Part shown: piece after piece, positions 1-64,000 of the stretch
Numbering within the stretch: the first letter of the stretch is position 1
How the letters are laid out: each line of letters starts with the position of its first letter
Virus record (IMG/VR): IMGVR_UViG_3300033066_001842
Direction: 5' to 3' (one strand)
Length of the DNA: 64,000 nucleotides
DNA from: a virus
The notes under the pieces: generated by a model
Told to the model about the DNA's origin: nothing
Database searches by the model: none
What the model saw: the letters and a program-made list of their open reading frames with translations, nothing else
Made by a program: the position numbers and the translations under genes

Positions 1-109
1 TATTATTAAATTAGCCACAAACGCCTGAGGAAGGAAGGGGAGAAACTTAATCCCTAATGAGAAATAACAGGGCTCCTCTTCCTTTCAAAGGTACAGGTGA
101 ATTTTTTAA

Positions 110-185
110 GCGATTATGGTATTAACGGTAGTATGCGGGTCTTCCAAACCTTGAGGTTTCAGTTCGAATCTGAATAGTCGCTCCA
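110..185 (+). tRNA. tRNA-Gly(UCC)
   Basis: 7-bp acceptor stem GCGATTA/TAGTCGC, T-arm TTCAG-TTCGAAT-CTGAA, anticodon loop CTTCCAA, CCA encoded; one C·U mismatch in the anticodon stem. Confidence 0.65.
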
Positions 186-186
186 T

Positions 187-261
187 GGGGGTATCGTCTA
201 ACGGTTAGGACGGATGTTTTTCAGGCATCCTATACGGGTTCGAATCCTGTTACCCCTACCA
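187..261 (+). tRNA. tRNA-Glu(UUC)
   Basis: acceptor GGGGGTA/TACCCCT, D-arm GTCT-AACGGTTA-GGAC, anticodon loop TTTTCAG, GGTTCGAATCC T-arm, CCA encoded. Confidence 0.65.
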
Positions 262-370
262 TTTTTTTAAAAGCTTGCAGTCATGAAGCAAGGCGGAAAT
301 TACTGGCATAGTAGGGGTAAACCGAAACCAGTTCAGTTTAAATACTCACATCCGCAACCCCAGATTTTTT

Positions 371-446
371 GTGTTGGTAGCTTAATTGGTAAAGTCCAGG
401 ATTGTGTCTCCTGAGTATGTGGGTTCGAAGCCTACCCAACACCCCA
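371..446 (+). tRNA. tRNA-His(GUG)
   Basis: acceptor GTGTTGG/CCAACAC, anticodon stem CAGGA/TCCTG with loop TTGTGTC, T-arm GTGGG-TTCGAAG-CCTAC, CCA encoded; no encoded G-1. Confidence 0.6.
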
Positions 447-452
447 AATTTT

Positions 453-803
453 ATGAAAAGACTATTATTTTCAGTAACAAAAGATGATTTTGTTATGCAA
501 ACATTTACGGTGGGTGGTAACGGTGGTGGTGGAAAAGATACATCTAATAGTGGTGTACGTCTAATCCATAAAGATTCCGGGGCAGTTGGTGAGGGGCGAG
601 AACATCGAACCAATACCCAAAATAAAAAATCAGCTTTCCTCAAGTTAGTTGAATCCCCCAAGTTTAAAGCATGGCACAAACTAGAAACAGCTAAACGTTT
701 AAATAAACCAGTAGTTGAATCTAAAGAAGAAGTGCAAAAAAGAGTAGATAAACAACTAGAAGAAGATTTACAAAAAGGTCTAGTTGTGGTAGAATATTAT
801 TAG
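453..803 (+). CDS. hypothetical protein (ORF 402..803 trimmed to the first ATG after tRNA-His)
   Basis: ORF track; the 5' end of the ORF as called overlaps tRNA-His, so the Met at 453 is the likely start; Gly-rich N-terminus, no motif recognised. Confidence 0.4.
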   Translation: MKRLLFSVTKDDFVMQTFTVGGNGGGGKDTSNSGVRLIHKDSGAVGEGREHRTNTQNKKSAFLKLVESPKFKAWHKLETAKRLNKPVVESKEEVQKRVDKQLEEDLQKGLVVVEYY

Positions 804-824
804 TAAGTGGGTTTGTAGTAGCAA

Positions 825-1250
825 TTGGGAAAACAGGGGTTTTGCAAACCTAAGTTGCCAGTTCAACTCTGGCCTTATCCACCAATATTTTTAGTGTTTA
901 AAGATAAAGAAAAAAGAAAAGCCTACGATACAAATTGGAATAATTTAAATAGGCAACGTAAAAGAGACATAAATAAGAAATGGAAAGCTAAACAGCAAGA
1001 AGCTTTCCAAAGTATTAAAAATTTGTATAAGTGTTATTTTTGTAGTGAAGCTAATTCAGTTTGTTTAGATTTTCATCATGTCAATCCGAAAACTAAAAAA
1101 TTTAATGTAGCTAAAATGTCTGGAAGTTTTAGTATGGAAAATCTACTTAACGAAATTTCAAAATGTGTTGTTCTCTGTGCCAACTGTCATAGAAAATTAC
1201 ATGCCAATCTTCTGCCTGATCCTTTCGATAATCCCACCCAAGGGATATAA
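825..1250 (+). CDS. HNH homing endonuclease
   Basis: CYFCSEANSVCLDFHHVNP...CANCHRKLH: HNH motif with paired Cys zinc knuckle; located inside the tRNA cluster. Confidence 0.7.
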   Translation: MGKQGFCKPKLPVQLWPYPPIFLVFKDKEKRKAYDTNWNNLNRQRKRDINKKWKAKQQEAFQSIKNLYKCYFCSEANSVCLDFHHVNPKTKKFNVAKMSGSFSMENLLNEISKCVVLCANCHRKLHANLLPDPFDNPTQGI

Positions 1251-1287
1251 TATTTTTGCGTTTTCACCCCACATTTTAATTTTTAAG

Positions 1288-1361
1288 CTCCCTTAGTTCA
1301 ATGGTAGAATGCGCCCTTTGTATGGCCGTGACGTGGGTTCGATTCCTACAGGTAGCCCCAT
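1288..1361 (+). tRNA. tRNA-Thr(UGU)
   Basis: acceptor GCTCCCT/AGGTAGC (one C·U mismatch), D-arm GTTC-AATGGTA-GAAT, anticodon loop TTTGTAT, T-arm GTGGG-TTCGATT-CCTAC, CCA encoded. Confidence 0.5.
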
Positions 1362-1375
1362 TTTGAAAGGTTTTT

Positions 1376-1594
1376 ATGAGTAGAACTTTACGAAGACGAT
1401 CCAATTGGTTTTGGGATAATGCCTTTAAAAAAGTCCACAGGGACAGAGGTGGTGTTAATCCTTATGGACCTAGTTTTTACAAACACTGGTTCACCAAGTC
1501 TAATAGATTAGATTGGAGAAAGTTGCTAAAAAATAAAGATTTTGATTTTGATGATTTTGTTGCCCCAATACGCGAATTAGGCTATTGGTGGTAA
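1376..1594 (+). CDS. hypothetical small protein
   Basis: 72-aa ORF between tRNA-Thr and tRNA-Pro; W-rich, no motif. Confidence 0.35.
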   Translation: MSRTLRRRSNWFWDNAFKKVHRDRGGVNPYGPSFYKHWFTKSNRLDWRKLLKNKDFDFDDFVAPIRELGYWW

Positions 1595-1597
1595 TTT

Positions 1598-1671
1598 CGA
1601 GGTAAGGTGTTATGGCCGCACTCCAGTTTTGGGAACTGGAAGTCTAGGTTCGATTCCTAGTACCCCGACCA
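1598..1671 (+). tRNA. tRNA-Pro(UGG)
   Basis: acceptor CGAGGTA/TACCCCG (A3·C70 mismatch), perfect anticodon stem CCAGT/ACTGG with loop TTTGGGA, T-arm CTAGG-TTCGATT-CCTAG, CCA encoded. Confidence 0.65.
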
Positions 1672-1679
1672 TTTTTTTT

Positions 1680-1753
1680 GGTGATGTATCATAATGTAAT
1701 GAGCCACGCTGTCTACGTGTACTATGAGGGTTCAAGTCCCTTCATCATCGCCA
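1680..1753 (+). tRNA. tRNA-Asp(GUC)
   Basis: acceptor GGTGATG/CATCATC (one G·U), D-arm TCAT-AATGTA-ATGA, anticodon loop CTGTCTA, T-arm GAGGG-TTCAAGT-CCCTT, CCA encoded. Confidence 0.55.
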
Positions 1754-1830
1754 CTCCCTTGTAGCTTAACTGGCAAAGCATTCCGCTGTTAACGGAAAGG
1801 ATATAGGTTCGAATCCTATCAACGGAGCCA
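1754..1830 (+). tRNA. tRNA-Asn(GUU)
   Basis: acceptor TCCCTTG/CAACGGA (one mismatch), anticodon stem TTCCG/CGGAA with loop CTGTTAA, T-arm ATAGG-TTCGAAT-CCTAT, CCA encoded; abuts the previous tRNA. Confidence 0.65.
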
Positions 1831-1881
1831 TTTTAAAACCTCTAATATCTGTTAAAATAGGTATTAGAGGTTTTTTTATTT

Positions 1882-2526
1882 ATGCCAATGAAAACGATTT
1901 CCCTTAAAAACATGCTTCCTCATGGAGTAGTTGTTTATCCCAACCAAGCCGAATGGATTAGATTACAAGCAGTTATCCCACCTGTAGACGATACAAAACC
2001 CCGCAAAATCTGGCAAGATTCCACAGCATATTATGTGGATATTTTCAATCCAGGGGCGGGAGATGCTAAAGAGTATTGGATTCTTATGCCAGAACTGTTA
2101 CCCCTTGACCATGTAGACGTGAAAAACTTCTACCTCGAAACAAACAGTTGGAGAGCTTATCAAACAATGATTGAACATTCCTACGCCTTTGTTGGGGGAG
2201 TTCCCTATTGCAAAAAAGTAACTCTGGATAGTATTACCGCAATTAACGCAAACTTCACCCTCAACAATCCCCAAGAAATTACACCACCTGTATATATGGG
2301 AATTGCTAATATGCCCCTTATCCTGTTACCACCCAAATTTACAGGTGAAGTATGCGGAGTAACCTACCAAGAGTTTCTACAAAATCTTCCAAAGGTAGAC
2401 GGGGATGAAGCGGTTCTATCAAAGATTGATACCGTGATGAAAAACACTATGTTCACCCCCAAGCAAAAAGTGGATGCTATCCGTTATTTGGTAACATCCA
2501 CAGTAATTAAGCAGCCCTTAATCTAA
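1882..2526 (+). CDS. hypothetical protein
   Basis: 214-aa ORF preceded by a hairpin plus T-run; no motif recognised. Confidence 0.45.
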   Translation: MPMKTISLKNMLPHGVVVYPNQAEWIRLQAVIPPVDDTKPRKIWQDSTAYYVDIFNPGAGDAKEYWILMPELLPLDHVDVKNFYLETNSWRAYQTMIEHSYAFVGGVPYCKKVTLDSITAINANFTLNNPQEITPPVYMGIANMPLILLPPKFTGEVCGVTYQEFLQNLPKVDGDEAVLSKIDTVMKNTMFTPKQKVDAIRYLVTSTVIKQPLI

Positions 2527-3187
2527 CCAACTCTTCGTATCTATCTAGAAACATTTGTTTAGATTCATCTGGATAAGCAAAGCTTTTAAATCCAGGGTGT
2601 TTCTTTCGAATATGTTCTGGAATTTCTTTGAAACCAAACAATGCCTCAAGTGGTACTTTTTCCCCGCCAGTTAAAGTTATCATTTGGGGCATTAATCTTT
2701 CTGCCTCAATTTGCAAACAGTAACTATCGGCTTCATGTACTGCGGGTGGCAGAGGATATACAGTATTAAAAGCCGCTGCACTCGCTAACATAATACCCTT
2801 TTCCAAAGTTGTGTAACCATACAATTCGTACATCCGTTTAATGGGACGTGCGATATCATTCAAATAAGCTTCAGAAGCATCATGTAACAGACCCTCTAAA
2901 GCGTACTCTTCAGGACACAAATAGCTAACCGCTATAGAGTGTTCGGTCACGCTATAGAAATAGTTACTGTGTCCTGTCCATCTACAAAGCAGCGATAAAG
3001 CATGAGCTATATCAACAATGTTAAAATCTTGTGGTCTTGGGTGTCCAGGATAAAATTGTTTTCCTGAATGTGTAATGATAAAATTGTCCTTAGAACAGTG
3101 GTACTTGTTCTTCGGGATCTTTTGGCTTTCCCTTAAAGGGCTTTTTATAAGCTTCTGTTCTAGGGTATTTAACTCGTAAATCTCCAT
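2507..3187 (-). CDS. HD-domain phosphohydrolase
   Basis: HSIAVSYL...LLHDASEAYLNDI: H...HD...D metal-binding pattern of the HD superfamily, comparable to YfbR-type 5'-nucleotidases. Confidence 0.5.
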   Translation of the reverse strand: MEIYELNTLEQKLIKSPLRESQKIPKNKYHCSKDNFIITHSGKQFYPGHPRPQDFNIVDIAHALSLLCRWTGHSNYFYSVTEHSIAVSYLCPEEYALEGLLHDASEAYLNDIARPIKRMYELYGYTTLEKGIMLASAAAFNTVYPLPPAVHEADSYCLQIEAERLMPQMITLTGGEKVPLEALFGFKEIPEHIRKKHPGFKSFAYPDESKQMFLDRYEELVRLRAA

Positions 3188-4013
3188 CGTTCCAATCCTT
3201 GTATTGTTTCTTGTTTACTTCCAACTCATATTCATTGGGTTCGCCGCCGTGTCTTAAGTAATAGCGAGTTCTAACTTTCCACCATGGCCAAGGTTTCTTA
3301 CTATTGAAAAAACGATGTACCATAATGATCGTATCGGGATCACTAAAGAATCTACTTGAACCTCTGGCATTGTGTACGTCCAAAGGATCATAACCTTCAG
3401 CATACTCTAGGTTTGGGGGTTTTCTAATATGGTGGGAAAAGATAATCGCCATATTAGTATCACTATTAATTTTTTGAAATTCAGCAAATACATTGAAGAT
3501 TTTTCCCATAGCTGTATTATTACTTTCTTCTTGGCTATGAAATTTTCCAATAGGATCAATAATCAAAATATTGGGTTTAACCTCTTCAATTACTTTTGCA
3601 AATAAATCTATACCTTCGTCTGTATCCAATTTGAGCTTTGGATTTTTTGAAACATAGAATAAATTCTTTTCTTTATACTCCTGTTTTACGCCGTCTAAAA
3701 TACGAAGCCCCCTATCTTGGAGGCTTAATTCGCCAACTTCCGCTTCTGCATACAATACCTTTACGGGCTTGGGTATTTTGAAATCCTTAATATTGAATAG
3801 GGTTTCCCCTGTAGCTAGGGCTCTAGCTGCATTGATACAAATAAAGGATTTACCAACTTTTGAATCTCCGTAGATACCAACAATTCCCCCTTGTGGAATA
3901 ATTGCAGGTTCTACATAAGATGCAACATCTTCAAACACCTTATCGGCTAGATGTTGGAAAGATTCAGCTTTTATTGTAGGTTCTTCGGAAGGTTTCTTAT
4001 TAAATACAGACAA
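3090..4013 (-). CDS. RecA-superfamily P-loop ATPase (DnaB C-terminal/RadA-like)
   Basis: Walker A GIYGDSKVGKSF and Walker B ILIIDPIGKF; 307 aa; the called ORF overlaps the 3' end of the neighbouring gene, so the true start may be internal. Confidence 0.45.
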   Translation of the reverse strand: MSVFNKKPSEEPTIKAESFQHLADKVFEDVASYVEPAIIPQGGIVGIYGDSKVGKSFICINAARALATGETLFNIKDFKIPKPVKVLYAEAEVGELSLQDRGLRILDGVKQEYKEKNLFYVSKNPKLKLDTDEGIDLFAKVIEEVKPNILIIDPIGKFHSQEESNNTAMGKIFNVFAEFQKINSDTNMAIIFSHHIRKPPNLEYAEGYDPLDVHNARGSSRFFSDPDTIIMVHRFFNSKKPWPWWKVRTRYYLRHGGEPNEYELEVNKKQYKDWNDGDLRVKYPRTEAYKKPFKGKPKDPEEQVPLF

Positions 4014-4030
4014 GAATCCTCCAAATCAAA

Positions 4031-4477
4031 TTAATTTCCAGTAATAAGGTTTCTCAAAATCCCAATGCGGGAGGGTTTAGGATCTGGAGCTACATAAGTG
4101 TTAGGTTCGAAAGCGGCTGTTTCTTCCTCAATCTTAATAAGTTCTGGCATAGTAACAGCTTCTAACCTCTCCAACTCGCAAGCTGTGGCTACAAACCAAC
4201 CAACTTTTGCTAGATCATCCTCTGGTACACCATCTTTAATTTCCCCAATGTATTCATCAAATTCCAGTTGGTGAATATATATCTTAAGGTGTTTCAAAGC
4301 ATGGTTGGCTCTTTCCAATTGGTACTCTTTATTATTAATACCCTTGCGCCAATTGTTGCGATCATACTTAACCTCACCCTCTCGGAAAATTTTTCCAATA
4401 CGCTTTTCAGCTTCTAGCGGAATCTGTGTTAAATCAAAGTTTTCAATATCAGTTTTAACTGCCATACATTTTACCAT
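4031..4477 (-). CDS. hypothetical protein
   Basis: 148-aa ORF in the minus-strand block. Confidence 0.4.
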   Translation of the reverse strand: MVKCMAVKTDIENFDLTQIPLEAEKRIGKIFREGEVKYDRNNWRKGINNKEYQLERANHALKHLKIYIHQLEFDEYIGEIKDGVPEDDLAKVGWFVATACELERLEAVTMPELIKIEEETAAFEPNTYVAPDPKPSRIGILRNLITGN

Positions 4478-5282
4478 CTACAACAAACTTACCATTATTA
4501 ATAATCACAACATAATCGTTAAAATTTCCATTTGGATAAACATACCCATAATTGAAACCATTAACAATTCTTGTCGGCTTATTTTTCAAAAATGTGGGAT
4601 TCAAATTACTTAAGCAAGGAATCGTAACACCTGTATGATAATCGGATGAGTCAAGACGGTTAATATCCGTATACGCATAATACGTATGAATGTGTCCAGC
4701 CCTAATCGATACCCTAGTTTGGTCAACCAAATATTTGGCAGGATTAACAACAGTATTTCGTCCATTTAATATAACATCCCCATGTACAAAATGAAGTTTC
4801 CCAAGCTTGAAAAACTCCCCTTGTTCATAAATTTTCCAGCCGACATCTCTTAAACTAAAATATGTTTCGGGTTCTAACATCCCTTGAAGTTGTGGGTGTT
4901 TCTCAACAAATTGATCTATCCAAACTTCATGATTACCTTTGAGCCAAACAAGTTCAGTACTAGAACTTTCTTGCAAAGGTACTAAGACATTATGATAAAA
5001 CCCATCCAACTCAGTCTTTAGTCTAAGCTTCTCTCTATATAGTGGTTTATCAGCATTCCAGTGTGAAATGCAACCGCAGTCCAATTGATCGCCACCTAAA
5101 ATAATAGTATCAGGTTCAAAGTCTTCAATAAACTCTAAAGCACTATTTAAAGCTTTTACATTGTGTGTTGTACAGAGTGTATCTTTCCCACCCTTTTTTC
5201 GCCATTCATGCCCATAGTGTATATCATATAAAGCTACAAATTTTTTCACTTCAGTACAATCTCCTGTTGGCAATGGGGACAA
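4455..5282 (-). CDS. calcineurin-like metallophosphoesterase
   Basis: ordered motifs DIHYGH, GGDQLD, GNHEVW, HFVHGD and GHIHT. Confidence 0.65.
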   Translation of the reverse strand: MSPLPTGDCTEVKKFVALYDIHYGHEWRKKGGKDTLCTTHNVKALNSALEFIEDFEPDTIILGGDQLDCGCISHWNADKPLYREKLRLKTELDGFYHNVLVPLQESSSTELVWLKGNHEVWIDQFVEKHPQLQGMLEPETYFSLRDVGWKIYEQGEFFKLGKLHFVHGDVILNGRNTVVNPAKYLVDQTRVSIRAGHIHTYYAYTDINRLDSSDYHTGVTIPCLSNLNPTFLKNKPTRIVNGFNYGYVYPNGNFNDYVVIINNGKFVVDGKMYGS

Positions 5283-5644
5283 TCTAGAATAAGTGGCGGA
5301 AGTTCGGAGCTACCCTGTAACAATTGGTCGGCTTGACCACTTGCAGGATATTTCCCACCCTTCAGTACGTCTTTCACATGTATATAGAAAGCCGCACACA
5401 CCAAAGCAAAAACAGCTTCCTCTGGTTGGATAATACCGTTGTCGATAAAATCCACGTAGGGAGCCATCATATCTTTGCTCATAGTTTGCAAACGTCTTGC
5501 GGCCAAAGCTACAAGCGGTTTGGGGAAAGAAGCTGGATTCCCACTCTTAATAACAGCATTATTTAGGGTGTCCCCAATATCCTTCTTACTATATTTCGGG
5601 ATTTGTAAGGCTTTATCAGCCTTGATCTTGTCTAATTTCTTCAT
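5246..5644 (-). CDS. hypothetical protein
   Basis: 132-aa ORF, same-strand block. Confidence 0.4.
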   Translation of the reverse strand: MKKLDKIKADKALQIPKYSKKDIGDTLNNAVIKSGNPASFPKPLVALAARRLQTMSKDMMAPYVDFIDNGIIQPEEAVFALVCAAFYIHVKDVLKGGKYPASGQADQLLQGSSELPPLILDCPHCQQEIVLK

Positions 5645-5987
5645 CTAGTAAACCTAATACATCCTTACTATACATATGGTCACGCCCATAGTATTGCAAT
5701 CCAATCCTCATACTAGCCAAGTTCAGCATCCCCAACATATTAAGTAGAAATTGTTCCTCAATATCTCTCTCGTGTTCCTCGTCCGTAGTGAGTCTAATCA
5801 TTGACCAATATTCATCATTAAACTCTTTCTCCAAAGTCTCCCAATTATCTTCTACAAATTTCTCAAGTTGGCCAATGTGGCGCGACACTACATAGGCTAG
5901 ATGCGCCGTAAAATCTTGTTTTGTTGGTTTATTCATCTTTTTTTCCAGTATACGTTGATAGAAACTCTTGTAGAATGAAGTCCTCAT
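5616..5987 (-). CDS. hypothetical protein
   Basis: 123-aa ORF. Confidence 0.4.
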   Translation of the reverse strand: MRTSFYKSFYQRILEKKMNKPTKQDFTAHLAYVVSRHIGQLEKFVEDNWETLEKEFNDEYWSMIRLTTDEEHERDIEEQFLLNMLGMLNLASMRIGLQYYGRDHMYSKDVLGLLDEEIRQDQG

Positions 5988-6201
5988 AATGAGAAATTAC
6001 CTTTGAAGCTGCTACTTCCCAAGCTTCTCGTATTTCAATCCTTAAATCTTCCCAACGTGGTAAATTTTCACCAGTAACTAGGGATTTATTGCCAGTATAA
6101 GAACAATATCCCTCATAGGCAAATCTTCCCAAATCGGCGGCTTTAGTTTCAGGCTTAGGGGTTTCGTCATTTTCCATAGATTTTGTTGGTGTAATCATCA
6201 A
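5929..6201 (-). CDS. hypothetical protein
   Basis: 90-aa ORF. Confidence 0.35.
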   Translation of the reverse strand: MMITPTKSMENDETPKPETKAADLGRFAYEGYCSYTGNKSLVTGENLPRWEDLRIEIREAWEVAASKVISHYEDFILQEFLSTYTGKKDE

Positions 6202-6523
6202 TTGCTTTCCTTTCTCTTAGCAACATCCCATATTCGGTAATCAAACAAGTCAACTTTCCGTTCTCCTCTTCAAATGAAATAGACCCATCTACTAGAGGGG
6301 CCGCAACAGGCAAAGGTGTCAACGTATTCAAATCTTTTAAATACATGATCGCCCTATATATCGCCTGTTTAGTAGGGGCTTTAGCTTTCTTCCCATCCCA
6401 TCCAGGACCAAGAAATCCATACGCCATTACCTCCATTAACCTATCATTCAAACTCAATTTCCACATCAGCAATTCAGCCGACTTAGTATTTAAAGTAATT
6501 CCATCAATATCTTCAGTTGTCAT
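6167..6523 (-). CDS. hypothetical protein
   Basis: 118-aa ORF. Confidence 0.4.
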   Translation of the reverse strand: MTTEDIDGITLNTKSAELLMWKLSLNDRLMEVMAYGFLGPGWDGKKAKAPTKQAIYRAIMYLKDLNTLTPLPVAAPLVDGSISFEEENGKLTCLITEYGMLLRERKAIDDYTNKIYGK

Positions 6524-6798
6524 TTACTCTTCCCTAAAACTGGATGCTCCACAATTTCCACAACTATAATTCTCATTTAAATCTCTAGCTGTTTCACAAT
6601 ATATACAATATACAGTTTTCTTTTTTTGGTTTCGTATCCATCTTTAATTTCGCAATAAGATGTTTATCATGAGGGCTCAACCCCGATGGACAGTAAGCGC
6701 TATAGCTAACAACACTACTCGTATAATGAGAACGTCTGTGAGTACTTTTATCGTAGTCATCATCATCCCAATCTCCAGGACCTCCACAGCTTGCCATA

Positions 6799-9630
6799 TT
6801 ATTTAATCCTCTTGATTTGAGCCCAGTTGGCTCCTCTATACATTTTCACAGGACACCAAAATCCTTTAATCCTCTTATCCTCTTGTTCCATAACCGAAAG
6901 AAACTCTATACATTGTTCGTCTGTCCAAACCTTTGGCTTCTCAAATACCAACTCATCGTGGACTTGCAAAAGTGGAACACCATCCATACCATACCTATCA
7001 AAGAAATTAATCATATCCCCTTGAACGTGATCGGCTGAAGTTCCTTGCCCCAAGAATGAAAACGCTTGTTTTGCACATTCCAAAGGCTCATCTTGCAATC
7101 TAATAAATCTACCAGTAGCAGCCTTTAGAATACCAGTTTTTTCAATCTCTTGCAATACCCTCTGTTGCCATTCCCGAATAATCTTAAACTTTCCAAAGTA
7201 TTTCCCTTCCAACAAATCATTAGCTTTGGCACGAGCCTCTAATGACGTATCTTTAAAAATACGTTGGGCCAAATTTACACCAGAAAAAGCAATAATTCCG
7301 CCAGCGTATTCCCAATCATAGTAGGGTACAATCGCCCCCATCTTAATTGCCGCTTTAATCTTGGGTTTAGCTAAGTCCTCTTCTCTCAATAAGATAATAC
7401 CTTCCCCATAATTGCTACCATGGGCCACAGATTTAGCTACCGCTCTCTCCGTTTTGCCCAACATCTTAGCGGCGTCTTTGAATGCCCCATCAGAAACGTT
7501 TACAATCCATTGGAAAGCATCTTTTTCAATCTTGTATGTATCAAATCCGGCATACCACATACAATTATGAGAATAAAAACCATTAGATATATAAGTTTTA
7601 GACGTAGTAGTAATGCAAACTAATGGTTGTGGATTATCATATTCTATAACATTTAATACAGTAGCTCGCCCCTCACCATTTTTACCCCAAGTTCTCTTAC
7701 CATTCCATATTTTTTTAGATTTTTGTAAAAGTCTCTCTGGCCTTTTTTCTCCTAAAAAACGCAAACTATTCCAGATACCTGTTAATTGTATTGTTTTATG
7801 TGTTTTTCTGTATTGAGGTTGTTTCTTTTTTATTGAAATAGAAAAATTAAAACAATCTTTATAAAGAAGTTTTTCTACTTTATCAAAAATAGGTCCATCA
7901 GCTTGCCCAAATTGCACTCCACCAGAAGAAACGCTACCTTCACCATCAAAAATACCAGCAATATACCCATCATTAAATTGTGTTTTTGTAGTCCAAGGTT
8001 CAGCAGTAAATGGTAAAATATCACCAGTTACAATATCTTTCATTTCTACCCAAACCCTAGATAAATAACCTTTTTTTGACTTACGCAAAACAACTACTAA
8101 ATGGTCATCAGCGGCAGTTAGACTACCTCTATTGGTTTCAATAGTAAAAGTTTTTTTTCTTAAGAACTGAAGGTCAGTAATAGAACTTTCTTTAAATCTA
8201 GTACCTCTATTTCCTTGATCTTGGTTTTCATCAAATCCAATCAATTTATCATCTACAAATAAATCTTTAGCATAAATCCAAGTTAAATCTTCTTTCAATA
8301 TTTTTGTGTAGGGATCTACGCACATACGGAATTCCAAATTGGACTTATCAGCTTTAATCAAACATTGGTCATCCCTTTTTGGAATAATAGCAACCCTGGC
8401 TTGAGCAAAGGGGGATTGTTCCTCTTGTGGTGTATCCTCATCATATCCAGGAATATTTTGGAAATTAGGATCTTTAGAACTAAAACGCCCAGTACTTGTA
8501 CCAATAACAATAAATCGCGGATGCATTAAACCGTCATCCCCGAAAAATTTATCGTCAAACCAACTCTTAAAGCCTTTACCCGCACCCTTGTATTGGTACG
8601 CTTTTATCAACAATTGATAGGGTAATGGGTGACTGTCAATTCCCTGTACAAATTCGGTGAGCCCAACATCATTATTATCGGCTAACTCTGTTAGGGCTTT
8701 TTCAATAGCTTCTGCATTAAATTTATCAAGAAAGATCTTGTGCTTTTTGAAATAGTTAACAGCAGCAGCAGGAGCATTAGGATTAAAATGTTCATATTTC
8801 TTAGTTTTTCCGCTCTGTGTATAGGGGAAAAGCTTTTCTTTTTCGTCATCGCTAATCTTATCCAATCTGGCAATTAGATCACGATCTACGCGAACTCCAC
8901 CCTTTTGCATCAAATGAGCAATATAGGAAACCTTCAAAAGATCCCGATAGAATTGATAGGGAACACCCTTCTCTTCCATCTCTTTCAGCATTTCTATAAA
9001 GCCCTCGCGTGCCACATAACTATCCATGGCATTGTAACCAAAGACTTTATGGCTTGGACAGGGGCCAGTACATGTGACGCCACGACACATTTTAAACTGA
9101 GGCAACCCACAATAGAATGTGTTCATTGTCCACAAATTAAGGAATCCTAAGCTTCCTTTTTCTCCACCAACCTTTCCCCCGCTACTCTGTTTCACCAAAT
9201 CCTGATTCAACAAAAAGTGGGTAATCATCCCATCTTCAAAGCAATCTAGGGAAATCTCTCGCCCAAGTACTTTCTCAATAACTTCTTTTTCAGCCCCAAT
9301 AACAGAATAGCCAACCAATCTAGTCATACCTAATTCCGCCACCTGTACAATAAAGTCTACAACTTCTTTACTGTAAGGGGCGGAGGCAGCTAAATTATGG
9401 TTGGCTAAACCTGTAATGGTTGGCTTATTAGTTTTGGGATCGAACTCAAAATCTATTCCCGTAAACTCAGAGGGATTCTCTAAAATTTCACGCAAATATT
9501 TATTCCCTTCGGCATACTTTGGCCAAAAGGATTTTCCATCAAGTGATTTCGAGTTCTCAATACTTGTGAAAAGATTTAACTGTACTTCACGATTCCCGTA
9601 AAGGTCTATCTCTTCGAATCTCTTTGACAT
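6799..9630 (-). CDS. family A DNA polymerase (Pol I-like) interrupted by an intein
   Basis: Pol A motif A DKSNLEFRM (cf. DYSQIELRI), motif B RAVAKSVAHGSNYGEG, motif C LQVHDELVF; the 943-aa length is inflated by a ~253-aa insert. Confidence 0.75.
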   Translation of the reverse strand: MSKRFEEIDLYGNREVQLNLFTSIENSKSLDGKSFWPKYAEGNKYLREILENPSEFTGIDFEFDPKTNKPTITGLANHNLAASAPYSKEVVDFIVQVAELGMTRLVGYSVIGAEKEVIEKVLGREISLDCFEDGMITHFLLNQDLVKQSSGGKVGGEKGSLGFLNLWTMNTFYCGLPQFKMCRGVTCTGPCPSHKVFGYNAMDSYVAREGFIEMLKEMEEKGVPYQFYRDLLKVSYIAHLMQKGGVRVDRDLIARLDKISDDEKEKLFPYTQSGKTKKYEHFNPNAPAAAVNYFKKHKIFLDKFNAEAIEKALTELADNNDVGLTEFVQGIDSHPLPYQLLIKAYQYKGAGKGFKSWFDDKFFGDDGLMHPRFIVIGTSTGRFSSKDPNFQNIPGYDEDTPQEEQSPFAQARVAIIPKRDDQCLIKADKSNLEFRMCVDPYTKILKEDLTWIYAKDLFVDDKLIGFDENQDQGNRGTRFKESSITDLQFLRKKTFTIETNRGSLTAADDHLVVVLRKSKKGYLSRVWVEMKDIVTGDILPFTAEPWTTKTQFNDGYIAGIFDGEGSVSSGGVQFGQADGPIFDKVEKLLYKDCFNFSISIKKKQPQYRKTHKTIQLTGIWNSLRFLGEKRPERLLQKSKKIWNGKRTWGKNGEGRATVLNVIEYDNPQPLVCITTTSKTYISNGFYSHNCMWYAGFDTYKIEKDAFQWIVNVSDGAFKDAAKMLGKTERAVAKSVAHGSNYGEGIILLREEDLAKPKIKAAIKMGAIVPYYDWEYAGGIIAFSGVNLAQRIFKDTSLEARAKANDLLEGKYFGKFKIIREWQQRVLQEIEKTGILKAATGRFIRLQDEPLECAKQAFSFLGQGTSADHVQGDMINFFDRYGMDGVPLLQVHDELVFEKPKVWTDEQCIEFLSVMEQEDKRIKGFWCPVKMYRGANWAQIKRIK
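7564..8322 (-). mobile_element. intein with LAGLIDADG homing endonuclease inside the DNA polymerase
   Basis: the insert starts at Cys (LEFRM|CVDPYTKI) right after Pol motif A and ends SHN|C (codons checked on the DNA: TAT TCT CAT AAT TGT); internal GYIAGIFDGEGSV LAGLIDADG-type motif. Confidence 0.65.
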
Positions 9631-9910
9631 CTAAACTTTCATGACCATCTACAATAAAATTAAAAATCTTGTTTGGATCATGTACCCAAGCAAATTCCCA
9701 ATTGATTCCAAAATAAAAACCACAAAATACACAATTTGGAAAAAGCCTATTTACATAAACATCATCTACACAGTTGGGACAGTGTTGCTTCAAATAAAAT
9801 AAAGGTCTTTGCGGTCCTACTTCAGCGTGCAAATCCCAATTAATATAATCTTCAACAACCCGTAGTTGCCCGCTCTCGACAAGTTTTTGAAATTCTTTCC
9901 ATGAGATCAT
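9587..9910 (-). CDS. hypothetical Cys-rich small protein
   Basis: CPNCVDD...CVFCG zinc-ribbon-like pairs. Confidence 0.35.
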   Translation of the reverse strand: MISWKEFQKLVESGQLRVVEDYINWDLHAEVGPQRPLFYLKQHCPNCVDDVYVNRLFPNCVFCGFYFGINWEFAWVHDPNKIFNFIVDGHESLDVKEIRRDRPLRES

Positions 9911-10148
9911 AGTCTTTTAACCTTAAATTTTCGGGCATCTCTCTATCAAACCGTTCATAACAGAGCCCGTTATTATCCCAATACAAGACTCTTCCATCAG
10001 CGTGGACAGGGATACTCTCCACGAAAATGTCTACATCTGGGTTAAAAACCCAAACAATCCGCTTAACTTCATTGTTACGAAGAACCCAAGTCCCCGTGAA
10101 ATCTATCGTGGGCTTCTCCCTTTGAGGATCTAGCATTTGTATCTCCAT
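9852..10148 (-). CDS. hypothetical protein
   Basis: 98-aa ORF. Confidence 0.35.
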   Translation of the reverse strand: MEIQMLDPQREKPTIDFTGTWVLRNNEVKRIVWVFNPDVDIFVESIPVHADGRVLYWDNNGLCYERFDREMPENLRLKDYDLMERISKTCRERATTGC

Positions 10149-10338
10149 ACATATTTTCTAAAATCTCTACAGCCCTAGCTATATTAACAGCTTGAGCTAT
10201 TTGCACACTAATCATTAAGGGTGTGACATCCAACCCCTTACCTGAAAACTCTGCAATCCGCGATTGTTCTTTCAATTGTTCCAGTGCGGCTTGAATATCA
10301 GCACTCTTAGTTAAATCCAATTCTTTTTCTTGTTTCAT
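10075..10338 (-). CDS. hypothetical protein
   Basis: 87-aa ORF. Confidence 0.3.
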   Translation of the reverse strand: MKQEKELDLTKSADIQAALEQLKEQSRIAEFSGKGLDVTPLMISVQIAQAVNIARAVEILENMYGDTNARSSKGEAHDRFHGDLGSS

Positions 10339-11036
10339 TTACTTGCAAATGGCCATTCGCCAGTCCAATAATGGCCTCTCCACATTCTCAATCCGCCCTT
10401 TCCTGGCATAAAGGGTACAGCATATAACAATTGTACCGCATTTTTACCCATAAGCACAAGGGGGCGGTAGCCTTGCTCATAGAACGTTTTGGCCCTCTTA
10501 ATATCTTCCTGCAACAACCTCAAATACACGAACTGAGTTATAATGTCGCGTGGATGATAGGTACAAATAAATAGATTAGGGTCATAATCCACCAAATGAT
10601 TATCATACATACGGCACATATTTTCACTATTCTTTTTATGTGACGCAGTGGGGTAAACATTGTTTGGTGGTCTACATCTTAAAACGTTCGAAATCAAAAA
10701 ATCATCTCTAGTCAACCCCACATATGGGGCAACTTTAGTCCAAAATATCTCACCACCCTTCCCAGTCAACCCCGCATTATTTACAACATCAGCCGCTCCA
10801 GGGTGGTCACAAAGCAAAGCAATCTTTACATTGGTCCCCTTGCTGTCCGGGCAAAAGCCTTGTCCCGTATAACCGGACACGCAATTTCTGCAAGGTTGTG
10901 GTTTGGCCCCAACTCCTGCGCTAATATGAACGAGAGAATCCCAATCGGAAGGGTCACTTAAAGCAACCTTTCCTTTTGGGATCTCTTTCGTACTTCTATT
11001 TGGTAGACTTTTGTAGTCTACATTATGTAACGGCAT
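10335..11036 (-). CDS. uracil-DNA glycosylase family 4/5-like protein
   Basis: CRNCVSGYTGQGFC Cys cluster, DHPGAADVVNNAGLTGKGGEI (cf. GEAPG...G.PFvG.aG) and NVLRCRPP (cf. NvvkCRPP). Confidence 0.5.
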   Translation of the reverse strand: MPLHNVDYKSLPNRSTKEIPKGKVALSDPSDWDSLVHISAGVGAKPQPCRNCVSGYTGQGFCPDSKGTNVKIALLCDHPGAADVVNNAGLTGKGGEIFWTKVAPYVGLTRDDFLISNVLRCRPPNNVYPTASHKKNSENMCRMYDNHLVDYDPNLFICTYHPRDIITQFVYLRLLQEDIKRAKTFYEQGYRPLVLMGKNAVQLLYAVPFMPGKGGLRMWRGHYWTGEWPFASK

Positions 11037-11521
11037 TACGGTGCGTCAGTTGTCCAATACATTACAGTCAATGAATCACTGGCAGTAAACGGTCTGTACT
11101 CTGGTAGCGTTACCACAACCTGTTTGGGATTAGGGCCAGCTACAGGCTCCAGAAAATCTACCACATCTCCCCCAATCCTAGAACTCTTGAAACTGATTAT
11201 AATCGCCCCTACAGGCGTATAATTAAGATTGTAAGTAATAGGTTGCTGTGGGGCATCAGTAATAAACGTCAAACGTTGAATTACAATGCGTGGCACAGTT
11301 ACGGGGGCAACCGCATTCAGTCTCGGAGGGCTCACTGAAGTATCAATTGTCAATCCCGTTCCCAATGCTACACAAACTGGAACACTTACCAAATTGGCAC
11401 CCACACTAACAGGAATCGAAGCCGCAATTTGTACACTGTTGCCCTTACACTTCTGGTTATTCAACACAGAACTATTCTGTGCAAACAACCCAACTGCAAT
11501 TAACCCAATAAGTAGTTTCAT
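11036..11521 (-). CDS. secreted/exported hypothetical protein
   Basis: N-terminal signal-like MKLLIGLIAVGLFAQ. Confidence 0.4.
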   Translation of the reverse strand: MKLLIGLIAVGLFAQNSSVLNNQKCKGNSVQIAASIPVSVGANLVSVPVCVALGTGLTIDTSVSPPRLNAVAPVTVPRIVIQRLTFITDAPQQPITYNLNYTPVGAIIISFKSSRIGGDVVDFLEPVAGPNPKQVVVTLPEYRPFTASDSLTVMYWTTDAP

Positions 11522-11949
11522 ATTTTCTTACCACCTTCTTTCATTCTATTTTCTTTCTTGTGGTCTGGGCGATTTTTATTGTATTCAAATTTCTCAATAA
11601 TAGCCCCTTCCAAATCCAACTTCAAATATCCAGCTAAATCAAAAATTCGAATACAAGCATCCGCCAATTCAACCTCAATCATTAGACGATTGGGTAAATG
11701 GGTATCATACAAATCTTTCCGATAACCCTCTAAAGCCTCACTCAACTCGGAGTGAATCAAATCCAACTTACTAGCTACAAGAGTTTTATTGAAAAAATCT
11801 AACATTCCACGATTAGCAGAAGAAAGACTTAACAAATATTTAATATCAAGAGCTTCATCCCACCAACCCGAATTAAAAGAAGCAATATAACAAACCTTTT
11901 GCCAATCACTAATTGTGTATTGGTATCCTGGAGGAATTCCTTTATCCAT
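11518..11949 (-). CDS. MazG-like nucleotide pyrophosphohydrolase
   Basis: ELSEALEGYRKD...EVELADACIRIFDLAGY: the EXXE...E/D metal-binding helix pair of the MazG family. Confidence 0.55.
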   Translation of the reverse strand: MDKGIPPGYQYTISDWQKVCYIASFNSGWWDEALDIKYLLSLSSANRGMLDFFNKTLVASKLDLIHSELSEALEGYRKDLYDTHLPNRLMIEVELADACIRIFDLAGYLKLDLEGAIIEKFEYNKNRPDHKKENRMKEGGKKI

Positions 11950-13127
11950 TATTCTGGGTTAACCTTAAGTCCCAAATCTTTTGCAGTTTTAACAGCCAGC
12001 ATATCAGCAAGGGATAGCCCAATATTCCCACCATTGGCACCGCTACCCATAACGACACTGGGAGTAAGTGGATGTTTGCTGTCCTTAATAGCTTGAGCAT
12101 ATCTTTCATGAACATACTTATAAGCCTCCAATTTTTGAGACAAAGCACCGTCAGCACTCATGATAAGCCGACGTTTTTCCGCCTCACCCTGTCCTTCCAG
12201 AATCGCTTTTTGTTTACCAAATTCCGCCGCATCTTTCTGCAATTTCGCAACATCACGTTGTTGTTCTGCTTCAGTAACCGCTTGAGCTTTAATGACTTCC
12301 TGATCCCATTTGGCTTTAGCTGCCTGCGCCTCACCCTCTTTTGCGGCGGTAATTGCGCGTTGTTCGGCTTCTTTTGCTTGAGCAATAGCAGTCTGAACTT
12401 TCATAGCCAAAGCCTGTTGATCTTTGATTTGTGCTTCAACTTGTTTGTCGTAACTCAAATCCTTAATGGCGAAGTTGAACGTTTTCAACCCAAACTCATT
12501 CATTGCTGCTTGTTCCTGGCGTGCAATAAGCCCATTATTTGTTACAATTTGCACAACCGTAACAATCTTCATTTGCTTATCATTGATTGGGTCTGGAACT
12601 TGAATATCCTTTTGCACCGTCTTATAAACACCATTCTTGATTTGGTCTTCAATATAGTGCAAAAGATCATTTCTCTTTTCAGCCGCACTCTCTTTGGAAC
12701 TCATCAGGGGGCCGCTCAAATAAATACACTTGGAAACAGACGTACTCACCAAATTGCTATGTAGTGCCTCGGAGCTTCCATAAGCCTTATGAATCATAGT
12801 CAAATGCTTGCCATCCAAAGGCAATTCAATTTGAACACTTCCCTTTGCGGTTCCATGGCCATTGTCATTAAATCGAATCGGTTGCTCAAACGCATATGTA
12901 GAACGTCTGGGATATACAGTGAGCTTTCCAAAGCCCTGCCACTTCCAGCCCGGTTCGGTATGCCAAGTTAGCTCCCCACTCATGGGAGATTGGACGACCA
13001 TAATATCATGGGCATCCAAGTTTTCAAACATATTTGTAAACATTACGGTTGCAACAATGCAACCTAAAACAGCAAAAATCCCTTTGGCAATAAAACCAAA
13101 CGGACTCGATTCATTATCGTAGCGCAT
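11949..13127 (-). CDS. SPFH/band-7 (stomatin/prohibitin-like) membrane protein
   Basis: N-terminal TM helix, SPFH-like core, long A/E/Q/K-rich coiled-coil tail (AQAKEAEQRAITAAKEGEAQAAKAK...). Confidence 0.5.
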   Translation of the reverse strand: MRYDNESSPFGFIAKGIFAVLGCIVATVMFTNMFENLDAHDIMVVQSPMSGELTWHTEPGWKWQGFGKLTVYPRRSTYAFEQPIRFNDNGHGTAKGSVQIELPLDGKHLTMIHKAYGSSEALHSNLVSTSVSKCIYLSGPLMSSKESAAEKRNDLLHYIEDQIKNGVYKTVQKDIQVPDPINDKQMKIVTVVQIVTNNGLIARQEQAAMNEFGLKTFNFAIKDLSYDKQVEAQIKDQQALAMKVQTAIAQAKEAEQRAITAAKEGEAQAAKAKWDQEVIKAQAVTEAEQQRDVAKLQKDAAEFGKQKAILEGQGEAEKRRLIMSADGALSQKLEAYKYVHERYAQAIKDSKHPLTPSVVMGSGANGGNIGLSLADMLAVKTAKDLGLKVNPE

Positions 13128-13350
13128 CTTTTTCCTTTTCTAATTTTGCGTTTTCTTGGTTAAGTTTGTGTTTCAATTGTAGAAACTCACGATACTCTTC
13201 AATATCGTCAAGCTGTTTATACAATTTTTTCTTTTCTTTATATCTGAACGCTTGAAAAACTTTTTGTCCAGATAGTAGGGGATTAAAAACCTGATCGATG
13301 AAAAATACAACAATCAAAGCTATTCCAATTAATTCAACAAATTGGAGCAT
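13114..13350 (-). CDS. small membrane protein (overlaps the SPFH gene start; NfeD-like partner?)
   Basis: one TM helix IGIALIVVFFI then a charged coiled coil; 4-nt overlap with the downstream SPFH gene suggests translational coupling. Confidence 0.35.
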   Translation of the reverse strand: MLQFVELIGIALIVVFFIDQVFNPLLSGQKVFQAFRYKEKKKLYKQLDDIEEYREFLQLKHKLNQENAKLEKEKDALR

Positions 13351-13505
13351 ATTTTTTCCTTGTTTGAATTTTGAACTATATTTCGCAAATAGTAACAGAG
13401 GGTATTACCCTACCGCTCCCATATTGTAAAGAGCAATCAAACCTTTAGGGTTCTTTTACCCGTGGTGGGAGCAATAAACTATCGGCATCGGTTCAAAAAA
13501 GTTGT

Positions 13506-13638
13506 TGGATGGGGTGAGATTCGAACTCACAACCTCTCGTTTAGCATACGATAAAGTTAATCAAAACGGTTCAAATTTACGTTTGAACTAAAAGGTAGAC
13601 TAACAGTTTTTAGCGCTCTACCATTGAGCTACCCACCC
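13506..13638 (-). ncRNA. tRNA-like RNA with a ~70-nt insert replacing the anticodon arm (element E1)
   Basis: ends pair as a 7-bp acceptor stem GGGTGGG/CCCATCC; D-arm GCTC-AATGGTA-GAGC; T-arm GTGAG-TTCGAAT-CTCAC; discriminator A, no CCA; the insert has a CTAAAA/TTTTAG helix closing a 14-nt loop and a GTTCAAA/TTTGAAC hairpin. Confidence 0.45.
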
Positions 13639-13652
13639 ATAAAAAAATCGGA

Positions 13653-13781
13653 GATTGGTAAAGGGATTCGAACCCTTATTAGCGGCTCTGAATGCAATAA
13701 CCTTTATCTAGTCGGTTCTTATAGAACTAAAAAGGGCGACAAAGATGTTTTTACGCTGTCCTACCATTAGACGATACCAAT
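13653..13781 (-). ncRNA. tRNA-like RNA with a ~70-nt insert replacing the anticodon arm (element E2, paralogue of E1)
   Basis: acceptor ATTGGTA/TACCAAT perfect; D-arm GTCT-AATGGTA-GGAC; T-arm AAGGG-TTCGAAT-CCCTT; no CCA; the insert shares TAAAAAC, a 6-bp helix TAAAAA/TTTTTA closing a 14-nt loop, a GTTC-TATAA-GAAC hairpin and GAACCG with E1. Confidence 0.45.
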
Positions 13782-13856
13782 CATAAAAGAAAATAATTAG
13801 AACTAAAAAGGGCGAAAGAACGTTTTATTCACCACTTCCCCGTATTTGGAGCGCCT

Positions 13857-13930
13857 TTCCAGAATCGAACTGGATACCATTGTTTTGCAGACAATCGACT
13901 AACCATTTGTCTTAAAGTGCATATGGTGGG
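13857..13930 (-). tRNA. tRNA-Cys(GCA)
   Basis: acceptor GCACTTT/AAGGCGC (A3·C70 mismatch), perfect anticodon stem ATTGT/ACAAT with loop CTGCAAA, T-arm TCCAG-TTCGATT-CTGGA, CCA encoded. Confidence 0.65.
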
Positions 13931-13933
13931 GAA

Positions 13934-13961
13934 GGTAAGATTCGAACTTACTATTGATTAA
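13934..13961 (-). other. orphan tRNA 3' half (T-arm plus acceptor 3' strand plus CCA) with no matching 5' half
   Basis: minus-strand read GTAAG-TTCGAAT-CTTAC-CTTCCCC-A-CCA; no complementary GGGGAAG-type 5' strand within 130 nt upstream; the HNH gene starts 90 bp away. Confidence 0.3.
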
Positions 13962-14052
13962 TTATGAGTTAATTGTGTTTACCTATAATTCTTTCAAAGC
14001 GGTTCTAATCACTTTCTTATATCTCTATACTAACATAAATAATGGGAGCCCG

Positions 14053-14472
14053 TCAAGGATTCGATCTTCCATGTTCCCTAATTCTATGACAGTTGGCACA
14101 GAGAACAACACATTTTGAAATTTCGTCATTAAGTTTATCAATAGGACTTAAAGTCATATGACTTACATTATATTTCTTATCCAAAGCATCTAAATGGTGA
14201 AAATCCATTACATAAAAAGGAAATTTTTTATGACAATCGAAACAAGGTTTATTTTTAGCTTCCCTTATAATATTTCTATTTAGTGCTTGTTTTATAACAC
14301 GTTTAATAGCTATTTTTTCTAAACGTTTTTTATTAGTTTTACAATATAAACTATTATGATCTTTTTGACATTGTTTACACCAAGGCTGTTTATAAATTTT
14401 TCCACTTTTATAGCGCCTTATATTAAAACAAGTTAGAGCCTTATTTGTTTGACATCTATTACAAAACTTCAT
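14053..14472 (-). CDS. HNH homing endonuclease
   Basis: CFDCHKKFPFYVMDFHHLD...CANCHRIREH; the C-terminal half resembles the HNH at 825..1250. Confidence 0.7.
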   Translation of the reverse strand: MKFCNRCQTNKALTCFNIRRYKSGKIYKQPWCKQCQKDHNSLYCKTNKKRLEKIAIKRVIKQALNRNIIREAKNKPCFDCHKKFPFYVMDFHHLDALDKKYNVSHMTLSPIDKLNDEISKCVVLCANCHRIREHGRSNP

Positions 14473-14512
14473 TGACTTTGATTCTATTATAACATATCAA
14501 AGTCTTTTTTAT

Positions 14513-14586
14513 GGAAGCGAGAGAAGGAATCGAACCTTCGATCTAACTTTCAAAGAGTTACGTTTTACCAATTAAACTATCTCGCC
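14513..14586 (-). tRNA. tRNA-Gln(UUG)
   Basis: acceptor GGCGAGA/TCTCGCT, D-arm GTTT-AATTGGTA-AAAC, perfect anticodon stem TAACT/AGTTA with loop CTTTGAA, T-arm GAAGG-TTCGATT-CCTTC, CCA encoded. Confidence 0.7.
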
Positions 14587-14640
14587 ATAAATATGAGTCA
14601 AAGTCATTAGTCCTGCCAGTTGAACGAACGGGCCAAAACC

Positions 14641-14898
14641 CTATTCTAACATGGAAGGGTTATCAACAATTGATACATTCTTTCCGGGGCGTGCGAACCA
14701 TATCGTGTTTAGCTTCTTAGCGTTAGGAGCACCCCGCTTCATCCCACTATCCACAACCCAATTTTCTTTCACCAACTGAACTCTTGCGGGTCTTTCTGAG
14801 TCTGGGGCAATATGTAACCCCTTCTGAATTTCTTCATCCGTAGCCCCATGTGGCCCACGTCTGGAAATGAATTCATAAATCTGTTCTTTAATTGTCAC
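14641..14898 (-). CDS. hypothetical small protein (possible winged-helix DNA-binding)
   Basis: 85 aa, basic C-terminal half; weak. Confidence 0.3.
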   Translation of the reverse strand: MTIKEQIYEFISRRGPHGATDEEIQKGLHIAPDSERPARVQLVKENWVVDSGMKRGAPNAKKLNTIWFARPGKNVSIVDNPSMLE

Positions 14899-15077
14899 TT
14901 TTTTGGCCTACATTTTTGACAATCTTTGGCATTTCTGGCGGTAGTTTTAAAGCTTTCTTTGCATTTACGGCAAAAAAACTCTTTTTCTTCCATAATATGC
15001 AATCCGAATTTTCGTGGATTTGTAGACAAACTATGAAAACTATCCAGTTTCCCGTAATCTCTATAAATCTTAGGCAT
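14895..15077 (-). CDS. zinc-ribbon small protein
   Basis: CRKCKESF...CQKCRPKK. Confidence 0.3.
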   Translation of the reverse strand: MPKIYRDYGKLDSFHSLSTNPRKFGLHIMEEKEFFCRKCKESFKTTARNAKDCQKCRPKK

Positions 15078-15226
15078 AAAATCCTTTTATTAGCGGGGAG
15101 CCCGATATACCTTTTATGGACTCCCCTATAAGTTTTTGCTTAATAATTTGTAATCAGAGTAGCCCACCAACACTTGATGTTAATCGTTTTGTTCTACCGC
15201 TGAACTACTCCCGCATAAATATTTTG

Positions 15227-15256
15227 GGGCGGGAGCTTGGATTTGAACCAAGGCAT
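15227..15256 (-). other. second orphan tRNA 3' half, possibly the 3' end of a ~150-nt tRNA-like RNA extending to about 15377
   Basis: minus-strand read CTTGG-TTCAAAT-CCAAG-CTCCCGC-C-CCA; the best upstream partner, GCGGGTT at 15371-15377, gives only 5 of 7 pairs; TTTAAAAACTG motif inside, as in E1/E2. Confidence 0.25.
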
Positions 15257-15408
15257 AAACTTTAGAGTTGTCAGTTGATCTCTTTTGTAATTAAAAGCAG
15301 GTGAACCTTCGGGGTAAAAAGTTAAACTTAAAACATTTCAGTTTTTAAATCTAAACTTTAGCCTGAAGTTAGAAAGGGAAACCCGCTAGGGCTCCCTCCC
15401 CGAAATCG

Positions 15409-16155
15409 TTAAGCGAACAAATAATTCAGAAGGGTTTTCCCAACCTTAATATTCGTGTCCGCTTCAAACTCGTTTGCACGGGCTCTGGCTTTACGGATGG
15501 CGCGAATCAACATATCACACCGATCCAAAACCTCAGCCTTTTGTGCTGGTGTATACTTTGCTGACCATTCCTGTTTGGTAAGGGTTCCAACAGGAACGTC
15601 TTTATCAATCAATTGAACTTGTGCGGGATGCTTATCAGTAGCAGGAGCCAATGTAAGAACCTCTTTATCTTTCTTGGTTCTCACCCCCGTAACAACTCGC
15701 GCCTGATAAATCCCCTTACCCTTTTGTTCATCTGGGCGGAAAGCTTTAGCAGGATCAAGAGTAGGAATCGCACGCGCCAAATTCTGAACTTCTTTCAAAC
15801 TCTTTTCCAGCGCCAAAAGTGCAGTGGCGGGAATATTCTTCAAAAGAATAGTTCCATCCTCCAACACTACATCGGCTTTGGCTTGTGTGTTGGCCACATC
15901 GATTTGAACTGAGGAATCCATAGCTTTGGCTACAATTCCAGAAACCCAATCCAACTCATGCTCCACAGTGGTTTGAATATCCAACTGCTCTTCTGTAACA
16001 GGAGGACGCCCCTCTTCATTACTTTGAAAAGTAAGCAACTTCGATTCAAAAAGCTGCCCCTTATTAGTAAACGTTGTGGTTAAATCTCCAAGGGCTTTAG
16101 TAGCTTGCCCTGCAAGATTGGATTCTACAGCCAAAATTTCATGAAGTTTTGACAT
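15409..16155 (-). CDS. hypothetical protein
   Basis: 248-aa ORF between the tRNA-like region and the Ro60 orthologue; no motif recognised. Confidence 0.45.
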   Translation of the reverse strand: MSKLHEILAVESNLAGQATKALGDLTTTFTNKGQLFESKLLTFQSNEEGRPPVTEEQLDIQTTVEHELDWVSGIVAKAMDSSVQIDVANTQAKADVVLEDGTILLKNIPATALLALEKSLKEVQNLARAIPTLDPAKAFRPDEQKGKGIYQARVVTGVRTKKDKEVLTLAPATDKHPAQVQLIDKDVPVGTLTKQEWSAKYTPAQKAEVLDRCDMLIRAIRKARARANEFEADTNIKVGKTLLNYLFA

Positions 16156-16520
16156 TTTATTTTCCTATATTAGAAATAATTTTAGCTACTTTATCATAGT
16201 GTGTATTACACAAATCACACACACCTATTGCCATAGAAAACAAAATAATAAAGCGTTTAGAAACTTTTTCTTGGGTAGTAAACCCTGGATAATCGCAAAC
16301 TAAAACTTTTTTTCCATAAAAATTGATAGCCCCTTTTAAAAACACCTAAGCCACTTCCCGTCAAGTAGTTTGCTTTTGGTGTTAGCTTTTTGTATTGAGG
16401 TACATAAAAATTAGAGGCTATCAATTTTATCCTCGGACTAAATGGGTTGATCTAGGAGTTTTTTTGTTTACCAATTAAGCAATAACCCTAAATCGAGCGG
16501 CCCAAGGATTTTTTTTAGAA

Positions 16521-18212
16521 TTAATCTTCGTCTTCAGTTAAGGCTTTTTCCGAATTAAACGCATGAATTACACTTGTTACATTCGGATCAAATCCCGTTA
16601 CATCCAACGAATAAGGATCACTATCACTAGCAAAACCAGCAACACCATAACCAGTAGACTGCATACCAAGAGACATCAATCTCGTTTTGGGCTTATTCAT
16701 AAGTTTACGATAATTTTGCGTTAATGTCAAGGGGTGTTCCCCTGTATTGAAATCGTTATCGGTGATATGAATGAAGCAATCCACGTCTTGCTTGTTCTTG
16801 ATAGCATGTTTAATTGGTAAACCTGCATCAGTGTAACCCGTATTATATTTTTTGGCTTTTGTAATAGCCGTTGAAATATTGTCGGTTTTGGTCAATGGCA
16901 AGTCATTCAGAACACTAGAGAAACATTTGACATCACACCATGGTTCTCTTTTTACAATGGTAAGGGCGATTGTGGCGGCGGCTTCACAGAAAGACATTAA
17001 ACCGTTCGCCATCATGCTAGACATTGAGCGCGAAACGTCAACAGAAACCATAAAGTTTTTGCCAGTAGCGGGGGCAACATCGAAAGAGTTGTTGAAAGCT
17101 TCTTCCAAAGCTTCTTGAATTTTGGGAACAGGTTTCCAGGTTAATGAACCTTTCAAACCTTGTCCTTTTCCATAAGTGCGCAGAGCAAACAAAAGTTTAA
17201 GAGGGTGAATTCCAGCTTTTGTCAATTGCTCAATATTGGTAAGGCGACGTACAACCGTTTTGACATCCTCATTAGTTCCTGAAAGTAAACCACTCGCAGT
17301 TAATGAAGAAAGTTGGCGAACGGTTGCCATGTATGGCATTTTCGCAAGTAGGGCTTGTTGAACTTGAGGCACATTTTTAAACCATGTGGGAATCATTTCA
17401 TGGGTCATATCGGTAGCCCCAATCAATTCCACAAGACGTTTAATTTGTGCGTCAGATTTTTCATTTTCTTTCCATGATTGGATTTCAATGAAAGCTTCAA
17501 TCTGGCGTCCCCCCTTTGTCAAAATTTTAGGATCAATATCGGCTAAAGCTTTTAAAACTCCAGCTTCATTTCCATTAACCACATAATTAATGAAAGAGTT
17601 TGTAATTGATCCTTGAAACTCAGGGTGGGAAAGGCGAAGTAAGTCCTGGTGCGACCAACCATCACGTTGACGATACTTCAATAATTGATAAACCAGTGAG
17701 TCAAATGACTTATCGGTGTACCAGTCACCTACATAACGTTTCAACATGCGGCCCCATCCACGCATTCCCGTAACAATTTCCGCAAAGTGAAATAAATCAG
17801 TACCAGTATTGGCAACATGTTTTAGTTCATTGAGGAACATATCACGAACAGTACGACTAGGATGCGATGCGCCTAGAGCCAAAGTATATAACATTGGTTC
17901 TTTTGTAAGAGCACGACGTTGGCTTGAAATTTCTCGAATCTTTTGAACAACTTCTTTGGGGAAATTTTGAATCATCGCTCGGATGTTCGCCGTATTTTGG
18001 GCCAAGAGTTGTTGCGATCCTACAGCAAAGGTATGATTTTCCACACCCAAGATAAGGAATTTTTCGAGAAACTGTTCAGGAGTAAGTTTCAGTGAGTATC
18101 CGCCCCCAAAATTAGGAACAGAGAACTTTGCATTTTTCCCCGTAACAGGTTTTGTTACAGGATTGCTTTTTGCAGTTTTGTTTTTCTTTTGAGAGTAAGT
18201 AGAAATGGGCAT
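16521..18212 (-). CDS. Ro60/Rsr-like protein (TROVE domain plus C-terminal vWA)
   Basis: 563 aa; ~370-aa N-terminal helical-repeat region followed by a vWA fold with MIDAS VSVDVSRSMS (DxSxS); size and domain order match Ro60 orthologues. Confidence 0.55.
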   Translation of the reverse strand: MPISTYSQKKNKTAKSNPVTKPVTGKNAKFSVPNFGGGYSLKLTPEQFLEKFLILGVENHTFAVGSQQLLAQNTANIRAMIQNFPKEVVQKIREISSQRRALTKEPMLYTLALGASHPSRTVRDMFLNELKHVANTGTDLFHFAEIVTGMRGWGRMLKRYVGDWYTDKSFDSLVYQLLKYRQRDGWSHQDLLRLSHPEFQGSITNSFINYVVNGNEAGVLKALADIDPKILTKGGRQIEAFIEIQSWKENEKSDAQIKRLVELIGATDMTHEMIPTWFKNVPQVQQALLAKMPYMATVRQLSSLTASGLLSGTNEDVKTVVRRLTNIEQLTKAGIHPLKLLFALRTYGKGQGLKGSLTWKPVPKIQEALEEAFNNSFDVAPATGKNFMVSVDVSRSMSSMMANGLMSFCEAAATIALTIVKREPWCDVKCFSSVLNDLPLTKTDNISTAITKAKKYNTGYTDAGLPIKHAIKNKQDVDCFIHITDNDFNTGEHPLTLTQNYRKLMNKPKTRLMSLGMQSTGYGVAGFASDSDPYSLDVTGFDPNVTSVIHAFNSEKALTEDED

Positions 18213-18386
18213 ATTTTTCTTTCTTTATATTGAACTAAATGAACGTAAAGGCTAGTGGTATGAATGGTAACTATAAGCCTTATACTGCGGCTCAACACAA
18301 AATGGCTGATTGGACTAAATTAGTTGGCAAGGACGTTGGTATGCAAAGTAACAATAATCGTTGCCATACGGCCCAACCCAATAAAA

Positions 18387-19229
18387 CTAAAATGGTATGT
18401 CATCATCGTCGAAGGTGACTTGGAACATCTTGGGAATTTTGGGCAGAGCTTCTTGTTGATCGGGAGGAAGTTCCTTGTTACGCGCTCGAATTTCAGCCGC
18501 TTTTTCTTTGGCTGATTCGATAGCTTTCTTGGACTTTTCCGCCTTTTCGCGCAATTGCTCTAGCTTTTCCTCGGACGGCCAAAAGAAAGAGGTTTCATAA
18601 AACTTGGTGCGTTTGTAGATTCCCTTTCCTTCTGAATCCTCGCCAACCTTTTCAGATTTTTGCGAAAGGACATAACCAATAACAGGCTTAACAGTTTCAA
18701 AATATTTCTTGAAAGTAACAGTCAACTCTTTCAAGTAAACATTTTTCTTTTGTTCGGCAACCTTTTCTTCATCGGTGTCTTGAATATCAAAAACCACCTT
18801 TGAAAGGGCTTCACAAAGATCCATGAAGCTTTCTTCTGATCCTGCAATACCTTGCAATACTGAAAGTCCAGAAGACGCTACCACATTGGAACCATAAACA
18901 AGGTCTGGGAAACCTTCTTTATTTTCCAAATCTTTTGGATCGAAATCAAAACTCAACCATTGCGGATGAAATGTTAACCAAACTTTAGTGTTTTTTGCGC
19001 TGCCGTTCCCATGAATTTCAAAAGGAACGACTACATAATTTTCACTCTTCGAGAGACGGGCTTTTTCAACGTTTCCGACACGTCCCAAATTGGCCTGAGT
19101 GGGAAGGACGGAAGGTTCGGGAGCCTTAAACCCGCGCTTTGCTGATTCTAATTGTTCTGTAGGCATATATTTTTTATATAAGGTTGGCGGCTTTTGTCGC
19201 ACTAAGTTTGAAAGGAGAACGAAAACCAC
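18387..19229 (-). CDS. SSB-like protein with acidic C-terminal tail
   Basis: ends ...FDDDDIPF, identical in character to the bacterial SSB C-terminal protein-interaction tip (DDDIPF); an OB fold cannot be verified by eye. Confidence 0.4.
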   Translation of the reverse strand: MVFVLLSNLVRQKPPTLYKKYMPTEQLESAKRGFKAPEPSVLPTQANLGRVGNVEKARLSKSENYVVVPFEIHGNGSAKNTKVWLTFHPQWLSFDFDPKDLENKEGFPDLVYGSNVVASSGLSVLQGIAGSEESFMDLCEALSKVVFDIQDTDEEKVAEQKKNVYLKELTVTFKKYFETVKPVIGYVLSQKSEKVGEDSEGKGIYKRTKFYETSFFWPSEEKLEQLREKAEKSKKAIESAKEKAAEIRARNKELPPDQQEALPKIPKMFQVTFDDDDIPF

Positions 19230-19268
19230 TTAGTTAACCGCCAACCTTATATAACTATACTAACAGTA

Positions 19269-20234
19269 TTATTCAGTCTTGTCAAGTAGTTCTGGATCAA
19301 TTAGAGATTGATCGAAACTCTTTTTTCCAATACCGGATTGGTCTACCAACTTTGCCCAAATATCTCCAAAGCTTTTCTCTTGTGGGTCAAGATCGAACCC
19401 ACGATTTTTAGTAAAGGTGAGTTCATCACTTTCAGTTTGGAAATAGTAGACACCTTTTGATTTACCTAAGGGATCACGTTTGTATCCCGCATAAGCAATC
19501 AAATCAAAAGCGCCAAATACAGACATACCCGCTTGCCCAGTCACTTGGGGTTTACGGACCTCAGCCATGATACTAGTTGGAGCCCCATTTTCACCCTTCA
19601 CAGCTTTGGAAGCATAAACCGGATGACAAGTCATTATCTTATGAATAATTTGTCCAGTCTTCTTATTATTGATAGCGAAAAATTTGTTAATGCTCTTAAT
19701 GGTGGCAAGCTTAATTTGGCCATAGTCTGCAATTTCAAACTGCATACCAGCCTCTCTAGCAGCCGACAAATCTTTATCACTAGATGAAGCTTTGTCTTCG
19801 ATATTATCTACTACTTTCCGGTGGATAAAATCAGCTTGAAAGTTAGAATAGCCATCCCAAAATATAATATCAATTCCAATATCGTAAAAACCTTCCACAT
19901 AATTCTCGGGTCTTTCAAGAAACTTAATAACTTGATCGTAAGTTTGGAGATGCTTGCTTTCATATACAATAAGGTTTTCTAATAGGTCTTTCTTATCGGC
20001 TTTACGTAAAGCATTGAATACGGATAGAAGCCCATTTCCACCAATATCGGTAGAGAAATAGAGTACTTTATAACCTTGCTCTAAAAGCTCTGAGATTGTA
20101 CGGGTTTTTCCCACATTTGTAGGCCCATATATCATTACTTTTAGATCATTAATTTCAATTTCAGAAGCTTTCTTGGCTTTAGCTTTCAATTTAACTTCTG
20201 GTGTGTTTATTTCTTTTGTTTTAGTTCCTAACAT
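19269..20234 (-). CDS. P-loop ATPase (RecA/Sak4-like?)
   Basis: Walker A MIYGPTNVGKT, hydrophobic-D Walker B-like DIIFWDG. Confidence 0.45.
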   Translation of the reverse strand: MLGTKTKEINTPEVKLKAKAKKASEIEINDLKVMIYGPTNVGKTRTISELLEQGYKVLYFSTDIGGNGLLSVFNALRKADKKDLLENLIVYESKHLQTYDQVIKFLERPENYVEGFYDIGIDIIFWDGYSNFQADFIHRKVVDNIEDKASSSDKDLSAAREAGMQFEIADYGQIKLATIKSINKFFAINNKKTGQIIHKIMTCHPVYASKAVKGENGAPTSIMAEVRKPQVTGQAGMSVFGAFDLIAYAGYKRDPLGKSKGVYYFQTESDELTFTKNRGFDLDPQEKSFGDIWAKLVDQSGIGKKSFDQSLIDPELLDKTE

Positions 20235-20493
20235 AATCCTCTGGTTTTTTAAATAATTCAGCCATAAGTTCTACCATTTTATTATTGTTATAAATAGAAA
20301 TTTCCAACATTGCATCTAATTTATCAATAGTGCTTTTCATCTCTGGTGCAATGAAACTTGTATATTGTTTCATTAACTCTAAGCATTGAACTGTATGGGT
20401 AATATTATTATTGATTAAATCTAAGTATTTTCGTTGGAGGAAGATGGATTCTTCTCCACGTTCTCTATCTGAAAGACTGCTATGTTGTTCCAT
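20221..20493 (-). CDS. hypothetical protein
   Basis: 90-aa ORF. Confidence 0.3.
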   Translation of the reverse strand: MEQHSSLSDRERGEESIFLQRKYLDLINNNITHTVQCLELMKQYTSFIAPEMKSTIDKLDAMLEISIYNNNKMVELMAELFKKPEDYVRN

Positions 20494-20626
20494 GGAATAT
20501 TAATTTCAATTGAATTGGTATAAATATGAAGACATGTATCTAGTAAAGACCATTTATAGTCATTCTCACTAAAATGTATTTTAGCTTTCCCCGCAATAGG
20601 TTCTTTAGGTATGATTGTTAAAATTT

Positions 20627-21436
20627 TCATAATTTAAATGCTTGGGTATAGACACTAGCTATACCTCGGTGAACTGCGCCACCGAATCTAGTATATCTAG
20701 ACGTTTCTGCATATTTTCCCGCTGTTTCTTCCAAAATTTGTAACAACCTAAATCTTTCAGGACACAATAAAAATGTTTCCGCCGTTGTATAGTGCAATGG
20801 TTTGATTTCAATTAATCGTTCCATTCCTTCTGGGGTTTGATCCTTAGAACACGCTTTGAAAAAGGGACACTCTCTATTGTAGGCGTGGCAAGCGAATGGT
20901 TTGTGACGTGGCCATACAGGTTTATCAATTATTGATCGCTGCATAGCTAAAACATCCTCTATATACTCGATAGCATTGGTTTCATTTTCTTTTGGCACTC
21001 GTAGTAATACAGACTTAGTAGCTCCACTTGCTCTAGACACTCCTCTATATTCAAAACCATGGGATTTCTCAACCATGGAATATAAACGCCATTGCCAACT
21101 ATCTATTTTTTCTTGTTTCCATTTTGTATCAAAAGTTGCGGAGTCTTTTGTCTTCCAATCGACAATCAGAGTTTTACCAATAAAGTCTTCTGGATAATAA
21201 TCCCCTGTATCTATTACAGTAGCCTTAAGGTCCATTGTTCCCTCAAAAACACCTGTAACATTAGTATAATTGATTAATTGTTCTAATGCAAGTACTTTCA
21301 AACACTGTAAATCCCGCCCCAGATATGTTTTTTCCAACACCCCTACCGCTTCAATTATTTCATCAATTTCTTCTGTTGAAATACTCTCTGGTGTATTTTT
21401 AATCTCCTCTAAAGTTTTATTATTTTCGTAAAACAT
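20627..21436 (-). CDS. PD-(D/E)XK nuclease, Cas4/RecB-like exonuclease
   Basis: IDTGDYYPE...LIVDWKTK (D...E/D-x-K) plus C-terminal Cys cluster CHAYNRECPFFKAC typical of Cas4/AddB iron-sulfur nucleases. Confidence 0.5.
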   Translation of the reverse strand: MFYENNKTLEEIKNTPESISTEEIDEIIEAVGVLEKTYLGRDLQCLKVLALEQLINYTNVTGVFEGTMDLKATVIDTGDYYPEDFIGKTLIVDWKTKDSATFDTKWKQEKIDSWQWRLYSMVEKSHGFEYRGVSRASGATKSVLLRVPKENETNAIEYIEDVLAMQRSIIDKPVWPRHKPFACHAYNRECPFFKACSKDQTPEGMERLIEIKPLHYTTAETFLLCPERFRLLQILEETAGKYAETSRYTRFGGAVHRGIASVYTQAFKL

Positions 21437-21439
21437 TAA

Positions 21440-21751
21440 TTAACTACCATATAAAATACTTTTTCCATTAAAAGTATGACAATTACATCCTAAACTATTA
21501 CAACCAGTACATGTATTAGGATATGAAGCCCAAATAGTTGGAATAAATGTTTCAGTTGGTTTTTTATAATACTCTTCTATAACTTTTTTCATTTGTTCTA
21601 TATCTGATAAATCTTTTTTAGGAAATTCAGGAACAAATGTTGTAGAAGTTTCTGTTTTTATTGGACCGCAATAAATACAGTATTCATCCATAGTATAAGC
21701 TTGGTTATGTGTTAAACAGGTTGGCATATTATTCTTGGGGTTTGATATCAA
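21440..21751 (-). CDS. Cys-rich hypothetical protein
   Basis: 103 aa, CLTHNQ...CIYCG...CTGCNSLGCNCH. Confidence 0.35.
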   Translation of the reverse strand: MISNPKNNMPTCLTHNQAYTMDEYCIYCGPIKTETSTTFVPEFPKKDLSDIEQMKKVIEEYYKKPTETFIPTIWASYPNTCTGCNSLGCNCHTFNGKSILYGS

Positions 21752-22244
21752 TTATTTTTTCGGCGGCTTTGGCTAACACACCGTCAAGTTCATTAATGTT
21801 AATTTGGATTCCCGGATTGGGGGGAGTGTTCAGCCCTACATCAGGATCGCTTCCAATCACTTTGGCAGCTTCGATTGCAATCTTTTGTGAGTTGGAATCA
21901 GGTTTTGATACGTTTTCCATAAAGATGCGGTTCAGTCCAGCCCGAATCATTTCCTTACGTATATCATTGGGCATTGACATATTCTCAATTAACTGTTTCA
22001 CTTGTTTCTTGAATGCCTCATTACCCATGATTCCCGACATAGTTGTACCTACGGTTTTGGCGGCTTCGTGTGGTTTGTAACCTTGGCCCACAAGATCCAT
22101 AAAGCGTTTGGCCAAGCTATTTTTTGCGGGTTTGTTTTCGCTGGTTGCATCTATGTCTAGATCGAATCCTTCGGAAATTTCATAAGGTACTGCGTCCTTA
22201 CTATCTTCTTCGTTTAATCTAAGATGTTTATCTTCAGAATCCAT
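21729..22244 (-). CDS. hypothetical protein
   Basis: 171-aa ORF. Confidence 0.4.
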   Translation of the reverse strand: MDSEDKHLRLNEEDSKDAVPYEISEGFDLDIDATSENKPAKNSLAKRFMDLVGQGYKPHEAAKTVGTTMSGIMGNEAFKKQVKQLIENMSMPNDIRKEMIRAGLNRIFMENVSKPDSNSQKIAIEAAKVIGSDPDVGLNTPPNPGIQININELDGVLAKAAEKIIDIKPQE

Positions 22245-22261
22245 ACACTTCCATTATTACA

Positions 22262-22636
22262 TTATTCTGTACTAATATCAATGAAGGATTCCCCTTCTTT
22301 TGGAATATTATAATCCAAAGGAACTTCTATGTTGGAAAGCATTCCAGATTTTAGAAGCGATTCACACACCAAATTGTAGAGGGGGGTGGACATAGCGTGA
22401 AGTTGTTTCTTCATACCAAATGACGGTATGTATGAAACTGGGGGATTCCACTTGAGGGTACCATCCTTGCGATAGAACGCAATGCAATGGTCTATGGAAT
22501 CCCGTATTTCACCAAGAACAGGGTGGGAAAAACTGATCGTTCTTGTAAACTGTAGGAATTTTTGCCGCTTATTTTCCAGAATCTTAAAATTCTGAGTTAT
22601 AATCTTCAACGTACATTTAGATGTTTTTGTGCTCAC
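22262..22636 (-). CDS. hypothetical protein
   Basis: 124-aa ORF. Confidence 0.4.
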   Translation of the reverse strand: MSTKTSKCTLKIITQNFKILENKRQKFLQFTRTISFSHPVLGEIRDSIDHCIAFYRKDGTLKWNPPVSYIPSFGMKKQLHAMSTPLYNLVCESLLKSGMLSNIEVPLDYNIPKEGESFIDISTE

Positions 22637-23219
22637 TCCTCAATTTTACACCCTGCGGGACAAAAACGCCATTATTTCTAATGACATTTGTAAAAATAGA
22701 AATCAAGCGTTGTTTTGGTTTTGGATCTCTCTTAAAATGATACCCCGCTTTTTCTGCAATACGATTAGCTTTTTCTTCCCATTCTTCACTATTGTATTTT
22801 TCGGGTAAGGCACTTTCGTACACAGTGCATACACCATCTTCAAAAGCCCCTTCAATACAGTTTGCATTAAGAGGTCCAATCTTCTTTTGAATATTACCAA
22901 TTTCGCTATCAACACCAATTCTTTCCATTTTTGAAATTGTTAATTTGTTATTTTTAATAACATCGGCAACAATCATGGAACCGATAGCACAAATTTTACA
23001 ATTAACATTTTCAAGTTTTTCTGATTCTTTTGCAAGTTCTTTAAAAAGATTTTGTGCAGAATTTTCAAAATTAGCTGAAAGCCCTTTAACTCGCACATAA
23101 ACGCCTTGGGTGGCTTCAAATTTTTTGCTTGGAATAACTCTAACGAGTACATCCTTTGCAAGAGATATCGCTTTTTTACGCTGCTCTTTTGTGGGCAGCA
23201 ATTCAGGAGGGTAATACAT
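22617..23219 (-). CDS. hypothetical protein
   Basis: 200-aa ORF. Confidence 0.4.
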   Translation of the reverse strand: MYYPPELLPTKEQRKKAISLAKDVLVRVIPSKKFEATQGVYVRVKGLSANFENSAQNLFKELAKESEKLENVNCKICAIGSMIVADVIKNNKLTISKMERIGVDSEIGNIQKKIGPLNANCIEGAFEDGVCTVYESALPEKYNSEEWEEKANRIAEKAGYHFKRDPKPKQRLISIFTNVIRNNGVFVPQGVKLRSEHKNI

Positions 23220-23223
23220 AAAT

Positions 23224-23562
23224 TTAACTTTCTATTTCCTTATTAGTTTTTTCAAAAATGTGGGTGTACAATGTCGGCGGCAGTGTTACAGGCGTGGTAG
23301 CCATCACTACAGGCTTCAATGTAAAATTATACAGGTTTGGCCAATCCATGTCTATCAATTGTTGATACAGCCAAAGGGTGAACTCAGAGTTACCATATAC
23401 TACAGGAATAAAATTCACTCCAGCTTTATAGGCGGGAAAAAGTATAATACCTCTTATAACTCTTACACCCATAATATAAATAACTCCAACTTCGGTTTTC
23501 AAACCAATTGAAAAAGAAATACCATTCTTAATTGGTTCAGGTTGCGAAAATAAAAATTTCAT
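23224..23562 (-). CDS. hypothetical protein
   Basis: 112-aa ORF. Confidence 0.35.
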   Translation of the reverse strand: MKFLFSQPEPIKNGISFSIGLKTEVGVIYIMGVRVIRGIILFPAYKAGVNFIPVVYGNSEFTLWLYQQLIDMDWPNLYNFTLKPVVMATTPVTLPPTLYTHIFEKTNKEIES

Positions 23563-23810
23563 GGTAAATATTTCATCGGAAATTTTCTGGAATTAATAAT
23601 TTTTTGAGTTACTATTATCACTGTTTTTGCATCTTCAAAAGTAGGACAATAATACTCTTTAAATACCCCCACATTAGGTAATAATAAAGTAACAATCCAC
23701 CCATCGAAACTTTTACGAATTATTGCCTTTAGTGTTTTCCACACATTATATTTTCGTGGTACTGCCATTGTTAGGTATTCCTTATTTAATTCTCAAGAGA
23801 CATTATATCT

Positions 23811-24095
23811 TTATCCTCTCGACAAACGCAACCATATGTAGCTAAACAGGTTAGCTAGACCGATGACCGCAAGCCAATTGACGATTACGGAGAAAGGGGA
23901 GGACATAAAGCCATCCCCCACCACCAAGAACATAGCAACCCAATGCGAGAAACAGTAAGGGCATGAAACCAAATTGTACAAAAAATCATTTTTGGTTGCA
24001 ATCCATTCCCGAAATCTCTCAAAAATCAGGGATTTACTTACTGTTATGGATGCCGCATAGGTTGCCAACGCGAGAAATAACAATTTTTCCAACAT
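23811..24095 (-). CDS. small membrane protein
   Basis: 94 aa, 3 predicted TM helices. Confidence 0.35.
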   Translation of the reverse strand: MLEKLLFLALATYAASITVSKSLIFERFREWIATKNDFLYNLVSCPYCFSHWVAMFLVVGDGFMSSPFSVIVNWLAVIGLANLFSYIWLRLSRG

Positions 24096-24098
24096 TTT

Positions 24099-24470
24099 TT
24101 AGTACTCTTTTGAAATCACATAGCGATAGTCTTCACGAGGAAGAGGATCAAGTACAATTTTTCCCCCTTGTGTACTAATTTTTGTTTTACCTTTACTAAT
24201 CCAATCACAACATACAAGTTTTTGTGTTTCCACATTGTAAGTTGTTTCTCGGACTACTTCTTTTGGTTTGTTTTGTGTAACTTCTACAACTTGATCCAAA
24301 AGATTTTCTGGTTGTTTTTCTTTTACTTTTACTTCTACTTTTTCAGTATAAGTAACTGTCGTCTCTTTTTTAGCTCTCGGCATAATTTCTATTTCTTTTT
24401 CTTTTTCCCTTTGAATTTGTTTTTGCCAGTCTTTAACAGGCATCAATCCAGGTATGGTATACATCACCAT
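24099..24470 (-). CDS. hypothetical protein
   Basis: 123-aa ORF, K/E-rich. Confidence 0.4.
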   Translation of the reverse strand: MVMYTIPGLMPVKDWQKQIQREKEKEIEIMPRAKKETTVTYTEKVEVKVKEKQPENLLDQVVEVTQNKPKEVVRETTYNVETQKLVCCDWISKGKTKISTQGGKIVLDPLPREDYRYVISKEY

Positions 24471-24687
24471 CTTACCTCACTAGTCGTTTGTTGTCAAGGG
24501 TTTGCAGGTTTGGCCACTAAATTGCTATATTACATATTATGTTATCTAACTGTAATATTACAATTGAACTATATTGTATTACAGTTATATTGAACATCTA
24601 ACAGAGGGCTTCGAAAAATCTGTTTATTTTTCTCGCCCTATTGGGGGGAGGCCCCCAAACCCCCTCCGTTTTTTCAAAGGACAAATT

Positions 24688-24963
24688 TTAAAAACTATTT
24701 TCTTCGAAATCCAACTCTTCCCAATCTTCCAAGATTGCATCCAAGCTATCACTCTCCTCTTCCACCCCATTCATCTCCCTGTCATGCCTTCCCAGTGGTG
24801 AGTGATAGGCCAACTCTCTATCAATCGTCCTCAGGGCCTCTCTCTCATCCTCAGTGAGCTCTGTAAGCCTCATCCGCGTCACTGGCCCATCGGCCCCCTC
24901 CAACATGACATAGCTATACGCGCCACAATAGCTATTGCTGCTCATTAGAGCCTCCTGGTGCAA
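24688..24963 (-). CDS. hypothetical protein
   Basis: 91-aa acidic ORF. Confidence 0.35.
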   Translation of the reverse strand: MHQEALMSSNSYCGAYSYVMLEGADGPVTRMRLTELTEDEREALRTIDRELAYHSPLGRHDREMNGVEEESDSLDAILEDWEELDFEENSF

Positions 24964-25228
24964 TCGTTTCGGCAGAGGGTATATCTAGCTCCCCCTCAAC
25001 CTTTGCAATGATCTCACAGAGCTTGTCGGCAGGTAACTCCTTCTTAGGTCCTGCAACGTGCGGTATTGTACCACACTTCTTACACGGGTTGCAAGCCAAC
25101 CACTCCAAGGTATCTGTCACCTTTTCCCAACCAATCAATTTCATTCCAATTCCCGTATAAAGCATTTGGGAAATTTCCCACATTTCCATTTGTTCAAAAA
25201 CTGCAATTTCTTTTTTATTAAGCGCCAT
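24932..25228 (-). CDS. hypothetical protein
   Basis: 98-aa ORF with CNPCKKCG. Confidence 0.35.
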   Translation of the reverse strand: MALNKKEIAVFEQMEMWEISQMLYTGIGMKLIGWEKVTDTLEWLACNPCKKCGTIPHVAGPKKELPADKLCEIIAKVEGELDIPSAETIAPGGSNEQQ

Positions 25229-25230
25229 AT

Positions 25231-25473
25231 CTAATAATCTCCTCTTTCATCTTTCACCAATTTAAATGAAGAACATCTTTGTGAATTTAAAATCACCCTA
25301 TTTTTAGGATAAACATCCTGTAAATAAACATCATTTAAATTCTCATAGAAAACTTTTCCCGTCAATTTGTCCCAATTTCGCTGCCTTTCTCTCTCATTCC
25401 TTTCTTTCAAAAACTTTCTATCTAAAGCAGCGCTCTTTTTCTTCCATTCAGCACTCTTATTACCGTTTGGCAT
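25231..25473 (-). CDS. hypothetical protein
   Basis: 80 aa. Confidence 0.3.
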   Translation of the reverse strand: MPNGNKSAEWKKKSAALDRKFLKERNERERQRNWDKLTGKVFYENLNDVYLQDVYPKNRVILNSQRCSSFKLVKDERGDY

Positions 25474-25702
25474 TTAAACAATCCTCGCAATTCAATTTTT
25501 TTACAATGTGTGTCCTAACCCCCATCAATTTCACATGCCCACACTCCAACCTGCACCGATAATACAAAACAGTCTTATTCCCCCATTTATCCCCCTGTCT
25601 CCAAATCTTCTCCACCCCCTCAATTTTCCGTAAAGCCAGTTTTTGCGGCATAAAAACCCCCAAAATCCAATAGGGAGCCCTTTTTGGAAGCCCCCCTATC
25701 AA
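25460..25702 (-). CDS. hypothetical protein
   Basis: 80 aa. Confidence 0.3.
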   Translation of the reverse strand: MIGGLPKRAPYWILGVFMPQKLALRKIEGVEKIWRQGDKWGNKTVLYYRCRLECGHVKLMGVRTHIVKKLNCEDCLNAKR

Positions 25703-25717
25703 ATATTGATACTCTCC

Positions 25718-26206
25718 TTACTTGCTCAGAAAGGCGGGAATCACCTTCTCAATCGCCTCCGACCGCTTCTTATCAATATAATTATTGTAAGCAGTCAGCC
25801 AAGCTTCTTTCCGCCCCTTCATCACATCAAATTCACTCTCGCTATCGGAACAAATGGAGAAACCAAACCCCGCCGTATCATTCAAAGCCCATTCCCCGGC
25901 AAAATACTTTTCCGAAATCTGCATAATCTGCCGTACATTGGAGCCCAACGGAATTTCAGGACACAGCATACAAAGGGTAAAACCCTTTCGTCTCTTATGT
26001 TTCCCCTCCATAACCGTCATAATAGGCTTATCCACAGTAACAAAAATGGCGCTCAACTTGTTACCAATCCCATCATCAAAATTCAACGCAGTAAATTCAT
26101 TTTCCGTAATTTCGTCCAAGGTAATCATGTAATTAGCCGCTGCAAGCAACAAGCTTTTAAACATGCTCATAAAACCTTCATTACCAAAATTCTTATTCAT
26201 TGTCAA
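25718..26206 (-). CDS. hypothetical protein
   Basis: 162-aa ORF; the overlapping plus-strand 252-aa ORF is judged spurious. Confidence 0.4.
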   Translation of the reverse strand: MTMNKNFGNEGFMSMFKSLLLAAANYMITLDEITENEFTALNFDDGIGNKLSAIFVTVDKPIMTVMEGKHKRRKGFTLCMLCPEIPLGSNVRQIMQISEKYFAGEWALNDTAGFGFSICSDSESEFDVMKGRKEAWLTAYNNYIDKKRSEAIEKVIPAFLSK

Positions 26207-26573
26207 TATCCTCTTTCAATTTATTTTCAACTTTTTTCTGTTTCAGGCGTTCTCTCAACTTTTCTAAAGTATCCTCAACGCTCTGTTTACTCGTATTGGT
26301 ATTTTTCTGGGCTTCCAAATTTGTTAAATTCCCGCCCAAAATATTATCAATGTTTTGTTCAACTTGAATCTTCTGTTCATACAGAAGCGCCAAATCCATG
26401 ATTCGCCCACTTTTTTCCATCAATTGTATCCAACACTCAACCAAATGATTGAAATCAGTTGGAATCATAGAAACCGCCCCATTTACGAAAATAAATTCAT
26501 ATCCCGCATCTGTGGATCGAATTTCTCTCATATGATGAGTTTCAAAAATCTGTTTCCCAATCTTAAGAAACAT
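26193..26573 (-). CDS. hypothetical protein
   Basis: 126-aa ORF. Confidence 0.4.
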   Translation of the reverse strand: MFLKIGKQIFETHHMREIRSTDAGYEFIFVNGAVSMIPTDFNHLVECWIQLMEKSGRIMDLALLYEQKIQVEQNIDNILGGNLTNLEAQKNTNTSKQSVEDTLEKLRERLKQKKVENKLKEDIDNE

Positions 26574-27621
26574 TTTCTGTTTCCTCTTTCTTTTTCACAG
26601 GAATAACAATATTATGCAACTCCTTGAAATCATCAATTGCATTCTTAACCAACGTCTCCACAAGATCATTGGCCCTCTGTGGAAAATCCACCCCTTTAAT
26701 TGTACCTCTAAAATAATTGCCAAACAAGGTGCAAACCCTACTTGCATCATCGCTGAGCTTGTTCGAATTCTCCCACTTCGTAATATCATTCCACAAATCA
26801 GTAGGAGATTTCACAAAAGTAGGCGTATGACTGGGCGAACCTGGAACCCGTGGATCGCCGCCAACTCTCGTATCCCCCAATTTCCCCTGTGAATTCCCCA
26901 ATTCTTTGGGATCACCGCTTCCCTCAGAACTCTTATTCTTTTTAACACTGATTTTCCCAGTGTCAGGATCAGTTGCCTTAGTCGCAACATCATCCCTCAA
27001 ATTTTCAGGAACTTTCAAAAGCGCCATTGCATCCGTATAGCTCAACAATCCGGTATGCAACTTATTTTGCAACCCTGCATCCAACTTCATCAAGCTCAAA
27101 TACTGCGAAACAGTACCCTGACTCTTGAAACAAAAGAATTCCGCAATTTCCTGTTGCGTCATCTTAAAATGCTCACTCATAACCTTCATAGACTTTGACA
27201 TATCCATGGGGCTAAAAGTGCGAAAATGATTTTCTCCCAACTGTTTCAGAAAATGGGCCTTCTCATCTTCTTCCCCATTTTCCAAAACATACTTAATCTT
27301 TGTCTTGGGTTTCCCCTCATTTTCCTCAATCTCATTCAAAATCAACAACGCAGTATGGCGACAATACCCAATATCGACAACCAACTGCTTACTCTTATTA
27401 ATCTTACAAACAATTGGCTGCGCTTGTCCATGATCCCGAATATTAAACGCCAGATCATTCAATTGTGCTTGCGTCGGAACCCCAAATCGGCCCTTATTAT
27501 TGCCCCAATCGGCAACAATATTTTCCGCAAACTCTTCCAAAAACCCCGTCTTAGCTTTAGACATTTCTTTTTTCCTTTTCTTTAATAATTTATCTCCAAA
27601 TATGAAGGGGACACCGAACAC
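26563..27621 (-). CDS. ParB-like nuclease-domain protein
   Basis: N-terminal QAQPIVCKINKSKQLVVDIGYCRHTALL resembles the ParB/Srx GxxRxxA core; C-terminal K/E-rich. Confidence 0.45.
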   Translation of the reverse strand: MFGVPFIFGDKLLKKRKKEMSKAKTGFLEEFAENIVADWGNNKGRFGVPTQAQLNDLAFNIRDHGQAQPIVCKINKSKQLVVDIGYCRHTALLILNEIEENEGKPKTKIKYVLENGEEDEKAHFLKQLGENHFRTFSPMDMSKSMKVMSEHFKMTQQEIAEFFCFKSQGTVSQYLSLMKLDAGLQNKLHTGLLSYTDAMALLKVPENLRDDVATKATDPDTGKISVKKNKSSEGSGDPKELGNSQGKLGDTRVGGDPRVPGSPSHTPTFVKSPTDLWNDITKWENSNKLSDDASRVCTLFGNYFRGTIKGVDFPQRANDLVETLVKNAIDDFKELHNIVIPVKKKEETENVS

Positions 27622-27945
27622 TTGGTCCGAAATGTCCCCTTTAAAAAATTTAATAGTTTAGTGGTACTGCTATCACATTGGAGTATTCCCCTTTCTTCAT
27701 AACAATCCCAACACATTTTAAATCAGAAAATCTACAATGATGTCTCCATAGTAAGCGCTTACCGTACACATCAGAGATTTCTGAAACAAAATGTTTACTA
27801 CCTAATATAAATATATATAAAATCGAACAAGCAGCCTAGAAAACAGCCTACAAGGATCTCGGCACCGGAGCACCAAGCATAAGACGCCTTTCTCTAAACC
27901 ACTTTTGGCCACTTTTTAGCTGAACTGTATTTACTAAACTATTGT

Positions 27946-28923
27946 CTAGTAGCCAGCATCAAAGTAGGCAACTCCAAATACTTGATTCAAATATTCGTTA
28001 TCGTTGCCTTTGGCCCATTTTGCCTCAATCTTGTTTTTTCTTAATGTTTCTAGCATTTTTTCCCAATTTGCATTTCCATATTTGCGCAAAAGGATCAACT
28101 GCTTTCCATTTGCTACGGCGAAAACTCTCGCCAAAAAATCGCCCTTACTATCAGGTACAAATATGACTGCTACATCCTTACATTTCAGGTAGAGTCTAGG
28201 GGCATTCTTATTACATCCTTTTGGATTTAAACAACTGTCAAAATGTTTTGTTTTAGAACACCGCAATATATCATTATATTTTGTGGACAATTTAAATTTT
28301 ACCCCACTATTTTTGTCCACAACCTCTTTAATCATCCGCTCATCAATTCCTGGAACAGTCTTCTTCAAATATTTTGGTAAATCCCCTAAACCACTCGCTT
28401 CCACCAACATATCTAAAGAAGTTTTTTCAGAAGTATACCACCCTTCAATACTTCTCAAAAACTTTGTTCTCTCAATCTTCGATTTCTTTGGATACTCCAA
28501 ATAATTCTTTACACTATTTTTACCCGTATACTTATCCCTCTGATATTGTGAATCCACAACAAAAGCCTGCAAATAATATTTAATAGAATTATTAATTGAT
28601 CTCCTAAAGTTGCGATATGCCCCTTTTTTAAATTTTCCCTTCACCAGCCAATCCGATTGTATCGATGAAAATTCCGTTAAAGCAATAGGACACAATTTTC
28701 CACACTCATAGCAAGCGGGAGCCCGATTATACATCATTAGTTCGGGCTCTAAAGAAATAATTCTGTATGTCTGGCAAATACTACAAAAATATGAAAAATC
28801 AAATGAATAAAAAAAAGCGTTTGTCCCTTCCAGCTTATAGTATGGCGCAATCTTCTTATTATATTCAATGAGTTTTGCCGAGTCTACTGATTGATAATTT
28901 ACAATAGTGCCATATACGCTCAT
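27946..28923 (-). CDS. hypothetical Cys-rich protein
   Basis: 325 aa, CSICQTY...CYECGKLC. Confidence 0.4.
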   Translation of the reverse strand: MSVYGTIVNYQSVDSAKLIEYNKKIAPYYKLEGTNAFFYSFDFSYFCSICQTYRIISLEPELMMYNRAPACYECGKLCPIALTEFSSIQSDWLVKGKFKKGAYRNFRRSINNSIKYYLQAFVVDSQYQRDKYTGKNSVKNYLEYPKKSKIERTKFLRSIEGWYTSEKTSLDMLVEASGLGDLPKYLKKTVPGIDERMIKEVVDKNSGVKFKLSTKYNDILRCSKTKHFDSCLNPKGCNKNAPRLYLKCKDVAVIFVPDSKGDFLARVFAVANGKQLILLRKYGNANWEKMLETLRKNKIEAKWAKGNDNEYLNQVFGVAYFDAGY

Positions 28924-29559
28924 TGTATTTTCCTCCTAATTCTCTAAGATATTTAGGCTGCTAAGCACAGTATCAAAAATTTTTCAAGCGTCTCTCCAGC
29001 CGGGCTTTCACCGCTGTCCCTACTCTGTATATTAAATTTCTGAACCTTTAGGGGCCACCATGCTTAGCCCTAAATCTCCTAAAGAAGTGGGGAGACATAA
29101 AAAATGCAAAAACTAGAATTGACTATGAGTCCAATTTCCTCGTCCCACATTTACAACACTCCAACCCTTGCCCGTCCAAAGTTTGTGTCGGTGTGTCTGT
29201 CTCCCACTCTCAAAGGATATCAATTTCTGATAAGGAACGCAACACCTTTTATATAGTACTTTACTCCCAATTCACACTAGTACTACCTTCCTAGTACCTT
29301 TTCAACAATTCCAAATCCAAATTTTCAAAATCCCCTTTGTTCAAAAAAATTGTACGCCGTTATATGTGCGTGGCCGTAAATTAAACCAAATTTTAAAAAA
29401 AAAACGGGATATTAATTATAATATATAAATTCTAAAATATCAATAATTGATATTATCAATAACCGATTATCGATAGCCAACAACCGATACCCAATTAGCG
29501 ATTGAAATATAGGGATTTTTCGCCATGGAAAAAACTTTCAAAAACTTTCATTTTTTCTC

Positions 29560-30768
29560 TTGCAATTTTTCGGAGCCAACTTTAAACTTGTTTATGTAGG
29601 GTGGATGATGATTGACAAACGATCAACGCCCCCTAACATCAAACCTCAAGAAAAAGGACACAAGAAAATGGCTTCGAATATGCTCGATATGGTAATCAAC
29701 AATGCTGTGGCAGGTGCCACTTCTAACATTTGGTGGGCCAATGGCAAAAAAGGCGGTGTTGACGGAACCTCAAAAATCGTCGCACCAACTTCTATTAGAG
29801 GGGATGAATCGGTGGATGAACTGATCCAGCTTCTCAACCTGGATTGGGATCCAATCGCAGAACGGCTAGTGAATCCCTCGACCAAACAAAAGAGCGATGC
29901 ATGGGAGATCTATCGTCCTGATAACGGGGATGTTCTCGCAACAGTTATTTCTTCCAAGAAAGTGGGGATTCCCCCATCTCCGCGTGAGATCCTGGAATTC
30001 ATCTCCTCGATCCGAGAGCAAGTCAATGCCCAATGGGCAACTGGCGGACTCACAACAACAGCCCGTCTGTGGGCAAACATCCGCTTGCCACAAGCAATGG
30101 TGGATATGGGCGGCGGCGACGTGATCCACAACACGTTGATGATGATGTATGACTACAAGGCGCGTAAAGGACGCCTCAAGTTGTGCGCAACCAATGTTGT
30201 GTGTGACAACACTCTCCAGTATGCGCTTGACGAGAAATCCAAGGTTGACGTTGATTGGTCCGACCGCGATGACATCGCCACGGGGAAGCTTCTCAAAGCG
30301 CTCAAGCTTGCCGATGACCGCTTCAACTCCGTCATTAACAAGTTTGGTGTTCTCCAATCGCGTCACGCCGATCTGCGCAACGCGCCCGAGATCATCACCT
30401 ACGCTCATATCCTCGACACACCAGCAGTACTTGCCCGTGTTTTGGATGCACAACAACGTGACGGCGGAGAAGCCTATGATATCGTGCATGACCTTCTCAA
30501 GTCTTATTCCATGCAACGGGCAACGGACTTGACCAGCTTGGGGAAAACCATCATCACCAATATGGTTGCTGGAGTGGGGCAAGAAATGGAAGCACGCAAA
30601 GATAACTGGTATGGGGCCTTGCAGGGCGTTACCTACGCTGTGGATCATGCCATGGGACGTGACGCAGATTCCCGCATTGACTCAGGGTATTTTGGTGCCC
30701 GTTCCGATCTCAAGAGCAATGCCCTCGAAGTTGCGTTGATCGTGTCGGATGTGGCAAAATCAATCTAG
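29560..30768 (+). CDS. hypothetical protein in the GC-rich island (possibly DUF932-type phage/plasmid protein; start likely at Met 29646)
   Basis: 402-aa ORF on the plus strand inside a minus-strand block; local GC about 50% versus about 38% elsewhere; NIWWANGKKGG near the N-terminus; not RtcB-like. Confidence 0.4.
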   Translation: MQFFGANFKLVYVGWMMIDKRSTPPNIKPQEKGHKKMASNMLDMVINNAVAGATSNIWWANGKKGGVDGTSKIVAPTSIRGDESVDELIQLLNLDWDPIAERLVNPSTKQKSDAWEIYRPDNGDVLATVISSKKVGIPPSPREILEFISSIREQVNAQWATGGLTTTARLWANIRLPQAMVDMGGGDVIHNTLMMMYDYKARKGRLKLCATNVVCDNTLQYALDEKSKVDVDWSDRDDIATGKLLKALKLADDRFNSVINKFGVLQSRHADLRNAPEIITYAHILDTPAVLARVLDAQQRDGGEAYDIVHDLLKSYSMQRATDLTSLGKTIITNMVAGVGQEMEARKDNWYGALQGVTYAVDHAMGRDADSRIDSGYFGARSDLKSNALEVALIVSDVAKSI

Positions 30769-30851
30769 CGCCTAAGGGCTAAACCTGCACTCAATTTCGG
30801 GGGAAGCTAAAAAATTCCCCCAAATTTCAATCAAAAAAACGGAGAATTTTC

Positions 30852-31226
30852 ATGGAAACCCCTTACAGTTTGAGAATTGAGCACGGAGCTGGAATGATTA
30901 TCTACACTCTAATTGATCGTGGAGTGTTGCGCGCAACAATGGCCGTTTGTGAAGCTGACGAGAATCTCGGAATGCTCACAACAAATAATCCGGTGAATTA
31001 TTTCTCGGATGCCCCACAATTGCCAGAGCATACGGCGCAAGCGGTTTGTCCTCGCCAATGGGGATATCATCCGAATTATCCACACGTTACGGGCGTTCTC
31101 AAAGCAGCATTGATTACGCACCTGGAAGAGCTTGCAATCAAGGCTACATGTACGATTCAGAGCAGTGTGGTAAAGAGGATCTTACCTACTTCAAACGAGT
31201 CAACACTGAGGCCAATTGGCAACTGA
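30852..31226 (+). CDS. hypothetical protein (island)
   Basis: 124 aa. Confidence 0.35.
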   Translation: METPYSLRIEHGAGMIIYTLIDRGVLRATMAVCEADENLGMLTTNNPVNYFSDAPQLPEHTAQAVCPRQWGYHPNYPHVTGVLKAALITHLEELAIKATCTIQSSVVKRILPTSNESTLRPIGN

Positions 31227-31245
31227 AGGAAGTGGAGTTTTCCTA

Positions 31246-31518
31246 ATGTACTTTAGACGCATAACGAAAACAGCGGCTCGGAAACGGTTCGAGCAAGGGC
31301 TTAATTTCCACATCATTGCACACAAGATGCGGCCCGGATTCCCATTCCAAATGGGAATGGACGTATTCCCCCAATTCATCGCCAACAGAGCTATTGTATC
31401 GGGAGAGTCTAACCAACAAACCTTCGATGCAATGGTGAACCAATTCACGTATTACAATTGCAGCCATGAAACGGGATACTATCCCGCATTCTACATTGTG
31501 GAAAAAGGGGAAAAATGA
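31246..31518 (+). CDS. hypothetical protein (island)
   Basis: ORF 31216..31518 trimmed to Met MYFRRITK. Confidence 0.3.
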   Translation: MYFRRITKTAARKRFEQGLNFHIIAHKMRPGFPFQMGMDVFPQFIANRAIVSGESNQQTFDAMVNQFTYYNCSHETGYYPAFYIVEKGEK

Positions 31519-31647
31519 AATGGTTTGATTGGGCGATCATTCTTTTTATTTGGGTCTTTACAATTCCCGCACAATGCGGGTTTGCGAGGATCTTACACAA
31601 ATGGCTGAAAGGGGAGTTGAAAATATTCCCATGGGAGTGGTAGGAAA

Positions 31648-31851
31648 ATGAAAAACAAACAAAAGATTGAAACGCTTTTTAGGGACAGGTTTCCTGATGT
31701 CCGTATCTTGGGAATGTATCCACTCAAAGCCTATTCTACAGATAGACATCCTGCATGGTGTATCACGGGTGGGGACGGGAATGTTTATCTGTGCGATGAG
31801 GTGAGTATTGAGTGCTATACCAAGGGATTGGTAATCTGGATTTCAACCTAA
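31648..31851 (+). CDS. hypothetical protein (island)
   Basis: 67 aa. Confidence 0.3.
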   Translation: MKNKQKIETLFRDRFPDVRILGMYPLKAYSTDRHPAWCITGGDGNVYLCDEVSIECYTKGLVIWIST

Positions 31852-32044
31852 CCAAAAACATGGTCAAAACATAGGGGCAACATCTAGGAAAGGAAAAATA
31901 TGATTTACATGATAACGGCATTCAGTGCGATTTCGTATCCCGCTACGAGAATGGGATAAAACTCACATAAGGCTAAAAACATAGGGCGCAGCCCCCTCAA
32001 TCAATCGGAAGCAATTCCCTGTAAACCAAGAACATATCTATTAA

Positions 32045-32068
32045 TAGGCCCTTAATTGGGCCTTTTTT
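32045..32068 (+). terminator. rho-independent terminator closing the island operon
   Basis: AGGCCC-TTAATT-GGGCCT followed by TTTTTTATT. Confidence 0.5.
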
Positions 32069-32124
32069 ATTGCCCAAATCCAAAGTGTATATTATCGATA
32101 ATGCTACAGTGGCAATTATATATA

Positions 32125-32400
32125 ATCCCCTAAAGTACTAAAGTACTAAAGTGCTACCTAAGTAACTAATTCTCTTGACTTTATGTAAGTGTATGATAAT
32201 ACAGTACTTACCCCACTGATGCATACTCTGGGCTGTTTGTCAAGTACAAAATGATCTTAGTACTTTAGTACTGATTCAATCGTAGTACATTAGTACTGTG
32301 TCACCTTAGTACTTTAGTACTGTGTCGTACCAGTACTTTAGTACTAGTACTTTTTACTTAGTACGGGGGTACCAGTACCCTTAGTACTTTAGTACTAGAG
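32125..32400. repeat. iteron array built on AGTACT(TTAGTACT) units
   Basis: TTAGTACTTTAGTACT occurs 4 times direct (32267, 32305, 32331, 32378), once inverted as AGTACTAAAGTACTAAAG (32130-32150), plus degenerate copies such as GTAGTACATTAGTACT. Confidence 0.7.
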
Positions 32401-32511
32401 CCCCCCGCCCTCCCCTGTGACCTTGGTCACAGTATGTATATATTTCTACAAAAATTTTAGAATTTAGAACGTTTCGTGTTTCGCTGTACTTCGCTTCGCT
32501 ACGTACAAAAT

Positions 32512-32769
32512 TCACCCCAACCTTGACCCAACATCTTTTGTCCTAAACCTATAAGTCCCACCAATCCCCTTTGGTCCCTCCAATTGCACCGCCGTATAAA
32601 AATACTTATAACTAACAATTCCTTTTGAATTATAATTCAAACTCTTATATACTACAGGGGGGAACCATTTATTCCATCTTTGCAATCCAAAAATTGCAGC
32701 CCCAATTAACGAAAACCAATTTCTTCTACTAAATTTTTTCATTGTACTAATTTCCCGCTGCCTTCCCAT
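32512..32769 (-). CDS. hypothetical protein
   Basis: 85 aa. Confidence 0.3.
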   Translation of the reverse strand: MGRQREISTMKKFSRRNWFSLIGAAIFGLQRWNKWFPPVVYKSLNYNSKGIVSYKYFYTAVQLEGPKGIGGTYRFRTKDVGSRLG

Positions 32770-32978
32770 TCCAACGCTTGTGGTTTAGGAATCCCCGTAT
32801 GTTCCTGTATTGCAACCCCATTAACAAAGTGGGCGCAAAAAAAGTGTGCCTGTTGTCCCAAATATGTCAACTGTCTACCGTCTTCAAAAGCTACAATAAC
32901 CATTTTTACTGGACTATTATCCCCTTTGATTTCCCCATCCTCATTTACAAAATGCGGCGGCATTTTATTTTCTGGCAT
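32739..32978 (-). CDS. hypothetical protein
   Basis: 79 aa. Confidence 0.3.
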   Translation of the reverse strand: MPENKMPPHFVNEDGEIKGDNSPVKMVIVAFEDGRQLTYLGQQAHFFCAHFVNGVAIQEHTGIPKPQALEWEGSGKLVQ

Positions 32979-32979
32979 T

Positions 32980-33417
32980 TTATTTTATTCCAAATTCCTT
33001 TTTTAACCAATTATTAATTTCATTTAACAATTGCATTTCTTCTTTTTTGCCCCCCAAATCTGGGTGATATTTTTTGCTCAACTGTTTAAAACCTGTGGCA
33101 ATTAATTCTCCAACCATTACTTTTTTATTTTCTTCCGTATAAATATAAAGATTTTCAAATTTTGGGGGTTTTTGGTTTTCTTTTGTTCCGTGGGCTCCCG
33201 TTGGTCGCCCTTTTTTAGCATCACCTTTACCAGATCCCCCAAAAAGCATATCTGGAGTAACCACAATAAAGTGTTCTTCCTCCAGAACCTCGATAATCCT
33301 TCCCAACAGTGGGGGGTTGATATCAAGATTTGATAATGCCCAAAGCAAGTAGTCAACCTCGATTTCATCTAACCAGTGTCCCTTCCATTTTCCAAATGGC
33401 ATTTTATGTCTTGACAT
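32980..33417 (-). CDS. DnaJ (J-domain) protein
   Basis: C-terminal KKYHPDLGGKKEEMQLLNEINNWL carries the HPD tripeptide in J-domain context. Confidence 0.5.
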   Translation of the reverse strand: MSRHKMPFGKWKGHWLDEIEVDYLLWALSNLDINPPLLGRIIEVLEEEHFIVVTPDMLFGGSGKGDAKKGRPTGAHGTKENQKPPKFENLYIYTEENKKVMVGELIATGFKQLSKKYHPDLGGKKEEMQLLNEINNWLKKEFGIK

Positions 33418-33472
33418 ACACCTATAATACCAGCTATTCTAAGAGTGGGCAAGGGAAAAGCTTTTAAGCTAT

Positions 33473-33820
33473 TTGAGCCAAGGGTGCCTTATTTGTTTTT
33501 TCCTGCCCCCCCCCAAAAAATATATGTCAAACCTACTAGTTACCAAAGAAACCTTTGAAGCTGTTTGGCTTCAAAACAAAGAAGCTATTGAACGGTCTTC
33601 CCAGTCTTTTACAAAAGATCGTTCTGTTCCAGACACATTCTCTCCTCTCATTTTGGCGGAAAATATGAGCGCTTGTGCCTTAGACTTACAAGTCTTAATG
33701 AACAACAATGACTTTTCCAAAGACTACGAAAAAATTCAAATCGTTTTAACTGAAATTTTTGATAAAGCTTTGGTCTATAAAGCCTACTTCACCCAACTAA
33801 AGAAAAATGGAACCATCTAA
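33473..33820 (+). CDS. hypothetical protein
   Basis: 115 aa. Confidence 0.35.
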   Translation: MSQGCLICFFLPPPKKYMSNLLVTKETFEAVWLQNKEAIERSSQSFTKDRSVPDTFSPLILAENMSACALDLQVLMNNNDFSKDYEKIQIVLTEIFDKALVYKAYFTQLKKNGTI

Positions 33821-34079
33821 AAAATCTCTCCTCTATTGGGAAATTGGCGACCTCTGCGAATATAAAGAAAAAAATGTTTTAATCCCCGTTGAGATTATAG
33901 CCAAACTTAAATCAAAAGAACCTCTTGAGAATAGAGAATATATTCGTTACACTTTCAAACGGTATGACCGCGATCATAAAAACGAATTCTCTCTCTACTT
34001 ATTCTTGGAATTTTTTGAGGACACTATTCCCGAGTGTCCAACACTCCAATCACTAGGAACAGAACTGAAAATAAACTAA
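33807..34079 (+). CDS. hypothetical protein
   Basis: 90 aa. Confidence 0.35.
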   Translation: MEPSKKSLLYWEIGDLCEYKEKNVLIPVEIIAKLKSKEPLENREYIRYTFKRYDRDHKNEFSLYLFLEFFEDTIPECPTLQSLGTELKIN

Positions 34080-34080
34080 T

Positions 34081-34311
34081 ATGTCTACATACAATCCTTA
34101 CCGTGTGAAAAAAGAAAAGCCCCTTATTGAAGAACGCCCAACTATGGAAGTGTTACCTAAAAACCCACACCCCCTAGTTGAAACCAATGAAAAATTTCTC
34201 CGTTGGTTTCATAAACAGGCGCAAACTTTAATGATGCCCTTGGTATATAATCTATTATGTACTGAATTTGAAACGCAAAACCCCGGAGTCAAACTAAAAC
34301 GTTTCTCCTAA
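34081..34311 (+). CDS. hypothetical protein
   Basis: 76 aa. Confidence 0.3.
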   Translation: MSTYNPYRVKKEKPLIEERPTMEVLPKNPHPLVETNEKFLRWFHKQAQTLMMPLVYNLLCTEFETQNPGVKLKRFS

Positions 34312-34317
34312 TTTTAT

Positions 34318-34397
34318 GGCCCTGTACCGCCCTCGCCTTCTAAGCGTGAAAAGCGTAACGGATGAAAATGTGGGTTCGAATCCCTCCAGGGCTTCCA
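34318..34397 (+). tRNA. atypical tRNA-like gene, anticodon arm consistent with Arg(UCU), no canonical D-arm
   Basis: acceptor GGCCCTG/CAGGGCT (G·U at 1-72), T-arm GTGGG-TTCGAAT-CCCTC, CCA encoded; anticodon arm CTCGC-CTTCTAA-GCGTG sits only 5 nt after position 9, then a 21-nt unstructured stretch precedes the T-arm. Confidence 0.3.
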
Positions 34398-34417
34398 TTT
34401 TGTTATTCTAAATATAT

Positions 34418-34492
34418 GGCTAGTTAGCTGAGATGGATTAGCTTTGGTCTGAAAAACCAAGCAGCTTGGATCGTTACCAAGACTAGCCACCA
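34418..34492 (+). tRNA. tRNA-Phe(GAA)
   Basis: perfect acceptor GGCTAGT/ACTAGCC, anticodon stem TTGGT/ACCAA loop CTGAAAA, T-arm CTTGG-ATCGTTA-CCAAG, CCA encoded. Confidence 0.7.
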
Positions 34493-34497
34493 GTTTT

Positions 34498-34574
34498 TGC
34501 ACAGATAGTTTAATTGGTAAAACAATGGATTCCAAACCCATTAGATGAGAGTTCAAATCTTTCTCTGTGTGCCA
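34498..34574 (+). tRNA. tRNA-Trp(CCA)
   Basis: acceptor GCACAGA/TCTGTGT, anticodon loop TTCCAAA closed by AATGG/CCATT with an A·C at 31-39, T-arm GAGAG-TTCAAAT-CTTTC, CCA encoded. Confidence 0.55.
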
Positions 34575-34712
34575 ATCTTACCAGAATTATACCCGTTTAT
34601 TTCTTAGCCGAAACAATAGTCTAGCTACCTATTGCGGGGTTCCGATTATTGCATTTTAGGACGCACAAGGAACATGCATTACTCTAGTGCTATAATTCTG
34701 GTATAGTCTTTT

Positions 34713-34787
34713 GTTCCGAGTTAGCTCAAAGGTAGAGCAAGCGACTGATAATCGTTAGACCATAGTTCGATTCTATGACTCGGAACC
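34713..34787 (+). tRNA. tRNA-Ile(GAU)
   Basis: perfect acceptor GTTCCGA/TCGGAAC, D-arm GCTC-AAAGGTA-GAGC, anticodon loop CTGATAA, T-arm CATAG-TTCGATT-CTATG; CCA not encoded. Confidence 0.65.
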
Positions 34788-34988
34788 ATTTTTATGCCTG
34801 AAACAAAAAAACAAATACAAGATAGACTTAAAACTGTAATGCCAATTGGTGACACAGATTTCACAGACATGTCTGAAACATCTTTTGTCATGTGGTTTAA
34901 TGGTCACTGCTTCCTGTGGAAATTTGATAAAGATTCCCAAAAATGGGATTGTATTGACGAACTCTAGTTTATATGTTATGCTAAATGT

Positions 34989-35064
34989 GGGTCTGTAACT
35001 CAATTGGCAGAGTAATTGGCTTTTAACCAAGAGGTTGGGGGTTCAATTCCCTCCAGACCCACCA
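34989..35064 (+). tRNA. tRNA-Lys(UUU)
   Basis: perfect acceptor GGGTCTG/CAGACCC, D-arm ACTC-AATTGGCA-GAGT, anticodon loop CTTTTAA, CCA encoded. Confidence 0.7.
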
Positions 35065-35073
35065 AATTTTTAT

Positions 35074-35148
35074 GGTCCTTTCGTCTAACGGATAAGGCAT
35101 TGCGCTACGAACGCAAAAATATAGGTTCGATTCCTATAGGGACTTCCA
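35074..35148 (+). tRNA. tRNA-Arg(ACG)
   Basis: acceptor GGTCCTT/AGGGACT (2 G·U), perfect anticodon stem TTGCG/CGCAA loop CTACGAA, T-arm ATAGG-TTCGATT-CCTAT, CCA encoded. Confidence 0.7.
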
Positions 35149-35157
35149 CAATTTTAC

Positions 35158-35248
35158 GGAAAGGTGACAGAGTGGTAATGTGCGATTCTGCTAAAATCAG
35201 GCTAACCTCTAAAGGGTTACGAAGGTTCGATCCCTTCCTTTTCCGCCA
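35158..35248 (+). tRNA. tRNA-Ser(GCU)
   Basis: 91 nt with long variable arm; acceptor GGAAAGG/CTTTTCC, anticodon loop CTGCTAA, T-arm GAAGG-TTCGATC-CCTTC, CCA encoded. Confidence 0.6.
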
Positions 35249-35434
35249 AAACTTTTAAAGGACATTTTTATGGCACGTATTTCTAAAGAACCTTGTGAAT
35301 TTTGCAAGGGTGAAAATTGTGTAGAAGTTTCTCAACCTAATGATTGGGATTCCGATTACAAAATCCATTGCCTAAAATGTGATAAAGTTTATTGGGTAGA
35401 CGGTGAAGACGGTTAATCTGCTATCCTAATTTTA

Positions 35435-35529
35435 TGGGAGTGATGCAAGGTTGGTAGACTTGCGCTGGTCTGTAAAACCAGTCTTTCTTAGAAAGTTAAC
35501 ACATTGGTTCAAATCCATTCACTCCCACC
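35435..35529 (+). tRNA. tRNA-Tyr(GUA)
   Basis: 95 nt with long variable arm; perfect acceptor GGGAGTG/CACTCCC, perfect anticodon stem CTGGT/ACCAG loop CTGTAAA, T-loop TTCAAAT, CCA encoded. Confidence 0.7.
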
Positions 35530-35551
35530 ATTTCTTTTTTAAGGACACCCC

Positions 35552-35929
35552 ATGCTAAGACGTTTTTTCCTAACCCTTCTACCTGCCTCGCTTTTGGCGA
35601 AACCATCCCCCAAAATTTCTACTTTTGAAAAACAATGTAGAATAATTGCATCCGAAAAATTAAAATTTCTTCGGGAAAATGTAACTCAACCGTTAGCTAT
35701 TAACGAACATAGATGGTTTACAAATTCTAAATACATTATATGTTATGAAATGTTTTTAGATGGAACAATCTGTTTACCCAATCCGGCAGGTTTAAAAGGC
35801 ACACAAATAGTTTGTTACGAATGTCCTAGTGATGAATCTAGAAAAAATTTTATCAACCTCTTAATCCTCACCAAGGGTCAATATAATACAGGGCGGTATT
35901 GCATCTTCGAAACTTCCGAATTTCTCTAA
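35552..35929 (+). CDS. secreted hypothetical protein inside the tRNA cluster
   Basis: signal-like MLRRFFLTLLPASLLAKPS; 125 aa, 5 Cys. Confidence 0.4.
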   Translation: MLRRFFLTLLPASLLAKPSPKISTFEKQCRIIASEKLKFLRENVTQPLAINEHRWFTNSKYIICYEMFLDGTICLPNPAGLKGTQIVCYECPSDESRKNFINLLILTKGQYNTGRYCIFETSEFL

Positions 35930-36171
35930 AAATGACACAATTAGAACAAATTATAGAATGGCAAGAACGTCTTGATAAGATACATCTTGCCCTATATCCT
36001 GTTTCTAAAGTGACGCCTATACCTGCCTTTAAAAATATAAACGATATCAAAGCTCTCCCCATATGGAAAATTAAAAAACTATATGGGGAAATTTTCTGTG
36101 CTTACTGTGAATCTGATAAAATCCTCAAACGAGACTCCTGCTCCAACTGTGGGGCTCCATACAACCATTGA
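35899..36171 (+). CDS. zinc-ribbon small protein
   Basis: CAYCESD...CSNCG. Confidence 0.3.
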   Translation: MHLRNFRISLKMTQLEQIIEWQERLDKIHLALYPVSKVTPIPAFKNINDIKALPIWKIKKLYGEIFCAYCESDKILKRDSCSNCGAPYNH

Positions 36172-36209
36172 CTACCTTATCAATAAATGATATAATCTTT
36201 ATATGGAAG

Positions 36210-36301
36210 GTGGGCTGCAATGGTGCGGAAACTGTCTTGAAAACAGTCCTATGTAGCGATCACTGCATAAGGGTTCGATTCCTTCACCTTCCTCCATTTT
36301 A
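36210..36301 (+). tRNA. tRNA-Ser(UGA)
   Basis: 92 nt with long variable arm; perfect acceptor GGAAGGT/ACCTTCC, perfect anticodon stem ACTGT/ACAGT loop CTTGAAA, CCA encoded. Confidence 0.65.
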
Positions 36302-36452
36302 TTTATGAAATATGATAAGGTCCATACTATAAATTGGAAAGTTATTGAAAAACAAATTGGAAAACCAAAAACAATTGACGACTATAGAAGGACTTATAAA
36401 ATAATTAACGGTAAATTAGTAGAGACTACTCCCGATTTACCCCACAAAACTT

Positions 36453-36530
36453 TGGCCTCCTAGCTCCAATCGGTAGAGGCAACGGACTTAAAATCCGTAC
36501 AGTCTGGGTTCGAATCCCAGGGGGGCTACC
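36453..36530 (+). tRNA. tRNA with Leu anticodon UAA but short (5-nt) variable region
   Basis: acceptor GGCCTCC/GGGGGCT (2 G·U), perfect anticodon stem ACGGA/TCCGT loop CTTAAAA, T-arm CTGGG-TTCGAAT-CCCAG, discriminator A73, CCA encoded. Confidence 0.5.
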
Positions 36531-36554
36531 ATTTTTGTTGTAAACTAAATATAT

Positions 36555-36630
36555 GGCGCGTTGATGTAATTGGCAACCATACCAGTCTTAGAAACTGTTT
36601 TTATAGGTTCGAATCCTATACGCGCCACCA
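36555..36630 (+). tRNA. tRNA with Leu anticodon UAG but short (5-nt) variable region
   Basis: perfect acceptor GGCGCGT/ACGCGCC, anticodon loop CTTAGAA (4 bp plus one mismatch in the stem), T-arm ATAGG-TTCGAAT-CCTAT, A73, CCA encoded. Confidence 0.5.
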
Positions 36631-36633
36631 ATT

Positions 36634-36725
36634 CCCCGTTGGGAGGATGGCTCCTCAAGCGGCTTTATAATCCGTCACACCAGATCAGTGTCTAGAACGT
36701 AGTTCGATTCTACGGGCGGGGACCA
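36634..36725 (+). tRNA. aberrant 92-nt type-II-like tRNA with a 9-nt anticodon loop CUUUAUAAU
   Basis: acceptor CCCCGTT/GGCGGGG (2 G·U), D-stem GGAG/CTCC, 4-bp anticodon stem GCGG/CCGT closing a 9-nt loop, variable stem-loop ACAC-CAGATCA-GTGT, perfect T-arm CGTAG-TTCGATT-CTACG, A73, CCA encoded. Confidence 0.35.
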
Positions 36726-36772
36726 ATTTTCTGTCCGAAAAATGTATACAAATTTCCATCAAGGATAAAAAA

Positions 36773-37639
36773 ATGCAATTCCATTATGCCGTCTATTTCT
36801 ATGTCGGCTTTTCTGGACATTCCCCACACAGCAGCTTTAAACATTCTGCTGGTGAAATCCACATTAACTTAGACAAACCCCGTATTGAAAAAGAATTAGA
36901 ACGCAACAATATGGGTATCCTCATAATGGCACGCCTAACCTCCTCTGACGCCATTATGGAAACCATCGGCCTCCTAAACGCCCTAGAACATACATTTCCC
37001 TCTGAAAGAGTGGATCTCTTCATCCCCTATTATCCCTATTCCCGCGCTGACCGCGTAATCGGAAATGGTGGCGGGGATTCTTTTGGCGTAGAAATCATTA
37101 CCAACCTTTTTTCCGATGAAATTTGTCCTAACATTGGAAAAATTATCACCCTGGACACCCATTCTGCCGTTTCTCATTCCGTAGTAGATTCAGATATCCT
37201 CTGTCACTACGAATTATTCCAAGAATCAGGAATTAATATCCCCGTCCACGCCAACATTATTACCGTAGCTCCCGACAAAGGCGCTTCCAATCGTGCTTCC
37301 GTCTTTGCATCCTGTCTCAAAACAGGTTTAATCACTGCTTCCAAAGAACGCGATCTTGGTGGCCACATCTCCTATTACAAAGTTCCAGAAAACCTCCCCT
37401 CCAACGCCTACTACATCGTAATCGATGATATCTGTGATGGGGGCGCAACCTTCAATCTATTAGCAAAAAGTTTGCCCCAAAATGCTAAAAAAATTCTAAT
37501 CGTAACACACGGCATTTTTTCCCAAGGTGTAAATGCTATTCATGGTTATGATTATATTGTTACAACAAATTCAATTCATGATTTTCCAGCAACTTCAAAA
37601 AACTTTATTGTAAAGGATCTTACGAAATGTCTTGTGTAA
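36773..37639 (+). CDS. prs: ribose-phosphate pyrophosphokinase (PRPP synthetase)
   Basis: FIPYYPYSRADR (cf. Prs PYFGYARQDR) and PRPP-binding YIVIDDICDGGATF (cf. VDDIIDTGGT). Confidence 0.65.
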   Translation: MQFHYAVYFYVGFSGHSPHSSFKHSAGEIHINLDKPRIEKELERNNMGILIMARLTSSDAIMETIGLLNALEHTFPSERVDLFIPYYPYSRADRVIGNGGGDSFGVEIITNLFSDEICPNIGKIITLDTHSAVSHSVVDSDILCHYELFQESGINIPVHANIITVAPDKGASNRASVFASCLKTGLITASKERDLGGHISYYKVPENLPSNAYYIVIDDICDGGATFNLLAKSLPQNAKKILIVTHGIFSQGVNAIHGYDYIVTTNSIHDFPATSKNFIVKDLTKCLV

Positions 37640-39078
37640 ACCCTCTCCTCCATACTGATGTTTACAAGATGGGCCACATGGAGCAATATGCCCCTGGAAC
37701 TACCCGTATATATTCCAACATCGTAACCCGTTCCGCAAGAAAATATCCCGCCGTCCTAAATTTCGGAACACAATACTATCTTTCCGAATATCTTTCCAAA
37801 CCAATTACCAAAGCCCATGTGGACGAATTTCTCGACCTAAACAATCGTATCCTTTCCTCCACATCCAACGAAGTTTACACCAAATTACGCGCCCTTGAAA
37901 AATTAGGCTTCGTTCCCCTAATCATCAAAGCTTTACCAGAAGGTAACGTTTACCCAATTGGGACACCCCTTCTCACAGCTACAAACCATCCTGACTATCC
38001 AGAATTCGCGTGGACTGTCGGATTTTACGAAAGCTTACTTCTAAAAATCTGGAACACTTGTACCGTAGCCACTTTTTCGCGCAAACTAAAACAACTGTGC
38101 TACCTTTACGCCGACCTAACCTGTGATTCCAATCTCCATGTGGATTACCAAGTTCACGACTTCGGCTATCGTGGCTGCTCATCTGAAGAAACTGCCGCAA
38201 TCTCCGGTATGTCTCACCTAGTAAATTTTCTAGGCACAGATACCGTTCTCGCCGTAAAATACGCCAAAGACTACTATTACGCAACGGACCCAATCGGTCT
38301 ATCTGTCCCTGCATCCGAACATTCTGTAATGTGTTCTTTTGGCCCAACCAACGAAATCGATGCATTCCGCCACATGCTTAAAACATATCCTACTGGAATT
38401 GTTTCAATCGTGTGTGACACCTACAACATTTGGAAAGTTCTTTCAGAATTCGTACCCCTTCTGAAAGACGAAATTCTTGCGCGTAACGGAAAAGTAGTAT
38501 TTCGCCCCGACTCAGGCGACCAAGAAAAAATCCTTTGTGGAAACCCTGACGCTTCCGACCCTCTAGAAAAGAAAGGTGTCTTCCAACTCCTCTTCGAACA
38601 ATTTGGTGAATTTCCAAACAAAAAAGGATATCGCACCCTCCACCCAAAAGTGGGTGTTGTCTATGGTGACGGATTCTACTACGATAAATTCCACACGGTT
38701 TTCAACCGGATGAAAACTGACAAAATCTCCTCAGCCGAACTAACAGTAGGGGTTGGCGGAATTTTGCTCCAACAACACAACCGCGATGATATGGGTTTTT
38801 CCATGAAAGCCACCTATATCGAACAAAACGGTAACGGCGTAAACATCTTTAAAGACCCAATTACCGATCCTGGCAAAAAATCCCTCAAAGGACTGCTCTC
38901 CGTAACCCAAGAACCCTACCATGGGGGCTATACTTGGAAAACCAACCAAGAAATCACATGGGAACAAGAGAAAAGAGGGGCTTTACAGGTGGTCTTTAAT
39001 CGTGGTAAACTATTAAATCAGACTACTTTTGATGAAATTCGCAAAAGGGCCGATTCCTCAATCGTTAAAAGATATTAA
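37627..39078 (+). CDS. nadV: nicotinamide phosphoribosyltransferase (NadV/NAMPT-like)
   Basis: 483 aa, the size expected for NadV; HDFGYRG motif of the NAPRTase/NAMPT family; sits immediately downstream of prs, whose product PRPP is its co-substrate. Confidence 0.6.
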   Translation: MSCVNPLLHTDVYKMGHMEQYAPGTTRIYSNIVTRSARKYPAVLNFGTQYYLSEYLSKPITKAHVDEFLDLNNRILSSTSNEVYTKLRALEKLGFVPLIIKALPEGNVYPIGTPLLTATNHPDYPEFAWTVGFYESLLLKIWNTCTVATFSRKLKQLCYLYADLTCDSNLHVDYQVHDFGYRGCSSEETAAISGMSHLVNFLGTDTVLAVKYAKDYYYATDPIGLSVPASEHSVMCSFGPTNEIDAFRHMLKTYPTGIVSIVCDTYNIWKVLSEFVPLLKDEILARNGKVVFRPDSGDQEKILCGNPDASDPLEKKGVFQLLFEQFGEFPNKKGYRTLHPKVGVVYGDGFYYDKFHTVFNRMKTDKISSAELTVGVGGILLQQHNRDDMGFSMKATYIEQNGNGVNIFKDPITDPGKKSLKGLLSVTQEPYHGGYTWKTNQEITWEQEKRGALQVVFNRGKLLNQTTFDEIRKRADSSIVKRY

Positions 39079-39083
39079 TTTTT

Positions 39084-39159
39084 GCTTGGGAGGCTGAAGA
39101 GTGGAGGCACCGCCCTTACAAGACGGCTAAAGTGGGTTCAACTCCCACCCCAAGTACCA
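39084..39159 (+). tRNA. tRNA-Val(UAC)
   Basis: acceptor GCTTGGG/CCCAAGT (G·U at 1-72), anticodon loop CTTACAA (stem has one C·A), T-arm GTGGG-TTCAACT-CCCAC, CCA encoded. Confidence 0.55.
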
Positions 39160-39354
39160 AATTTAGGGTGTTTTTAGCCATTTCACCCTAATTTATGGTG
39201 GTTTTGATGGAATTCCACCTATTTAACCTCAGGAGAGGGCCTACTTTCGTAGGTTTTCCTCTTCTGGGGTCTTTTTTTGTGTCTCAACCCATCTTAGCAT
39301 ACTTCATAAATTTGATATAATGAAATTATATTAAAGCAATTTAGTATAGAAAGG

Positions 39355-39585
39355 TTGGGTAACGTAATAGCATCTTATAATATTACAATTACAGACGACG
39401 GAAGTGGGAATTTTACTCCGGTAGCCCGTAGAGGGGGAACTGCCGCATCAGGTGGAACAGCTTTAACGATTCCCGTTTCAGAAAACTCGGATGGTTCTTT
39501 TGGCTCAAACGCAACTAAACTCCTAGGTAAAGCTGTTATGGCTGCTTTAGCTGCTTGCCAAAATGATCGCTCAGTTAATGGTTAA
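39355..39585 (+). CDS. hypothetical small protein (first gene of the virion block)
   Basis: 76 aa, G/S/T-rich. Confidence 0.35.
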   Translation: MGNVIASYNITITDDGSGNFTPVARRGGTAASGGTALTIPVSENSDGSFGSNATKLLGKAVMAALAACQNDRSVNG

Positions 39586-39671
39586 AAGTAAATAGAAAGA
39601 AAGAAGTAGTAACTTAGGCCCCTGGAAGAAATTCTGGGGGCTTTTTTTATTTATTCGTGTAAAATAGAAGT

Positions 39672-40574
39672 ATGGGATGGAAAGATTCAGGCGGTCCAAT
39701 AATTAACGCAACATTTACAGCTTCAAATAAAGTTGATATTGTTGACAATTTAAAAAATCAACTTGTAAATGCTACATGGACAGTAACTAGCGGCTCCTCA
39801 GGTGATTGGATTTTGACAAGTGCGACAACTCCACAATCTCTTGGATGCCGCATTCGAGTTTATGATCCAGGTGGGGTAACAAACTGTGCGCGTGTAAACG
39901 TCCGTAACCAAACAGGATCTCTCGTAGGAACCTCCGATCTATTCGTATACCCTTCTGGAAACGCTTTTCGTATAATTGCGAATCCATACCAGTTTTTCAT
40001 GCAAGAGGACAATGCCCCAACTGCTACTAATCGACGTGATTTCGCGGCTGTAGGGGCTCCATGGGTTCCAACCTTCCCAGGTATCACTGACTGCGTGTGG
40101 TCTTCTTCACGCTGCTGGAATGATACAACAAATGCAGATTTTGCATCTTTCCGCCAACGTTTAAATCAATGTGCTACTGGTATTTCCAACACTGGAAACT
40201 ATGTAACAATTCTTAACGGATCTACGGTAAACGCAAACGCAACCTTCTTAGCTAATGATCCTGGAATTCTTGGTTTCCGTATCGGAACTTCCAGTTACTT
40301 AGAAAGTGATGCTATTGACGCAAACTTTGGGCAAAAATGGTTTGACAATACAATCCTTATGGACACCCCTTACATTTGCTTTGGGCAAACAGGTTCAACC
40401 GACCCTGGAACCATTAACGGTGTGGTATGGGATACAGTACTTGTAGAAGGTGCTTATGCCTATGGCGAAACTTTCACCTTTGATTCAAAGCAATGGTTTG
40501 CTATTACACACAACAATTCAGCATCTTCGGGTGATAAGAATCCTGGCGGAACTTTATTTGCGAGAATTACCTAA
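39672..40574 (+). CDS. putative virion/fiber protein
   Basis: 300 aa, T/S/N-rich, followed by paralogous small domain proteins. Confidence 0.4.
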   Translation: MGWKDSGGPIINATFTASNKVDIVDNLKNQLVNATWTVTSGSSGDWILTSATTPQSLGCRIRVYDPGGVTNCARVNVRNQTGSLVGTSDLFVYPSGNAFRIIANPYQFFMQEDNAPTATNRRDFAAVGAPWVPTFPGITDCVWSSSRCWNDTTNADFASFRQRLNQCATGISNTGNYVTILNGSTVNANATFLANDPGILGFRIGTSSYLESDAIDANFGQKWFDNTILMDTPYICFGQTGSTDPGTINGVVWDTVLVEGAYAYGETFTFDSKQWFAITHNNSASSGDKNPGGTLFARIT

Positions 40575-41198
40575 ATGGGATTTGAAGTACAAAGATATCT
40601 TTTCGATGCACAAACCGTAAACACTGATACCGACATTCCAATTACAACAACTGGAACTGTAGCTGGAGACGATGTTGTTGGGGCGGATTTTGTCATTGGA
40701 TCAATTGTACCTCTCGTAGCTTGGGCATTTGATACTATGTGTGATTGTCCACAATACCCATCTACATCTACAACAACTCCTCCATTTCCACCAGTATATC
40801 CAATCCTATTCTCCTCAGATCTTATCTATGGGCGTGAAAATTTCTCTGCCGAACTAAAAATGATTCGTGGCGACACCTACGGACGTACCCTTATTGTATT
40901 CCAGGACGGCCAATATTTCGATCTTTCAGAATGCTCTGTCCGTATGACATTTAAATGGCACTACGATGATAGTGATGGTGACGCTTTTCTAATCCTAACT
41001 GAAGGTGACGGAATTACCGTAAACGATCCTACGAATGGTCAATTCCAATTTGTAATCCAACCAGAAGATACCGAAAGTTTAGAACCTCGAAAAATTGAAC
41101 TAGTCTATGATGCCCAAGTGGTAGACAATCTTGGAAACGTCTATACAGTTTCTTACGGAAAATTAACTATTATACCGGATGTTACAATTACAACATGA
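40575..41198 (+). CDS. putative virion protein with duplicated domain
   Basis: C-terminal half (MIRGDTYGRTLIV...YGKLTIIPDVTITT) is paralogous to the next gene (MYRGDTLPFRVTV...GFLNVNPDVSITT). Confidence 0.4.
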   Translation: MGFEVQRYLFDAQTVNTDTDIPITTTGTVAGDDVVGADFVIGSIVPLVAWAFDTMCDCPQYPSTSTTTPPFPPVYPILFSSDLIYGRENFSAELKMIRGDTYGRTLIVFQDGQYFDLSECSVRMTFKWHYDDSDGDAFLILTEGDGITVNDPTNGQFQFVIQPEDTESLEPRKIELVYDAQVVDNLGNVYTVSYGKLTIIPDVTITT

Positions 41199-41551
41199 CA
41201 CGTCGCAACCTAGAAATGTACAGAGGAGATACACTCCCGTTCCGAGTAACTGTAACCAATGTGGGCGAACCTGTAAACCTATCAGGTTGCACTTTCACAA
41301 TGACCGCAAAATATGACATCAGTGATACCGATGCAAATGCTGTGTTTTCAATAACTTCACCAGCATACATTGTTATTACCGATGCCATTAACGGTATTAT
41401 TTCCGTCACAATTCCCCCTTCGGCAACAACTTCATTACCACCCCGCAAAGTACAACTATACTATGATATCCAAATGATTGACGGGGCTAACATTTATACT
41501 GTAACTTCTGGATTTTTAAATGTAAATCCTGACGTAAGTATTACAACTTAA
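41195..41551 (+). CDS. putative virion protein (paralogue of the 40575..41198 C-terminal domain)
   Basis: shared RGDT...PDV[ST]ITT termini; 4-nt overlap with the upstream gene. Confidence 0.4.
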   Translation: MTRRNLEMYRGDTLPFRVTVTNVGEPVNLSGCTFTMTAKYDISDTDANAVFSITSPAYIVITDAINGIISVTIPPSATTSLPPRKVQLYYDIQMIDGANIYTVTSGFLNVNPDVSITT

Positions 41552-41590
41552 ATTTGATATAATCATTATGAAAGGTATTTTATAAAATAA

Positions 41591-41881
41591 ATGGCGCAAT
41601 CTATCGGCCCAAATTATGCATACTCAGGACAACAAACTGTCACTTCAGCAACTATTGGTTCTATTACAAACGCAACAGGAACAGACGTAAGTTTAACTGT
41701 CCCCGTTTGGATTGATACTTCCTACGTCCCTTATGTAACTGTGGGTTCTCTGGATGCAGGATTAACAATTGGGCCAGCTTGGGTATCAGCGGCAGGAACA
41801 GTAAAAATTCGAATTTCTAATATTTCAGCATCCCCAATTACACCTGCGGCTTCTCTTGTTTTTAACGTGGTAATTCTATAA
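41591..41881 (+). CDS. hypothetical virion protein
   Basis: 96 aa. Confidence 0.35.
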   Translation: MAQSIGPNYAYSGQQTVTSATIGSITNATGTDVSLTVPVWIDTSYVPYVTVGSLDAGLTIGPAWVSAAGTVKIRISNISASPITPAASLVFNVVIL

Positions 41882-41882
41882 T

Positions 41883-42251
41883 ATGTCAAACGCAAAAAAC
41901 GTTAATTCAAATTATGTTTTTCGCTTACTCAGTTTAGCTTCTACTAACTCAAACTTAGTAAGTGCTTACCCTGTTATAGTTAATGCCATTTCTGTATCAA
42001 ATATCAATGCGGCTGTAGCTTATCTGAAACTTTACAACAAAGCTACGGCCCCCACAGTTGGAACTGACACCCCGGTAGTAACTCTCTTAGTTCCAGGAGC
42101 CACAACAGGAAGTACTCTAAACATTGCAATTCCCAATGGGCTTTATTTTGATGCAGGATTAGGGCTTGGCCTAACTACAGCTTTGGCGGATAACTCAACT
42201 GCTGCTGTAGCTGCGAATGAAGTTGTTGTAAATCTTTTTTACGGAAAGTAA
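41883..42251 (+). CDS. hypothetical virion protein
   Basis: 122 aa. Confidence 0.35.
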   Translation: MSNAKNVNSNYVFRLLSLASTNSNLVSAYPVIVNAISVSNINAAVAYLKLYNKATAPTVGTDTPVVTLLVPGATTGSTLNIAIPNGLYFDAGLGLGLTTALADNSTAAVAANEVVVNLFYGK

Positions 42252-42257
42252 TAAAAT

Positions 42258-42914
42258 ATGGCTGGTTTTACAAATTATTTAGAGGGAAAAGTTTTAGACC
42301 TTATTTTCGGAGCAACTGCATATTCCGTTCCTGGAACATTGTATGCTGCTCTTTTTACTACATGCCCTCTAGATGATGGAACAGGCGGAACTGAAGTTTC
42401 CGGTGGTTCTTATGCACGTGTGGCCATAACCAACAACACAACCAATTTCCCGAGCGCAACCCTTGGCAATCCTTCTACAAAATCAAATGGAACAGTAATT
42501 ACATTCCCCACAGCTACGGCTAACTGGGGAACTGTAATTGGTATGGGTTTCTATGATGCGTCATCATCTGGAAACTTATTAGCTTGGTCGCCTCTCACAG
42601 GAACATCTTATGCTTATACTGCCGCAACTTCAGATACGTTTACCGCCCCTGGTAGCACTTTTTCGAATACGGACACAGTACGCCTATTATTCGACTTAGG
42701 CGGAACTACTCCTACAGGTGTAAATACAACCACAACATATTACATCATTTCAGCCTCAGGAGCTACATTCCAACTATCTCTAACTTCAGGTGGGGCGGCT
42801 GTAGATATTACTGCTGCGGGTTCTGGGCGCATTGCCCTTCTAACTTCAAAAACAATTCAGAATGGAGACACAGCTTCGTTTGCGGTTAGCGCTGTAACGA
42901 TTGCTCTAGACTAA
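42258..42914 (+). CDS. hypothetical virion protein
   Basis: 218 aa, T/S/G-rich. Confidence 0.4.
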   Translation: MAGFTNYLEGKVLDLIFGATAYSVPGTLYAALFTTCPLDDGTGGTEVSGGSYARVAITNNTTNFPSATLGNPSTKSNGTVITFPTATANWGTVIGMGFYDASSSGNLLAWSPLTGTSYAYTAATSDTFTAPGSTFSNTDTVRLLFDLGGTTPTGVNTTTTYYIISASGATFQLSLTSGGAAVDITAAGSGRIALLTSKTIQNGDTASFAVSAVTIALD

Positions 42915-43399
42915 TGGCTGGAAATATTCTTGAAAAGTTTGGCTCAAGTGGTCAAACAATTACATGCTCAATAGCTTCTCTAACTAATAACTCTGCGCGT
43001 CAATCCACAGTTATTGATAACAGTTCTAACCTATATATCGATGCCTTAGTCTTTATCCAAATTGCGTCTCCCTCTGCTTCTACATCCGCTTCAGGATTTG
43101 TGGAAGTATTTGCTTATGGTACCGTAAACGGCGGAACAACTTACACAGAAGGTTGTTCTGGTACCGATGGCTCCCTAACAATGGTTTCTCCCACAAACTT
43201 ACGCCCTCTTGGAATTGTAAACGTTGTGGCAAACTCAACTACATATTACGGTGGCCCTTTTTCTGTAGCCCAAGCTTTTGGTGGAATTCTCCCTGAAAAG
43301 TGGGGAATCGTTCTTCGTAATTCAACAGGTGGAACTCTCAATTCAACTGAGGGTAACCACGCAAAACTATATCAAGGTGTATACGCCCAGTATACATAA
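42914..43399 (+). CDS. hypothetical virion protein
   Basis: 161 aa. Confidence 0.4.
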   Translation: MAGNILEKFGSSGQTITCSIASLTNNSARQSTVIDNSSNLYIDALVFIQIASPSASTSASGFVEVFAYGTVNGGTTYTEGCSGTDGSLTMVSPTNLRPLGIVNVVANSTTYYGGPFSVAQAFGGILPEKWGIVLRNSTGGTLNSTEGNHAKLYQGVYAQYT

Positions 43400-43408
43400 G
43401 GTGTTCTT

Positions 43409-44740
43409 ATGTATATTAGACGCAACTATCCTACAACAAAACCTCTCAATACGGCAACAATTAACCGTACTGCGAAAATTTCACAAAATCTTATTGCTGC
43501 TTACGCTCTAAATCAAGGGGGTGGAAACACACTATATGATCTTGCTGGAAACAATAACATTACTAATTTTTTGCCTGCGGGTGGAGGTTCAGCAACTTGG
43601 AATTCCGGTAAAGTAGCTTTAGACCAATCAACTGGCGGTTGGGCTTTAGCAAGTGATGTTTTTAAAATAAATCCCCCAGTTACAATTGCTTGGTATGGAT
43701 ACATGGTATCTACTCCAGGAAATTTTATTGGATTATTTGGGGCGGATTATGACAATGTGGGTAGCAATCCGTTTACCGCTTATCACATGGTTACTGACAA
43801 TACAGGAAAAATTGCTGGATATTTTAATCGTTCAGGTTCTTTTACTGCTATTATTGGCGGAACTTCAACTTCATCTCTAGTTAACCCAACTAAACCACTT
43901 TTTGTATTATTTACAGGAACAAATAACGATCAACGTCTTTATATTAATAATTATCAAGACGCGGCAAACTCTTTTACCTGGACAGGTATTAACTACAGTG
44001 CTACAACACGTATGGGATTTACAATCCCAACTACCACAACCCAACCAGCCGGATCATGTTTTCAAGGTATTTGGGGCTTAGCGTGGAATCGTCTTTTCTC
44101 CAAAGAAGATGCTCTAGAGCTATACCAAAATCCCTACTCGTGGATGAATCCACAAAGAAGCCCTATCTTCTATTCCATCCCTGGAGTAGCAGGGGCTCAA
44201 ATTGCATTAGCTGGCCTTAGTGAAAGTGCTACGGGAATTGCAGCTTTTGTTTCTGTTTCTAAAACTCTTACCGCCCAACCACAAAGTGCTTCTGGTATTT
44301 CTGCCGCCCTACGTGGTAACCTCCAACTAGCATCAATTATTGATAGCGCTACTGGTATCGACGTACTTCTATACCGTGATACAACCATTGGTTCCGTATC
44401 TCTTCAAAGTGCCTCAACCCTTTCTGTACCTAAACTCTATGCTGCCTATAACTTACCATCTGCAACCCTAAGTAGTGCTTCAACAATTAGCGCCCGTTTA
44501 GGATTACTTCAAGCCCTAACCGTAAATCTGGGTTCACAAAGCGGACTTTTAAGCGGACTTTCTTCACAATTTATTGGGGGTCTAGCTGCGTTTTCTATCC
44601 AGATCCAACCTCTAAGTCCCGTAGCTGCGCTAGATACAGGCAGACGCCCAATCGCCATCATTTCCGCCAATTCGGACAATGAAGCGGCCATCAACCCCAA
44701 TTTACCTAATGAATCTCCTGACGATAATACGTGGTTTTAA
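43409..44740 (+). CDS. putative tail fiber/receptor-binding protein
   Basis: 443 aa; C-terminal region carries repeated SASGISAAL/SATGIDVLL/SASTLSVP-type units. Confidence 0.4.
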   Translation: MYIRRNYPTTKPLNTATINRTAKISQNLIAAYALNQGGGNTLYDLAGNNNITNFLPAGGGSATWNSGKVALDQSTGGWALASDVFKINPPVTIAWYGYMVSTPGNFIGLFGADYDNVGSNPFTAYHMVTDNTGKIAGYFNRSGSFTAIIGGTSTSSLVNPTKPLFVLFTGTNNDQRLYINNYQDAANSFTWTGINYSATTRMGFTIPTTTTQPAGSCFQGIWGLAWNRLFSKEDALELYQNPYSWMNPQRSPIFYSIPGVAGAQIALAGLSESATGIAAFVSVSKTLTAQPQSASGISAALRGNLQLASIIDSATGIDVLLYRDTTIGSVSLQSASTLSVPKLYAAYNLPSATLSSASTISARLGLLQALTVNLGSQSGLLSGLSSQFIGGLAAFSIQIQPLSPVAALDTGRRPIAIISANSDNEAAINPNLPNESPDDNTWF

Positions 44741-44756
44741 CTGTTAAAATATATGT

Positions 44757-45200
44757 ATGAAAGTCATAATTACTAAAGAAATTCAGAAACGTTTGCGCAA
44801 ACATTTCAAAAAGTTTTTCCCAAAAGAACAACTAGCAATTCTTCTCGGAACTGTAGGAAAAGAAGCCTACTACATTGAAGATATTTATATTCCAGAAAAT
44901 CAAAATTGTGGAAATAACTTTGTCTTGATGTCTTACAAAGATTATGATGTGGCTAAAATTCTGGCAAAAGAAAAAAACTTGGAAGTACTAGGAGACATCC
45001 ACTCTCATTGTTTCAAAGTCCCTATTGCTGACGGAGCCCCTTCAGAAGCAGATTGGCGGGGATCGTGGGCTTTAGAAATTGGCTGCACAATTAAAAAGCC
45101 TATATTTGGTATCCTTAAAATAGACAAATTAAATGAACGGTTTAGAACACGTTTTACATTTTGGAATATGGCTTTACCTTTGCCAATAGAAACACAATGA
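44757..45200 (+). CDS. JAMM/MPN-like metalloprotease-domain protein
   Basis: upstream Glu, then GDIHSHCFKVPIADGAPSEAD: H-x-H ... S-x-x-D zinc-ligand pattern with non-canonical spacing. Confidence 0.4.
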   Translation: MKVIITKEIQKRLRKHFKKFFPKEQLAILLGTVGKEAYYIEDIYIPENQNCGNNFVLMSYKDYDVAKILAKEKNLEVLGDIHSHCFKVPIADGAPSEADWRGSWALEIGCTIKKPIFGILKIDKLNERFRTRFTFWNMALPLPIETQ

Positions 45201-47017
45201 AATTTTTTAATTATCACTCATTAGGGGCGGCGCAATATCAAAACCTAAAAAAAGCGCGATGGTTAGCGCGTACCGATCTTCAATTCTTATGCAACGAAGT
45301 ATTAGGTTACACCCATATTCACCGCCCATTCCACAGTGGCCTACTCGAAGTTCTACAAAAATTCCCCTACCCTAATGCTGAACAATTTGAAAAAAATGAC
45401 GATCTTTCATCAGGCTACGTCAAATACGTTCCAATCCAAAACATTGTAACCCTGGAAGGTTCACGCCGTAACCTAATCCTGGACTTTCGCTCATCCATGA
45501 AAACTACAGTGAACGCTATTGCCCACACAATCCAATGGATTCTAAATTACCCCAACATCTCCATCCTTGTAATCCAGTCCAACTCGGAAAAGGCGGAAGA
45601 AATCTTGGGCGAAATCAAGCGCCACTTCCAAACCAACGAAAAATTTCGCCAACTATTTCCTGAACACTGCCCACAAAAGAAAATCTTTGACTGGGGAACC
45701 AAAGCCGAATTCACCACAGAATACCGCAATTTCAACTTCAAAGAAATGCACGCCCAACACAATAACGAGACTCACAAAGAGTCTACTGTTATTACTGCTG
45801 GTATCGATAAAGGAATTGCCGGAAAACACTGTGACGTTCTTAAATTCTCTGACATTGTAGACCCTTCCAACGCCAAAACCGAAAGTGGTTGCCACGAAGT
45901 ACGTAAAAACTACTTCCTTATGGAGCCAATCTTAACTACCCTTTCCTATTGGATCGACGTTGAAGGTACTCGCTACAACTATAACGACCTATACGGTTAC
46001 ATTGCTGAAAAAGAGGCGGAAAAAGCGCCCGAACAACGTGTATGGAAAATTTATGCGCGTTCATGTTACCGCAAAAAAACCAAAGACGGAAAACCTCAGA
46101 AATTCACCATCGATGAACTCGATTTACCCGACCTAACCGACCCATCCAAAGTTACACCGCGTAACCCAAATGGCTATATGTCTTGGTGGGAAGAACGTTT
46201 TGCCGTGGAATTCTTTGAAGATAAACGCCAAACAGAACCTTACACCTTCAGTTCTCAATACCACTTAAAACCTATGGCGGCTGAACCTGGAATGGTTCCC
46301 TTCATCGTAAACGACAAGCTTCCCGTCTTCGTAAAAGCCAAAGCTTTCAAAGACACTATCCCTATTGCTTACTATGACATAGCCGTAGATACCGCTGAAA
46401 CAGACGGAAAACGTTCTAACTTCTCTGCCATTGTAGTTGGTGCATTTACCGCTGGTGGAAACTGTATCATCTGTGACATCATTCACGGTAAATTTCTACC
46501 CGACAAACTAATCGATGAAATCATTTTCGCCTACAACAAATACAACCCTCGTTCCGTAAAAATTGAAAAAACCTCATTTGTGCGTGGACTTATGCCGGGA
46601 CTTCGCAAAGAATGTGAAAAACAAAACATCTTCATCCCAATTGAAGAAGTTGGAGTTTCCAACCGTCTTGCAAAAACCGAAAAAATCATCAAAGTGCTTC
46701 AACCCCTATACGTAAACGGCCACCTGCGTTTTCTCGATAATTTAGCTAAAAAACAAGAACTTCTCCAAGAATTACAAAAATTCCCTGCTTGGGAACGTAA
46801 CGACATCTTAGACGCCATGTCCACACTATTCGACAATAAAGAATATTTTGGGCGTGAAATTCCGCGCAAACACGACGTTTCCCGCGCCCATGCTCTGCAC
46901 CAAGAATACTTAAAACGTTTACCTGCAATGTATAACCAATATTTAGATACAGGAAATTCTGACTTATATTTTGAGGGAATACAAACTGTAAAAGGTTATG
47001 ACCGAACTGGTATATAA
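45161..47017 (+). CDS. putative terminase large subunit
   Basis: 618 aa, positioned directly upstream of the putative portal; deviant P-loop-like DFRSSMKTT; C-terminal acidic-residue nuclease-like region (YDIAVDTAETDGK...FSAIVVG). Confidence 0.45.
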   Translation: MEYGFTFANRNTMKFFNYHSLGAAQYQNLKKARWLARTDLQFLCNEVLGYTHIHRPFHSGLLEVLQKFPYPNAEQFEKNDDLSSGYVKYVPIQNIVTLEGSRRNLILDFRSSMKTTVNAIAHTIQWILNYPNISILVIQSNSEKAEEILGEIKRHFQTNEKFRQLFPEHCPQKKIFDWGTKAEFTTEYRNFNFKEMHAQHNNETHKESTVITAGIDKGIAGKHCDVLKFSDIVDPSNAKTESGCHEVRKNYFLMEPILTTLSYWIDVEGTRYNYNDLYGYIAEKEAEKAPEQRVWKIYARSCYRKKTKDGKPQKFTIDELDLPDLTDPSKVTPRNPNGYMSWWEERFAVEFFEDKRQTEPYTFSSQYHLKPMAAEPGMVPFIVNDKLPVFVKAKAFKDTIPIAYYDIAVDTAETDGKRSNFSAIVVGAFTAGGNCIICDIIHGKFLPDKLIDEIIFAYNKYNPRSVKIEKTSFVRGLMPGLRKECEKQNIFIPIEEVGVSNRLAKTEKIIKVLQPLYVNGHLRFLDNLAKKQELLQELQKFPAWERNDILDAMSTLFDNKEYFGREIPRKHDVSRAHALHQEYLKRLPAMYNQYLDTGNSDLYFEGIQTVKGYDRTGI

Positions 47018-47036
47018 TAGAAACAGGACAATTTAA

Positions 47037-49316
47037 ATGCCAGTTGAAAAGCAACTACCACAAACTCAATACGTCGATTTAGATAGCAAAGATTTTAAAT
47101 TTGGTCAAACTGAAATTGACGATGCTTATGCGTTAAACGTTGTCCAGCAACTTTTCCCAATTGCGGAAAATTATCGTTCCACTTGCTCACACGATCAACG
47201 TTGGAACACTAATGACGCTTTATTTTGTGGTTGGAAAGAAACTCGCACATGGGAAGGGACAACCATCCCTCGTGCCTCTATTGGTATTCCCATCTCTTTC
47301 GATCAAATTGAAGCAGCTTTACCCGTAATCTATTCTGCTATTTTCGCCATCGGTTCCGATTGGTTCTCTGTGGAAGCTGAACCTGGAACAGATCCTAAAG
47401 AAGCTCGCCAACTACAAGACGCAATGAACTACATCATGGAACATTGCCGTGATAACTACAGTTCATCCGTAAAACCCGAAATTAATCTTGCTGTCCTAGA
47501 CCTATTAGTCCATGGAAACGGTGGCTTAACAATGGGTTGGGATTCAGCCCGTAGACGCCCTTTTGTGCGTTGGATCGATCTTCGTAACCTCTATATTGAT
47601 CCGGGTTGCCAAACTCCCGATATTGAAGACTGCCGTTTTGCTTTTGAACGTAACACAATGTCCGTTCAAGAAATCCAAGACTTGCGCCAAAATCCAGCTA
47701 TGAATATTCCAGACGACGGTATATTACAAGCTTTGGCGAAAGCTGGCCCACCTAACGTTATTGCCGACCAAACAAAACGTATGCAAGAAGCGTTTCGTGG
47801 AATCCAATGGAACCCTGGAAACAGTGATTACACTCCTGTTCCAATGGATCGCAAAATTGAAGTTCTCATCTATTACTCAAAAACCCGTATAGTCTGGGTA
47901 TTAAACCGTCAAATAGTAATCTACAACGGCCCAAATCCTTACGGGTTTTATCCTTTCGTATTTGCTCCCTGCTATATCTACGCTTCTCGTTTCTATGCGC
48001 TATCAATGGCTGACGTTCAAGAAGGAAACCAACGTATAATTGAAGGGCTTGTAAATGGTCGCCTAGACGAAATCTCTCTCGCAATTCGCCCACCCCGTAT
48101 TGCAAAACGTGGAATTCTAATGACGCCATCTCAACAAAAATGGCACCCTGGCATGGTTTATCAGGCTGACGATCCAAAACATATGGAGCTATTCCAGCCA
48201 CAAAATAACCTTGCCAACATTTACGCTGAAGTAGAGTATTTCGACAAAGCTGCGGAAAAACGTACTGGTGTTAACTCTATGGCCCAAGGTGTGCCACGTG
48301 GTGGAAACGTTAACCGTACTGCTACAGGTGTCCAAAGTCAAACAAACGCCGCAAACGCCAAACTTCAAAACATTGTCTCAAATATTGAAGACTACATGAT
48401 TTTGCCGCTTCTATACAAGCTGTACAAAATCATGCAATTTAACACAAATCCTGAGGACCAACTACCAACCTCGGGAAGTAACAAAGTACCTGCATATCTC
48501 TTCCAAAAGCCCATCCAGTTCAAAATGAATGCGGCATCGCGTATGATCTCGCGTCAAGAGTTAATGCAGATTTTCCCATTTGTAACCCAATATCTCCTAA
48601 ATGGGCAATTCCTTGGAATGCTCGAACAAGGTGGAAATACTCTCAATTTTGACGAATATTACACATTCTTCCAAGATTGCACAGGTGTATCAAAACGTTA
48701 CAACTTCGTGCGTCCAATCACACCAGAAGAACAGCAACAAAAACAACAACAACAAGAACAAAATCCTGAAACAATCAAACAAAAACAGGATTACGAACTT
48801 GAAAAAGAGAAAAACGACATCGCACGCGAGAAAAATCAAATCGATGCTCAAAAAGGACTTCCAAATCCTCAAGAAATGCAAATCGAAGAACTCAAAGCCA
48901 AAATCGAAATGCAAAAAATGCAAATGGAAGCCCAACTTGAAAAAGATAAAGCTCAACAAGAGATGATTAAAGAGCTTCAAATGGGCAAAATCAAGATTCA
49001 AGCGGAGCAAGAAAAACTTCAAGTCAAACGCGAAGAGTCTCAAATGAAGATGCAAGCCAAATCGCAAGAACTTGCTATGAGCATGAAATCTCAAATGCTG
49101 CAATCGCAAATGGACATCGCTAACCAGCAACGTCAAAGCGAACTGGATGCCATTATGGGACAACAAAACATCCGCCACGCTGAAGAACAGCATCAACAAT
49201 CGCTGAAACACGAAAAAGTATCTGGTGAACAGTCTCTAAAACTAAAAGGTGAAGAAGCCAAACTGAAAGCAAAATCTATGGCGGCAAAACCAAAACCATC
49301 AGGTAAACCACGCTAA
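47037..49316 (+). CDS. putative portal protein with long Q/E/K-rich coiled-coil C-terminal extension
   Basis: 759 aa, sits between terminase and scaffold/capsid genes; the last ~250 aa are low-complexity (QQQKQQQQEQ...MQKMQMEAQLEK...). Confidence 0.4.
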   Translation: MPVEKQLPQTQYVDLDSKDFKFGQTEIDDAYALNVVQQLFPIAENYRSTCSHDQRWNTNDALFCGWKETRTWEGTTIPRASIGIPISFDQIEAALPVIYSAIFAIGSDWFSVEAEPGTDPKEARQLQDAMNYIMEHCRDNYSSSVKPEINLAVLDLLVHGNGGLTMGWDSARRRPFVRWIDLRNLYIDPGCQTPDIEDCRFAFERNTMSVQEIQDLRQNPAMNIPDDGILQALAKAGPPNVIADQTKRMQEAFRGIQWNPGNSDYTPVPMDRKIEVLIYYSKTRIVWVLNRQIVIYNGPNPYGFYPFVFAPCYIYASRFYALSMADVQEGNQRIIEGLVNGRLDEISLAIRPPRIAKRGILMTPSQQKWHPGMVYQADDPKHMELFQPQNNLANIYAEVEYFDKAAEKRTGVNSMAQGVPRGGNVNRTATGVQSQTNAANAKLQNIVSNIEDYMILPLLYKLYKIMQFNTNPEDQLPTSGSNKVPAYLFQKPIQFKMNAASRMISRQELMQIFPFVTQYLLNGQFLGMLEQGGNTLNFDEYYTFFQDCTGVSKRYNFVRPITPEEQQQKQQQQEQNPETIKQKQDYELEKEKNDIAREKNQIDAQKGLPNPQEMQIEELKAKIEMQKMQMEAQLEKDKAQQEMIKELQMGKIKIQAEQEKLQVKREESQMKMQAKSQELAMSMKSQMLQSQMDIANQQRQSELDAIMGQQNIRHAEEQHQQSLKHEKVSGEQSLKLKGEEAKLKAKSMAAKPKPSGKPR

Positions 49317-49319
49317 TTT

Positions 49320-49667
49320 ATGAACTTAGAATACGAACAAATGGAAGATATCATAGCCCTTAAGGACTCTTCCGCTTATAAAAACGTCATCGATCTAATA
49401 AAAGCTGAAATAGACTTTACCTCTCAAGATATGCAAACCCTTGACAACAATTTAGATGTCAAGCTTCTACCATATTGGAAAGCTCTCCATAAAGTCTATT
49501 TCCTTTTGGTTACGGCCCCGGAATCAATACGCGAAGAACTCGAAAACTATCGCAAAAACATCATTGGCGTAAATGCTATGGACTCCTTCATGCATAAACC
49601 TACGCCAGAACTTCTAACTGCTTTAAAAAAGCACTATGAAACATTAAAAAAGCAAGAGAAAGAGTAG
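49320..49667 (+). CDS. hypothetical protein (head morphogenesis region)
   Basis: 115 aa. Confidence 0.35.
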   Translation: MNLEYEQMEDIIALKDSSAYKNVIDLIKAEIDFTSQDMQTLDNNLDVKLLPYWKALHKVYFLLVTAPESIREELENYRKNIIGVNAMDSFMHKPTPELLTALKKHYETLKKQEKE

Positions 49668-49681
49668 TATAATTAAAATAT

Positions 49682-50512
49682 ATGGATATTAATCAAGCAA
49701 TCCATGAAGAATTAACTGGAAACGAAACAACACAAAGTTCTCCACTTTCAGTTGAAATCAATGGTCAAAAAATTACGTTTAACTCTCCTGAAGAATTAAA
49801 TCAAAATCTTCAAGAAGCCCTAAACTCGGTTGGTAACGAATACCGCCAAATGAAGCAACAACTGGCGGAATACCAAGCTGGTTTAAACCAAAACCCCGGT
49901 CAAACCGTTGATACCGACGATTCTGCCGACACTGGTAAATTCAGTCAAGCCCGTTATATCGAACTTCTACGTGATAACGCCCTAGAAGCGGCTGAATACG
50001 TAGATAGCCATCGTTACGGTATCAAAGAAAAACCATCGGAATACATCAAACAAACTCTGCGTCAATCTGAACAATTGCGCGAAGAAAGTGAAGTAAACCG
50101 TTGGATTCGTCTTCACCCTGAATTCCCAGGCGGGGAACATGCTGGAAAACTTGACAAAGTTCGCCAAAGCCTTGGCCTACCTATGACTGCGGAAAACCTG
50201 GAAGTAGCATATCAACGTGCTATCCAAACCAACGTAATCCCAGATTTCAAAACAATCGCTTATCTCAACCAATACAAACAACACCTATTGAACGATATTC
50301 AATCAAAAGGTGGACAACTACCCGACGAATATCAACAAAATATTCCACAGCAACAATTCCAAGCACCACCCCAACGCCCTAGCAACTTTACCCCTCCTCC
50401 ATCTATGCCACGTCCAGGTGGGGGACAAATCGACGTTAATAATGAAGCCTCTCTAGAACAATTGTCACTAACACAACTGGAAGCAATTCTGAAAAGAGCG
50501 GGAGCATTATAA
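49682..50512 (+). CDS. putative scaffolding protein
   Basis: 276 aa, helical and Q/E-rich, immediately upstream of the putative capsid gene. Confidence 0.35.
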   Translation: MDINQAIHEELTGNETTQSSPLSVEINGQKITFNSPEELNQNLQEALNSVGNEYRQMKQQLAEYQAGLNQNPGQTVDTDDSADTGKFSQARYIELLRDNALEAAEYVDSHRYGIKEKPSEYIKQTLRQSEQLREESEVNRWIRLHPEFPGGEHAGKLDKVRQSLGLPMTAENLEVAYQRAIQTNVIPDFKTIAYLNQYKQHLLNDIQSKGGQLPDEYQQNIPQQQFQAPPQRPSNFTPPPSMPRPGGGQIDVNNEASLEQLSLTQLEAILKRAGAL

Positions 50513-50700
50513 AAAATCTTACCTAAGGTGACCCAACGCACCTAAAAATGGGGGCAAATAATTAGTGTGAAAGTTAAAAATGGGTTATGAGCCACTAATT
50601 GCCCCCGGTAAGGTTCTAAAATATACCAAACAAAAAGAGTTCAAAGAAATTCTTGGTATTTTTGATATAATTAAAAGTGAAGGAAGTACATAAATAAAAA

Positions 50701-51690
50701 ATGGCATATACTCCAGCGGCAAATTTAACTAGTTCATCAGGTCTAGCCAACGTCCAAAGTATTTTTTACAAAAAAACCGGACTTGACCGCTTAATGAAGA
50801 AATTCGTTTTCCGCAAACCCTGCATGAAAGATTCCATCCCAAAGGCTAGTGGGCGTACTGTTCAATGGTACCGTTACAACAACCTTTCAACACAAACAAC
50901 ACCTTCAGCCGAAGGACAAGTTGGATCTCCTCAAAGTATCAGCAACAGAATCGTTCAAAGTACTGTATCTCAATATACAGCCTTTATTAACCTTTCTGAT
51001 TTTCTTGTGGATACTGCCATTGATCCTGCTGTACAAAATGCGGCTGAACTACTGGGGTACCAAGCTGGCTACACTGTAGACACTCTTACCCGTACAATTT
51101 TCGATAACGAATCCGCATCTACAGCGCTTTCAACTTTCTCAACATATTTCAAAGTTGCTGACCTACGTAACCTGCGCCACACTCTACAAGCCAACGACGT
51201 TGAGCCTATGGAAGACGGCGAATTCTACGTATATATGCACCCTTATGTATCGTTTGACCTTGTGAACGATCCTGCCGCAAATGGACTTGCCGATATCTTC
51301 AAATACAACACTGACGTAAAAAATACGCCTCTTGTGAAATATGAAGATCGCGGACTAGTTACACACATTGCTGGTTGCCGTGTTGAAGAAACAACAAACG
51401 TTAAAACACTTACTGGGCCAAACCGCTACCGTGTATACGGATTCGGTAAAAATGGTGTAGCTTGTGTTGACCTAGAAGGACGCGGCCCATCTAATGTTAC
51501 AGATCCAGCGAAACAATCGTTTAAAATTAACACCATCAAAGGTACTCCGTCTATGTTTGACCCTGAAGGTGTTATTGGTGCGGCGGTTTCTTACAACTTC
51601 ATCTACTCTGCGGTAGTTGTGGAAGGTCCATCTGGAATTGGTGGAACTTATCGTTTCCGTACATTTGATGCTCAGTCATCAATTGGTTAA
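50701..51690 (+). CDS. putative major capsid protein
   Basis: 329 aa, strong RBS-like AAGGAAG upstream, position after the scaffold; no fold-level evidence. Confidence 0.4.
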   Translation: MAYTPAANLTSSSGLANVQSIFYKKTGLDRLMKKFVFRKPCMKDSIPKASGRTVQWYRYNNLSTQTTPSAEGQVGSPQSISNRIVQSTVSQYTAFINLSDFLVDTAIDPAVQNAAELLGYQAGYTVDTLTRTIFDNESASTALSTFSTYFKVADLRNLRHTLQANDVEPMEDGEFYVYMHPYVSFDLVNDPAANGLADIFKYNTDVKNTPLVKYEDRGLVTHIAGCRVEETTNVKTLTGPNRYRVYGFGKNGVACVDLEGRGPSNVTDPAKQSFKINTIKGTPSMFDPEGVIGAAVSYNFIYSAVVVEGPSGIGGTYRFRTFDAQSSIG

Positions 51691-51714
51691 TTTTTAAGAA
51701 AGGAATAACTAAAA

Positions 51715-52242
51715 ATGGCTGATAGAAAAGTATTATCAAACGATACCTATAGTGCTCCACAAGGGCAAGGACTTGCTTATCAAGAAGAAGTCTTTACAAT
51801 TGCCCTAAACGAAACTTCTGTTCATGGGGCCGCTGCAACTACCCTTCAAGGGATTGCAGGCCCTATGTCCAAACCTGGACGTATCGTAGATTTTGTTATC
51901 GGAGTAGCGGCAATTGCTGTTTCTGCTTCTGGTTTCGTATCTGCAAACGTTTCTGCCGATGTTCGTATCAATTCTGCGCCTGTGTGTTCAACTCAACCTG
52001 CAATCCCTGGTCCTGTAGGATCAGCGGGAGCCGCATTCAGAATTGCTACAAACTCAACATTTACTTCTGCTGCTGGAAAACCAAGTCCAACTTCAGCGGT
52101 AATTAACGCAGCTTCGGCTAACTTCAGCGCTGGCGACATGATCTCAATGGATTATGCCCTTGGTTCTGCGGGTTCTGCTGCCGCTGGAACTTCTGGTAAA
52201 GGTTTCTATGGGCAAGTAACAGTTCGTTACGCTGCACAATAA
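51715..52242 (+). CDS. putative head decoration/accessory protein
   Basis: 175 aa, A/G/S-rich. Confidence 0.3.
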   Translation: MADRKVLSNDTYSAPQGQGLAYQEEVFTIALNETSVHGAAATTLQGIAGPMSKPGRIVDFVIGVAAIAVSASGFVSANVSADVRINSAPVCSTQPAIPGPVGSAGAAFRIATNSTFTSAAGKPSPTSAVINAASANFSAGDMISMDYALGSAGSAAAGTSGKGFYGQVTVRYAAQ

Positions 52243-52366
52243 CTTGACAACAACCCTTAATTAGGCTATTATAAAGATAGCCACACTGTCTGTACAAGAT
52301 AAGCCACCCTAGCGAAAGCGGAGGTGGTTTTCTTGCATTTGTGGGGATTTTTTAAAAGGAAATACA

Positions 52367-52714
52367 ATGAAAGATTTTTGTGAAGAATGGGTAGGCTTTG
52401 ACCTCGATAGAACTCTAGCCCACTATGACAAATTCAGAGGTTTAGACCACATAGGGGAACCAATCCCCGCTATGGTCACCATCCTAAAAAACTATCTAGC
52501 CCGTGGCGTTAAATGTAAAATTTTCACTGCCCGTGTATGCAACCTAGACGGTCAAGCGGATTTTGCCGAAAACGAAATACGTACTTGGTGCCTAAAGCAC
52601 ATTGGTCAAGAACTCGAAGTAACTTGTGTAAAAGATTATGGTATGACTAAACTCTATGACGACCGTGCAGTAGGAGTAGTTCCCAACACTGGGATTCTAG
52701 TACAATATATTTAA
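52367..52714 (+). CDS. hypothetical protein
   Basis: 115 aa. Confidence 0.35.
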   Translation: MKDFCEEWVGFDLDRTLAHYDKFRGLDHIGEPIPAMVTILKNYLARGVKCKIFTARVCNLDGQADFAENEIRTWCLKHIGQELEVTCVKDYGMTKLYDDRAVGVVPNTGILVQYI

Positions 52715-53074
52715 ATGTTCATCTATCATCAAAAAACTGGAAACTTATTCCATAACGCAACAATCATCGAAACGGGCTACTCAGGTACCAAAAAAGGGCG
52801 TAATAACCCCGAAATGGAAGCTGTCCCCAACGTGGGGCCTATACCCAAGGGTGATTACAAAATTGCTAATTTCCCTATAAATTCCAAAAAACTTGGCCCC
52901 TACAGCATTCCCCTTTATCAAAAAGTAATGCCCACTACCCATACTCGTTCAGGGTTTTGGATTCACGGCAACAATTCCAAAAATGATGCTTCAACAGGTT
53001 GCATAATTTTATCTCGTGCGGCGAGAAATCATATCATTGCGAGTGGCGACAAAGATTTATCCGTAGTAGAATAG
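52715..53074 (+). CDS. L,D-transpeptidase (YkuD)-like domain protein
   Basis: FWIHGNNSKNDASTGCIIL: the His-Gly ... Ser/Thr-x-Gly-Cys catalytic signature of L,D-transpeptidases. Confidence 0.45.
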   Translation: MFIYHQKTGNLFHNATIIETGYSGTKKGRNNPEMEAVPNVGPIPKGDYKIANFPINSKKLGPYSIPLYQKVMPTTHTRSGFWIHGNNSKNDASTGCIILSRAARNHIIASGDKDLSVVE

Positions 53075-53079
53075 TATAT

Positions 53080-54177
53080 ATGTCTGCTGTTTGTTTTTAT
53101 TCGCCCATCTGTCTAGAACCTTGGGATTTTAACACACCTAATACAACTGGAATTGGAGGTTCCGAAACTTCCCACATAGAACTAGCCAAACGTTTCGCCC
53201 TTTCCGGTTATGAAACAACTTCTTTTAACTCCATTGAAACCATTACCAAATCGCCAGAAGGTGTCATATATTACCCGCTATCCGACTTTAGACTGGAAAG
53301 TAGTACCCATTACTTCGTGTACCGAGATCCCCAATTTTTTGACAATGAAAGTCTGGCAGGGCTCAACAACAAATACTATTTTATTGCTCAAGATGTAGAT
53401 TACGATTGGAACCCTACCCGTCTATCAAGAATTGATAGATACATCTGCCTTTGTCAAACTCACGCCCGTTACACCCTCAACAAATACCCCGCCCTCAAAG
53501 GGCGCATTATCATCTCTTCCAACGGCATTGATTCTGAAGGAATTGGTTTCGATAATGCTGCCACCTTCTCACTAAATCCCGAATATCGCAACCCCAAACA
53601 TCTAATGTATGCATCCTCTCCAGATCGCGGGTTACTCCTAATCCTGGAAAATTGGTTCCGCATAAAAGAACGTGTCCCTGAAGCCGAGCTATCTATCTAC
53701 TATGGGTTCAATAACATGGACACCATCATTAAAAAAATGGGTGGAAATGCCGACCTCGAATATCTCAGAAAGAATATCGAAACGTTAATGCATCAACCTG
53801 GAATTCATTGGAAGGGGCGCAAACCACAATCTGACATTCATATGTCTTGGCGCAAAGCTGGCGTCTTTTTCTATCCATCCAATTGGCCAGAAACTTCCTG
53901 CATCTCAATCATGGAAGCTCAAGCTTGTGGGGCTATCCCCGTAATTAACCGCCATTGGGCTCAGGGTGAAAATTGTCTGGGCGGTATAAATCTTACCGGA
54001 AACGTTCCTCAAGAAGACGACTTAATGAAAGTCCGTCTCATCCGTTATTGTTGCGACGTTTTAAATGATTCAGCTTACCAAGAAGAACACCGACCCAAAA
54101 TAATGCAAGACGCTTTAGACACCTTTTCGTGGGACAAAGTTTACACCCAAATGGTTAACCTTGTGGAGGGAAAATGA
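53080..54177 (+). CDS. glycosyltransferase, GT-B fold (GT4-like)
   Basis: FFYPSNWPETSCISIMEAQACGAIPVIN is a typical GT4 E-x7-E region; the ORF track starts at 52999 but the Met at 53080 follows the upstream stop. Confidence 0.5.
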   Translation: MSAVCFYSPICLEPWDFNTPNTTGIGGSETSHIELAKRFALSGYETTSFNSIETITKSPEGVIYYPLSDFRLESSTHYFVYRDPQFFDNESLAGLNNKYYFIAQDVDYDWNPTRLSRIDRYICLCQTHARYTLNKYPALKGRIIISSNGIDSEGIGFDNAATFSLNPEYRNPKHLMYASSPDRGLLLILENWFRIKERVPEAELSIYYGFNNMDTIIKKMGGNADLEYLRKNIETLMHQPGIHWKGRKPQSDIHMSWRKAGVFFYPSNWPETSCISIMEAQACGAIPVINRHWAQGENCLGGINLTGNVPQEDDLMKVRLIRYCCDVLNDSAYQEEHRPKIMQDALDTFSWDKVYTQMVNLVEGK

Positions 54178-54878
54178 ACATAGATAACCGCGAATACAAA
54201 TATACAGTTGGGCGTATGTTCTCAACTTCCCCTGGAGAATATTTCCTAGACTCTTGGGAAAAAATGATCCTATACAATAATGAATTTCTTTGTAATGATG
54301 AATACAAAGTTCATTACGTAAAAGGAACTGTATCTTACCACGAAATTGGACGCCAACAAATTGTAGATGGGGCAAAAGGCGATTGGTTATTACTCCTCGA
54401 TACGGACCACCAATTTGCGCCCGATCTATTAGACCGTCTTCTAGTCTATGCGAAACGTCACAAATCCCGCGTCTTATCTGGCTGCTACCAATACAAAGTT
54501 CCGCCCCATAGTCCCGTAGTGTGTCTATGGAAGTCTCCCGACCTAAACAACACAGAACTGTGTCCCATTTACGATTGGAAATGTGACCCTGGAGAAGTTG
54601 TATCTGTTGGTGCTGTAGGTGGAGGCTGTCTCCTGGTTGATACATCCGTATTTACCCAAATCAAACGTGAATTTGGAGTAAACCCCTTTGAAAAAGTTGC
54701 TCGCCTCTCGGAAGATTATTCCTTCTGCTACTACTGTAAAAAATTGGGAATCCCCGTACACTGGACACCCCACGTACAAAGCCACCACATATTAAACGCC
54801 ATATTAAACATAAATGACTACAATTATGCGGGAAAAGGTTTAAAGGTTTCCACCGAAAACGGGAAAATTATACTATAA
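54174..54878 (+). CDS. glycosyltransferase, GT-A fold (GT2-like)
   Basis: LLLLDTDHQF D-x-D-type motif in an ~230-aa protein; 4-nt overlap with the upstream glycosyltransferase. Confidence 0.4.
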   Translation: MNIDNREYKYTVGRMFSTSPGEYFLDSWEKMILYNNEFLCNDEYKVHYVKGTVSYHEIGRQQIVDGAKGDWLLLLDTDHQFAPDLLDRLLVYAKRHKSRVLSGCYQYKVPPHSPVVCLWKSPDLNNTELCPIYDWKCDPGEVVSVGAVGGGCLLVDTSVFTQIKREFGVNPFEKVARLSEDYSFCYYCKKLGIPVHWTPHVQSHHILNAILNINDYNYAGKGLKVSTENGKIIL

Positions 54879-54902
54879 TAATAATAATAGTTAGTTTTAT
54901 CG

Positions 54903-54976
54903 CGGAATAGTGAAACGGTATCATGCTAGTCTCATACGCTTGAGTTAAGGGTTCAACTCCCTTTTCCGCAACCAAT
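54903..54976 (+). tRNA. tRNA-Met(CAU) with unpaired C1·A72 (initiator-like)
   Basis: acceptor CGCGGAA/TTCCGCA with the first pair C·A, D-arm GTGA-AACGGTA-TCAT, anticodon loop CTCATAC, T-arm AAGGG-TTCAACT-CCCTT, CCA encoded; the anticodon stem lacks the three G-C pairs of canonical initiators. Confidence 0.5.
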
Positions 54977-54991
54977 TTTTATAGGAAACAA

Positions 54992-55408
54992 ATGGCAAGT
55001 ACTCCCCGTTATGGAAAATTTTCACAAGACACTACAGTAACCTGGAGTGACGGAACTCTATTTACAGGTATCCTTTACGTAGCTCTCGTTCCCCCATCTT
55101 ATGACACTCTAACCGATGATGACGCCACAGAAGTAGATTACTCTGCCTTTTTCCCCGCTATTAAAATCCCTACCCGTATGGGAATCCCCGTTGTCCAGGG
55201 AAAGTATGCAAACCAACTTGGGCTCTATTACAATGAGGACTTAGTTCCTCCCAATTCCCGTTATGCCTGCAAACTCTATGATTCTACGGGACGTTCTGTA
55301 TCTTCTATGTCTGCTCTTTTTGCTGTGGACTCAAACCCAATAGATACACTTCCGACAATTACACCAACTGCACCCTCAGTAGGAGACAATATCCCCCAAC
55401 CGAATTGA
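54992..55408 (+). CDS. hypothetical protein
   Basis: 138 aa. Confidence 0.4.
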   Translation: MASTPRYGKFSQDTTVTWSDGTLFTGILYVALVPPSYDTLTDDDATEVDYSAFFPAIKIPTRMGIPVVQGKYANQLGLYYNEDLVPPNSRYACKLYDSTGRSVSSMSALFAVDSNPIDTLPTITPTAPSVGDNIPQPN

Positions 55409-55641
55409 GCGCTTATATGACAGAAATTTATTCTTTAGGTTTAGGACTTGTAACATCAATTGTAATTATTGGAATTGCATGGGGAAAACTTTCTTCCCGT
55501 ATTGATAATCTCGAAAAGAAAGTGGACAACTGGGATATTACCAAAGAACTTCTTACCCAATTACGCCTAGATGTTGCTAAAATTGGAGTAGAACTACACG
55601 CATTGCGTCAACTATATGAAGTCAAATCTAATCATCAATGA
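55405..55641 (+). CDS. small membrane protein (holin-like?)
   Basis: 78 aa, one TM helix LGLGLVTSIVIIGIAWG then a charged helix. Confidence 0.3.
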   Translation: MSAYMTEIYSLGLGLVTSIVIIGIAWGKLSSRIDNLEKKVDNWDITKELLTQLRLDVAKIGVELHALRQLYEVKSNHQ

Positions 55642-56275
55642 TACGGAGCACCAACAAAAAGTAGCTATTCGTAAAGCTTACGATACCGACTACGAAAAAA
55701 AGCTACAATGGGCGAAAGAAAACGAAGCCCATAACATCTACCTCGAAGACGAAAACATTTCTCCTGCAAACGCGGCATCACAATTAGGTAGACCGTTATC
55801 ATCCCACCAGCTAGAAAACATACTATCGAAACTAAACCCAAACCTAATATTTGAATACAACTGGTGGAATCCAGGTATGAAAGCAATGTATATTCCCGAA
55901 AAAGGTGAAAAAAAATATTTACTTTCATATCACGTTTTTATGCCTGAACACTCCGTAATGAAACGTAAAGAAGAAACCGTTATCGATTACGAGCAACTAA
56001 AAACACCGTTGAAACGTTCTGATCTCCCCAAACACGAATGGGTTCCTGGAAAAGGTTACGTATTCGATGGGCTACCCCCTGGTTGGAAAAAAGTTCAACG
56101 CCCTTGGGGTGAACAAACTCGCGGTTGGAGAACAGTATTACTAAAACTTATCATTGAAAAAATAATCACCGTCTCCCAAGTGGAAAAATATTTCTCTAAC
56201 CCATCCTCAAAGTTTGGGCAACGTGCTTGGGCCTACCATACCGGAGCCCAACCAAAGGCGGAAATACCCTTCTAA
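55616..56275 (+). CDS. hypothetical protein
   Basis: 219 aa. Confidence 0.4.
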   Translation: MKSNLIINDTEHQQKVAIRKAYDTDYEKKLQWAKENEAHNIYLEDENISPANAASQLGRPLSSHQLENILSKLNPNLIFEYNWWNPGMKAMYIPEKGEKKYLLSYHVFMPEHSVMKRKEETVIDYEQLKTPLKRSDLPKHEWVPGKGYVFDGLPPGWKKVQRPWGEQTRGWRTVLLKLIIEKIITVSQVEKYFSNPSSKFGQRAWAYHTGAQPKAEIPF

Positions 56276-56622
56276 TTATGTCAAAAACTGAAGAAAAACA
56301 ACTCTGTGAAAATTGCCTCTATTGGGCTCTACAACCCAATTCCAACGACATTGGTATTTGCCAAATAGAGCGCATTTTTGCTCCAAACACCCACTCACAA
56401 TTGGGTGGAAAACTATTCACCGATTACAACTTTGGTTGCACTCAATTTACACCTTCTGAGGAATATGCCAAAGTGCTAATCCTACCAACTCGTAATACAG
56501 AAAATGAAAAAGGGAAGCTCTCCAATCAATCTGAAGGAAAAGCTTCCCTAACAAAACCACCAACCAAACGTCTAGCTACTTCCGAACCAACAAATCCGTT
56601 CCCCGCACAAGCTTCCGATTAG
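56227..56622 (+). CDS. hypothetical protein
   Basis: 131 aa. Confidence 0.35.
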   Translation: MGLPYRSPTKGGNTLLIMSKTEEKQLCENCLYWALQPNSNDIGICQIERIFAPNTHSQLGGKLFTDYNFGCTQFTPSEEYAKVLILPTRNTENEKGKLSNQSEGKASLTKPPTKRLATSEPTNPFPAQASD

Positions 56623-57649
56623 GGCTCTTGCTCTGAACGAAAATATCCCAATTTGCATGATTCCCTGGAGAAACCCTCAAAATAGTTCCACTCTGGGGAA
56701 CCATGTTTAACGCTTTCCGCACGTCTCCCCCAAAAATCCGCTTAGTAACCTTATCCCGAACCACAATCTCTTTATCGGGTTGAATCAACTCACGTTTCAT
56801 CAACGTATAAAAAGCTTTCCCCTCTGCTGGCGAATAATTCTTACCAGTCTTATATTGATAAAAGCTGGTAATATCCGTTTCCTTATCAATCTTGTGGCTC
56901 TTATAATCCGTTGTTACATCAACCAACTTATCTTTCTTGGGATCAAGGTTTGAGGCATCGGAATAAAAACTTGCAGTCTTAGTTTGTCCTGCCGCTCTCG
57001 AAGCCATATAAGATTGTGTAGCTGCTAACGTTTGTGTTTGAACTTTCCCGTAGCTTGCTTCCGTTTTTCCATCCCATTCCGTAATATTTTCCAATGGAAT
57101 GACATATCTTGAACCAATTATAGCTTTTGTTCCTTGCGGAACAAGCATACAAAAGGTATAGTGATCCCCCTTTTGCTTCAACTCAATCATTTTGCGAACT
57201 GCATAATCCTTGTATAGTGAAGACTGATTTTCTTCCCCATCAGTCATTACAATAATTAGGTATCCCCAATCATCAGTTACCGCATCATCAATACTTTCAA
57301 AAGGCTGCAAAAGATCAATGGACTTACCGATACCATCATTTAGGGCAGTCCAACCATTACAACTATACCTCAGATCGTCTAATCCTGAGGAATTAATATT
57401 TAGATTCATTTTTTGAAACTTAACTTCGGTTTGAAAAGTTCCAACTGAAACAAAAGTTTCGCCAACTTGGGATTCACGAAGTTTGGCAATTTGTTTGGCA
57501 AAACTTTCTTTTACCTTTGGAGTTAGGGAAATCATTGACCCTGACTCATCCAACATAATAACTACTCGTGTAATAGATCCTCCCTTTTTCACAGGTTTGT
57601 TTACAATTTCGGGCGTTACAAAAAGATTTTTACGACTATTTGAACTCAT
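56576..57649 (-). CDS. von Willebrand factor A domain protein
   Basis: N-terminal VVIMLDESGSMISL (MIDAS DxSGS) followed by a vWA-like alpha/beta region; the only minus-strand gene in the virion block. Confidence 0.5.
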   Translation of the reverse strand: MSSNSRKNLFVTPEIVNKPVKKGGSITRVVIMLDESGSMISLTPKVKESFAKQIAKLRESQVGETFVSVGTFQTEVKFQKMNLNINSSGLDDLRYSCNGWTALNDGIGKSIDLLQPFESIDDAVTDDWGYLIIVMTDGEENQSSLYKDYAVRKMIELKQKGDHYTFCMLVPQGTKAIIGSRYVIPLENITEWDGKTEASYGKVQTQTLAATQSYMASRAAGQTKTASFYSDASNLDPKKDKLVDVTTDYKSHKIDKETDITSFYQYKTGKNYSPAEGKAFYTLMKRELIQPDKEIVVRDKVTKRIFGGDVRKALNMVPQSGTILRVSPGNHANWDIFVQSKSPNRKLVRGTDLLVRK

Positions 57650-57830
57650 ATTTCCTCGTTTTTCAAAAAAATTTAAACCTCACCAAAGAGAGGGAAAGGT
57701 TAGGCGGTTGCAGAACCTCGCCCTCGTGCTTCGGTTTTTGGTGGCTAACCCAATGATACCAAATTAGACAAGCGGTGTCAATACCTCGAATATCAATAGT
57801 TGATACGTGGTAAAATAATATTAGGATTTT

Positions 57831-58244
57831 ATGGCAAAAGAAACAAATCTTATTTCAGGTTTATCAACCGAACAATTGGCAATTATTGCGCAAGCTATTT
57901 CTTCAGCTTCAGGTGGTGGTTCTGACGCCATCAACAAAATGGTTGAAAACATCAACCGTAGAATGCAGAAACAGGAAGCAGAAGAGGAAGAAACCTTACG
58001 TGTTGCGATGGAGCAACGTAAACAAGGGGCTCTAAACTGGGCGAAGAAAGTAAAAGATGAGGAAGCAAAACAAGAAAGTTGCGCTCACATTAAACCTAAT
58101 CGTCAAACAGCTATTTGCGGCCAACGTGACCACGGACACAATACCCACTATTTCTGTATGCTTTGCAACAAGCATTTCTTAGGTCAAGAACTTCCCAATT
58201 GGTTAGCTCCTGATCCTATGATTATTGGAGGGCCAGTACTGTAA
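57831..58244 (+). CDS. hypothetical protein
   Basis: 137 aa, C-terminal CAHIKP...CMLCNKH Cys pairs. Confidence 0.35.
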   Translation: MAKETNLISGLSTEQLAIIAQAISSASGGGSDAINKMVENINRRMQKQEAEEEETLRVAMEQRKQGALNWAKKVKDEEAKQESCAHIKPNRQTAICGQRDHGHNTHYFCMLCNKHFLGQELPNWLAPDPMIIGGPVL

Positions 58245-58933
58245 TGTCCGCAACTATCCGTCCAGTGGACGCGCTAGAATATGCTAAAAAATTCATTAAA
58301 AATATGCCTTTGGAGCAACTTCAAGCGCGTATTCTTGATGATGCGAATAAGTATATCTGGATGGCGGCTCCCTGGAGATGGACAGTTAGTTCGATTTCAA
58401 CAACAATTCCCCTAGTATCTGGAACCGTTGATTATACATTATCGACACCTACTAATTTTTTACGAGCGTTAAATGCTTATATTTCAGACGGTTCCACTCC
58501 TAATCAATATTTAGATATTGCCCCTTCTCTCCCTACAACAATGGTACAACGTGGTGTTCCTACCCGTATTGCATATATGGGCTCGAATACTTGGCGTGTG
58601 TATCCAAAACCTGTAGTACCAACATCTCAAGAAGTGGTAATTGAGTACAAGAAAAAAGCCCCAGTAATTACTAATCAAACTTCATATACACCTGGATTTT
58701 TGGAAATGGATGATGAATGGTTCTGGGTATATGAACAAGCTGTATTATATAAAGCATATTGGTATGCTGACGATTTTCAAAAAGGTGGAAATACACAGTA
58801 TGCCGATGGGCGTTATAGTATGACTGCCGCACGTGGAGAATTGGAAACTTCTATCCAAATGATGAGAGAACGTGAACCAATTCCAATTTATCAATTCCAA
58901 ACTGTTCCTGATTTGAAAGCTGGTACAAGATAA
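58244..58933 (+). CDS. putative tail/baseplate protein
   Basis: 229 aa, translationally coupled to its neighbours. Confidence 0.35.
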   Translation: MSATIRPVDALEYAKKFIKNMPLEQLQARILDDANKYIWMAAPWRWTVSSISTTIPLVSGTVDYTLSTPTNFLRALNAYISDGSTPNQYLDIAPSLPTTMVQRGVPTRIAYMGSNTWRVYPKPVVPTSQEVVIEYKKKAPVITNQTSYTPGFLEMDDEWFWVYEQAVLYKAYWYADDFQKGGNTQYADGRYSMTAARGELETSIQMMREREPIPIYQFQTVPDLKAGTR

Positions 58934-59679
58934 TGGCATACACATATGACCAAATGTTACGCATCCTAACTCGACAAGTGCCTAAAAACATTGTGGAGGA
59001 TCATGGTTCTGAAATCTGCAATCTTGTAACGCAAGAAGTGTGGCGCAAATATGATTGGCGTGAAACTCTAAAAACCTTACCACCTTTCTACCTAATCCCT
59101 AATCAACAGGATTATGGAGCCCCATTTGTATCTGTACCTTCTGATTTCTACGGAATTCGACAAGCTTATTACTCATATCTGGGGCAAACACCAACTTTAC
59201 GCCGTATGTTAAAGGTAGTAAAGGACTTACAGTTAACCACAGCACGTCAATTACCAACATCAATTTGTTATAATCCCGACACTTCATCTTTCCGCATTTT
59301 CCCACGTGTACCGGAAAGTTGTGGAGCCCCTAACTATATGGTTGACGGAACCTATAAAAAGCTTCCTACAGCGATTACAACGGCCAATATGACAAGTAAT
59401 CTTCCAATTGCACCCATGTATTTCCAAATGTGGCTAAGCGGCTTCTTATGGGCTGGAAAAATGCTTATGGGTGATCCTGGCGCGGGACAATCTCAATATG
59501 GAGATGGCCAAGTTTCTTATACTGGTTATCTGGCTAACTTCCAATTGCATATGGATAGAGCGGCTGAAGCTGAAGGATTAGAACTTGGTGACCCAACAAT
59601 TGCGCCCTCCGAACCTTTGATTTGGGGAACTTTCCAACAAGGTATCGGCTATGGTGGAAACTATGGATTCTTTTTTTAA
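58933..59679 (+). CDS. putative tail/baseplate protein
   Basis: 248 aa. Confidence 0.35.
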   Translation: MAYTYDQMLRILTRQVPKNIVEDHGSEICNLVTQEVWRKYDWRETLKTLPPFYLIPNQQDYGAPFVSVPSDFYGIRQAYYSYLGQTPTLRRMLKVVKDLQLTTARQLPTSICYNPDTSSFRIFPRVPESCGAPNYMVDGTYKKLPTAITTANMTSNLPIAPMYFQMWLSGFLWAGKMLMGDPGAGQSQYGDGQVSYTGYLANFQLHMDRAAEAEGLELGDPTIAPSEPLIWGTFQQGIGYGGNYGFFF

Positions 59680-59763
59680 GGAGTAATTATGCATAAAGCA
59701 AAAAATAAAAAAGTAAAACCCCTCTCTAAAGGGGCTATGGATAAGCTAAAGAAAGGCTGCTAA

Positions 59764-60015
59764 ATGAACGACTTAACGGATTTCCTTTTTGGAAAAAAAG
59801 TGCTTAAGAAAGCTGCGGGAGAAACTGAAACTCCCAAACCAACTACACAATCTACAGATTATGTAGCAGAGCAAATTAAAAAATCTAAAAAAAGCACAGA
59901 ACCTCCAATTGAATATGATTTTAATCCAAATCAAGTAAAAGACGCTAAAAAGCCAGCTAAACCTATGGCTCCCACAGCTTTAGATAAATTAAAAAAACCT
60001 CAACCTAAATATTGA
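59764..60015 (+). CDS. hypothetical K-rich small protein
   Basis: 83 aa. Confidence 0.3.
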   Translation: MNDLTDFLFGKKVLKKAAGETETPKPTTQSTDYVAEQIKKSKKSTEPPIEYDFNPNQVKDAKKPAKPMAPTALDKLKKPQPKY

Positions 60016-60037
60016 TATAATATTAGTTGAGGATATT

Positions 60038-60550
60038 ATGATTAATAAGGATAGCCGTTATTTATTTCAAGTTTTTCAAACTAATGATGATTTACGCAGT
60101 GTTGGGCTTGAAGTTACACCATACAACGACAAGAAACCCCGTAAACATTGGATTGACCCAAACCCAAAGCTTAATGAAGATGGCTTAGCCGAATACAAAG
60201 TATTTGCATATGCTGGAAGTGTGGTAAAAACTACACCTTCTGGCCAACCCAAATTTACAACACTTCTGTTAACTCCTGAAGATGCTAAATCATTTAATAT
60301 TCCTGACATTGATTTTTCTGGAAAACGCCCTGAACCTGTGCAAATTGGAACAGTGCCTACACCTTTACGTGAATTAAAAGAAAATGAAACTTGGAAAATT
60401 CAACTATTTGGAGAACCTTTAATCGTTACCAAAGACCCTGTTAAAGTACCTGAAGCGGGAACTTCACTATCTCTTGACAAGGTTTATGATGCAATTCAAG
60501 AGGTTTCAGAAAAACTAAACCGAATCATGAACCTATTAGGGGGTAATTAA
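60038..60550 (+). CDS. hypothetical virion protein
   Basis: 170 aa. Confidence 0.35.
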   Translation: MINKDSRYLFQVFQTNDDLRSVGLEVTPYNDKKPRKHWIDPNPKLNEDGLAEYKVFAYAGSVVKTTPSGQPKFTTLLLTPEDAKSFNIPDIDFSGKRPEPVQIGTVPTPLRELKENETWKIQLFGEPLIVTKDPVKVPEAGTSLSLDKVYDAIQEVSEKLNRIMNLLGGN

Positions 60551-62031
60551 TGGCTCAAATCAATCTAGATGATTACATTCCAGCGGGAGGGTATGGCGGA
60601 TTTCGTAGAGGTACTGAGGAATCCAATCCTACAAATTACAACCCTACAGCGGGAATGATTAACTGGGCTCCGCAAACTCCAGGTGGGGCTTTCGCAATGA
60701 CTCCAGGAAGTCAAGGAAACCCTTTTGCTGGAACTCTTGTAGACAATGCTGGTACAACTGACGATCCAAATTCCAATTCTATTTTAGCTTGGTTACAAGC
60801 AAATGGAATTACTCCACCAACTGATCCAGTTACAGGTGGAGGGGGAACACCATCAACTCCGGGAAATCCACCACCCCCTCCAAGTACTTCGCAAGGGAAT
60901 CCACCAACTTTTGCGCCAACTAGTGCTCAAGTAGCTGCTAATCCTGGTGCATATCGTGGAACTTCGTTTGATCCTACTCGTAGCGCCCAAAGTGAAGGTT
61001 ATGGTCCTTCTGGCGGTGCGAATACTCCTATGTCCGATTATGTAAACGGGGCGGGAGAAACAATTCATGGTTATATTCAACCAAATACTGTAAATCCAAA
61101 GGGAGATGGTTCGGTATTAGACTGGTTACGTAAAGTTGACCAAGTTTCTTTCCAAAACCATCTTTCTCCATTCTTACAACAAAATGGACTAATGCAAGAT
61201 ACGCCTGAAGCTAAAGCAAAGCTTCAACAACTTGGTACCGGATTTTTTGAAAACTTAATCAAACAAGGAATTACTCGCCAAGGTGGGGGAAAATATGCGT
61301 TAGGTTCGCAATCTTTTGACGTAGCAGGGCCAATTAATTCAGCAATGAATAACCCTAATTTCTACGCAAACCAAAATCGCGGAGGAGTTCCAGGACCACA
61401 AAATACAGGAAATGCAACACCGCCTCCAGGTGGGCAAGCGCCTCCTCCAAAAGTTCCAGATACTAAAGCAATCCCTACAGGTGGTTTAGATCCTGGCCCA
61501 GGTGCGAATACTCAAACACCCTGGAACCAATCTTCACAATACAATGCCCTGCAAGAACAAATTAAAAACGGTTCTGCTGTAAATCCCATCTATCAAATGA
61601 TGATGATGGCGGCAAAAGGTGGAGGCCCAGATATTACGGGACAAGTAAAACCTGAATGGAGTTTTGACAATTATACAAAAGCTGGTGGACAAACTCAAGG
61701 CTACGATAATTGGCTAGGACAACAATTAGCTACAAATGGCGGAACTGCTCCGCAAACACAACAACAAGCTAATGCTCTGCAATCGTCAATGACCCAACCA
61801 TATCAAAATCCTCAAAAAGATTTTAATACAAATTGGGGACCAACTGATAGTGCTAGTGGTGGTTTAGCTAGTACTGCTGCTGGACAAACAGGTGGTTCAA
61901 CTCCTCCCGCAACTCCAGGGGCAGCTTCATCATTATCTAGACCCTCTGCCCTTCCAGGTGGAGGTTATAACCGCAATACAGCCGAAAGCGGAAATAACAA
62001 CAATTGGTCATACTTCTCTAAATTCGCCTAA
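60550..62031 (+). CDS. low-complexity G/P/N/Q-rich virion protein
   Basis: 493 aa, PPPPP and GG runs, no catalytic motif. Confidence 0.4.
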   Translation: MAQINLDDYIPAGGYGGFRRGTEESNPTNYNPTAGMINWAPQTPGGAFAMTPGSQGNPFAGTLVDNAGTTDDPNSNSILAWLQANGITPPTDPVTGGGGTPSTPGNPPPPPSTSQGNPPTFAPTSAQVAANPGAYRGTSFDPTRSAQSEGYGPSGGANTPMSDYVNGAGETIHGYIQPNTVNPKGDGSVLDWLRKVDQVSFQNHLSPFLQQNGLMQDTPEAKAKLQQLGTGFFENLIKQGITRQGGGKYALGSQSFDVAGPINSAMNNPNFYANQNRGGVPGPQNTGNATPPPGGQAPPPKVPDTKAIPTGGLDPGPGANTQTPWNQSSQYNALQEQIKNGSAVNPIYQMMMMAAKGGGPDITGQVKPEWSFDNYTKAGGQTQGYDNWLGQQLATNGGTAPQTQQQANALQSSMTQPYQNPQKDFNTNWGPTDSASGGLASTAAGQTGGSTPPATPGAASSLSRPSALPGGGYNRNTAESGNNNNWSYFSKFA

Positions 62032-62038
62032 TAACTAA

Positions 62039-64000
62039 ATGTCTTTAAATATCGATTGGGATACAATTCAATTCTCTAAATGCGAGTTTCCATATAACCG
62101 CATTGAGGCGGAACTGTCTGAAACTCCACGTATATTTAGGGGCCTAAACTCATATGTAACTTATGGGGGAAAGTTAGGTAAACGCTCTGGTACAACCAAG
62201 ATCGACAATACCGATATCACCAAAAGATGTGATAGACTATGGACATATGAGACTCTTGAATCGCCTCCGAAAATCTATATTATTGGTAGTTTCTACAATC
62301 CTACAACGGGTTATTGGGAACTGTACTATAATAGACTTTCTGGAGGCTCCCCCGGATGGACCGCAGTACCAACCTATAGGGATTCGCAGAGATCGACGCG
62401 GCCACACGTACTTGCTGTATCAAGAGGACTTGCCTACATTACATGCTTTCCAAGTAGCGGCAGTTCTGAAAAACTTGGAACTATCGTCTTTGACGGTTCA
62501 GGAATCTCAAGTCCTGTTACACGCCCTTGGGGATTGCTTGGACCAACTACGCCAGCAGCCCTCGTTGGATCTATCACGCGGACCACAGCAGATATCACAG
62601 CATCGGCCACCACAATTAACTGCGACGACTTATCAACATTCCCGGCCACCCCGTTTATCATACAAATCGATTTCGAACAAATCAACGTAACTACAGTTGT
62701 TGGTGATAACATAACAGCTTGCACACGTGGATACAATGGTACAACCGCTGAAGCTCACGTTGCGAATTCAATTTTAATTTACCGTAATTGGTCGGCTTCC
62801 GATCACAGAGTAGATGTTAACTGGTACTGGCGCTACTCTTATTGCTGGAAAACCGTAACTGGACAACTATCAAATAGAGCCCCATTAGAAACAAACGTAG
62901 ATAAACTACCTTCATCTACTGGGCCTTTTATTGATCTTATTCCAAAGTTTACATTAACCGCGCCACTCGATACAACCAATTTTCCGAAACTTGTAGTATT
63001 TCGTTCTACAGACGGTGGAGGAACTTATTTTGATCTTGAGGAAATAGATAATCCTGGAAGCACGCCTTTTAACTACGAAGACGATTCACTAGAAACTGGT
63101 ACGTCTGGAGGAACTTTCCAAGATCCCGTTCCTGACGACCTTCTAGACACAGCTACAAACGCGCCATCTCTCGTTACAAATTCACCGCCACCAACTGTAT
63201 TAGCTCCTCTTGAAACGGGAGTTGATACACCAGCGGCATGTACACCAATTGCCTATTACTCAGGGCGCTTTTGGAAAGGTATTGGTAACGTTGTTTTCTT
63301 CTCTGGACTTGAAGAAATTAGTGAAGGTATTCCAGAAGAATGTTGGCCTAGCGGGTTACGTGGAAACTTTTTCCGTTTCCAATACCCTATTACCAACCTC
63401 ATTGGAACTGCCGATGCTCTATATGTATTCACCATCCAAAGCATCTACCAAATAACCGGAACCAACAGAGAAACGTTTTCGGTTCGCCCAATTTTCGACA
63501 ACATTGGTCACCCTTACGGACACCCATTAGGTGTAACACGTTGGGGCGACACTATTGCGTTTTTAACACACGATTTCCGTATCGCTGTAGCAAGTGACAG
63601 CAACTTAATCATTGTATCTGACCCTCTATTTACAGATATTGTTGACCAATCATCTCTATATAATGCTCAATTTGACCTTAAATATTGGGGCGACATTGAT
63701 AAAGAATACCTAGTTGTAACTGGCCACGTAATTAACGATACTTCTGCCACTCGCCAATGGGTAATGGATATCAAAAAAACTGGAAAGAAATCCAATTTCC
63801 AGGAATATGAATCTTTCTGGTACACCCCTTGGTCAATTCGTTCTACAGCCTCTCTAAGCGCCCGTATTACAGAAGGTACAGGACAAAGAAGACTTGTATT
63901 TTTCGTTTGGAACAATACAGATAACGTGGGATGCCTTGTTATGCAAGATCCAACTGGGCGAACTGGAACAGATTGGTATCCTGCCGACAACGATAACAAC
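62039..64000 (+). CDS. large tail/fiber-like protein, 3' end beyond the window (partial)
   Basis: ATG at 62039 right after the upstream stop; I read 654 codons through to position 64000 without a stop; absent from the ORF track, presumably because it is open-ended. Confidence 0.55.
   Translation, partial: MSLNIDWDTIQFSKCEFPYNRIEAELSETPRIFRGLNSYVTYGGKLGKRSGTTKIDNTDITKRCDRLWTYETLESPPKIYIIGSFYNPTTGYWELYYNRLSGGSPGWTAVPTYRDSQRSTRPHVLAVSRGLAYITCFPSSGSSEKLGTIVFDGSGISSPVTRPWGLLGPTTPAALVGSITRTTADITASATTINCDDLSTFPATPFIIQIDFEQINVTTVVGDNITACTRGYNGTTAEAHVANSILIYRNWSASDHRVDVNWYWRYSYCWKTVTGQLSNRAPLETNVDKLPSSTGPFIDLIPKFTLTAPLDTTNFPKLVVFRSTDGGGTYFDLEEIDNPGSTPFNYEDDSLETGTSGGTFQDPVPDDLLDTATNAPSLVTNSPPPTVLAPLETGVDTPAACTPIAYYSGRFWKGIGNVVFFSGLEEISEGIPEECWPSGLRGNFFRFQYPITNLIGTADALYVFTIQSIYQITGTNRETFSVRPIFDNIGHPYGHPLGVTRWGDTIAFLTHDFRIAVASDSNLIIVSDPLFTDIVDQSSLYNAQFDLKYWGDIDKEYLVVTGHVINDTSATRQWVMDIKKTGKKSNFQEYESFWYTPWSIRSTASLSARITEGTGQRRLVFFVWNNTDNVGCLVMQDPTGRTGTDWYPADNDNN

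What the first reader, a model, noticed from the sequence alone, without database searches (positions are those of the whole stretch)
32125..32400. Iteron array of TTAGTACTTTAGTACT units
The 16-mer occurs 4 times in direct orientation (32267, 32305, 32331, 32378) and once inverted (32130-32150), with degenerate copies in between (GTAGTACATTAGTACT). Each unit is itself built from the palindrome AGTACT. Spaced direct repeats of a palindromic half-site in a ~300-bp non-coding stretch at a strand-switch point are typical of replication origins (iterons), partition sites or packaging (pac) sites.
Basis: seen in the sequence. Interest (0 to 1): 0.65.

Follow-up and report, generated by a model that had tools for sequence, protein, structure and literature searches.

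The report
Conserved TAGTACTA repeat array in phage
A 300-bp non-coding stretch in the control hub of a novel 72-kb podophage holds about 19 copies of one short palindrome, is kept almost unchanged in distant relatives, and is clearly a docking array for a DNA-binding protein, though whether it serves genome-end formation/packaging, replication start or capture of a host repressor is unresolved.

Summary
The repeats are real: the 14-mer AGTACTTTAGTACT (≤1 mismatch) occurs 7 times in 64 kb, all within 32134-32396 (0.02 expected). The window is a novel ~72-kb tRNA-rich podophage with SU10-type portal and adaptor. The array lies in the non-coding hub from which both transcription arms diverge. 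Six related phages (TerL identity down to 46%, GC 37-56%) and one unrelated phage carry the same array. The unit is the palindrome TAGTACTA, usually paired 8 bp apart. All related arrays end with an invariant dyad, a GC hairpin and an AAAAATTTT block, while neighbouring proteins are only 20-45% identical. This is a polar, selected protein-binding array. No initiator, ParA, RHH or S24 protein was found; GC skew does not switch. The dyad equals the cyanobacterial LexA box, but the same dyads also precede parA-RHH operons in unrelated elements. SU10- and T7-type phages have their ends at such hubs, T7 has comparable repeats there, and one relative's contig stops 10 nt past the hairpin. I rank a terminus/packaging array first (~0.3), then origin (~0.2), host LexA (~0.17) and centromere or operator (~0.12).

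The parts
32046..32070 (+). Intrinsic terminator (AGGCCC-TTAATT-GGGCCT plus T-run) that ends the DUF932 operon just left of the array.
   Evidence: Terminators occupy the equivalent place in L039 and L085.
32093..32104 (.). ATTATCGATAAT palindrome. It is one copy of the second hub motif (the TTATCGATAA type) and marks the left edge of the array.
   Evidence: Equivalent ATCGAT/ATCAAT motifs lie at the left edge in L039, L084 and L085.
32130..32157 (-). Inverted block of three tandem 8-bp units (AAAGTACT, AAAGTACT, AAAGTGCT), forming two overlapping dyads at 32134-32147 and 32142-32155.
32176..32248 (+). Spacer holding a TTGACT -35-like hexamer (32176-32181) with a poor -10, and two solitary units (AGTACT at 32203, AGTACA at 32243).
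   Evidence: Better promoter-like sites occupy the same place in L084 (TTGACA-16-TATAGT) and L085, but their number is not above chance.
32257..32351 (+). Four direct dyads at a 24-25 bp period: TTAGTACTTTAGTACT (32257), GTAGTACATTAGTACT (32282), TTAGTACTTTAGTACT (32306) and CAGTACTTTAGTACT (32331), plus an extra unit offset by 6 bp (AGTACT at 32346).
   Evidence: Two of these dyads are invariant columns in the five-phage alignment.
32358..32396 (+). Invariant right end: a GGGG-spacer dyad (TTAGTACGGGGGTACC), a CAGTACC unit and the terminal dyad CTTAGTACTTTAGTACT.
   Evidence: Nearly identical in L039, L084, L085 and L033. The terminal dyad is also kept in the 56%-GC relative L095.
32397..32432 (+). 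C-rich tract followed by the hairpin CTGTGACC-TT-GGTCACAG (32415-32432).
   Evidence: A GC-rich hairpin occupies the same position in L084, L085, L039, L033 and L095.
32433..32470 (+). Conserved A/T block: TATGTATATAT (resembling the AATGTA element of phiEco32 gp36 promoters) and ACAAAAATTTTAGAATTTAG (A5T4 at 32450-32458). This is the candidate 'action site' for cutting, opening or transcription start.
   Evidence: Alignment. In L095 it is among the most AT-rich 30-mers of the hub. The gp36 consensus is from PMC12276001. The motif does not recur in the window.
29254..29300 (+). Satellite cluster of three TAGTAC units upstream of the DUF932 operon.
   Evidence: Dyads lie at the equivalent place in L084 (position 65) and L085 (position 1674).
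29380..29520 (.). Second hub array: an AT-rich stretch plus TATCAATAA/TTATCGATA repeats. It uses a different motif, which changes between clades.
   Evidence: L039 246-500; L085 1850-2040. L095 has TGAATAAATATTCA palindromes instead.
29668..30768 (+). DUF932 gene. This is the only gene found next to the array in five of the six related phages.
26563..27621 (-). ParB-like HTH protein. It is the only recognisable sequence-specific DNA-binding protein in the window and a candidate binder, but no link to the array has been shown.

Best explanation
The array is a polar docking platform for many copies of one dimeric, sequence-specific DNA-binding protein that recognises the palindrome TAGTACTA, usually as two units 8 bp apart. 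It ends in an invariant dyad, a GC-rich hairpin and a short A/T block where the DNA is acted on. I think the most likely role is recognition for genome-end formation and packaging in a T7/SU10-type podophage with short terminal repeats. In that model a packaging protein, such as a small terminase, coats the repeats and positions cutting or concatemer-junction processing at the hairpin/A-T block. This would be the counterpart of the short-repeat arrays beside the T7 terminal repeat. Shown here: the array, its conservation, its polarity and its hub position. Inferred: the protein, the cutting site and the terminus.
For: The array is non-random and unique to this region in the window. It is conserved at the syntenic site in L039, L084, L085, L033 and L095, with invariant dyads, while neighbouring proteins are 20-45% identical. 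Every related array shares the order mixed units, dense dyads, terminal dyad, GC hairpin, AAAAATTTT block. The phage belongs to the SU10/GP4 structural type (SU10_adaptor, SU10_portal, Gp80). SU10 and phiEco32 have 193-bp terminal repeats, and their two arms start at the ends (PMC4281155). On a circular map that is the arm-divergence hub, which is where the array sits. In L095 and L022 the array is 3.8 kb and 1.8 kb upstream of TerL, compared with 2.1 kb from the left end to TerL in SU10. The L033 contig stops 10 nt after the hairpin. A sister contig of L084 stops inside the array, and L084 itself stops in the partner ATCGAT array. T7 has about 20 CCTAAAG-like heptamers in and beside its terminal repeat (24 matches against 4.3 expected). 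SU10 has CACGGGGA repeats in and near its terminal repeat.
Against: No reads were available, so no terminus has been mapped. Contigs of the window phage, L085, L095 and L039 read straight through the array. Contig breaks near repeats can be assembly artefacts, and no second copy of the L033 end was found. No small terminase was identified; the gene before TerL has a JAB domain. In the window clade the array is 13 kb from TerL. The motif stays identical across deep divergence and in an unrelated phage, while the neighbouring array changed its motif. That is unexpected for a fast-evolving phage protein and its sites. The function of the T7 repeats is itself unknown.
Confidence: 0.3

Rival explanations
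1. Replication origin. The units are iterons bound by a phage initiator, the embedded promoter-like sites give transcriptional activation, and the hairpin/A-T block is where the duplex opens. The satellite TAGTAC cluster upstream of DUF932 would act like the P4 crr next to ori.
For: The array has many short repeats in both orientations in a non-coding gap beside the replication-gene arm, at the point where the arms diverge. A conserved A/T block lies directly beyond the last repeat, even in the 56%-GC relative. TTGAC(A/T) promoter-like sites lie inside the array in L084 and L085. A second small cluster of the same units lies 2.9 kb away. From my own knowledge, P4 ori/crr uses octamer iterons in two clusters.
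Against: No Rep, O or alpha-type initiator was recognised among about 70 ORFs scanned. GC skew stays negative across the whole window with no inflection at 32 kb. The conserved A/T block is only about 20-40 bp, and the array itself is 38% GC, like the genome. The other hub array (29380-29520), with its long AT-rich stretch, looks more origin-like. Iteron motifs normally drift with their initiator, but this motif does not.
Confidence: 0.2
2. Host-factor array. The dyads are SOS boxes bound by the host LexA repressor (cyanobacterial type), and the phage uses them either to sense DNA damage at its control hub or to soak up LexA as its genome multiplies.
For: AGTACTTTAGTACT fits RGTACNNNDGTWCB exactly and AGTACWNWTGTACT at 13 of 14 positions (PMC3091678). 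On a PWM built from 46 published sites the array boxes score 15.0-18.7 bits (training q25 14.1, median 16.5), and they are 6 of the 7 hits at or above q25 in the window. The motif is invariant across phages with 46-77% TerL identity and GC 37-56%, and in the unrelated L022, while a neighbouring array changed motif, as expected for an external binder. Host hints fit Cyanobacteria: only 29% of genes have a Shine-Dalgarno motif, and there are zero CGATCG sites, CCGG at O/E 0.39 and many absent 6-bp palindromes. HIP1-rich cyanobacterial chromosome contigs carry tandem arrays of the same dyad.
Against: The host is unknown, and every attempt to identify it failed. Position 9 is A in nearly all array dyads but T in 44 of 46 published sites. 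Many units are solitary TAGTACTA sites with no partner, especially in L033 and L095, where only 3 of about 21 units form dyads. A LexA dimer does not need such sites. The same dyads precede parA-RHH operons in non-cyanobacterial-looking elements, so other proteins also read this sequence. No promoter is clearly overlapped. The invariant hairpin and A/T block are left unexplained. No cyanobacterial genome in the GTDB scan had paired boxes.
Confidence: 0.17
3. Centromere-like or operator array for a small phage-encoded dimer (ribbon-helix-helix or ParB-type). The protein spreads over the repeats to partition, condense or silence the hub, as ParG does on parH.
For: [quoted passage not shown] In L013, L015, L024, L034 and L036, arrays of the same 8-bp units lie directly upstream of parA plus a gene with an RHH-like C-terminus. 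The window encodes a ParB-like HTH protein 4.5 kb away.
Against: No Walker-A ParA is present in 64 of about 72 kb. No homologue of the L013-type RHH or of classic RHH cores was found in the window or its relatives. No ParB was seen in the visible parts of L084 or L085. The gene set is that of a virulent phage (DNA polymerase, tRNAs, NAD salvage; no integrase, repressor or plasmid Rep was seen). In the window the array is not upstream of an operon.
Confidence: 0.12
4. The array is transcribed into a ~230-270 nt non-coding RNA built of repeated AGUAC-UUUA-GUACU hairpins that sequesters an RNA-binding protein.
For: Promoter-like sites lie in the left part of the array, and a hairpin plus T-rich tail lies at its right end, in the window, L084 and L085. 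Each dyad can fold into a 5-bp stem with a tetraloop. In L020 the dyads sit at the tips of ~36-bp perfect palindromes with variable arms. The phage encodes a Ro60 RNA-binding protein.
Against: Units occur in both orientations, and also upstream of the candidate promoter and outside the putative transcript. Units overlapping at a 6-bp offset cannot all fold. Promoter counts are no higher than in shuffled sequence. No Rfam family matched; the only hit is far below its gathering score. Symmetric changes in a palindrome cannot distinguish an RNA stem from a dimer-binding site.
Confidence: 0.05

Closest known systems
Short-repeat arrays flanking the terminal repeat of phage T7 (SRL/SRR, CCTAAAG heptamers)
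   Same: Both are dense arrays of one short motif, about 20 copies in 350-400 bp at regular spacing. Both lie in a non-coding region at the boundary of a podophage genome map and are followed by a promoter-type element. For T7 this was checked: 24 matches against 4.3 expected, at a 13-bp period from 175 to 361.
   Different: The T7 units are non-palindromic direct heptamers at a 13-bp period, and their position relative to a mapped terminal repeat is known. Here the unit is a palindrome, mostly paired at 8 bp with a 24-25 bp period, both orientations occur, and the terminus has not been mapped. The function of the T7 arrays is itself not established.
parH centromere/operator of plasmid TP228, bound by the RHH protein ParG (type Ib partition)
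   Same: Both are arrays of 4-bp boxes separated by 4-bp A/T-rich spacers, with degenerate copies in either orientation (PMC3130281). Arrays of the very same GTAC-plus-spacer units precede parA-RHH operons in other viral contigs.
   Different: No ParA or RHH partner was found in this phage. In the window the array is not upstream of an operon. At about 300 bp it is longer than parH, and it has a polar end structure (hairpin and A/T block).
Cyanobacterial LexA (SOS) box RGTACNNNDGTWCB / AGTACWNWTGTACT
   Same: The 14-bp dyad is identical in half-sites and spacing, and its PWM scores fall within the range of genuine sites.
   Different: Known boxes occur singly, or rarely in pairs, and overlap a promoter. 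Here 6-8 occur in tandem with no clear promoter. Position 9 is A rather than the near-invariant T. Many solitary half-palindromes accompany the dyads. A cyanobacterial host has not been demonstrated.
Iteron origins with octamer repeats (satellite phage P4 ori/crr; lambda ori)
   Same: Both have multiple copies of a short initiator-site-like repeat in both orientations, a second cluster a few kb away, and an adjacent A/T-rich element. The comparison rests on my own knowledge of P4 and lambda.
   Different: No initiator gene was recognised, there is no skew switch, and the A/T element is short. The motif does not co-vary with phage divergence as iterons usually do.

Membership tests
Iteron-type replication origin | Several copies of one short repeat in a non-coding region | tested here: met
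   19 GTAC-core units in 300 bp, and 7 near-exact 14-mers.
Iteron-type replication origin | Adjacent A/T-rich DNA-unwinding element | tested here: inconclusive
   A conserved block of about 20-40 bp (TATGTATATAT...AAAAATTTTAGAA) lies right of the hairpin in all relatives. It is short, and the array itself is not A/T-rich (38% GC).
Iteron-type replication origin | Cognate initiator (Rep/O/alpha-type) gene encoded nearby | tested here: not met
   No such family was found among about 70 ORFs scanned with Pfam and PHROGs. 7.7 kb of the genome lies outside the window.
Iteron-type replication origin | Switch of strand compositional skew at the site | tested here: not met
   GC skew is negative on both sides and the cumulative skew is monotonic. 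This is weak evidence for phages.
Type Ib partition centromere (parH/ParG-like) | Array of tetramer boxes with 4-bp A/T-rich spacers | tested here: met
   GTAC boxes with TTTA, ATTA or TAAA spacers; 8 bp is the commonest spacing. The definition is taken from PMC3130281.
Type Ib partition centromere (parH/ParG-like) | Located upstream of a parA plus RHH-protein operon | tested here: not met
   The window has no Walker-A ParA and no RHH homologue. The feature is met in the unrelated contigs L013, L015, L024 and L036.
Type Ia ParB/parS system | ParB with HTH, plus a ParA partner and a 16-bp parS palindrome | tested here: not met
   A ParB-like HTH protein is present, but there is no ParA and the motif is unlike canonical parS. 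Binding is not testable here.
Cyanobacterial LexA (SOS) box | 14-bp site matching RGTACNNNDGTWCB | tested here: met
   The match is exact. PWM scores are 15.0-18.7 bits against a training median of 16.5.
Cyanobacterial LexA (SOS) box | Host is a cyanobacterium encoding LexA | tested here: inconclusive
   Only circumstantial evidence: weak SD usage, the palindrome-avoidance profile, and the same dyad arrays in HIP1-rich contigs. Homology searches gave no host.
Cyanobacterial LexA (SOS) box | Box overlaps the promoter of a regulated gene | tested here: not met
   No sigma-70-type promoter is overlapped in the window. Promoter-like sites in L084 and L085 are no more frequent than in shuffles.
Cyanobacterial LexA (SOS) box | LexA protein binds the site | not testable with these tools
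   Needs EMSA, DAP-seq or ChIP.
Terminus-associated short-repeat array / pac site of DTR podophages | Phage of T7/SU10 type with short direct terminal repeats | tested here: inconclusive
   The portal, adaptor and fibre families are of SU10/GP4 type, and the TerL is podophage-like at about 25% identity. Terminal repeats cannot be seen without reads.
Terminus-associated short-repeat array / pac site of DTR podophages | Array adjoins the physical genome end | tested here: inconclusive
   The L033 contig ends 10 nt past the hairpin, and two assemblies of the L084 phage end in or near hub arrays. However, four other contigs read through.
Terminus-associated short-repeat array / pac site of DTR podophages | Bound by the terminase small subunit | not testable with these tools
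   No TerS was identified; the gene before TerL has a Prok-JAB domain.
CRISPR array | Repeats of 24-48 bp separated by unique spacers of similar length; cas genes or a leader | tested here: not met
   The units are 14-16 bp with 8-10 bp between them, both orientations occur, and there are no cas genes.

The most novel reading that the evidence does not exclude
The array is a phage-borne cluster of host SOS boxes. Six to eight high-affinity LexA sites per genome copy would capture the cyanobacterial LexA repressor. This would either let the phage read the host's DNA-damage state at its control hub, or, as genomes multiply, titrate LexA and switch on host repair and recombination genes without DNA damage. 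The appearance of the same dyads in unrelated phages would then be convergent recruitment of one host protein.
Probability: 0.17. Interest if true: 0.8.

Novelty: new variant of a known kind. Interest (0 to 1): 0.5.

Why it matters
Cis-acting sites such as origins, pac sites and termini are almost never annotated in uncultured phages. This array is a sharply defined, family-wide cis element in a large uncultured group of ~60-72 kb podophages: 329 TerL relatives had E ≤ 1e-20. Its motif stays constant while everything around it diverges, including a neighbouring repeat array. That pattern is unusual for a phage protein and its sites. It points either to a very constrained machine, such as packaging or end processing, or to a host protein. 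If it marks the termini, it gives a sequence handle for orienting and completing these genomes. If it binds LexA, it would be a new way for a phage to interact with the SOS system and would assign the whole family to cyanobacterial hosts. Both readings can be tested directly with existing read sets and simple binding assays.

Tried and rejected
1. CRISPR-like array: rejected on unit size, spacing and orientation.
2. Known RNA family: only tRNAs reached gathering score. A sensitive scan of 30700-32700 gave only a spurious miRNA hit of 32 bits against a gathering score of 90.8.
3. Stack of phage-sigma promoters: the phiEco32 gp36 element is AATGTA, not TAGTACT. The RTGTATAWA element beside the array does not recur in the window (2 matches against 3 expected).
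4. Bacteroidetes SOS motifs (GGA-N5-TCC and CTAA-N5-TTAG): they do not fit the array.
5. RHH partner: profiles built from the L013-type ParG-like proteins and from classic RHH cores found nothing in the window or its relatives. The second profile rests on sequences recalled from memory and is only a heuristic.
6. DUF932 as binder: no PDB relative by sequence. The single-sequence AlphaFold model was unusable (pLDDT 36), so no fold search was run. The literature gives no function.
7. Host identification: all attempts were uninformative. These were TerL, MCP, DUF932 and ParB-like searches against cultured phages and plasmids and sample accessions in the literature.
8. Generic pattern of two dyads within 5-35 bp: in genomes it gave three unrelated operator-type repeats. 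In metagenomes it gave mostly satellite-like tandem repeats, so it is not specific.
9. The specific 21-mer found nothing in JGI metagenomes.
10. NAMPT anchors P0123, P0124, P0126 and P0127 turned out to be unrelated phages that share only the NAMPT gene.
11. SU10 termini: no comparable palindromic array, only CACGGGGA repeats.
12. Long direct repeats that might betray a terminal repeat within the hub: none found.

Full report
**Observation**

The exact 16-mer TTAGTACTTTAGTACT occurs at 32257, 32306 and 32381. A copy with a different 5' dinucleotide is at 32330, a degenerate copy (GTAGTACATTAGTACT) is at 32282, and an inverted copy is at 32134-32149, followed by a third overlapping 8-bp unit. 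The 14-mer AGTACTTTAGTACT with up to one mismatch is found 7 times in 64 kb. All 7 lie within 32134-32396, against 0.02 expected. A further dyad with a GGGG spacer, at 32358-32373, fills the apparent gap in the 24-25 bp period. In total, 19 GTAC cores lie in 300 bp.

**Genomic context**

- The window is a phage. The replication genes lie on the minus strand to the left: a family A DNA polymerase with a LAGLIDADG insert, a DnaB-like ATPase, Sak4, a PD-(D/E)XK nuclease and a ParB-like protein.
- tRNAs, NAD-salvage genes, TerL, portal and capsid lie on the plus strand to the right.
- The portal, adaptor and fibre proteins match SU10 and GP4 podophage families.
- No cultured phage is close: TerL is only about 25% identical to the nearest.
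- The phage's own contig is 71,725 bp, and 329 TerL relatives exist in metagenomes, many on contigs of 60-72 kb.
- The array sits in a 4.5-kb hub (28.9-33.5 kb) from which the two large arms diverge.
- Within the hub the array lies between the terminator of a small DUF932 operon (32046-32070) and the 3' end of a small minus-strand block that encodes a J-domain protein.

**Conservation**

The only homologue of the DUF932 protein (44% identity) lies on a 3.4-kb contig, L039. That contig carries the same motif array at the same place. The right-hand 125 bp align almost base for base, better than the coding DNA does.

Using NAMPT as an anchor, I reached two relatives with 73-75% TerL identity (L084, L085). 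Both have 22-23 units in 400 bp at the syntenic site. The IMG/VR contig L033 shares only a remote DUF932 gene (E = 1.4e-6) and has the same array at its very end. L095 has 46% TerL identity, 56% GC and a different restriction-site avoidance profile. It has a 1.8-kb non-coding hub with 17 units in 400 bp, ending in the same dyad.

A five-way alignment shows invariant dyads separated by variable spacers. Neighbouring proteins are only 20-45% identical.

**Anatomy**

Symmetrised position frequencies around every GTAC core give the same 8-bp palindrome, TAGTACTA, in all seven arrays. In the window clade most units are paired 8 bp apart, giving AGTAC-N4-GTACT with TTTA as the usual spacer but also ATTA, TTCA, CCTT, TTAA and GGGG. 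In L033 and L095 most units are solitary.

All six related arrays are polar, in this order:
- a terminator;
- a copy of a second palindrome (ATTATCGATAAT);
- units in mixed orientation, interspersed with TTGAC(A/T);
- dense direct dyads;
- an invariant GGGG-spacer dyad and a terminal dyad;
- a GC-rich hairpin;
- an A/T block with TATGTA and AAAAATTTT.

A small satellite cluster of the same units lies upstream of DUF932. It sits next to a second array built from a different palindrome (TTATCGATAA type). In L095 that second array is replaced by TGAATAAATATTCA palindromes. One hub array has therefore changed its motif with divergence, while the TAGTACTA array has not.

**What binds it**

A dimeric protein that reads a short palindrome, with cooperative pairing at 8 bp, is the simplest reading. 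No candidate stands out:
- The window has no Walker-A ParA.
- It has no homologue of the RHH proteins found elsewhere.
- About 70 scanned ORFs contain no S24 or LexA-like protein and no Rep-type protein.
- The only recognisable DNA binder is a divergent ParB-like HTH protein 4.5 kb away.
- DUF932 is the only gene next to the array in five of the six relatives. Its function is unknown and I could not model it.

**The LexA lead**

The dyad matches the cyanobacterial LexA box RGTACNNNDGTWCB exactly (PMC3091678). On a PWM built from 46 published sites the array boxes score 15.0-18.7 bits, within the range of genuine sites. They account for 6 of the 7 hits at or above the training q25 in the window. 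The constancy of the motif across diverged and unrelated phages fits a host factor.

Host hints are compatible with Cyanobacteria but circumstantial:
- only 29% of genes have a Shine-Dalgarno motif;
- CGATCG is absent, CCGG is depleted, and many 6-bp palindromes are missing;
- HIP1-rich chromosomal contigs carry tandem arrays of the same dyad.

Against the LexA reading:
- Dyad position 9 is A where 44 of 46 known sites have T.
- Many units are solitary.
- The hairpin and A/T block are not explained.
- No cyanobacterial genome was hit in the genome scan.
- In a separate group of contigs (L013, L015, L024, L034, L036), arrays of the same 8-bp units sit upstream of parA. Where the downstream sequence is available (all but the short L034 locus), an RHH-like gene follows parA. 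This is a parH-type arrangement, so other proteins also read this sequence.

I keep LexA as the most novel reading that the evidence does not exclude.

**Origin, partition or packaging**

*Origin.* The architecture (repeats followed by an A/T block) and the hub position fit. However, there is no initiator gene and no skew switch, the A/T block is short, and the other hub array looks more origin-like.

*Partition.* The box-plus-spacer design fits parH, but there is no ParA and the gene set is that of a virulent phage.

*Terminus or packaging.*
- SU10 and phiEco32 have 193-bp terminal repeats with both arms starting at the ends (PMC4281155). On a circular map the ends therefore fall at the arm-divergence hub.
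- SU10's left end is 2.1 kb from TerL. The arrays of L022 and L095 lie 1.8 kb and 3.8 kb from TerL.
- T7 carries about 20 CCTAAAG-like heptamers in and beside its terminal repeat, and SU10 has CACGGGGA repeats there.
- The L033 contig ends 10 nt beyond the hairpin.
- Two assemblies of the L084 phage end inside hub arrays.
- Other contigs read through, which is expected for collapsed terminal repeats but equally fits no terminus at all.

**Verdict**

The array is real, conserved and polar, and it is a selected protein-binding array. I rank the readings as follows:

| Reading | Confidence |
|---|---|
| Recognition array for end formation or packaging | about 0.3 |
| Replication origin | about 0.2 |
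| Host LexA capture | about 0.17 |
| Centromere-like or operator array | about 0.12 |
| Structured RNA | about 0.05 |

The finding is a new variant of a known kind of element. Its interest is raised by the unusual constancy of the motif and by the LexA-box identity. Read-based terminus mapping, host identification and simple binding assays would settle it.

Noticed in passing
window 29380-29520; also L039 246-500, L085 1850-2040, L084 1-20, L095 4700-4880: A second repeat array lies upstream of the DUF932 operon. It combines a long AT-rich stretch with TATCAATAA/TTATCGATA palindromes. The L084 contig ends inside it. In the distant relative L095 the motif is replaced by TGAATAAATATTCA palindromes. 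It looks more like a classical origin than the GTAC array does.
   Followed up: partly
window 16521-18212 (-) and 13506-13638 (-): The phage encodes a Ro60 orthologue (TROVE plus Ro60 vWA domains). About 3 kb away, Rfam reports a 133-nt tRNA-like hit that ARAGORN does not call. It could be a tRNA with an insertion, or a YrlA-type Y RNA partner of Ro60.
   Followed up: no
window 4031-4477 (-) and 2507-3187 (-): There is a MazZ-type dATP/dGTP diphosphohydrolase domain (PF18909, E = 5e-8) next to a weak HD-domain (YfbR-like) protein. These are parts of the module used by 2-aminoadenine (Z-genome) phages. No PurZ was seen among the ORFs scanned.
   Followed up: partly
whole window; also L083, L084, L085, L033: Six-bp palindromes are strongly avoided. 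Twenty-three are absent, including TGATCA (11.6 expected), GGGCCC, GGCGCC, CAGCTG, TCCGGA and CGATCG; GGATCC occurs once against 12.6 expected; CCGG has O/E 0.39. AGTACT itself is not avoided. L095 (56% GC) has a different avoidance profile.
   Followed up: partly
window 30800-31950: A GC-rich block (47.7% against about 39%) follows DUF932 and contains only short overlapping ORFs on both strands with no family hits. It is absent from L039, where the DUF932 stop codon is 460 bp from the array, compared with 1360 bp here. It may be an insertion or an unrecognised gene or RNA.
   Followed up: no
L013 150-650, L024 2240-2790, L034 330-870, L015 8185-8610, L036 11440-11740: A separate group of 70-145 kb viral contigs has long runs of 8-bp GTACnnnn units directly upstream of parA. 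Where the sequence extends far enough (all but the short L034 locus), a small gene with an RHH-like C-terminus follows, and then a Rep-like gene. This is a parH-type type Ib partition locus and suggests a phage-plasmid lifestyle.
   Followed up: partly
L020 280-780: Seven perfect palindromes of about 36 bp have different arm sequences, each centred on AGTACTAAAGTACT, near the start of an 8.4-kb viral contig. The variable but always complementary arms point to selection for hairpin or cruciform formation.
   Followed up: no
L057 4690-4780 and L046 6800-6950: HIP1-rich (cyanobacterial) chromosome-sized contigs carry tandem arrays of the same AGTACTAAAGTACT dyad. In L057, three copies lie immediately upstream of an SDR/FabG-like gene.
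   Followed up: no
window 6799-9630 (-): The family A DNA polymerase gene carries a LAGLIDADG-like domain in its middle (residues 554-609), suggesting an intein or a homing-endonuclease insertion. Several TerL relatives also carry LAGLIDADG/intein domains (P0027, P0090, P0120).
   Followed up: no
window 32980-33417 (-): The hub protein conserved in L084 and L085 combines an N-terminal QSregVF_b/DUF3820-like motif with a C-terminal J-domain-like HPD motif (KKYHPDLGG). It may be a phage-encoded Hsp70 co-chaperone.
   Followed up: no

What the first reader, a model, noticed from the sequence alone, without database searches (positions are those of the whole stretch)
36453..36630. Two tRNAs with leucine anticodons (UAA, UAG) but class-I architecture
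Both genes fold well, with perfect or near-perfect acceptor, anticodon and T arms, have discriminator A73 as LeuRS requires, and encode CCA. Yet their variable regions are only 5 nt, whereas every bacterial tRNA-Leu is class II with a long variable arm. Either the phage supplies short-arm Leu tRNAs (as seen in metazoan mitochondria), or these tRNAs are charged with another amino acid, or they act as decoys.
Basis: partly seen in the sequence, partly recalled or inferred. Interest (0 to 1): 0.55.

Follow-up and report, generated by a model that had tools for sequence, protein, structure and literature searches.

The report
Phage short-arm leucine tRNAs, known kind
Two genuine phage tRNA genes carry leucine anticodons but lack the long extra arm; such short-arm leucine tRNAs are already present in many phages and in whole bacterial phyla, so this is an ordinary new member of a little-publicised but known kind.

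Summary
Window 36454-36531 and 36555-36630 are tRNA genes (Rfam 51.8 and 58.4 bits). Their anticodons are UAA and UAG, their variable loops are 5 and 4 nt, and both have A73 and an encoded CCA.

- Homologous 74-78-nt tRNA-Leu genes are annotated in cultured phages: KVP40, P-RSM6, Pseudomonas 16Q, T5-like Klebsiella and Enterobacter phages, and Aeromonas APT65.
- They make up about 23% (28 of 121) of the tRNA-Leu(UAR) matches in the first 120 viral-contig loci returned.
- A 75-nt tRNA-Leu(UAA) is the lone chromosomal gene at more than 100 loci in Actinomycetota and Planctomycetota.
- Type I tRNA-Leu is leucylated in Streptomyces coelicolor (PMC6614811).

Both window genes keep a leucine-type body: a 3-bp D stem, a D loop AAUYGGYA with the extra nucleotide 20a, A15 with U48, and A73. 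That D-arm signature occurs in 143 of 165 Leu tRNAs and 1 of 683 non-Leu tRNAs in the fetched loci. The window codes tRNAs for all 20 amino acids only if these two are Leu.

Best reading: functional leucine tRNAs charged by the host LeuRS. No charging was measured, and E. coli LeuRS failed on the Streptomyces type I tRNA.

More unusual is the next gene, 36634-36727: a long-arm tRNA with the isoleucine anticodon UAU.

The parts
36454..36531 (+). tRNA-Leu(UAA), class I: 75 nt plus encoded CCA. G1.U72; 3-bp D stem GCU/GGC; D loop CCAAUCGGUAGA; variable loop ACAGU with U48; A73.
   Evidence: ARAGORN. Rfam RF00005, 51.8 bits. The MFE fold is the cloverleaf. Homologues in cultured phages. Family covariation.
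36489..36491 (+). Anticodon UAA in the loop CUUAAAA. It reads UUA and UUG.
36555..36630 (+). tRNA-Leu(UAG), class I: 73 nt plus encoded CCA. 3-bp D stem AUG/CAU; D loop UAAUUGGCAAC; C27xU43 mismatch; variable loop UUUU ending in U48; A37; A73.
   Evidence: ARAGORN. Rfam RF00005, 58.4 bits. Short homologue in Aeromonas phage APT65. Family covariation.
36589..36591 (+). Anticodon UAG in the loop CUUAGAA. It reads CUA and CUG, and possibly all CUN codons.
36634..36727 (+). Adjacent gene in the same cluster: a long-arm tRNA-like gene with anticodon UAU (the AUA codon), A73, CCA, and variable-arm hairpin ACAC-CAGAUCA-GUGU. It is not part of the Leu finding but is its immediate neighbour.
   Evidence: ARAGORN finds it only at relaxed threshold. 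Rfam does not detect it at E<=1. Family members in viral and metagenome contigs.
36205..36296 (+). tRNA-Ser(UGA), an ordinary class II gene. It is the first gene of this sub-cluster and shows that the phage does keep long arms on Ser and Tyr tRNAs.
   Evidence: ARAGORN.
36168..36196 (+). Promoter-like site TTGACT-17-TATAAT (11 of 12 matches, with TG extension) just upstream of the Ser-Leu-Leu-UAU block. A weaker site lies at 36375-36402. Both are consensus matches only.

Best explanation
Both genes are functional phage-encoded leucine tRNAs of the short-variable-loop (type I) kind. This kind recurs in many phages and in some bacterial phyla.

Proposed mechanism:
1. Transcription and processing (inferred). 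They are transcribed with the neighbouring tRNAs and trimmed by host RNase P and 3' nucleases. CCA is already encoded.
2. Charging (inferred from sequence and published biochemistry). The host leucyl-tRNA synthetase charges them. This enzyme ignores the anticodon and, in bacteria, does not need the long arm. It reads A73, the U8-A14 and A15-U48 core pairs, the position of G18G19 in an enlarged D loop with the extra nucleotide 20a, and the D/T elbow. All of these are present in both genes.
3. Decoding (inferred). UAA reads UUA and UUG. UAG reads CUA and CUG, and possibly all CUN. Together they cover the leucine codons of a phage that carries a near-minimal tRNA set of its own.

Why the arm is short is not shown. 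The simplest reading is inheritance from a lineage of short-arm Leu tRNAs in which the arm is dispensable for charging.
For: Shown here:
- They are real tRNAs.
- The 31-member family keeps the class I cloverleaf. 98.5% of cells are paired; 19 of 20 pairs show compensatory change; 0 of 500 shuffles reach the observed value; slid controls give 35-46% paired.
- U8, U48 and A73 are invariant although the search pattern did not fix them.
- The D loop AAUCGGUAGA of the UAA gene is identical to that of E. coli leuZ, which also has G1.U72 and U48. The UAG type resembles leuW.
- The D-loop motif with Leu-type spacing (21 nt from A14 to nt 34) occurs in 143 of 165 Leu-anticodon tRNAs and in 1 of 683 others, over 1.1 Mb of fetched loci. 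Among Leu tRNAs that the pattern did not select (CAA or GAG anticodons), 11 of 15 carry the motif.
- Homologues of 74-78 nt are annotated tRNA-Leu in phiKT1024, 16Q, P-RSM6, KKP_3711, APT65 and KVP40.
- 28 of 121 pattern matches in viral contigs have class I spacing.
- More than 100 loci in bacterial genomes have a lone 75-nt tRNA-Leu(taa).
- The window has tRNAs for all 20 amino acids, all with encoded CCA, only if these two are Leu.
- Leu is the commonest amino acid in the window's ORFs: 943 of 11861 codons, with UUA+UUG 43% and CUA 16% of Leu codons.

From the literature:
- E. coli LeuRS needs A73, A15-U48, G18G19 and A20a, but not the arm or the anticodon (PMC9976931).
- Aquifex LeuRS keeps about 8% of kcat/Km on a tRNA without the V arm, whereas deleting U48 abolishes charging (PMC2377443).
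- S. coelicolor LeuRS charges a natural type I tRNA-Leu (PMC6614811).
Against: - No aminoacylation was measured, and the host is unknown.
- E. coli LeuRS did not leucylate the S. coelicolor type I tRNA-Leu(CAA), so not every bacterial LeuRS accepts a short arm. That tRNA has C48, not U48.
- For ScoLeuRS, 5 nt was the shortest variable loop giving good activity. The UAG gene has 4 nt, or 5 unpaired nucleotides if U43 of the C27xU43 mismatch is counted.
- The UAG gene has A37, where E. coli leuW has G37.
- My covariance model of the short family is not a clean isotype test. E. coli leuZ (62.1 bits) and leuW (57.8) are the best hits in their loci, but Met scores 55.1 and phage Lys 61.7.
- tRNAscan-SE isotype models were not available.
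Confidence: 0.8

Rival explanations
1. Loss of the long arm is an adaptation. The tRNAs are leucine tRNAs, but the short arm makes them invisible to effectors that grip the long arm of class II tRNAs. Such effectors could be host toxins or abortive-infection nucleotidyltransferases of the MenT/AbiEii type, or a phage-directed attack on host tRNA-Leu. The phage could then keep translating when host class II tRNAs are disabled. This adds to the main explanation rather than replacing it.
For: [quoted passage not shown] Deleting the loop prevents modification, and grafting it onto tRNA-Met confers it (PMC11541572).
- Short Leu tRNAs are enriched in mobile tRNA sets: 28 of 121 matches in viral contigs, and mycobacterial tRNA arrays.
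- At least two D-arm subtypes exist (GCCC..GGC and GCGA..CGC, the latter leuW-like). This suggests more than one loss of the arm (inference).
Against: - The same phage keeps long arms on tRNA-Ser (two genes) and tRNA-Tyr.
- tRNA-Leu was not a preferred MenT3 target.
- Short-arm tRNA-Leu(UAA) is also an ordinary chromosomal gene in many Actinomycetota, so a short arm needs no phage-specific selection.
- No effector specific for the arm of tRNA-Leu is known to me.
Confidence: 0.15
2. They are charged with an amino acid other than leucine and act as missense tRNAs at UUR and CUR codons.
For: - Natural tRNAs whose body and anticodon disagree do exist: allo-tRNAs that insert Ser at Leu codons (PMC5389517) and nematode nev-tRNAs (PMC3333845).
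- The same cluster holds an architecture/anticodon oddity at 36634-36727.
- E. coli LeuRS rejected one natural type I tRNA-Leu.
Against: - There is no G3:U70 for AlaRS: both genes have C3-G70.
- There is no long arm and no G73 for SerRS.
- The acceptor and T stems are the ordinary 7 and 5 pairs, not the 8/4 or 9/3 of allo-tRNAs.
- The anticodons match no anticodon-reading synthetase.
- The body is Leu-type.
- Without these two genes the otherwise complete tRNA set would lack Leu.
Confidence: 0.04
3. They are decoys or sponges for tRNA-directed nucleases and are not used in translation.
For: Phage tRNAs are proposed to counter anticodon nucleases (PMC10264068 and PMC11555353).
Against: - A decoy needs only the targeted element. 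Here the acceptor stem, T arm, elbow nucleotides, A73 and CCA are all conserved or covary across 31 diverged homologues.
- Replacement tRNAs that are themselves translated would explain the same literature.
Confidence: 0.04
4. One or both genes are decaying relics with no function.
For: - The UAG gene has a C27xU43 mismatch and a 4-nt variable loop, and its minimum-energy fold is not the cloverleaf.
- The UAA gene has an extra D-loop C that the family lacks.
Against: - Both score well above the Rfam threshold of 29 bits.
- Both keep every invariant family position, including U8, A14, A15, G18, G19, U48, the T loop and A73.
- They are the only Leu tRNAs in a set that covers every other amino acid.
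Confidence: 0.05

Closest known systems
Short (74-78 nt) tRNA-Leu genes of cultured phages: Vibrio phage KVP40 tRNA-Leu-1 and tRNA-Leu-2, Vibrio phage phiKT1024, Pseudomonas phage 16Q, cyanophage P-RSM6, T5-like Enterobacter phage KKP_3711 and Klebsiella phage Sugarland, and Aeromonas phage APT65 (UAG)
   Same: The cloverleaf, D arm (UAGCCCAAUYGGCAGAGGCA for the UAA type), anticodon loops CUUAAAA and CUUAGAA, 5-nt variable loop ending in U48, and A73 all match. CCA is often encoded, and G1.U72 is frequent. Identity to the window's UAA gene is up to 83% over 71 nt.
   Different: The window's UAA gene has one extra C in the D loop. The window's UAG gene has a 4-nt variable loop and a C27xU43 mismatch. 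The phage itself is unrelated to these phages: its terminase is only about 25% identical to any cultured phage.
Chromosomal class I tRNA-Leu(UAA) of Actinomycetota (Nocardia, Mycobacterium, Gordonia, Arthrobacter and others) and of some Planctomycetota
   Same: The 74-nt body is nearly the same, for example GCCCCCAUAGCCCAAUUGGCAGAGGCAGCGGACUUAAAAUCCGC..GUGUCGGUUCGAGUCCGAC..A. It shares the D arm, U48 and A73.
   Different: These are lone genes in high-GC chromosomes (113 of 120 loci; median GC 67%). CCA is usually not encoded.
Streptomyces coelicolor type I tRNA-Leu(CAA) (Fan et al. 2019, PMC6614811)
   Same: It is a bacterial tRNA-Leu with a 5-nt variable loop, and it has been shown experimentally to be leucylated. 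U8-A14 is an identity element, and nucleotide 48 is indispensable.
   Different: Its anticodon is CAA and its position 48 is C, not U. In that system A73 is not an identity element. E. coli LeuRS cannot charge it, so its result cannot simply be transferred to other hosts.
Canonical class II bacterial tRNA-Leu (E. coli leuZ UAA, leuW UAG)
   Same: The D-arm architecture and sequence match: a 3-bp stem, AAUYGGUAGA, and the extra nucleotide 20a. A15 with U48 and A73 are shared. leuZ also has G1.U72.
   Different: E. coli has a 13-15-nt variable arm where the window genes have 4-5 nt. leuW has G37 where the window's UAG gene has A37.
Short-variable-loop tRNA-Leu(TAG) in mycobacterial tRNA gene clusters (PMC6582537)
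   Same: It is a short-loop Leu(UAG) isoacceptor in a mobile, phage-like tRNA array. The same arrays also carry tRNA-Ile(TAT).
   Different: I did not compare the sequence. The host context is Actinomycetota.
Metazoan mitochondrial tRNA-Leu
   Same: It has a short variable loop and A73.
   Different: According to the literature, mitochondrial tRNAs have reduced or floppy cores, and S. coelicolor LeuRS does not charge the human one. The window genes have canonical G18G19 and UUCGAAU elbows. No homology is implied.

Membership tests
Type I (short-variable-loop) bacterial/phage tRNA-Leu | Canonical 7/5 cloverleaf with a variable loop of 4-5 nt and no extra arm | tested here: met
   ARAGORN structures. 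Rfam alignment. Family covariation: 98.5% of cells paired and 19 of 20 pairs compensatory.
Type I (short-variable-loop) bacterial/phage tRNA-Leu | Leucine anticodon in a 7-nt loop | tested here: met
   UAA at 36489-36491 and UAG at 36589-36591. Both programs place them identically.
Type I (short-variable-loop) bacterial/phage tRNA-Leu | Leu-type D arm: 3-bp stem, A14 A15, G18G19 in the loop AAUYGGYA, and the extra nucleotide 20a | tested here: met
   Alignment with E. coli leuZ and leuW. Motif plus Leu-type spacing is found in 143 of 165 Leu and 1 of 683 non-Leu tRNAs. The UAA gene has one additional C before A14.
Type I (short-variable-loop) bacterial/phage tRNA-Leu | U48 (the partner of A15) and discriminator A73 | tested here: met
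   Both are present in both genes. Both are invariant in 31 of 31 family members, although the search pattern did not impose them.
Type I (short-variable-loop) bacterial/phage tRNA-Leu | Sequence homology to annotated members | tested here: met
   BLAST hits to annotated tRNA-Leu genes of 74-78 nt. Covariance model R1 gives 80.5 and 72.9 bits, but both genes were in its training set.
Type I (short-variable-loop) bacterial/phage tRNA-Leu | Accepts leucine from LeuRS | not testable with these tools
   Only published data on other tRNAs are available.
Type I (short-variable-loop) bacterial/phage tRNA-Leu | Top score with a leucine isotype-specific covariance model (tRNAscan-SE 2) | not tested
My substitute model R1 ranks E. 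coli leuZ and leuW first in their loci, but only by 3-16 bits, which is inconclusive.
Canonical class II tRNA-Leu | Variable arm of more than 10 nt that forms a stem-loop | tested here: not met
   The variable loops are 5 and 4 nt.
allo-tRNA / missense suppressor with Ser identity (Mukai 2017) | 8/4 or 9/3 acceptor/T branch, long V arm, and G73 or U73 | tested here: not met
   The branch is 7/5, there is no V arm, and the discriminator is A73.
Alanine-identity tRNA | G3:U70 pair | tested here: not met
   Both genes have C3-G70. The window's tRNA-Ala(UGC) at 809-884 does have G3.U70.
Metazoan mitochondrial-type tRNA-Leu | Reduced or non-canonical D/T elbow and mitochondrial ancestry | tested here: not met
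   G18G19 and UUCGAAU are canonical. The closest relatives are bacterial and phage genes.

The most novel reading that the evidence does not exclude
The short arm is a selected counter-defence trait. By shedding the long arm, phage leucine tRNAs escape host effectors, or a phage-directed attack on host tRNA-Leu, that recognise class II tRNAs through that arm.

The three-gene block Leu(UAA)-Leu(UAG)-long-arm tRNA(UAU) would then be a set of deliberately re-architected tRNAs. The same neighbourhood recurs in viral contig L129. In the third gene, the added hairpin displays a GAU (isoleucine) anticodon-like loop. It might help charge an AUA decoder that ordinary IleRS handles poorly.
Probability: 0.12. 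Interest if true: 0.7.

Novelty: new member of a known kind. Interest (0 to 1): 0.28.

Why it matters
For this window the result is mainly corrective. The two genes should be annotated simply as tRNA-Leu(UAA) and tRNA-Leu(UAG), and the 'impossible architecture' flag is unwarranted.

More generally, a current authoritative review still states that tRNA-Leu carries a long arm everywhere except animal mitochondria (PMC9976931). The scans here show otherwise. Roughly one in five phage tRNA-Leu(UAR) genes sampled is short-armed, and so are the chromosomal tRNA-Leu(UAA) genes at more than 100 actinobacterial and planctomycete loci.

One real open question remains. E. coli LeuRS rejected the one natural type I tRNA-Leu that has been tested, yet phages of enterobacteria, Vibrio and Pseudomonas carry such genes. 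How these are charged, and whether arm loss brings any benefit, can be tested directly with cultured phages.

Tried and rejected
- Close relatives of the phage, for locus-level comparison. Megablast of 34000-38000 against cultured phages found no match. Scans of viral contigs with the neighbouring 288-aa protein, the terminase and an exact tRNA pattern found nothing. Exact-protein look-up found only the same phage in two Logan runs. The terminase is about 25% identical to any cultured phage. The host therefore stays unknown.
- BLAST of the UAA gene against E. coli genomes gave no match at E<=10, because the query is too short for that database. I fetched leuZ and leuW by coordinates instead.
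- A covariance model of the short-Leu family, used as an isotype test. It ranks class II Leu genes first in the E. coli loci, but Met and Lys come close. I rejected it as a decisive discriminator.
- The plain D-loop motif alone is not Leu-specific: 21 non-Leu tRNAs carry it. It becomes specific only together with the extra-nucleotide spacing.
- Literature searches for an explicit description of phage class I tRNA-Leu found none. The relevant papers concern Streptomyces and mycobacterial tRNA arrays.
- The idea that the long-arm UAU gene is a leucine body with an Ile anticodon, like nematode nev-tRNAs. Most family members have an ordinary class I D arm, not the Leu type, so I did not adopt this.
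- BLAST of the long-arm UAU gene, and of a family member from locus L134, against cultured phages found nothing significant.

Full report
**What is there.**
ARAGORN finds 20 tRNA genes in the window. Among them are tRNA-Leu(taa) at 36454-36531 and tRNA-Leu(tag) at 36555-36630. Rfam's general tRNA model scores them 51.8 and 58.4 bits against a threshold of 29, and puts the anticodons in the same places.

Both genes have 7-bp acceptor stems, 5-bp T stems with UUCGAAU loops, loops CUUAAAA and CUUAGAA, A73 and an encoded CCA.

Four corrections are needed:
- The first gene starts at 36454.
- Its acceptor stem has G1.U72 and U5.G68.
- The second gene has a C27xU43 mismatch.
- The second gene's variable loop is 4 nt, not 5.

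The thermodynamic fold gives the cloverleaf for the first gene only. The second relies on the covariance model and on family covariation.

**Context.**
The window is a tailed phage. It encodes a terminase, portal, major head protein and DNA polymerase, and NAD-salvage genes lie just downstream of the tRNAs. It has no close relative among cultured phages or IMG/VR contigs. The same phage occurs in two Logan runs. The host is unknown.

**These genes are not unique.**
BLAST of the UAA gene against cultured phages gave 202 records. Many are ungapped matches over about 71 nt to genes annotated tRNA-Leu. Fetching them showed short tRNA-Leu genes in:
- Vibrio phage phiKT1024 (UAA, 78 nt), Pseudomonas phage 16Q (75 nt) and cyanophage P-RSM6 (74 nt).
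- T5-like Enterobacter phage KKP_3711 (77 nt).
- Many Klebsiella, Cronobacter, Pectobacterium and Proteus phages.
- KVP40, with two 77-nt Leu genes.

The UAG gene matches a 77-nt tRNA-Leu(tag) in Aeromonas phage APT65. That phage also has a normal 85-nt Leu(taa).

The lengths are bimodal: 28 have class I spacing (19 UAA, 9 UAG) and 93 have class II spacing. Short Leu genes with CAA and GAG anticodons also appear in those loci.

**The family is a real, selected cloverleaf.**
I aligned 31 short Leu genes, including both window genes. For this alignment I removed the extra D-loop C of the window's UAA gene.
- 98.5% of cells pair and 19 of 20 pairs show compensatory change.
- No shuffle out of 500 reaches the observed value, and slid controls give 35-46% paired.
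- U8, U48 and A73 are invariant, although the pattern did not fix them.
- G1.U72 occurs in 16 of 31 members.

**Isotype evidence.**
- Aligned with E. coli leuZ and leuW, the window genes share the Leu-type D arm: a 3-bp stem, AAUYGGYA and one extra nucleotide (20a). They also share U48 and A73.
- The UAA gene's D loop AAUCGGUAGA is identical to that of leuZ, which also has G1.U72.
- In 848 ARAGORN tRNAs from 1.1 Mb of fetched loci, the motif with Leu-type spacing occurs in 143 of 165 Leu tRNAs and 1 of 683 non-Leu tRNAs.
- Most Leu entries were selected by that motif. However, 11 of 15 CAA or GAG Leu tRNAs, which were not selected, carry it too.
- A covariance model of the short family ranks leuZ (62.1 bits) and leuW (57.8) first in their E. 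coli loci. Met (55.1) and phage Lys (61.7) are close, so I treat this as weak support.
- Relaxed ARAGORN and Rfam add tRNA-Ala(UGC) at 809-884 and tRNA-Val(UAC) at 39084-39156. The window then encodes tRNAs for all 20 amino acids, each with CCA, only if these two are Leu.
- Leu is the commonest residue in the window's large ORFs. UUA plus UUG make up 43% of Leu codons and CUA 16%.

- 113 are lone roughly 75-nt tRNA-Leu(taa) genes in high-GC contigs (median 67%). These come from Nocardia, Mycobacterium, Gordonia, Arthrobacter, Nocardioides, Rhodococcus and other Actinomycetota, plus Planctomycetota.
- One planctomycete locus has three short Leu genes in a row.

The literature agrees:
- S. coelicolor has a type I tRNA-Leu(CAA) that its single LeuRS leucylates. 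U8-A14 is an identity element, nucleotide 48 is indispensable and 5 nt is the practical minimum loop (PMC6614811).
- A short-loop tRNA-Leu(TAG) was noted in mycobacterial tRNA clusters (PMC6582537).
- In M. tuberculosis only tRNA-Leu-2, -3 and -5 are described as long-looped (PMC11541572).
- For E. coli LeuRS the arm and anticodon are dispensable, while A73, A15-U48, G18G19 and A20a matter (PMC9976931).
- Aquifex LeuRS keeps about 8% efficiency without the arm and none without U48 (PMC2377443).

**Mechanism and caveats.**
I conclude with about 0.8 confidence that both genes are working leucine tRNAs charged by the host LeuRS.

The anatomy, homology, covariation and completeness of the tRNA set are shown. 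Charging and decoding are inferred.

The main caveat is that E. coli LeuRS could not charge the Streptomyces type I tRNA. That tRNA has C48 rather than the U48 kept throughout the phage family.

Other points against full function:
- The 4-nt loop and the C27xU43 mismatch in the UAG gene.
- A37 in the UAG gene where leuW has G37.
- The extra D-loop C in the UAA gene.

Mischarging, decoy and relic readings each get about 0.05 or less. A counter-defence reason for arm loss is possible but unsupported here. MenT3 uses the long loop of tRNA-Ser as a handle, and AbiEii appears to prefer class II tRNAs. However, this phage keeps long arms on its Ser and Tyr tRNAs.

**Novelty.**
This is a new member of a known kind. 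No paper in the searchable library describes the phage genes explicitly. They have nevertheless been annotated in GenBank phage records, and the bacterial counterpart has been characterised biochemically.

**Beyond the finding.**
The next gene, 36634-36727, is stranger.
- It has a normal acceptor stem, T arm, A73 and CCA, and anticodon UAU (the Ile AUA codon). It also has a 22-nt variable region with the hairpin ACAC-CAGAUCA-GUGU.
- Default ARAGORN and Rfam miss it.
- Scans found 24 distinct relatives in viral and metagenome contigs, and none in cultured phages.
- All 24 have A73. The hairpin stem covaries; its third pair is A-U in 6, G-C in 12, U-A in 3 and C-G in 3.
- The hairpin loop always carries GAU in the middle (CAGAUUA, and in some CUGAUAA). 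GAU is the anticodon of the major tRNA-Ile.
- In viral contig L129 this gene also follows a run of short Leu genes.
- Other long-arm UAU hits in soil metagenomes look like published allo-tRNAs, with an 8/4 branch and G73.

I could not determine what charges this family. The window copy is the most divergent member and may be degenerate.

Noticed in passing
window 36634-36727 (+); relatives L126 8854-8947, L129 8921-9011, L132-L136, L140, L141 and about 40 metagenome loci among L262-L353: A tRNA gene with the isoleucine anticodon UAU, A73 and CCA carries an added hairpin in the variable region: a 4-bp covarying stem and the loop C(A/U)GAU(U/A)(A/C), which has GAU in the anticodon-like position. 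I found 24 distinct sequences, all from uncultured viral or metagenome contigs and none from cultured phages. I found no description in the searchable literature. The window copy has an odd D arm (G8; GAGG-AUGGCU-CCUC) and is missed by default ARAGORN and by Rfam.
   Followed up: partly
window 34318-34394 (+): A tRNA-like element scores 28.9 bits with Rfam, just under threshold. It has a good acceptor stem (G1.U72), T arm, U73 and CCA. It also has an anticodon-like loop CUUCUAA (UCU, Arg AGA). It has no normal D arm, and about 20 nt of extra sequence precede the T arm.
   Followed up: no
window 16521-18212 (-) and 13506-13704 (-): The ORF is a Ro60 orthologue (TROVE 4e-27; Ro60 vWA domain 1e-36). 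Nearby, Rfam reports a 'tRNA' with a 74-nt insertion (48.8 bits) and, overlapping it, a weak YrlA (Y RNA-like) match (26.6 bits, below threshold). This is probably a phage Ro60/Y-RNA module.
   Followed up: partly
window 809-884 (+) and 39084-39156 (+): Default ARAGORN misses two further tRNA genes: tRNA-Ala(UGC) with G3.U70 (Rfam 35.5 bits) and tRNA-Val(UAC) with G1.U72 (Rfam 43.1 bits). With them the window encodes tRNAs for all 20 amino acids, all with encoded CCA.
   Followed up: yes
L126 9111-9187 (-): In viral contig IMGVR_UViG_3300021400_000046, a class I 'tRNA-Glu(UUC)' has a Leu-type D arm (GAC-GAAUUGGUAAA-GUC with the extra nucleotide) and A73. It scores 67.6 bits with the short-Leu model. 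It may be a leucine body with a glutamate anticodon.
   Followed up: no
L147 (Planctomycetota MAG JBCCHQ010000007.1): A cluster of three short Leu genes (CAG 77 nt, UAA 75 nt, GAG 75 nt) sits next to a 100-nt tRNA-Tyr. This hints that some planctomycetes may have only short-arm Leu tRNAs.
   Followed up: no
window 36773-39078 (+): Immediately downstream of the tRNA block lie a weak PRPP-synthetase-like ORF (288 aa) and a nicotinamide/nicotinate phosphoribosyltransferase (483 aa; NAPRTase 2e-41). This is an NAD-salvage pair, as seen in many large phages.
   Followed up: partly
window about 32308-32441 (+): A dense run of AGTACT/GTAC palindromic repeats (agtactttagtact...gtaccagtac...) turned up as spurious hits when ARAGORN was run at relaxed threshold. 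It lies in a region with no ORF of 50 aa or more. It may be a binding-site array or an origin.
   Followed up: no

Follow-up and report, generated by a model that had tools for sequence, protein, structure and literature searches.

A phage tRNA(UAU) with a GAU hairpin as its extra arm is a divergent member of a widespread five-helix family and a candidate AUA decoder

Which codon would be read, and which amino acid carried, by a tRNA that combines a long extra arm with an apparently enlarged anticodon loop? The question is raised by the 92 nt at positions 36634-36725 (+ strand) of a 64,000-nt stretch of viral DNA (IMG/VR record IMGVR_UViG_3300033066_001842), which at its whole length we call the window. 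The gene, whose sequence is CCCCGUUGGGAGGAUGGCUCCUCAAGCGGCUUUAUAAUCCGUCACACCAGAUCAGUGUCUAGAACGUAGUUCGAUUCUACGGGCGGGGACCA, starts 3 nt past the CCA of the preceding tRNA, within a tRNA cluster. In its minimum-free-energy structure, obtained with RNAfold, a 4-bp anticodon stem closes a formal anticodon loop of 9 nt, CUUUAUAAU. A sequence-only reading had taken this loop as it stands and had proposed a suppressor, a frameshifting tRNA or a pseudogene.

Direct reading of the sequence bore out the general outline given there, namely a tRNA gene with a class-II-like long arm, acceptor stem, D stem, T arm, A73 and CCA. The sequence itself, a covariance model of the family (R1, described below) and ARAGORN run with -ps all describe a five-helix tRNA(UAU) with an encoded CCA over the full 36634-36725. 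The acceptor stem pairs CCCCGUU (36634-36640) with GGCGGGG (36715-36721) in 7 bp, two of them G·U. Next come G8 and G9, hence a gene without U8, and a short D arm, GAGGA-UGGC-UCCUC (36643-36656), which is apparent in both sequence and fold and has a loop of 4-6 nt. The decoding arm, which we call arm 1 (36659-36675), has in the fold, in ARAGORN and in R1 a 4-bp stem, GCGG/CCGU, and leaves C36663·U36671 unpaired; these four pairs are thus flanked by the C·U on the loop side and by an A·C on the far side. In the register that is conserved in the family, its loop consists of the 7 nt UUUAUAA (36664-36670), with the anticodon UAU, for codon AUA, at 36666-36668 between U33 and A37, a placement given by ARAGORN as well as by family comparison.

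The "variable arm", our arm 2 (36677-36691), is a hairpin with the stem ACAC/GUGU and the 7-nt loop CAGAUCA, as seen in the sequence and by R1. Its loop positions 3-5 (36683-36685) are GAU, the anticodon of the major tRNA-Ile, and the pair equivalent to 29-41 is C-G. The earlier reading had noted the hairpin and overlooked this conserved GAU within its 7-nt loop. A 6-nt linker, CUAGAA (36692-36697, from the R1 alignment), leads to the T arm, CGUAG-UUCGAUU-CUACG (36698-36714), whose perfect stem is evident from sequence, fold and R1, and the gene closes with the discriminator A73 and the encoded CCA (36722-36725).

General tRNA finders gave little for this gene. ARAGORN did not call it at its default threshold, and the Rfam tRNA model (RF00005, gathering threshold 29 bits) had no match to it at E<=10, even when offered a 105-nt slice. 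When the ARAGORN threshold was lowered to 95%, a tRNA-Ile(tat) was called that has UUUAUAA as its 7-nt loop and, adjoining this loop, a C·U mismatch. The fold energy of the 92 nt was no better than that of shuffled sequences (z = -0.86). Covariance-model scoring had been suggested as a check, and its outcome depended on the model: the Rfam model was silent, but R1, which was built from 20 relatives in other phages and bacteria with the window sequence left out, found exactly 36634-36725 over model positions 1-92, with 60.1 bits and an E value of 1.2e-13. The runner-up in the window, and the best of the ordinary tRNAs, was an ordinary tRNA-Ile(GAU) at 34715-34788 with 35 bits. The tRNA structure of the 92-nt gene is far beyond chance.

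The relatives were found by pattern scans, which gave at least 120 unique sequences in unrelated phages and bacterial tRNA arrays. The first pattern consisted of the anticodon region and the T loop, and imposed neither A73-CCA nor CAGAU. It matched two unrelated huge-phage contigs whose genes, of about 93-95 nt, have different acceptor stems, and both genes carried the hairpin loop motif CAGAU in their long arm as well as A73-CCA, neither of which was part of the pattern. Two further patterns, run on IMG/VR, both impose A73 and CCA. Pattern B contained only CCAGAT, the T loop and ACCA, and returned at least 120 rows from which 67 unique family sequences were parsed; pattern C contained only CUUAUAA, a gap of 26-42 nt, the T loop and ACCA, and returned at least 87 unique sequences.

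When 20 diverse members were aligned with the window sequence left out (alignment A3), the five-helix structure paired in 96.4% of cells, compared with 58.8% in shuffles and 40-49% with slid partners. All five helices covary, with 25 of the 27 pairs changing on both sides among the 20 members. Pairing is complete (100%) in the acceptor, D and arm-2 helices, and reaches 95% in the T stem and 90% in arm 1; every one of the 7 acceptor pairs changes on both sides, and the 4 pairs of arm 2 are all compensatory (4/4). The acceptor/T-stem geometry is 7/5, and it too is backed by covariation in the family.

Among named phages, R1 scored 88.7 bits in Sinorhizobium phage Phosso, where the gene is annotated as tRNA-Ile(tat), 87.3 bits in Synechococcus phage S-SRM01, which has no annotation there, 57.3 bits in Pectobacterium phage PhiM1, annotated as tRNA-Ile, and 43.6 bits in E. 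coli phage ESCO41 (vB_EcoS_ESCO41), again without annotation. The PhiM1 copy lies at 25840-25937 of NC_041854, and the ESCO41 copy at about 7376-7472 of NC_047820. BLAST added members in phages of Vibrio, Klebsiella, Xanthomonas and Stenotrophomonas, of which those of Vibrio WD615 and Stenotrophomonas DLP_6 are annotated as tRNA-Ile. A scan of bacteria with one genome per species gave about 35 true members, and in Terriglobia MAGs the members lie in arrays of more than 20 tRNA genes. Three such loci in Terriglobia/Acidobacteriota MAGs (L217, L247 and L262) place the member in dense arrays of 20-24 tRNAs, with tRNA-Cys and tRNA-Arg(ACG) as neighbours. Phages also have ordinary class I tRNA(UAU) genes in abundance, and the idea that a phage UAU tRNA must have a GAU arm was rejected on the strength of their number. 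A full-text literature search of incomplete coverage turned up no account of a GAU hairpin on a long-arm tRNA-Ile(UAU), so that a prior description is possible; for the family and its GAU-bearing arm we found no published description, and some members already carry the automatic label tRNA-Ile(tat).

The relatives suggest how arm 1 should be read. In pattern B, which left arm 1 unspecified, the arm-1 loop was YUUAUAN in 67/67 unique sequences among the matches listed, and across the family it has a pyrimidine at 32, an invariant U33, UAU and an invariant A37. The adjoining position 31·39 is relaxed. It is non-Watson-Crick in 41 of 119 family members (34%) among the matches listed, with C·A (24), A·A (7), A·C (6), C·U (2) and others, compared with 1 of 98 class I phage tRNA(UAU) that have the same loop (Fisher p 1e-11, likewise among the matches listed). 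About two thirds (66%) of the homologues among the matches listed close it with a Watson-Crick or G·U pair. The C·U of the window copy recurs in two unrelated members, L006 and L007, which serve as examples and give no frequency estimate, the search pattern having fixed both the C and the U.

An enlarged loop thus appears as a real tendency of the family, whose conserved register would still be a 7-nt loop with UAU at 34-36, and on this comparative evidence the apparent 9-nt loop of the window copy is best read as a 7-nt loop next to a non-pairing 31·39, a family trait. The 9-nt loop on a 4-bp stem that had been described holds as the result of an energy-only fold, but not in the conserved register. 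A conventional 7-nt fold with better energy had been named as counter-evidence; such a fold does exist, in the reading UUUAUAA with 31·39 left unpaired, although energy alone yields the larger loop. A subfamily of 101-104 nt (L045, L025, L062 and others, as well as phages PhiM1 and ESCO41) has a much longer arm 1, in which a 3-nt bulge separates an outer helix of 4 bp, CUUA/UAAG, from an inner helix of 4-5 bp; its D arm is GCUA-AUAU-UGGC, and R1 aligns the 5′ part of this subfamily poorly.

Across the family the stem of arm 2 measures 3-6 bp, and its loop of 7 nt holds GAU at positions 3-5. Pattern C left arm 2 unspecified, and an NNGAUNN hairpin was present in 85 of the 87 unique long-arm tRNA(UAU) sequences among the matches listed. 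The commonest loops among the matches listed are CAGAUUA (25), UAGAUAA (23) and CAGAUAA (13), and a few, CUGAUAA or CUGAUUA, are exact or near-exact anticodon loops of tRNA-Ile(GAU). As a control of specificity, pattern C with CAU in place of UAU gave 23 matches, mostly due to chance, and 0 with a GAU arm. Patterns B and C and the CAU control thus agree, among the matches listed, that UAU in the decoding loop and GAU on the side arm are associated in both directions. In several Terriglobia/Acidobacteriota MAGs the arm-2 loop is CGGACGA, with GAC, in place of CGGAUCA, with GAU.

Judged by pairs and spacing, arm 2 resembles the anticodon arm of tRNA-Ile(GAU) beyond the GAU triplet. A C-G pair occupies the 29-41 equivalent in 41 of 62 unique arm-2 sequences among the matches listed and in 22 of 36 ordinary phage tRNA-Ile(GAU), compared with only 14 of 79 arm-1 sequences among the matches listed and about 11% of all other tRNAs at the same loci. 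The linker from arm 2 to the T stem, of 5 nt in 73/119 and 6 nt in 36/119 members among the matches listed, resembles a class I variable loop. Moreover, when R1 met the ordinary class I tRNA-Ile(GAU) of the same phage (34715-34788, +), it placed the anticodon arm, AGCGA-CUGAUAA-UCGUU, together with the 5-nt variable loop, onto model arm 2 and its linker. Position 33 of arm 2 is mostly A rather than U, and position 37 is variable (the window copy has C at its equivalent), because of which arm 2 is unsuited to decoding.

We considered whether arm 2 might be a recent copy of the co-resident tRNA-Ile(GAU) arm and rejected this, because its stems do not track the co-resident arm above random (6.0 mismatches of 10, and 6.2 with random loci). 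By inspection, no consistent complementarity that would allow loop-loop pairing between arm 1 and arm 2 was seen. With arm 2 removed and the anticodon masked, comparison of the remaining body with 1531 ordinary tRNAs gave a diffuse isotype, with Met(CAU), Trp and Ile among the top and no Leu signal.

The window has a rich set of other tRNA genes, 20 called by ARAGORN and several more found by Rfam alone. A tRNA-Ala(UGC) at 809-881 (+) and a gene with the loop CUUACAA (Val, UAC) at 39084-39159 (+) were recognized by Rfam and left uncalled by ARAGORN at default, and with these two added the decoders of the window cover nearly all amino acids. At the 5′ edge of the cluster, 34318-34397 (+) is a tRNA-like gene with the anticodon loop CUUCUAA (UCU, Arg AGA) and the ending UCCA. 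Its D arm is nearly absent (4 nt, against 15 in the model), its variable region is about 22 nt long, and it scored 28.9 bits with the Rfam tRNA model, just below the 29-bit threshold, and had no ARAGORN call. On the other strand, 13506-13638 (-) is a 133-nt Rfam tRNA match of 48.8 bits with an insertion of about 60 nt past the anticodon region; it may be an intron-containing or otherwise interrupted gene, and ARAGORN with introns allowed gave an uncertain tRNA-Lys(ttt).

Two genes with the leucine anticodons UAA (36454-36531, +) and UAG (36555-36630, +) are of class I size, 78 and 76 nt, with A73 and without a long variable arm; short "Leu" tRNAs of 80 nt or less are frequent at related phage loci (23 with UAA, 36 with UAG). 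A tRNA-Ser(UGA) at 36205-36296 (+) matched best the Rfam tRNA-Sec model, at a sub-threshold 39.3 bits, and by eye has an 8-bp acceptor and a 4-bp T stem. It looks like the (8/4) tRNA-Ser that Mukai et al. reported from phages (PMC5389517). Far from the main tRNA clusters, 54901-54974 (+) encodes a tRNA(CAU) with the C1·A72 mismatch that marks bacterial initiators.

Directly downstream of the tRNA cluster, at 36773-39078 (+), two genes overlap by 13 nt, one for a PRPP-synthetase-like protein (288 aa) and the other for a nicotinamide phosphoribosyltransferase (483 aa). They form a pair for NAD salvage that is also present in contigs L003 and L005. The best database relatives of the PRPP-synthetase-like protein, on contigs L003-L005, are about 40% identical; these contigs are not syntenic for the tRNA cluster, and the protein had no relative among viral contigs. 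A megablast of the tRNA cluster against GenBank phages gave no match, and a search with an exact 27-mer from the 3′ half of the 92-nt gene likewise returned none.

AUA is used 146 times in the window, which is 13% of its isoleucine codons. No other tRNA seen in the window, including Ile(GAU) and the initiator-like CAU, can read it. Most bacteria read AUA with a CAU tRNA that carries lysidine. The synthetase recognizes an isoleucine tRNA mainly by its anticodon, and because of this the change from G34 to U34 that would serve AUA normally costs charging efficiency. C29-G41, G34, A35 and U36 are listed as isoleucine identity elements of E. coli (PMC9976931).

We favor, with a probability of roughly 60%, the reading that the 92-nt gene is a functional phage tRNA(UAU) which reads AUA, a divergent member of the widespread five-helix family, with arm 2 as a proposed signal for isoleucyl-tRNA synthetase. 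From its conserved sequence, arm 2 would best be understood as mimicking the anticodon arm that the major tRNA-Ile(GAU) carries. We infer that the gene is expressed, that its product is isoleucylated and that arm 2 acts as a synthetase handle. Isoleucyl-tRNA synthetase, which normally reads G34, A35 and U36, would find the GAU signal on arm 2 and could charge the tRNA with isoleucine through it, while the ribosome would decode AUA with the UAU of arm 1 and A33 would keep arm 2 from serving as an anticodon. A U34 tRNA could thereby read AUA without the lysidine (TilS) pathway of the host. That identity and decoding are physically split in this manner between two anticodon-like arms of a single tRNA is a tentative proposal, possible rather than probable.

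Some background is favorable to such a handle. IleRS, LeuRS and ValRS are closely related class Ia enzymes, of which LeuRS tolerates a long arm, and archaeal LeuRS reads the tip of the variable arm through its C-terminal domain, a precedent for base-specific reading of an arm tip. Other points count against it. Arm 2 carries A33 and has no conserved A37, which when modified to t6A37 is an isoleucine determinant in E. coli; in geometric terms, a domain of the synthetase would have to extend as far as the tip of a variable arm, or else the two arms would have to trade positions; some Terriglobia copies carry GAC, not GAU, on arm 2; and the viability of B. subtilis on a U34 mutant tRNA-Ile is a further weak point of the idea.

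The family could also be functional and the window copy a pseudogene in decay. This copy is among the weaker members because it has G8 in place of U8, an arm 1 of only four pairs mismatched at both ends (A·C and C·U) and, in the arm-2 loop CAGAUCA, a C at the position-37 equivalent. Such a view gains from the absence of an Rfam tRNA match, from an ARAGORN call that appears only below the default threshold, and from the nearest relative, L096, which shares the D arm of the window copy and has a fully paired arm 1 of 6 bp. However, the gene scores 60 bits against the family model with its helices intact and both UAU and GAU kept, mismatches at 31·39 are normal for the family, and the same C·U occurs in the unrelated L006 and L007, albeit through a pattern that fixed both bases. 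The T arm is perfect, the CCA is encoded, the gene is packed 3 nt behind the previous tRNA, and the same phage is present in two Logan assemblies, from other samples, with an identical 92-nt sequence. A pseudogene had already been suggested from the sequence; a good member of a large covarying family is no lone decaying copy, and we consider decay unlikely.

Still far less probable, indeed close to negligible, is a true 9-nt loop in an ochre suppressor (UUA reading UAA), a +1 frameshifting tRNA or a quadruplet-decoding tRNA. The energy-only fold does give such a loop and UUA does lie within it, but UUA and UAA occur as anticodons only in shifted registers that the homologues do not support, and a UUA anticodon would have U at position 37. 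In most homologues a standard pair closes a 7-nt loop, and all of them have UAU at 34-36 with U33 and A37 kept. TAA ends 49 of the 78 ORFs of at least 80 aa, and the non-overlapping ORFs of at least 80 aa in the standard code cover 80% of the window, much of the remainder being tRNA clusters. With TAA as the main stop and this coverage under the standard code, there is no sign of the in-frame UAA read-through that had been envisaged, and code 11 gave no loss of ORF integrity in the window.

Two other alternatives accept the gene and its UAU and dispute what the tRNA is for. It could be charged by a synthetase that tolerates long arms (LeuRS, SerRS or TyrRS), with leucine or another residue placed at AUA. 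The long extra arm and A73, which LeuRS uses, agree with this, and there are precedents: nematode class II tRNAs with UAU are charged only with leucine (PMC3333845), and allo-tRNAs with UAU exist in bacteria (PMC5389517). Against it, the D arms of the family are tiny or canonical class I and not tRNA-Leu-like, the geometry is 7/5 and not 8/4, and the family is spread over very different standard-code phages. The near-invariant GAU and the C-G pair of arm 2 would have no role for LeuRS or SerRS, the bacterial forms of which, to our knowledge, do not read the sequence of the arm. Leu, Ser and Tyr arms, unlike arm 2, are not known to have 5-6 unpaired nt behind them. We give this route about as little credit as decay of the window copy.

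Slightly less credible again is that the RNA is no translation adaptor at all and instead, with its tRNA shape and its two anticodon loops of isoleucine type, works as a decoy or regulator. In that role it might titrate out IleRS, pass for uncharged tRNA-Ile, or act as a sponge for a host nuclease or toxin that attacks tRNA-Ile, although we know of no nuclease specific for tRNA-Ile. The presence of two Ile-type loops per molecule and the relaxed 31·39 of arm 1 (34%, against 1% in ordinary tRNA(UAU), among the matches listed) would suit a decoy. Mukai et al. voiced the suspicion that translation makes no use of most allo-tRNA(UAU) species (PMC5389517), which points the same way. A decoy would leave unexplained, however, why conservation extends to the acceptor stem, the T arm, A73 and the encoded CCA, why U33 and A37 are strictly kept in arm 1, and why the gene sits within ordinary tRNA clusters and arrays in the place of an AUA decoder.

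If the favored reading of an AUA decoder with a synthetase handle is true, it would be a new solution to the AUA problem and a new use of the variable arm. Phages and mobile tRNA arrays would gain an AUA decoder that needs no lysidine and that the IleRS of any host could charge, and this solution would be portable, because members span phages of many hosts (E. coli, Klebsiella, Vibrio, Pectobacterium, Xanthomonas, Stenotrophomonas, Sinorhizobium and Synechococcus) as well as bacterial tRNA arrays. It would also be a natural design that uncouples the anticodon from amino-acid identity, and genetic-code engineering could use it as a scaffold. Should the handle idea prove wrong, a conserved GAU hairpin confined to UAU tRNAs would still call for an explanation. 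On the practical side, several family copies in phage genomes of GenBank lack annotation, and the window copy escapes the Rfam tRNA model.

Compared with known systems, the gene is not a canonical RF00005 tRNA, falling short of the threshold and having G8 in the place of U8. It shares with bacterial class II Leu, Ser and Tyr tRNAs the long variable arm, here a 4-bp hairpin, but not the anticodon, which is UAU in the conserved register. Nor is it an allo-tRNA, given the 7/5 geometry and the A73 of the five-helix family. What defines the allo-tRNAs of Mukai et al. (2017) is serine identity together with an acceptor/T geometry of 8/4 or 9/3 (PMC5389517); they resemble our family in their bacterial or phage origin, their long extra arm and UAU as a predominant anticodon, and in some of their subfamilies the anticodon stem is long and the D arm short, with a tetraloop.

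The nematode nev-tRNA-Ile(UAU) of Hamashima et al. (2012) is a long-arm tRNA charged with leucine (PMC3333845). It shares with the present family a long arm, a UAU anticodon foreign to Leu, Ser and Tyr, and a rare codon; nev-tRNAs are, however, eukaryotic and derived from tRNA-Leu, whereas the five-helix family shows no sign of a tRNA-Leu-like body and carries a mimic of the isoleucine anticodon. With its 4-bp stem the window copy is formally similar to bacterial tRNAs that have 4-bp anticodon stems (PMC13092985), and with its enlarged loop it formally resembles frameshift-suppressor tRNAs with 8-nt loops. Unlike the latter, its homologues stay in the 7-nt register and show no quadruplet logic, and the unpaired site is the loop-proximal 31·39.

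Class I tRNA-Ile(UAU), known from Mycoplasma mobile, Lactobacillus, tilS-bypass mutants of B. subtilis and phages, has the same UAU in YU-UAU-AA and presumably the same job, the reading of AUA without lysidine. The gene is nevertheless not a standard tRNA-Ile(UAU) of this kind: class I tRNA(UAU) has a variable loop of 4-5 nt and a paired 31-39 (97/98 among the matches listed), while the five-helix family has a GAU hairpin and often an unpaired 31·39. Arm 2 is like the anticodon arm of an ordinary tRNA-Ile(GAU) in its 7-nt loop, in GAU at 34-36, in a 29-41 pair that is mostly C-G and in the spacer of 5-6 nt that follows; it differs from that arm in that position 33 is mostly A, position 37 varies, the stem measures 3-6 bp and the whole hairpin sits where a variable arm does. 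As for the determinants of tRNA-Ile, the 92-nt gene has A73, its decoding arm has U34, and GAU and the C-G pair are found on arm 2.
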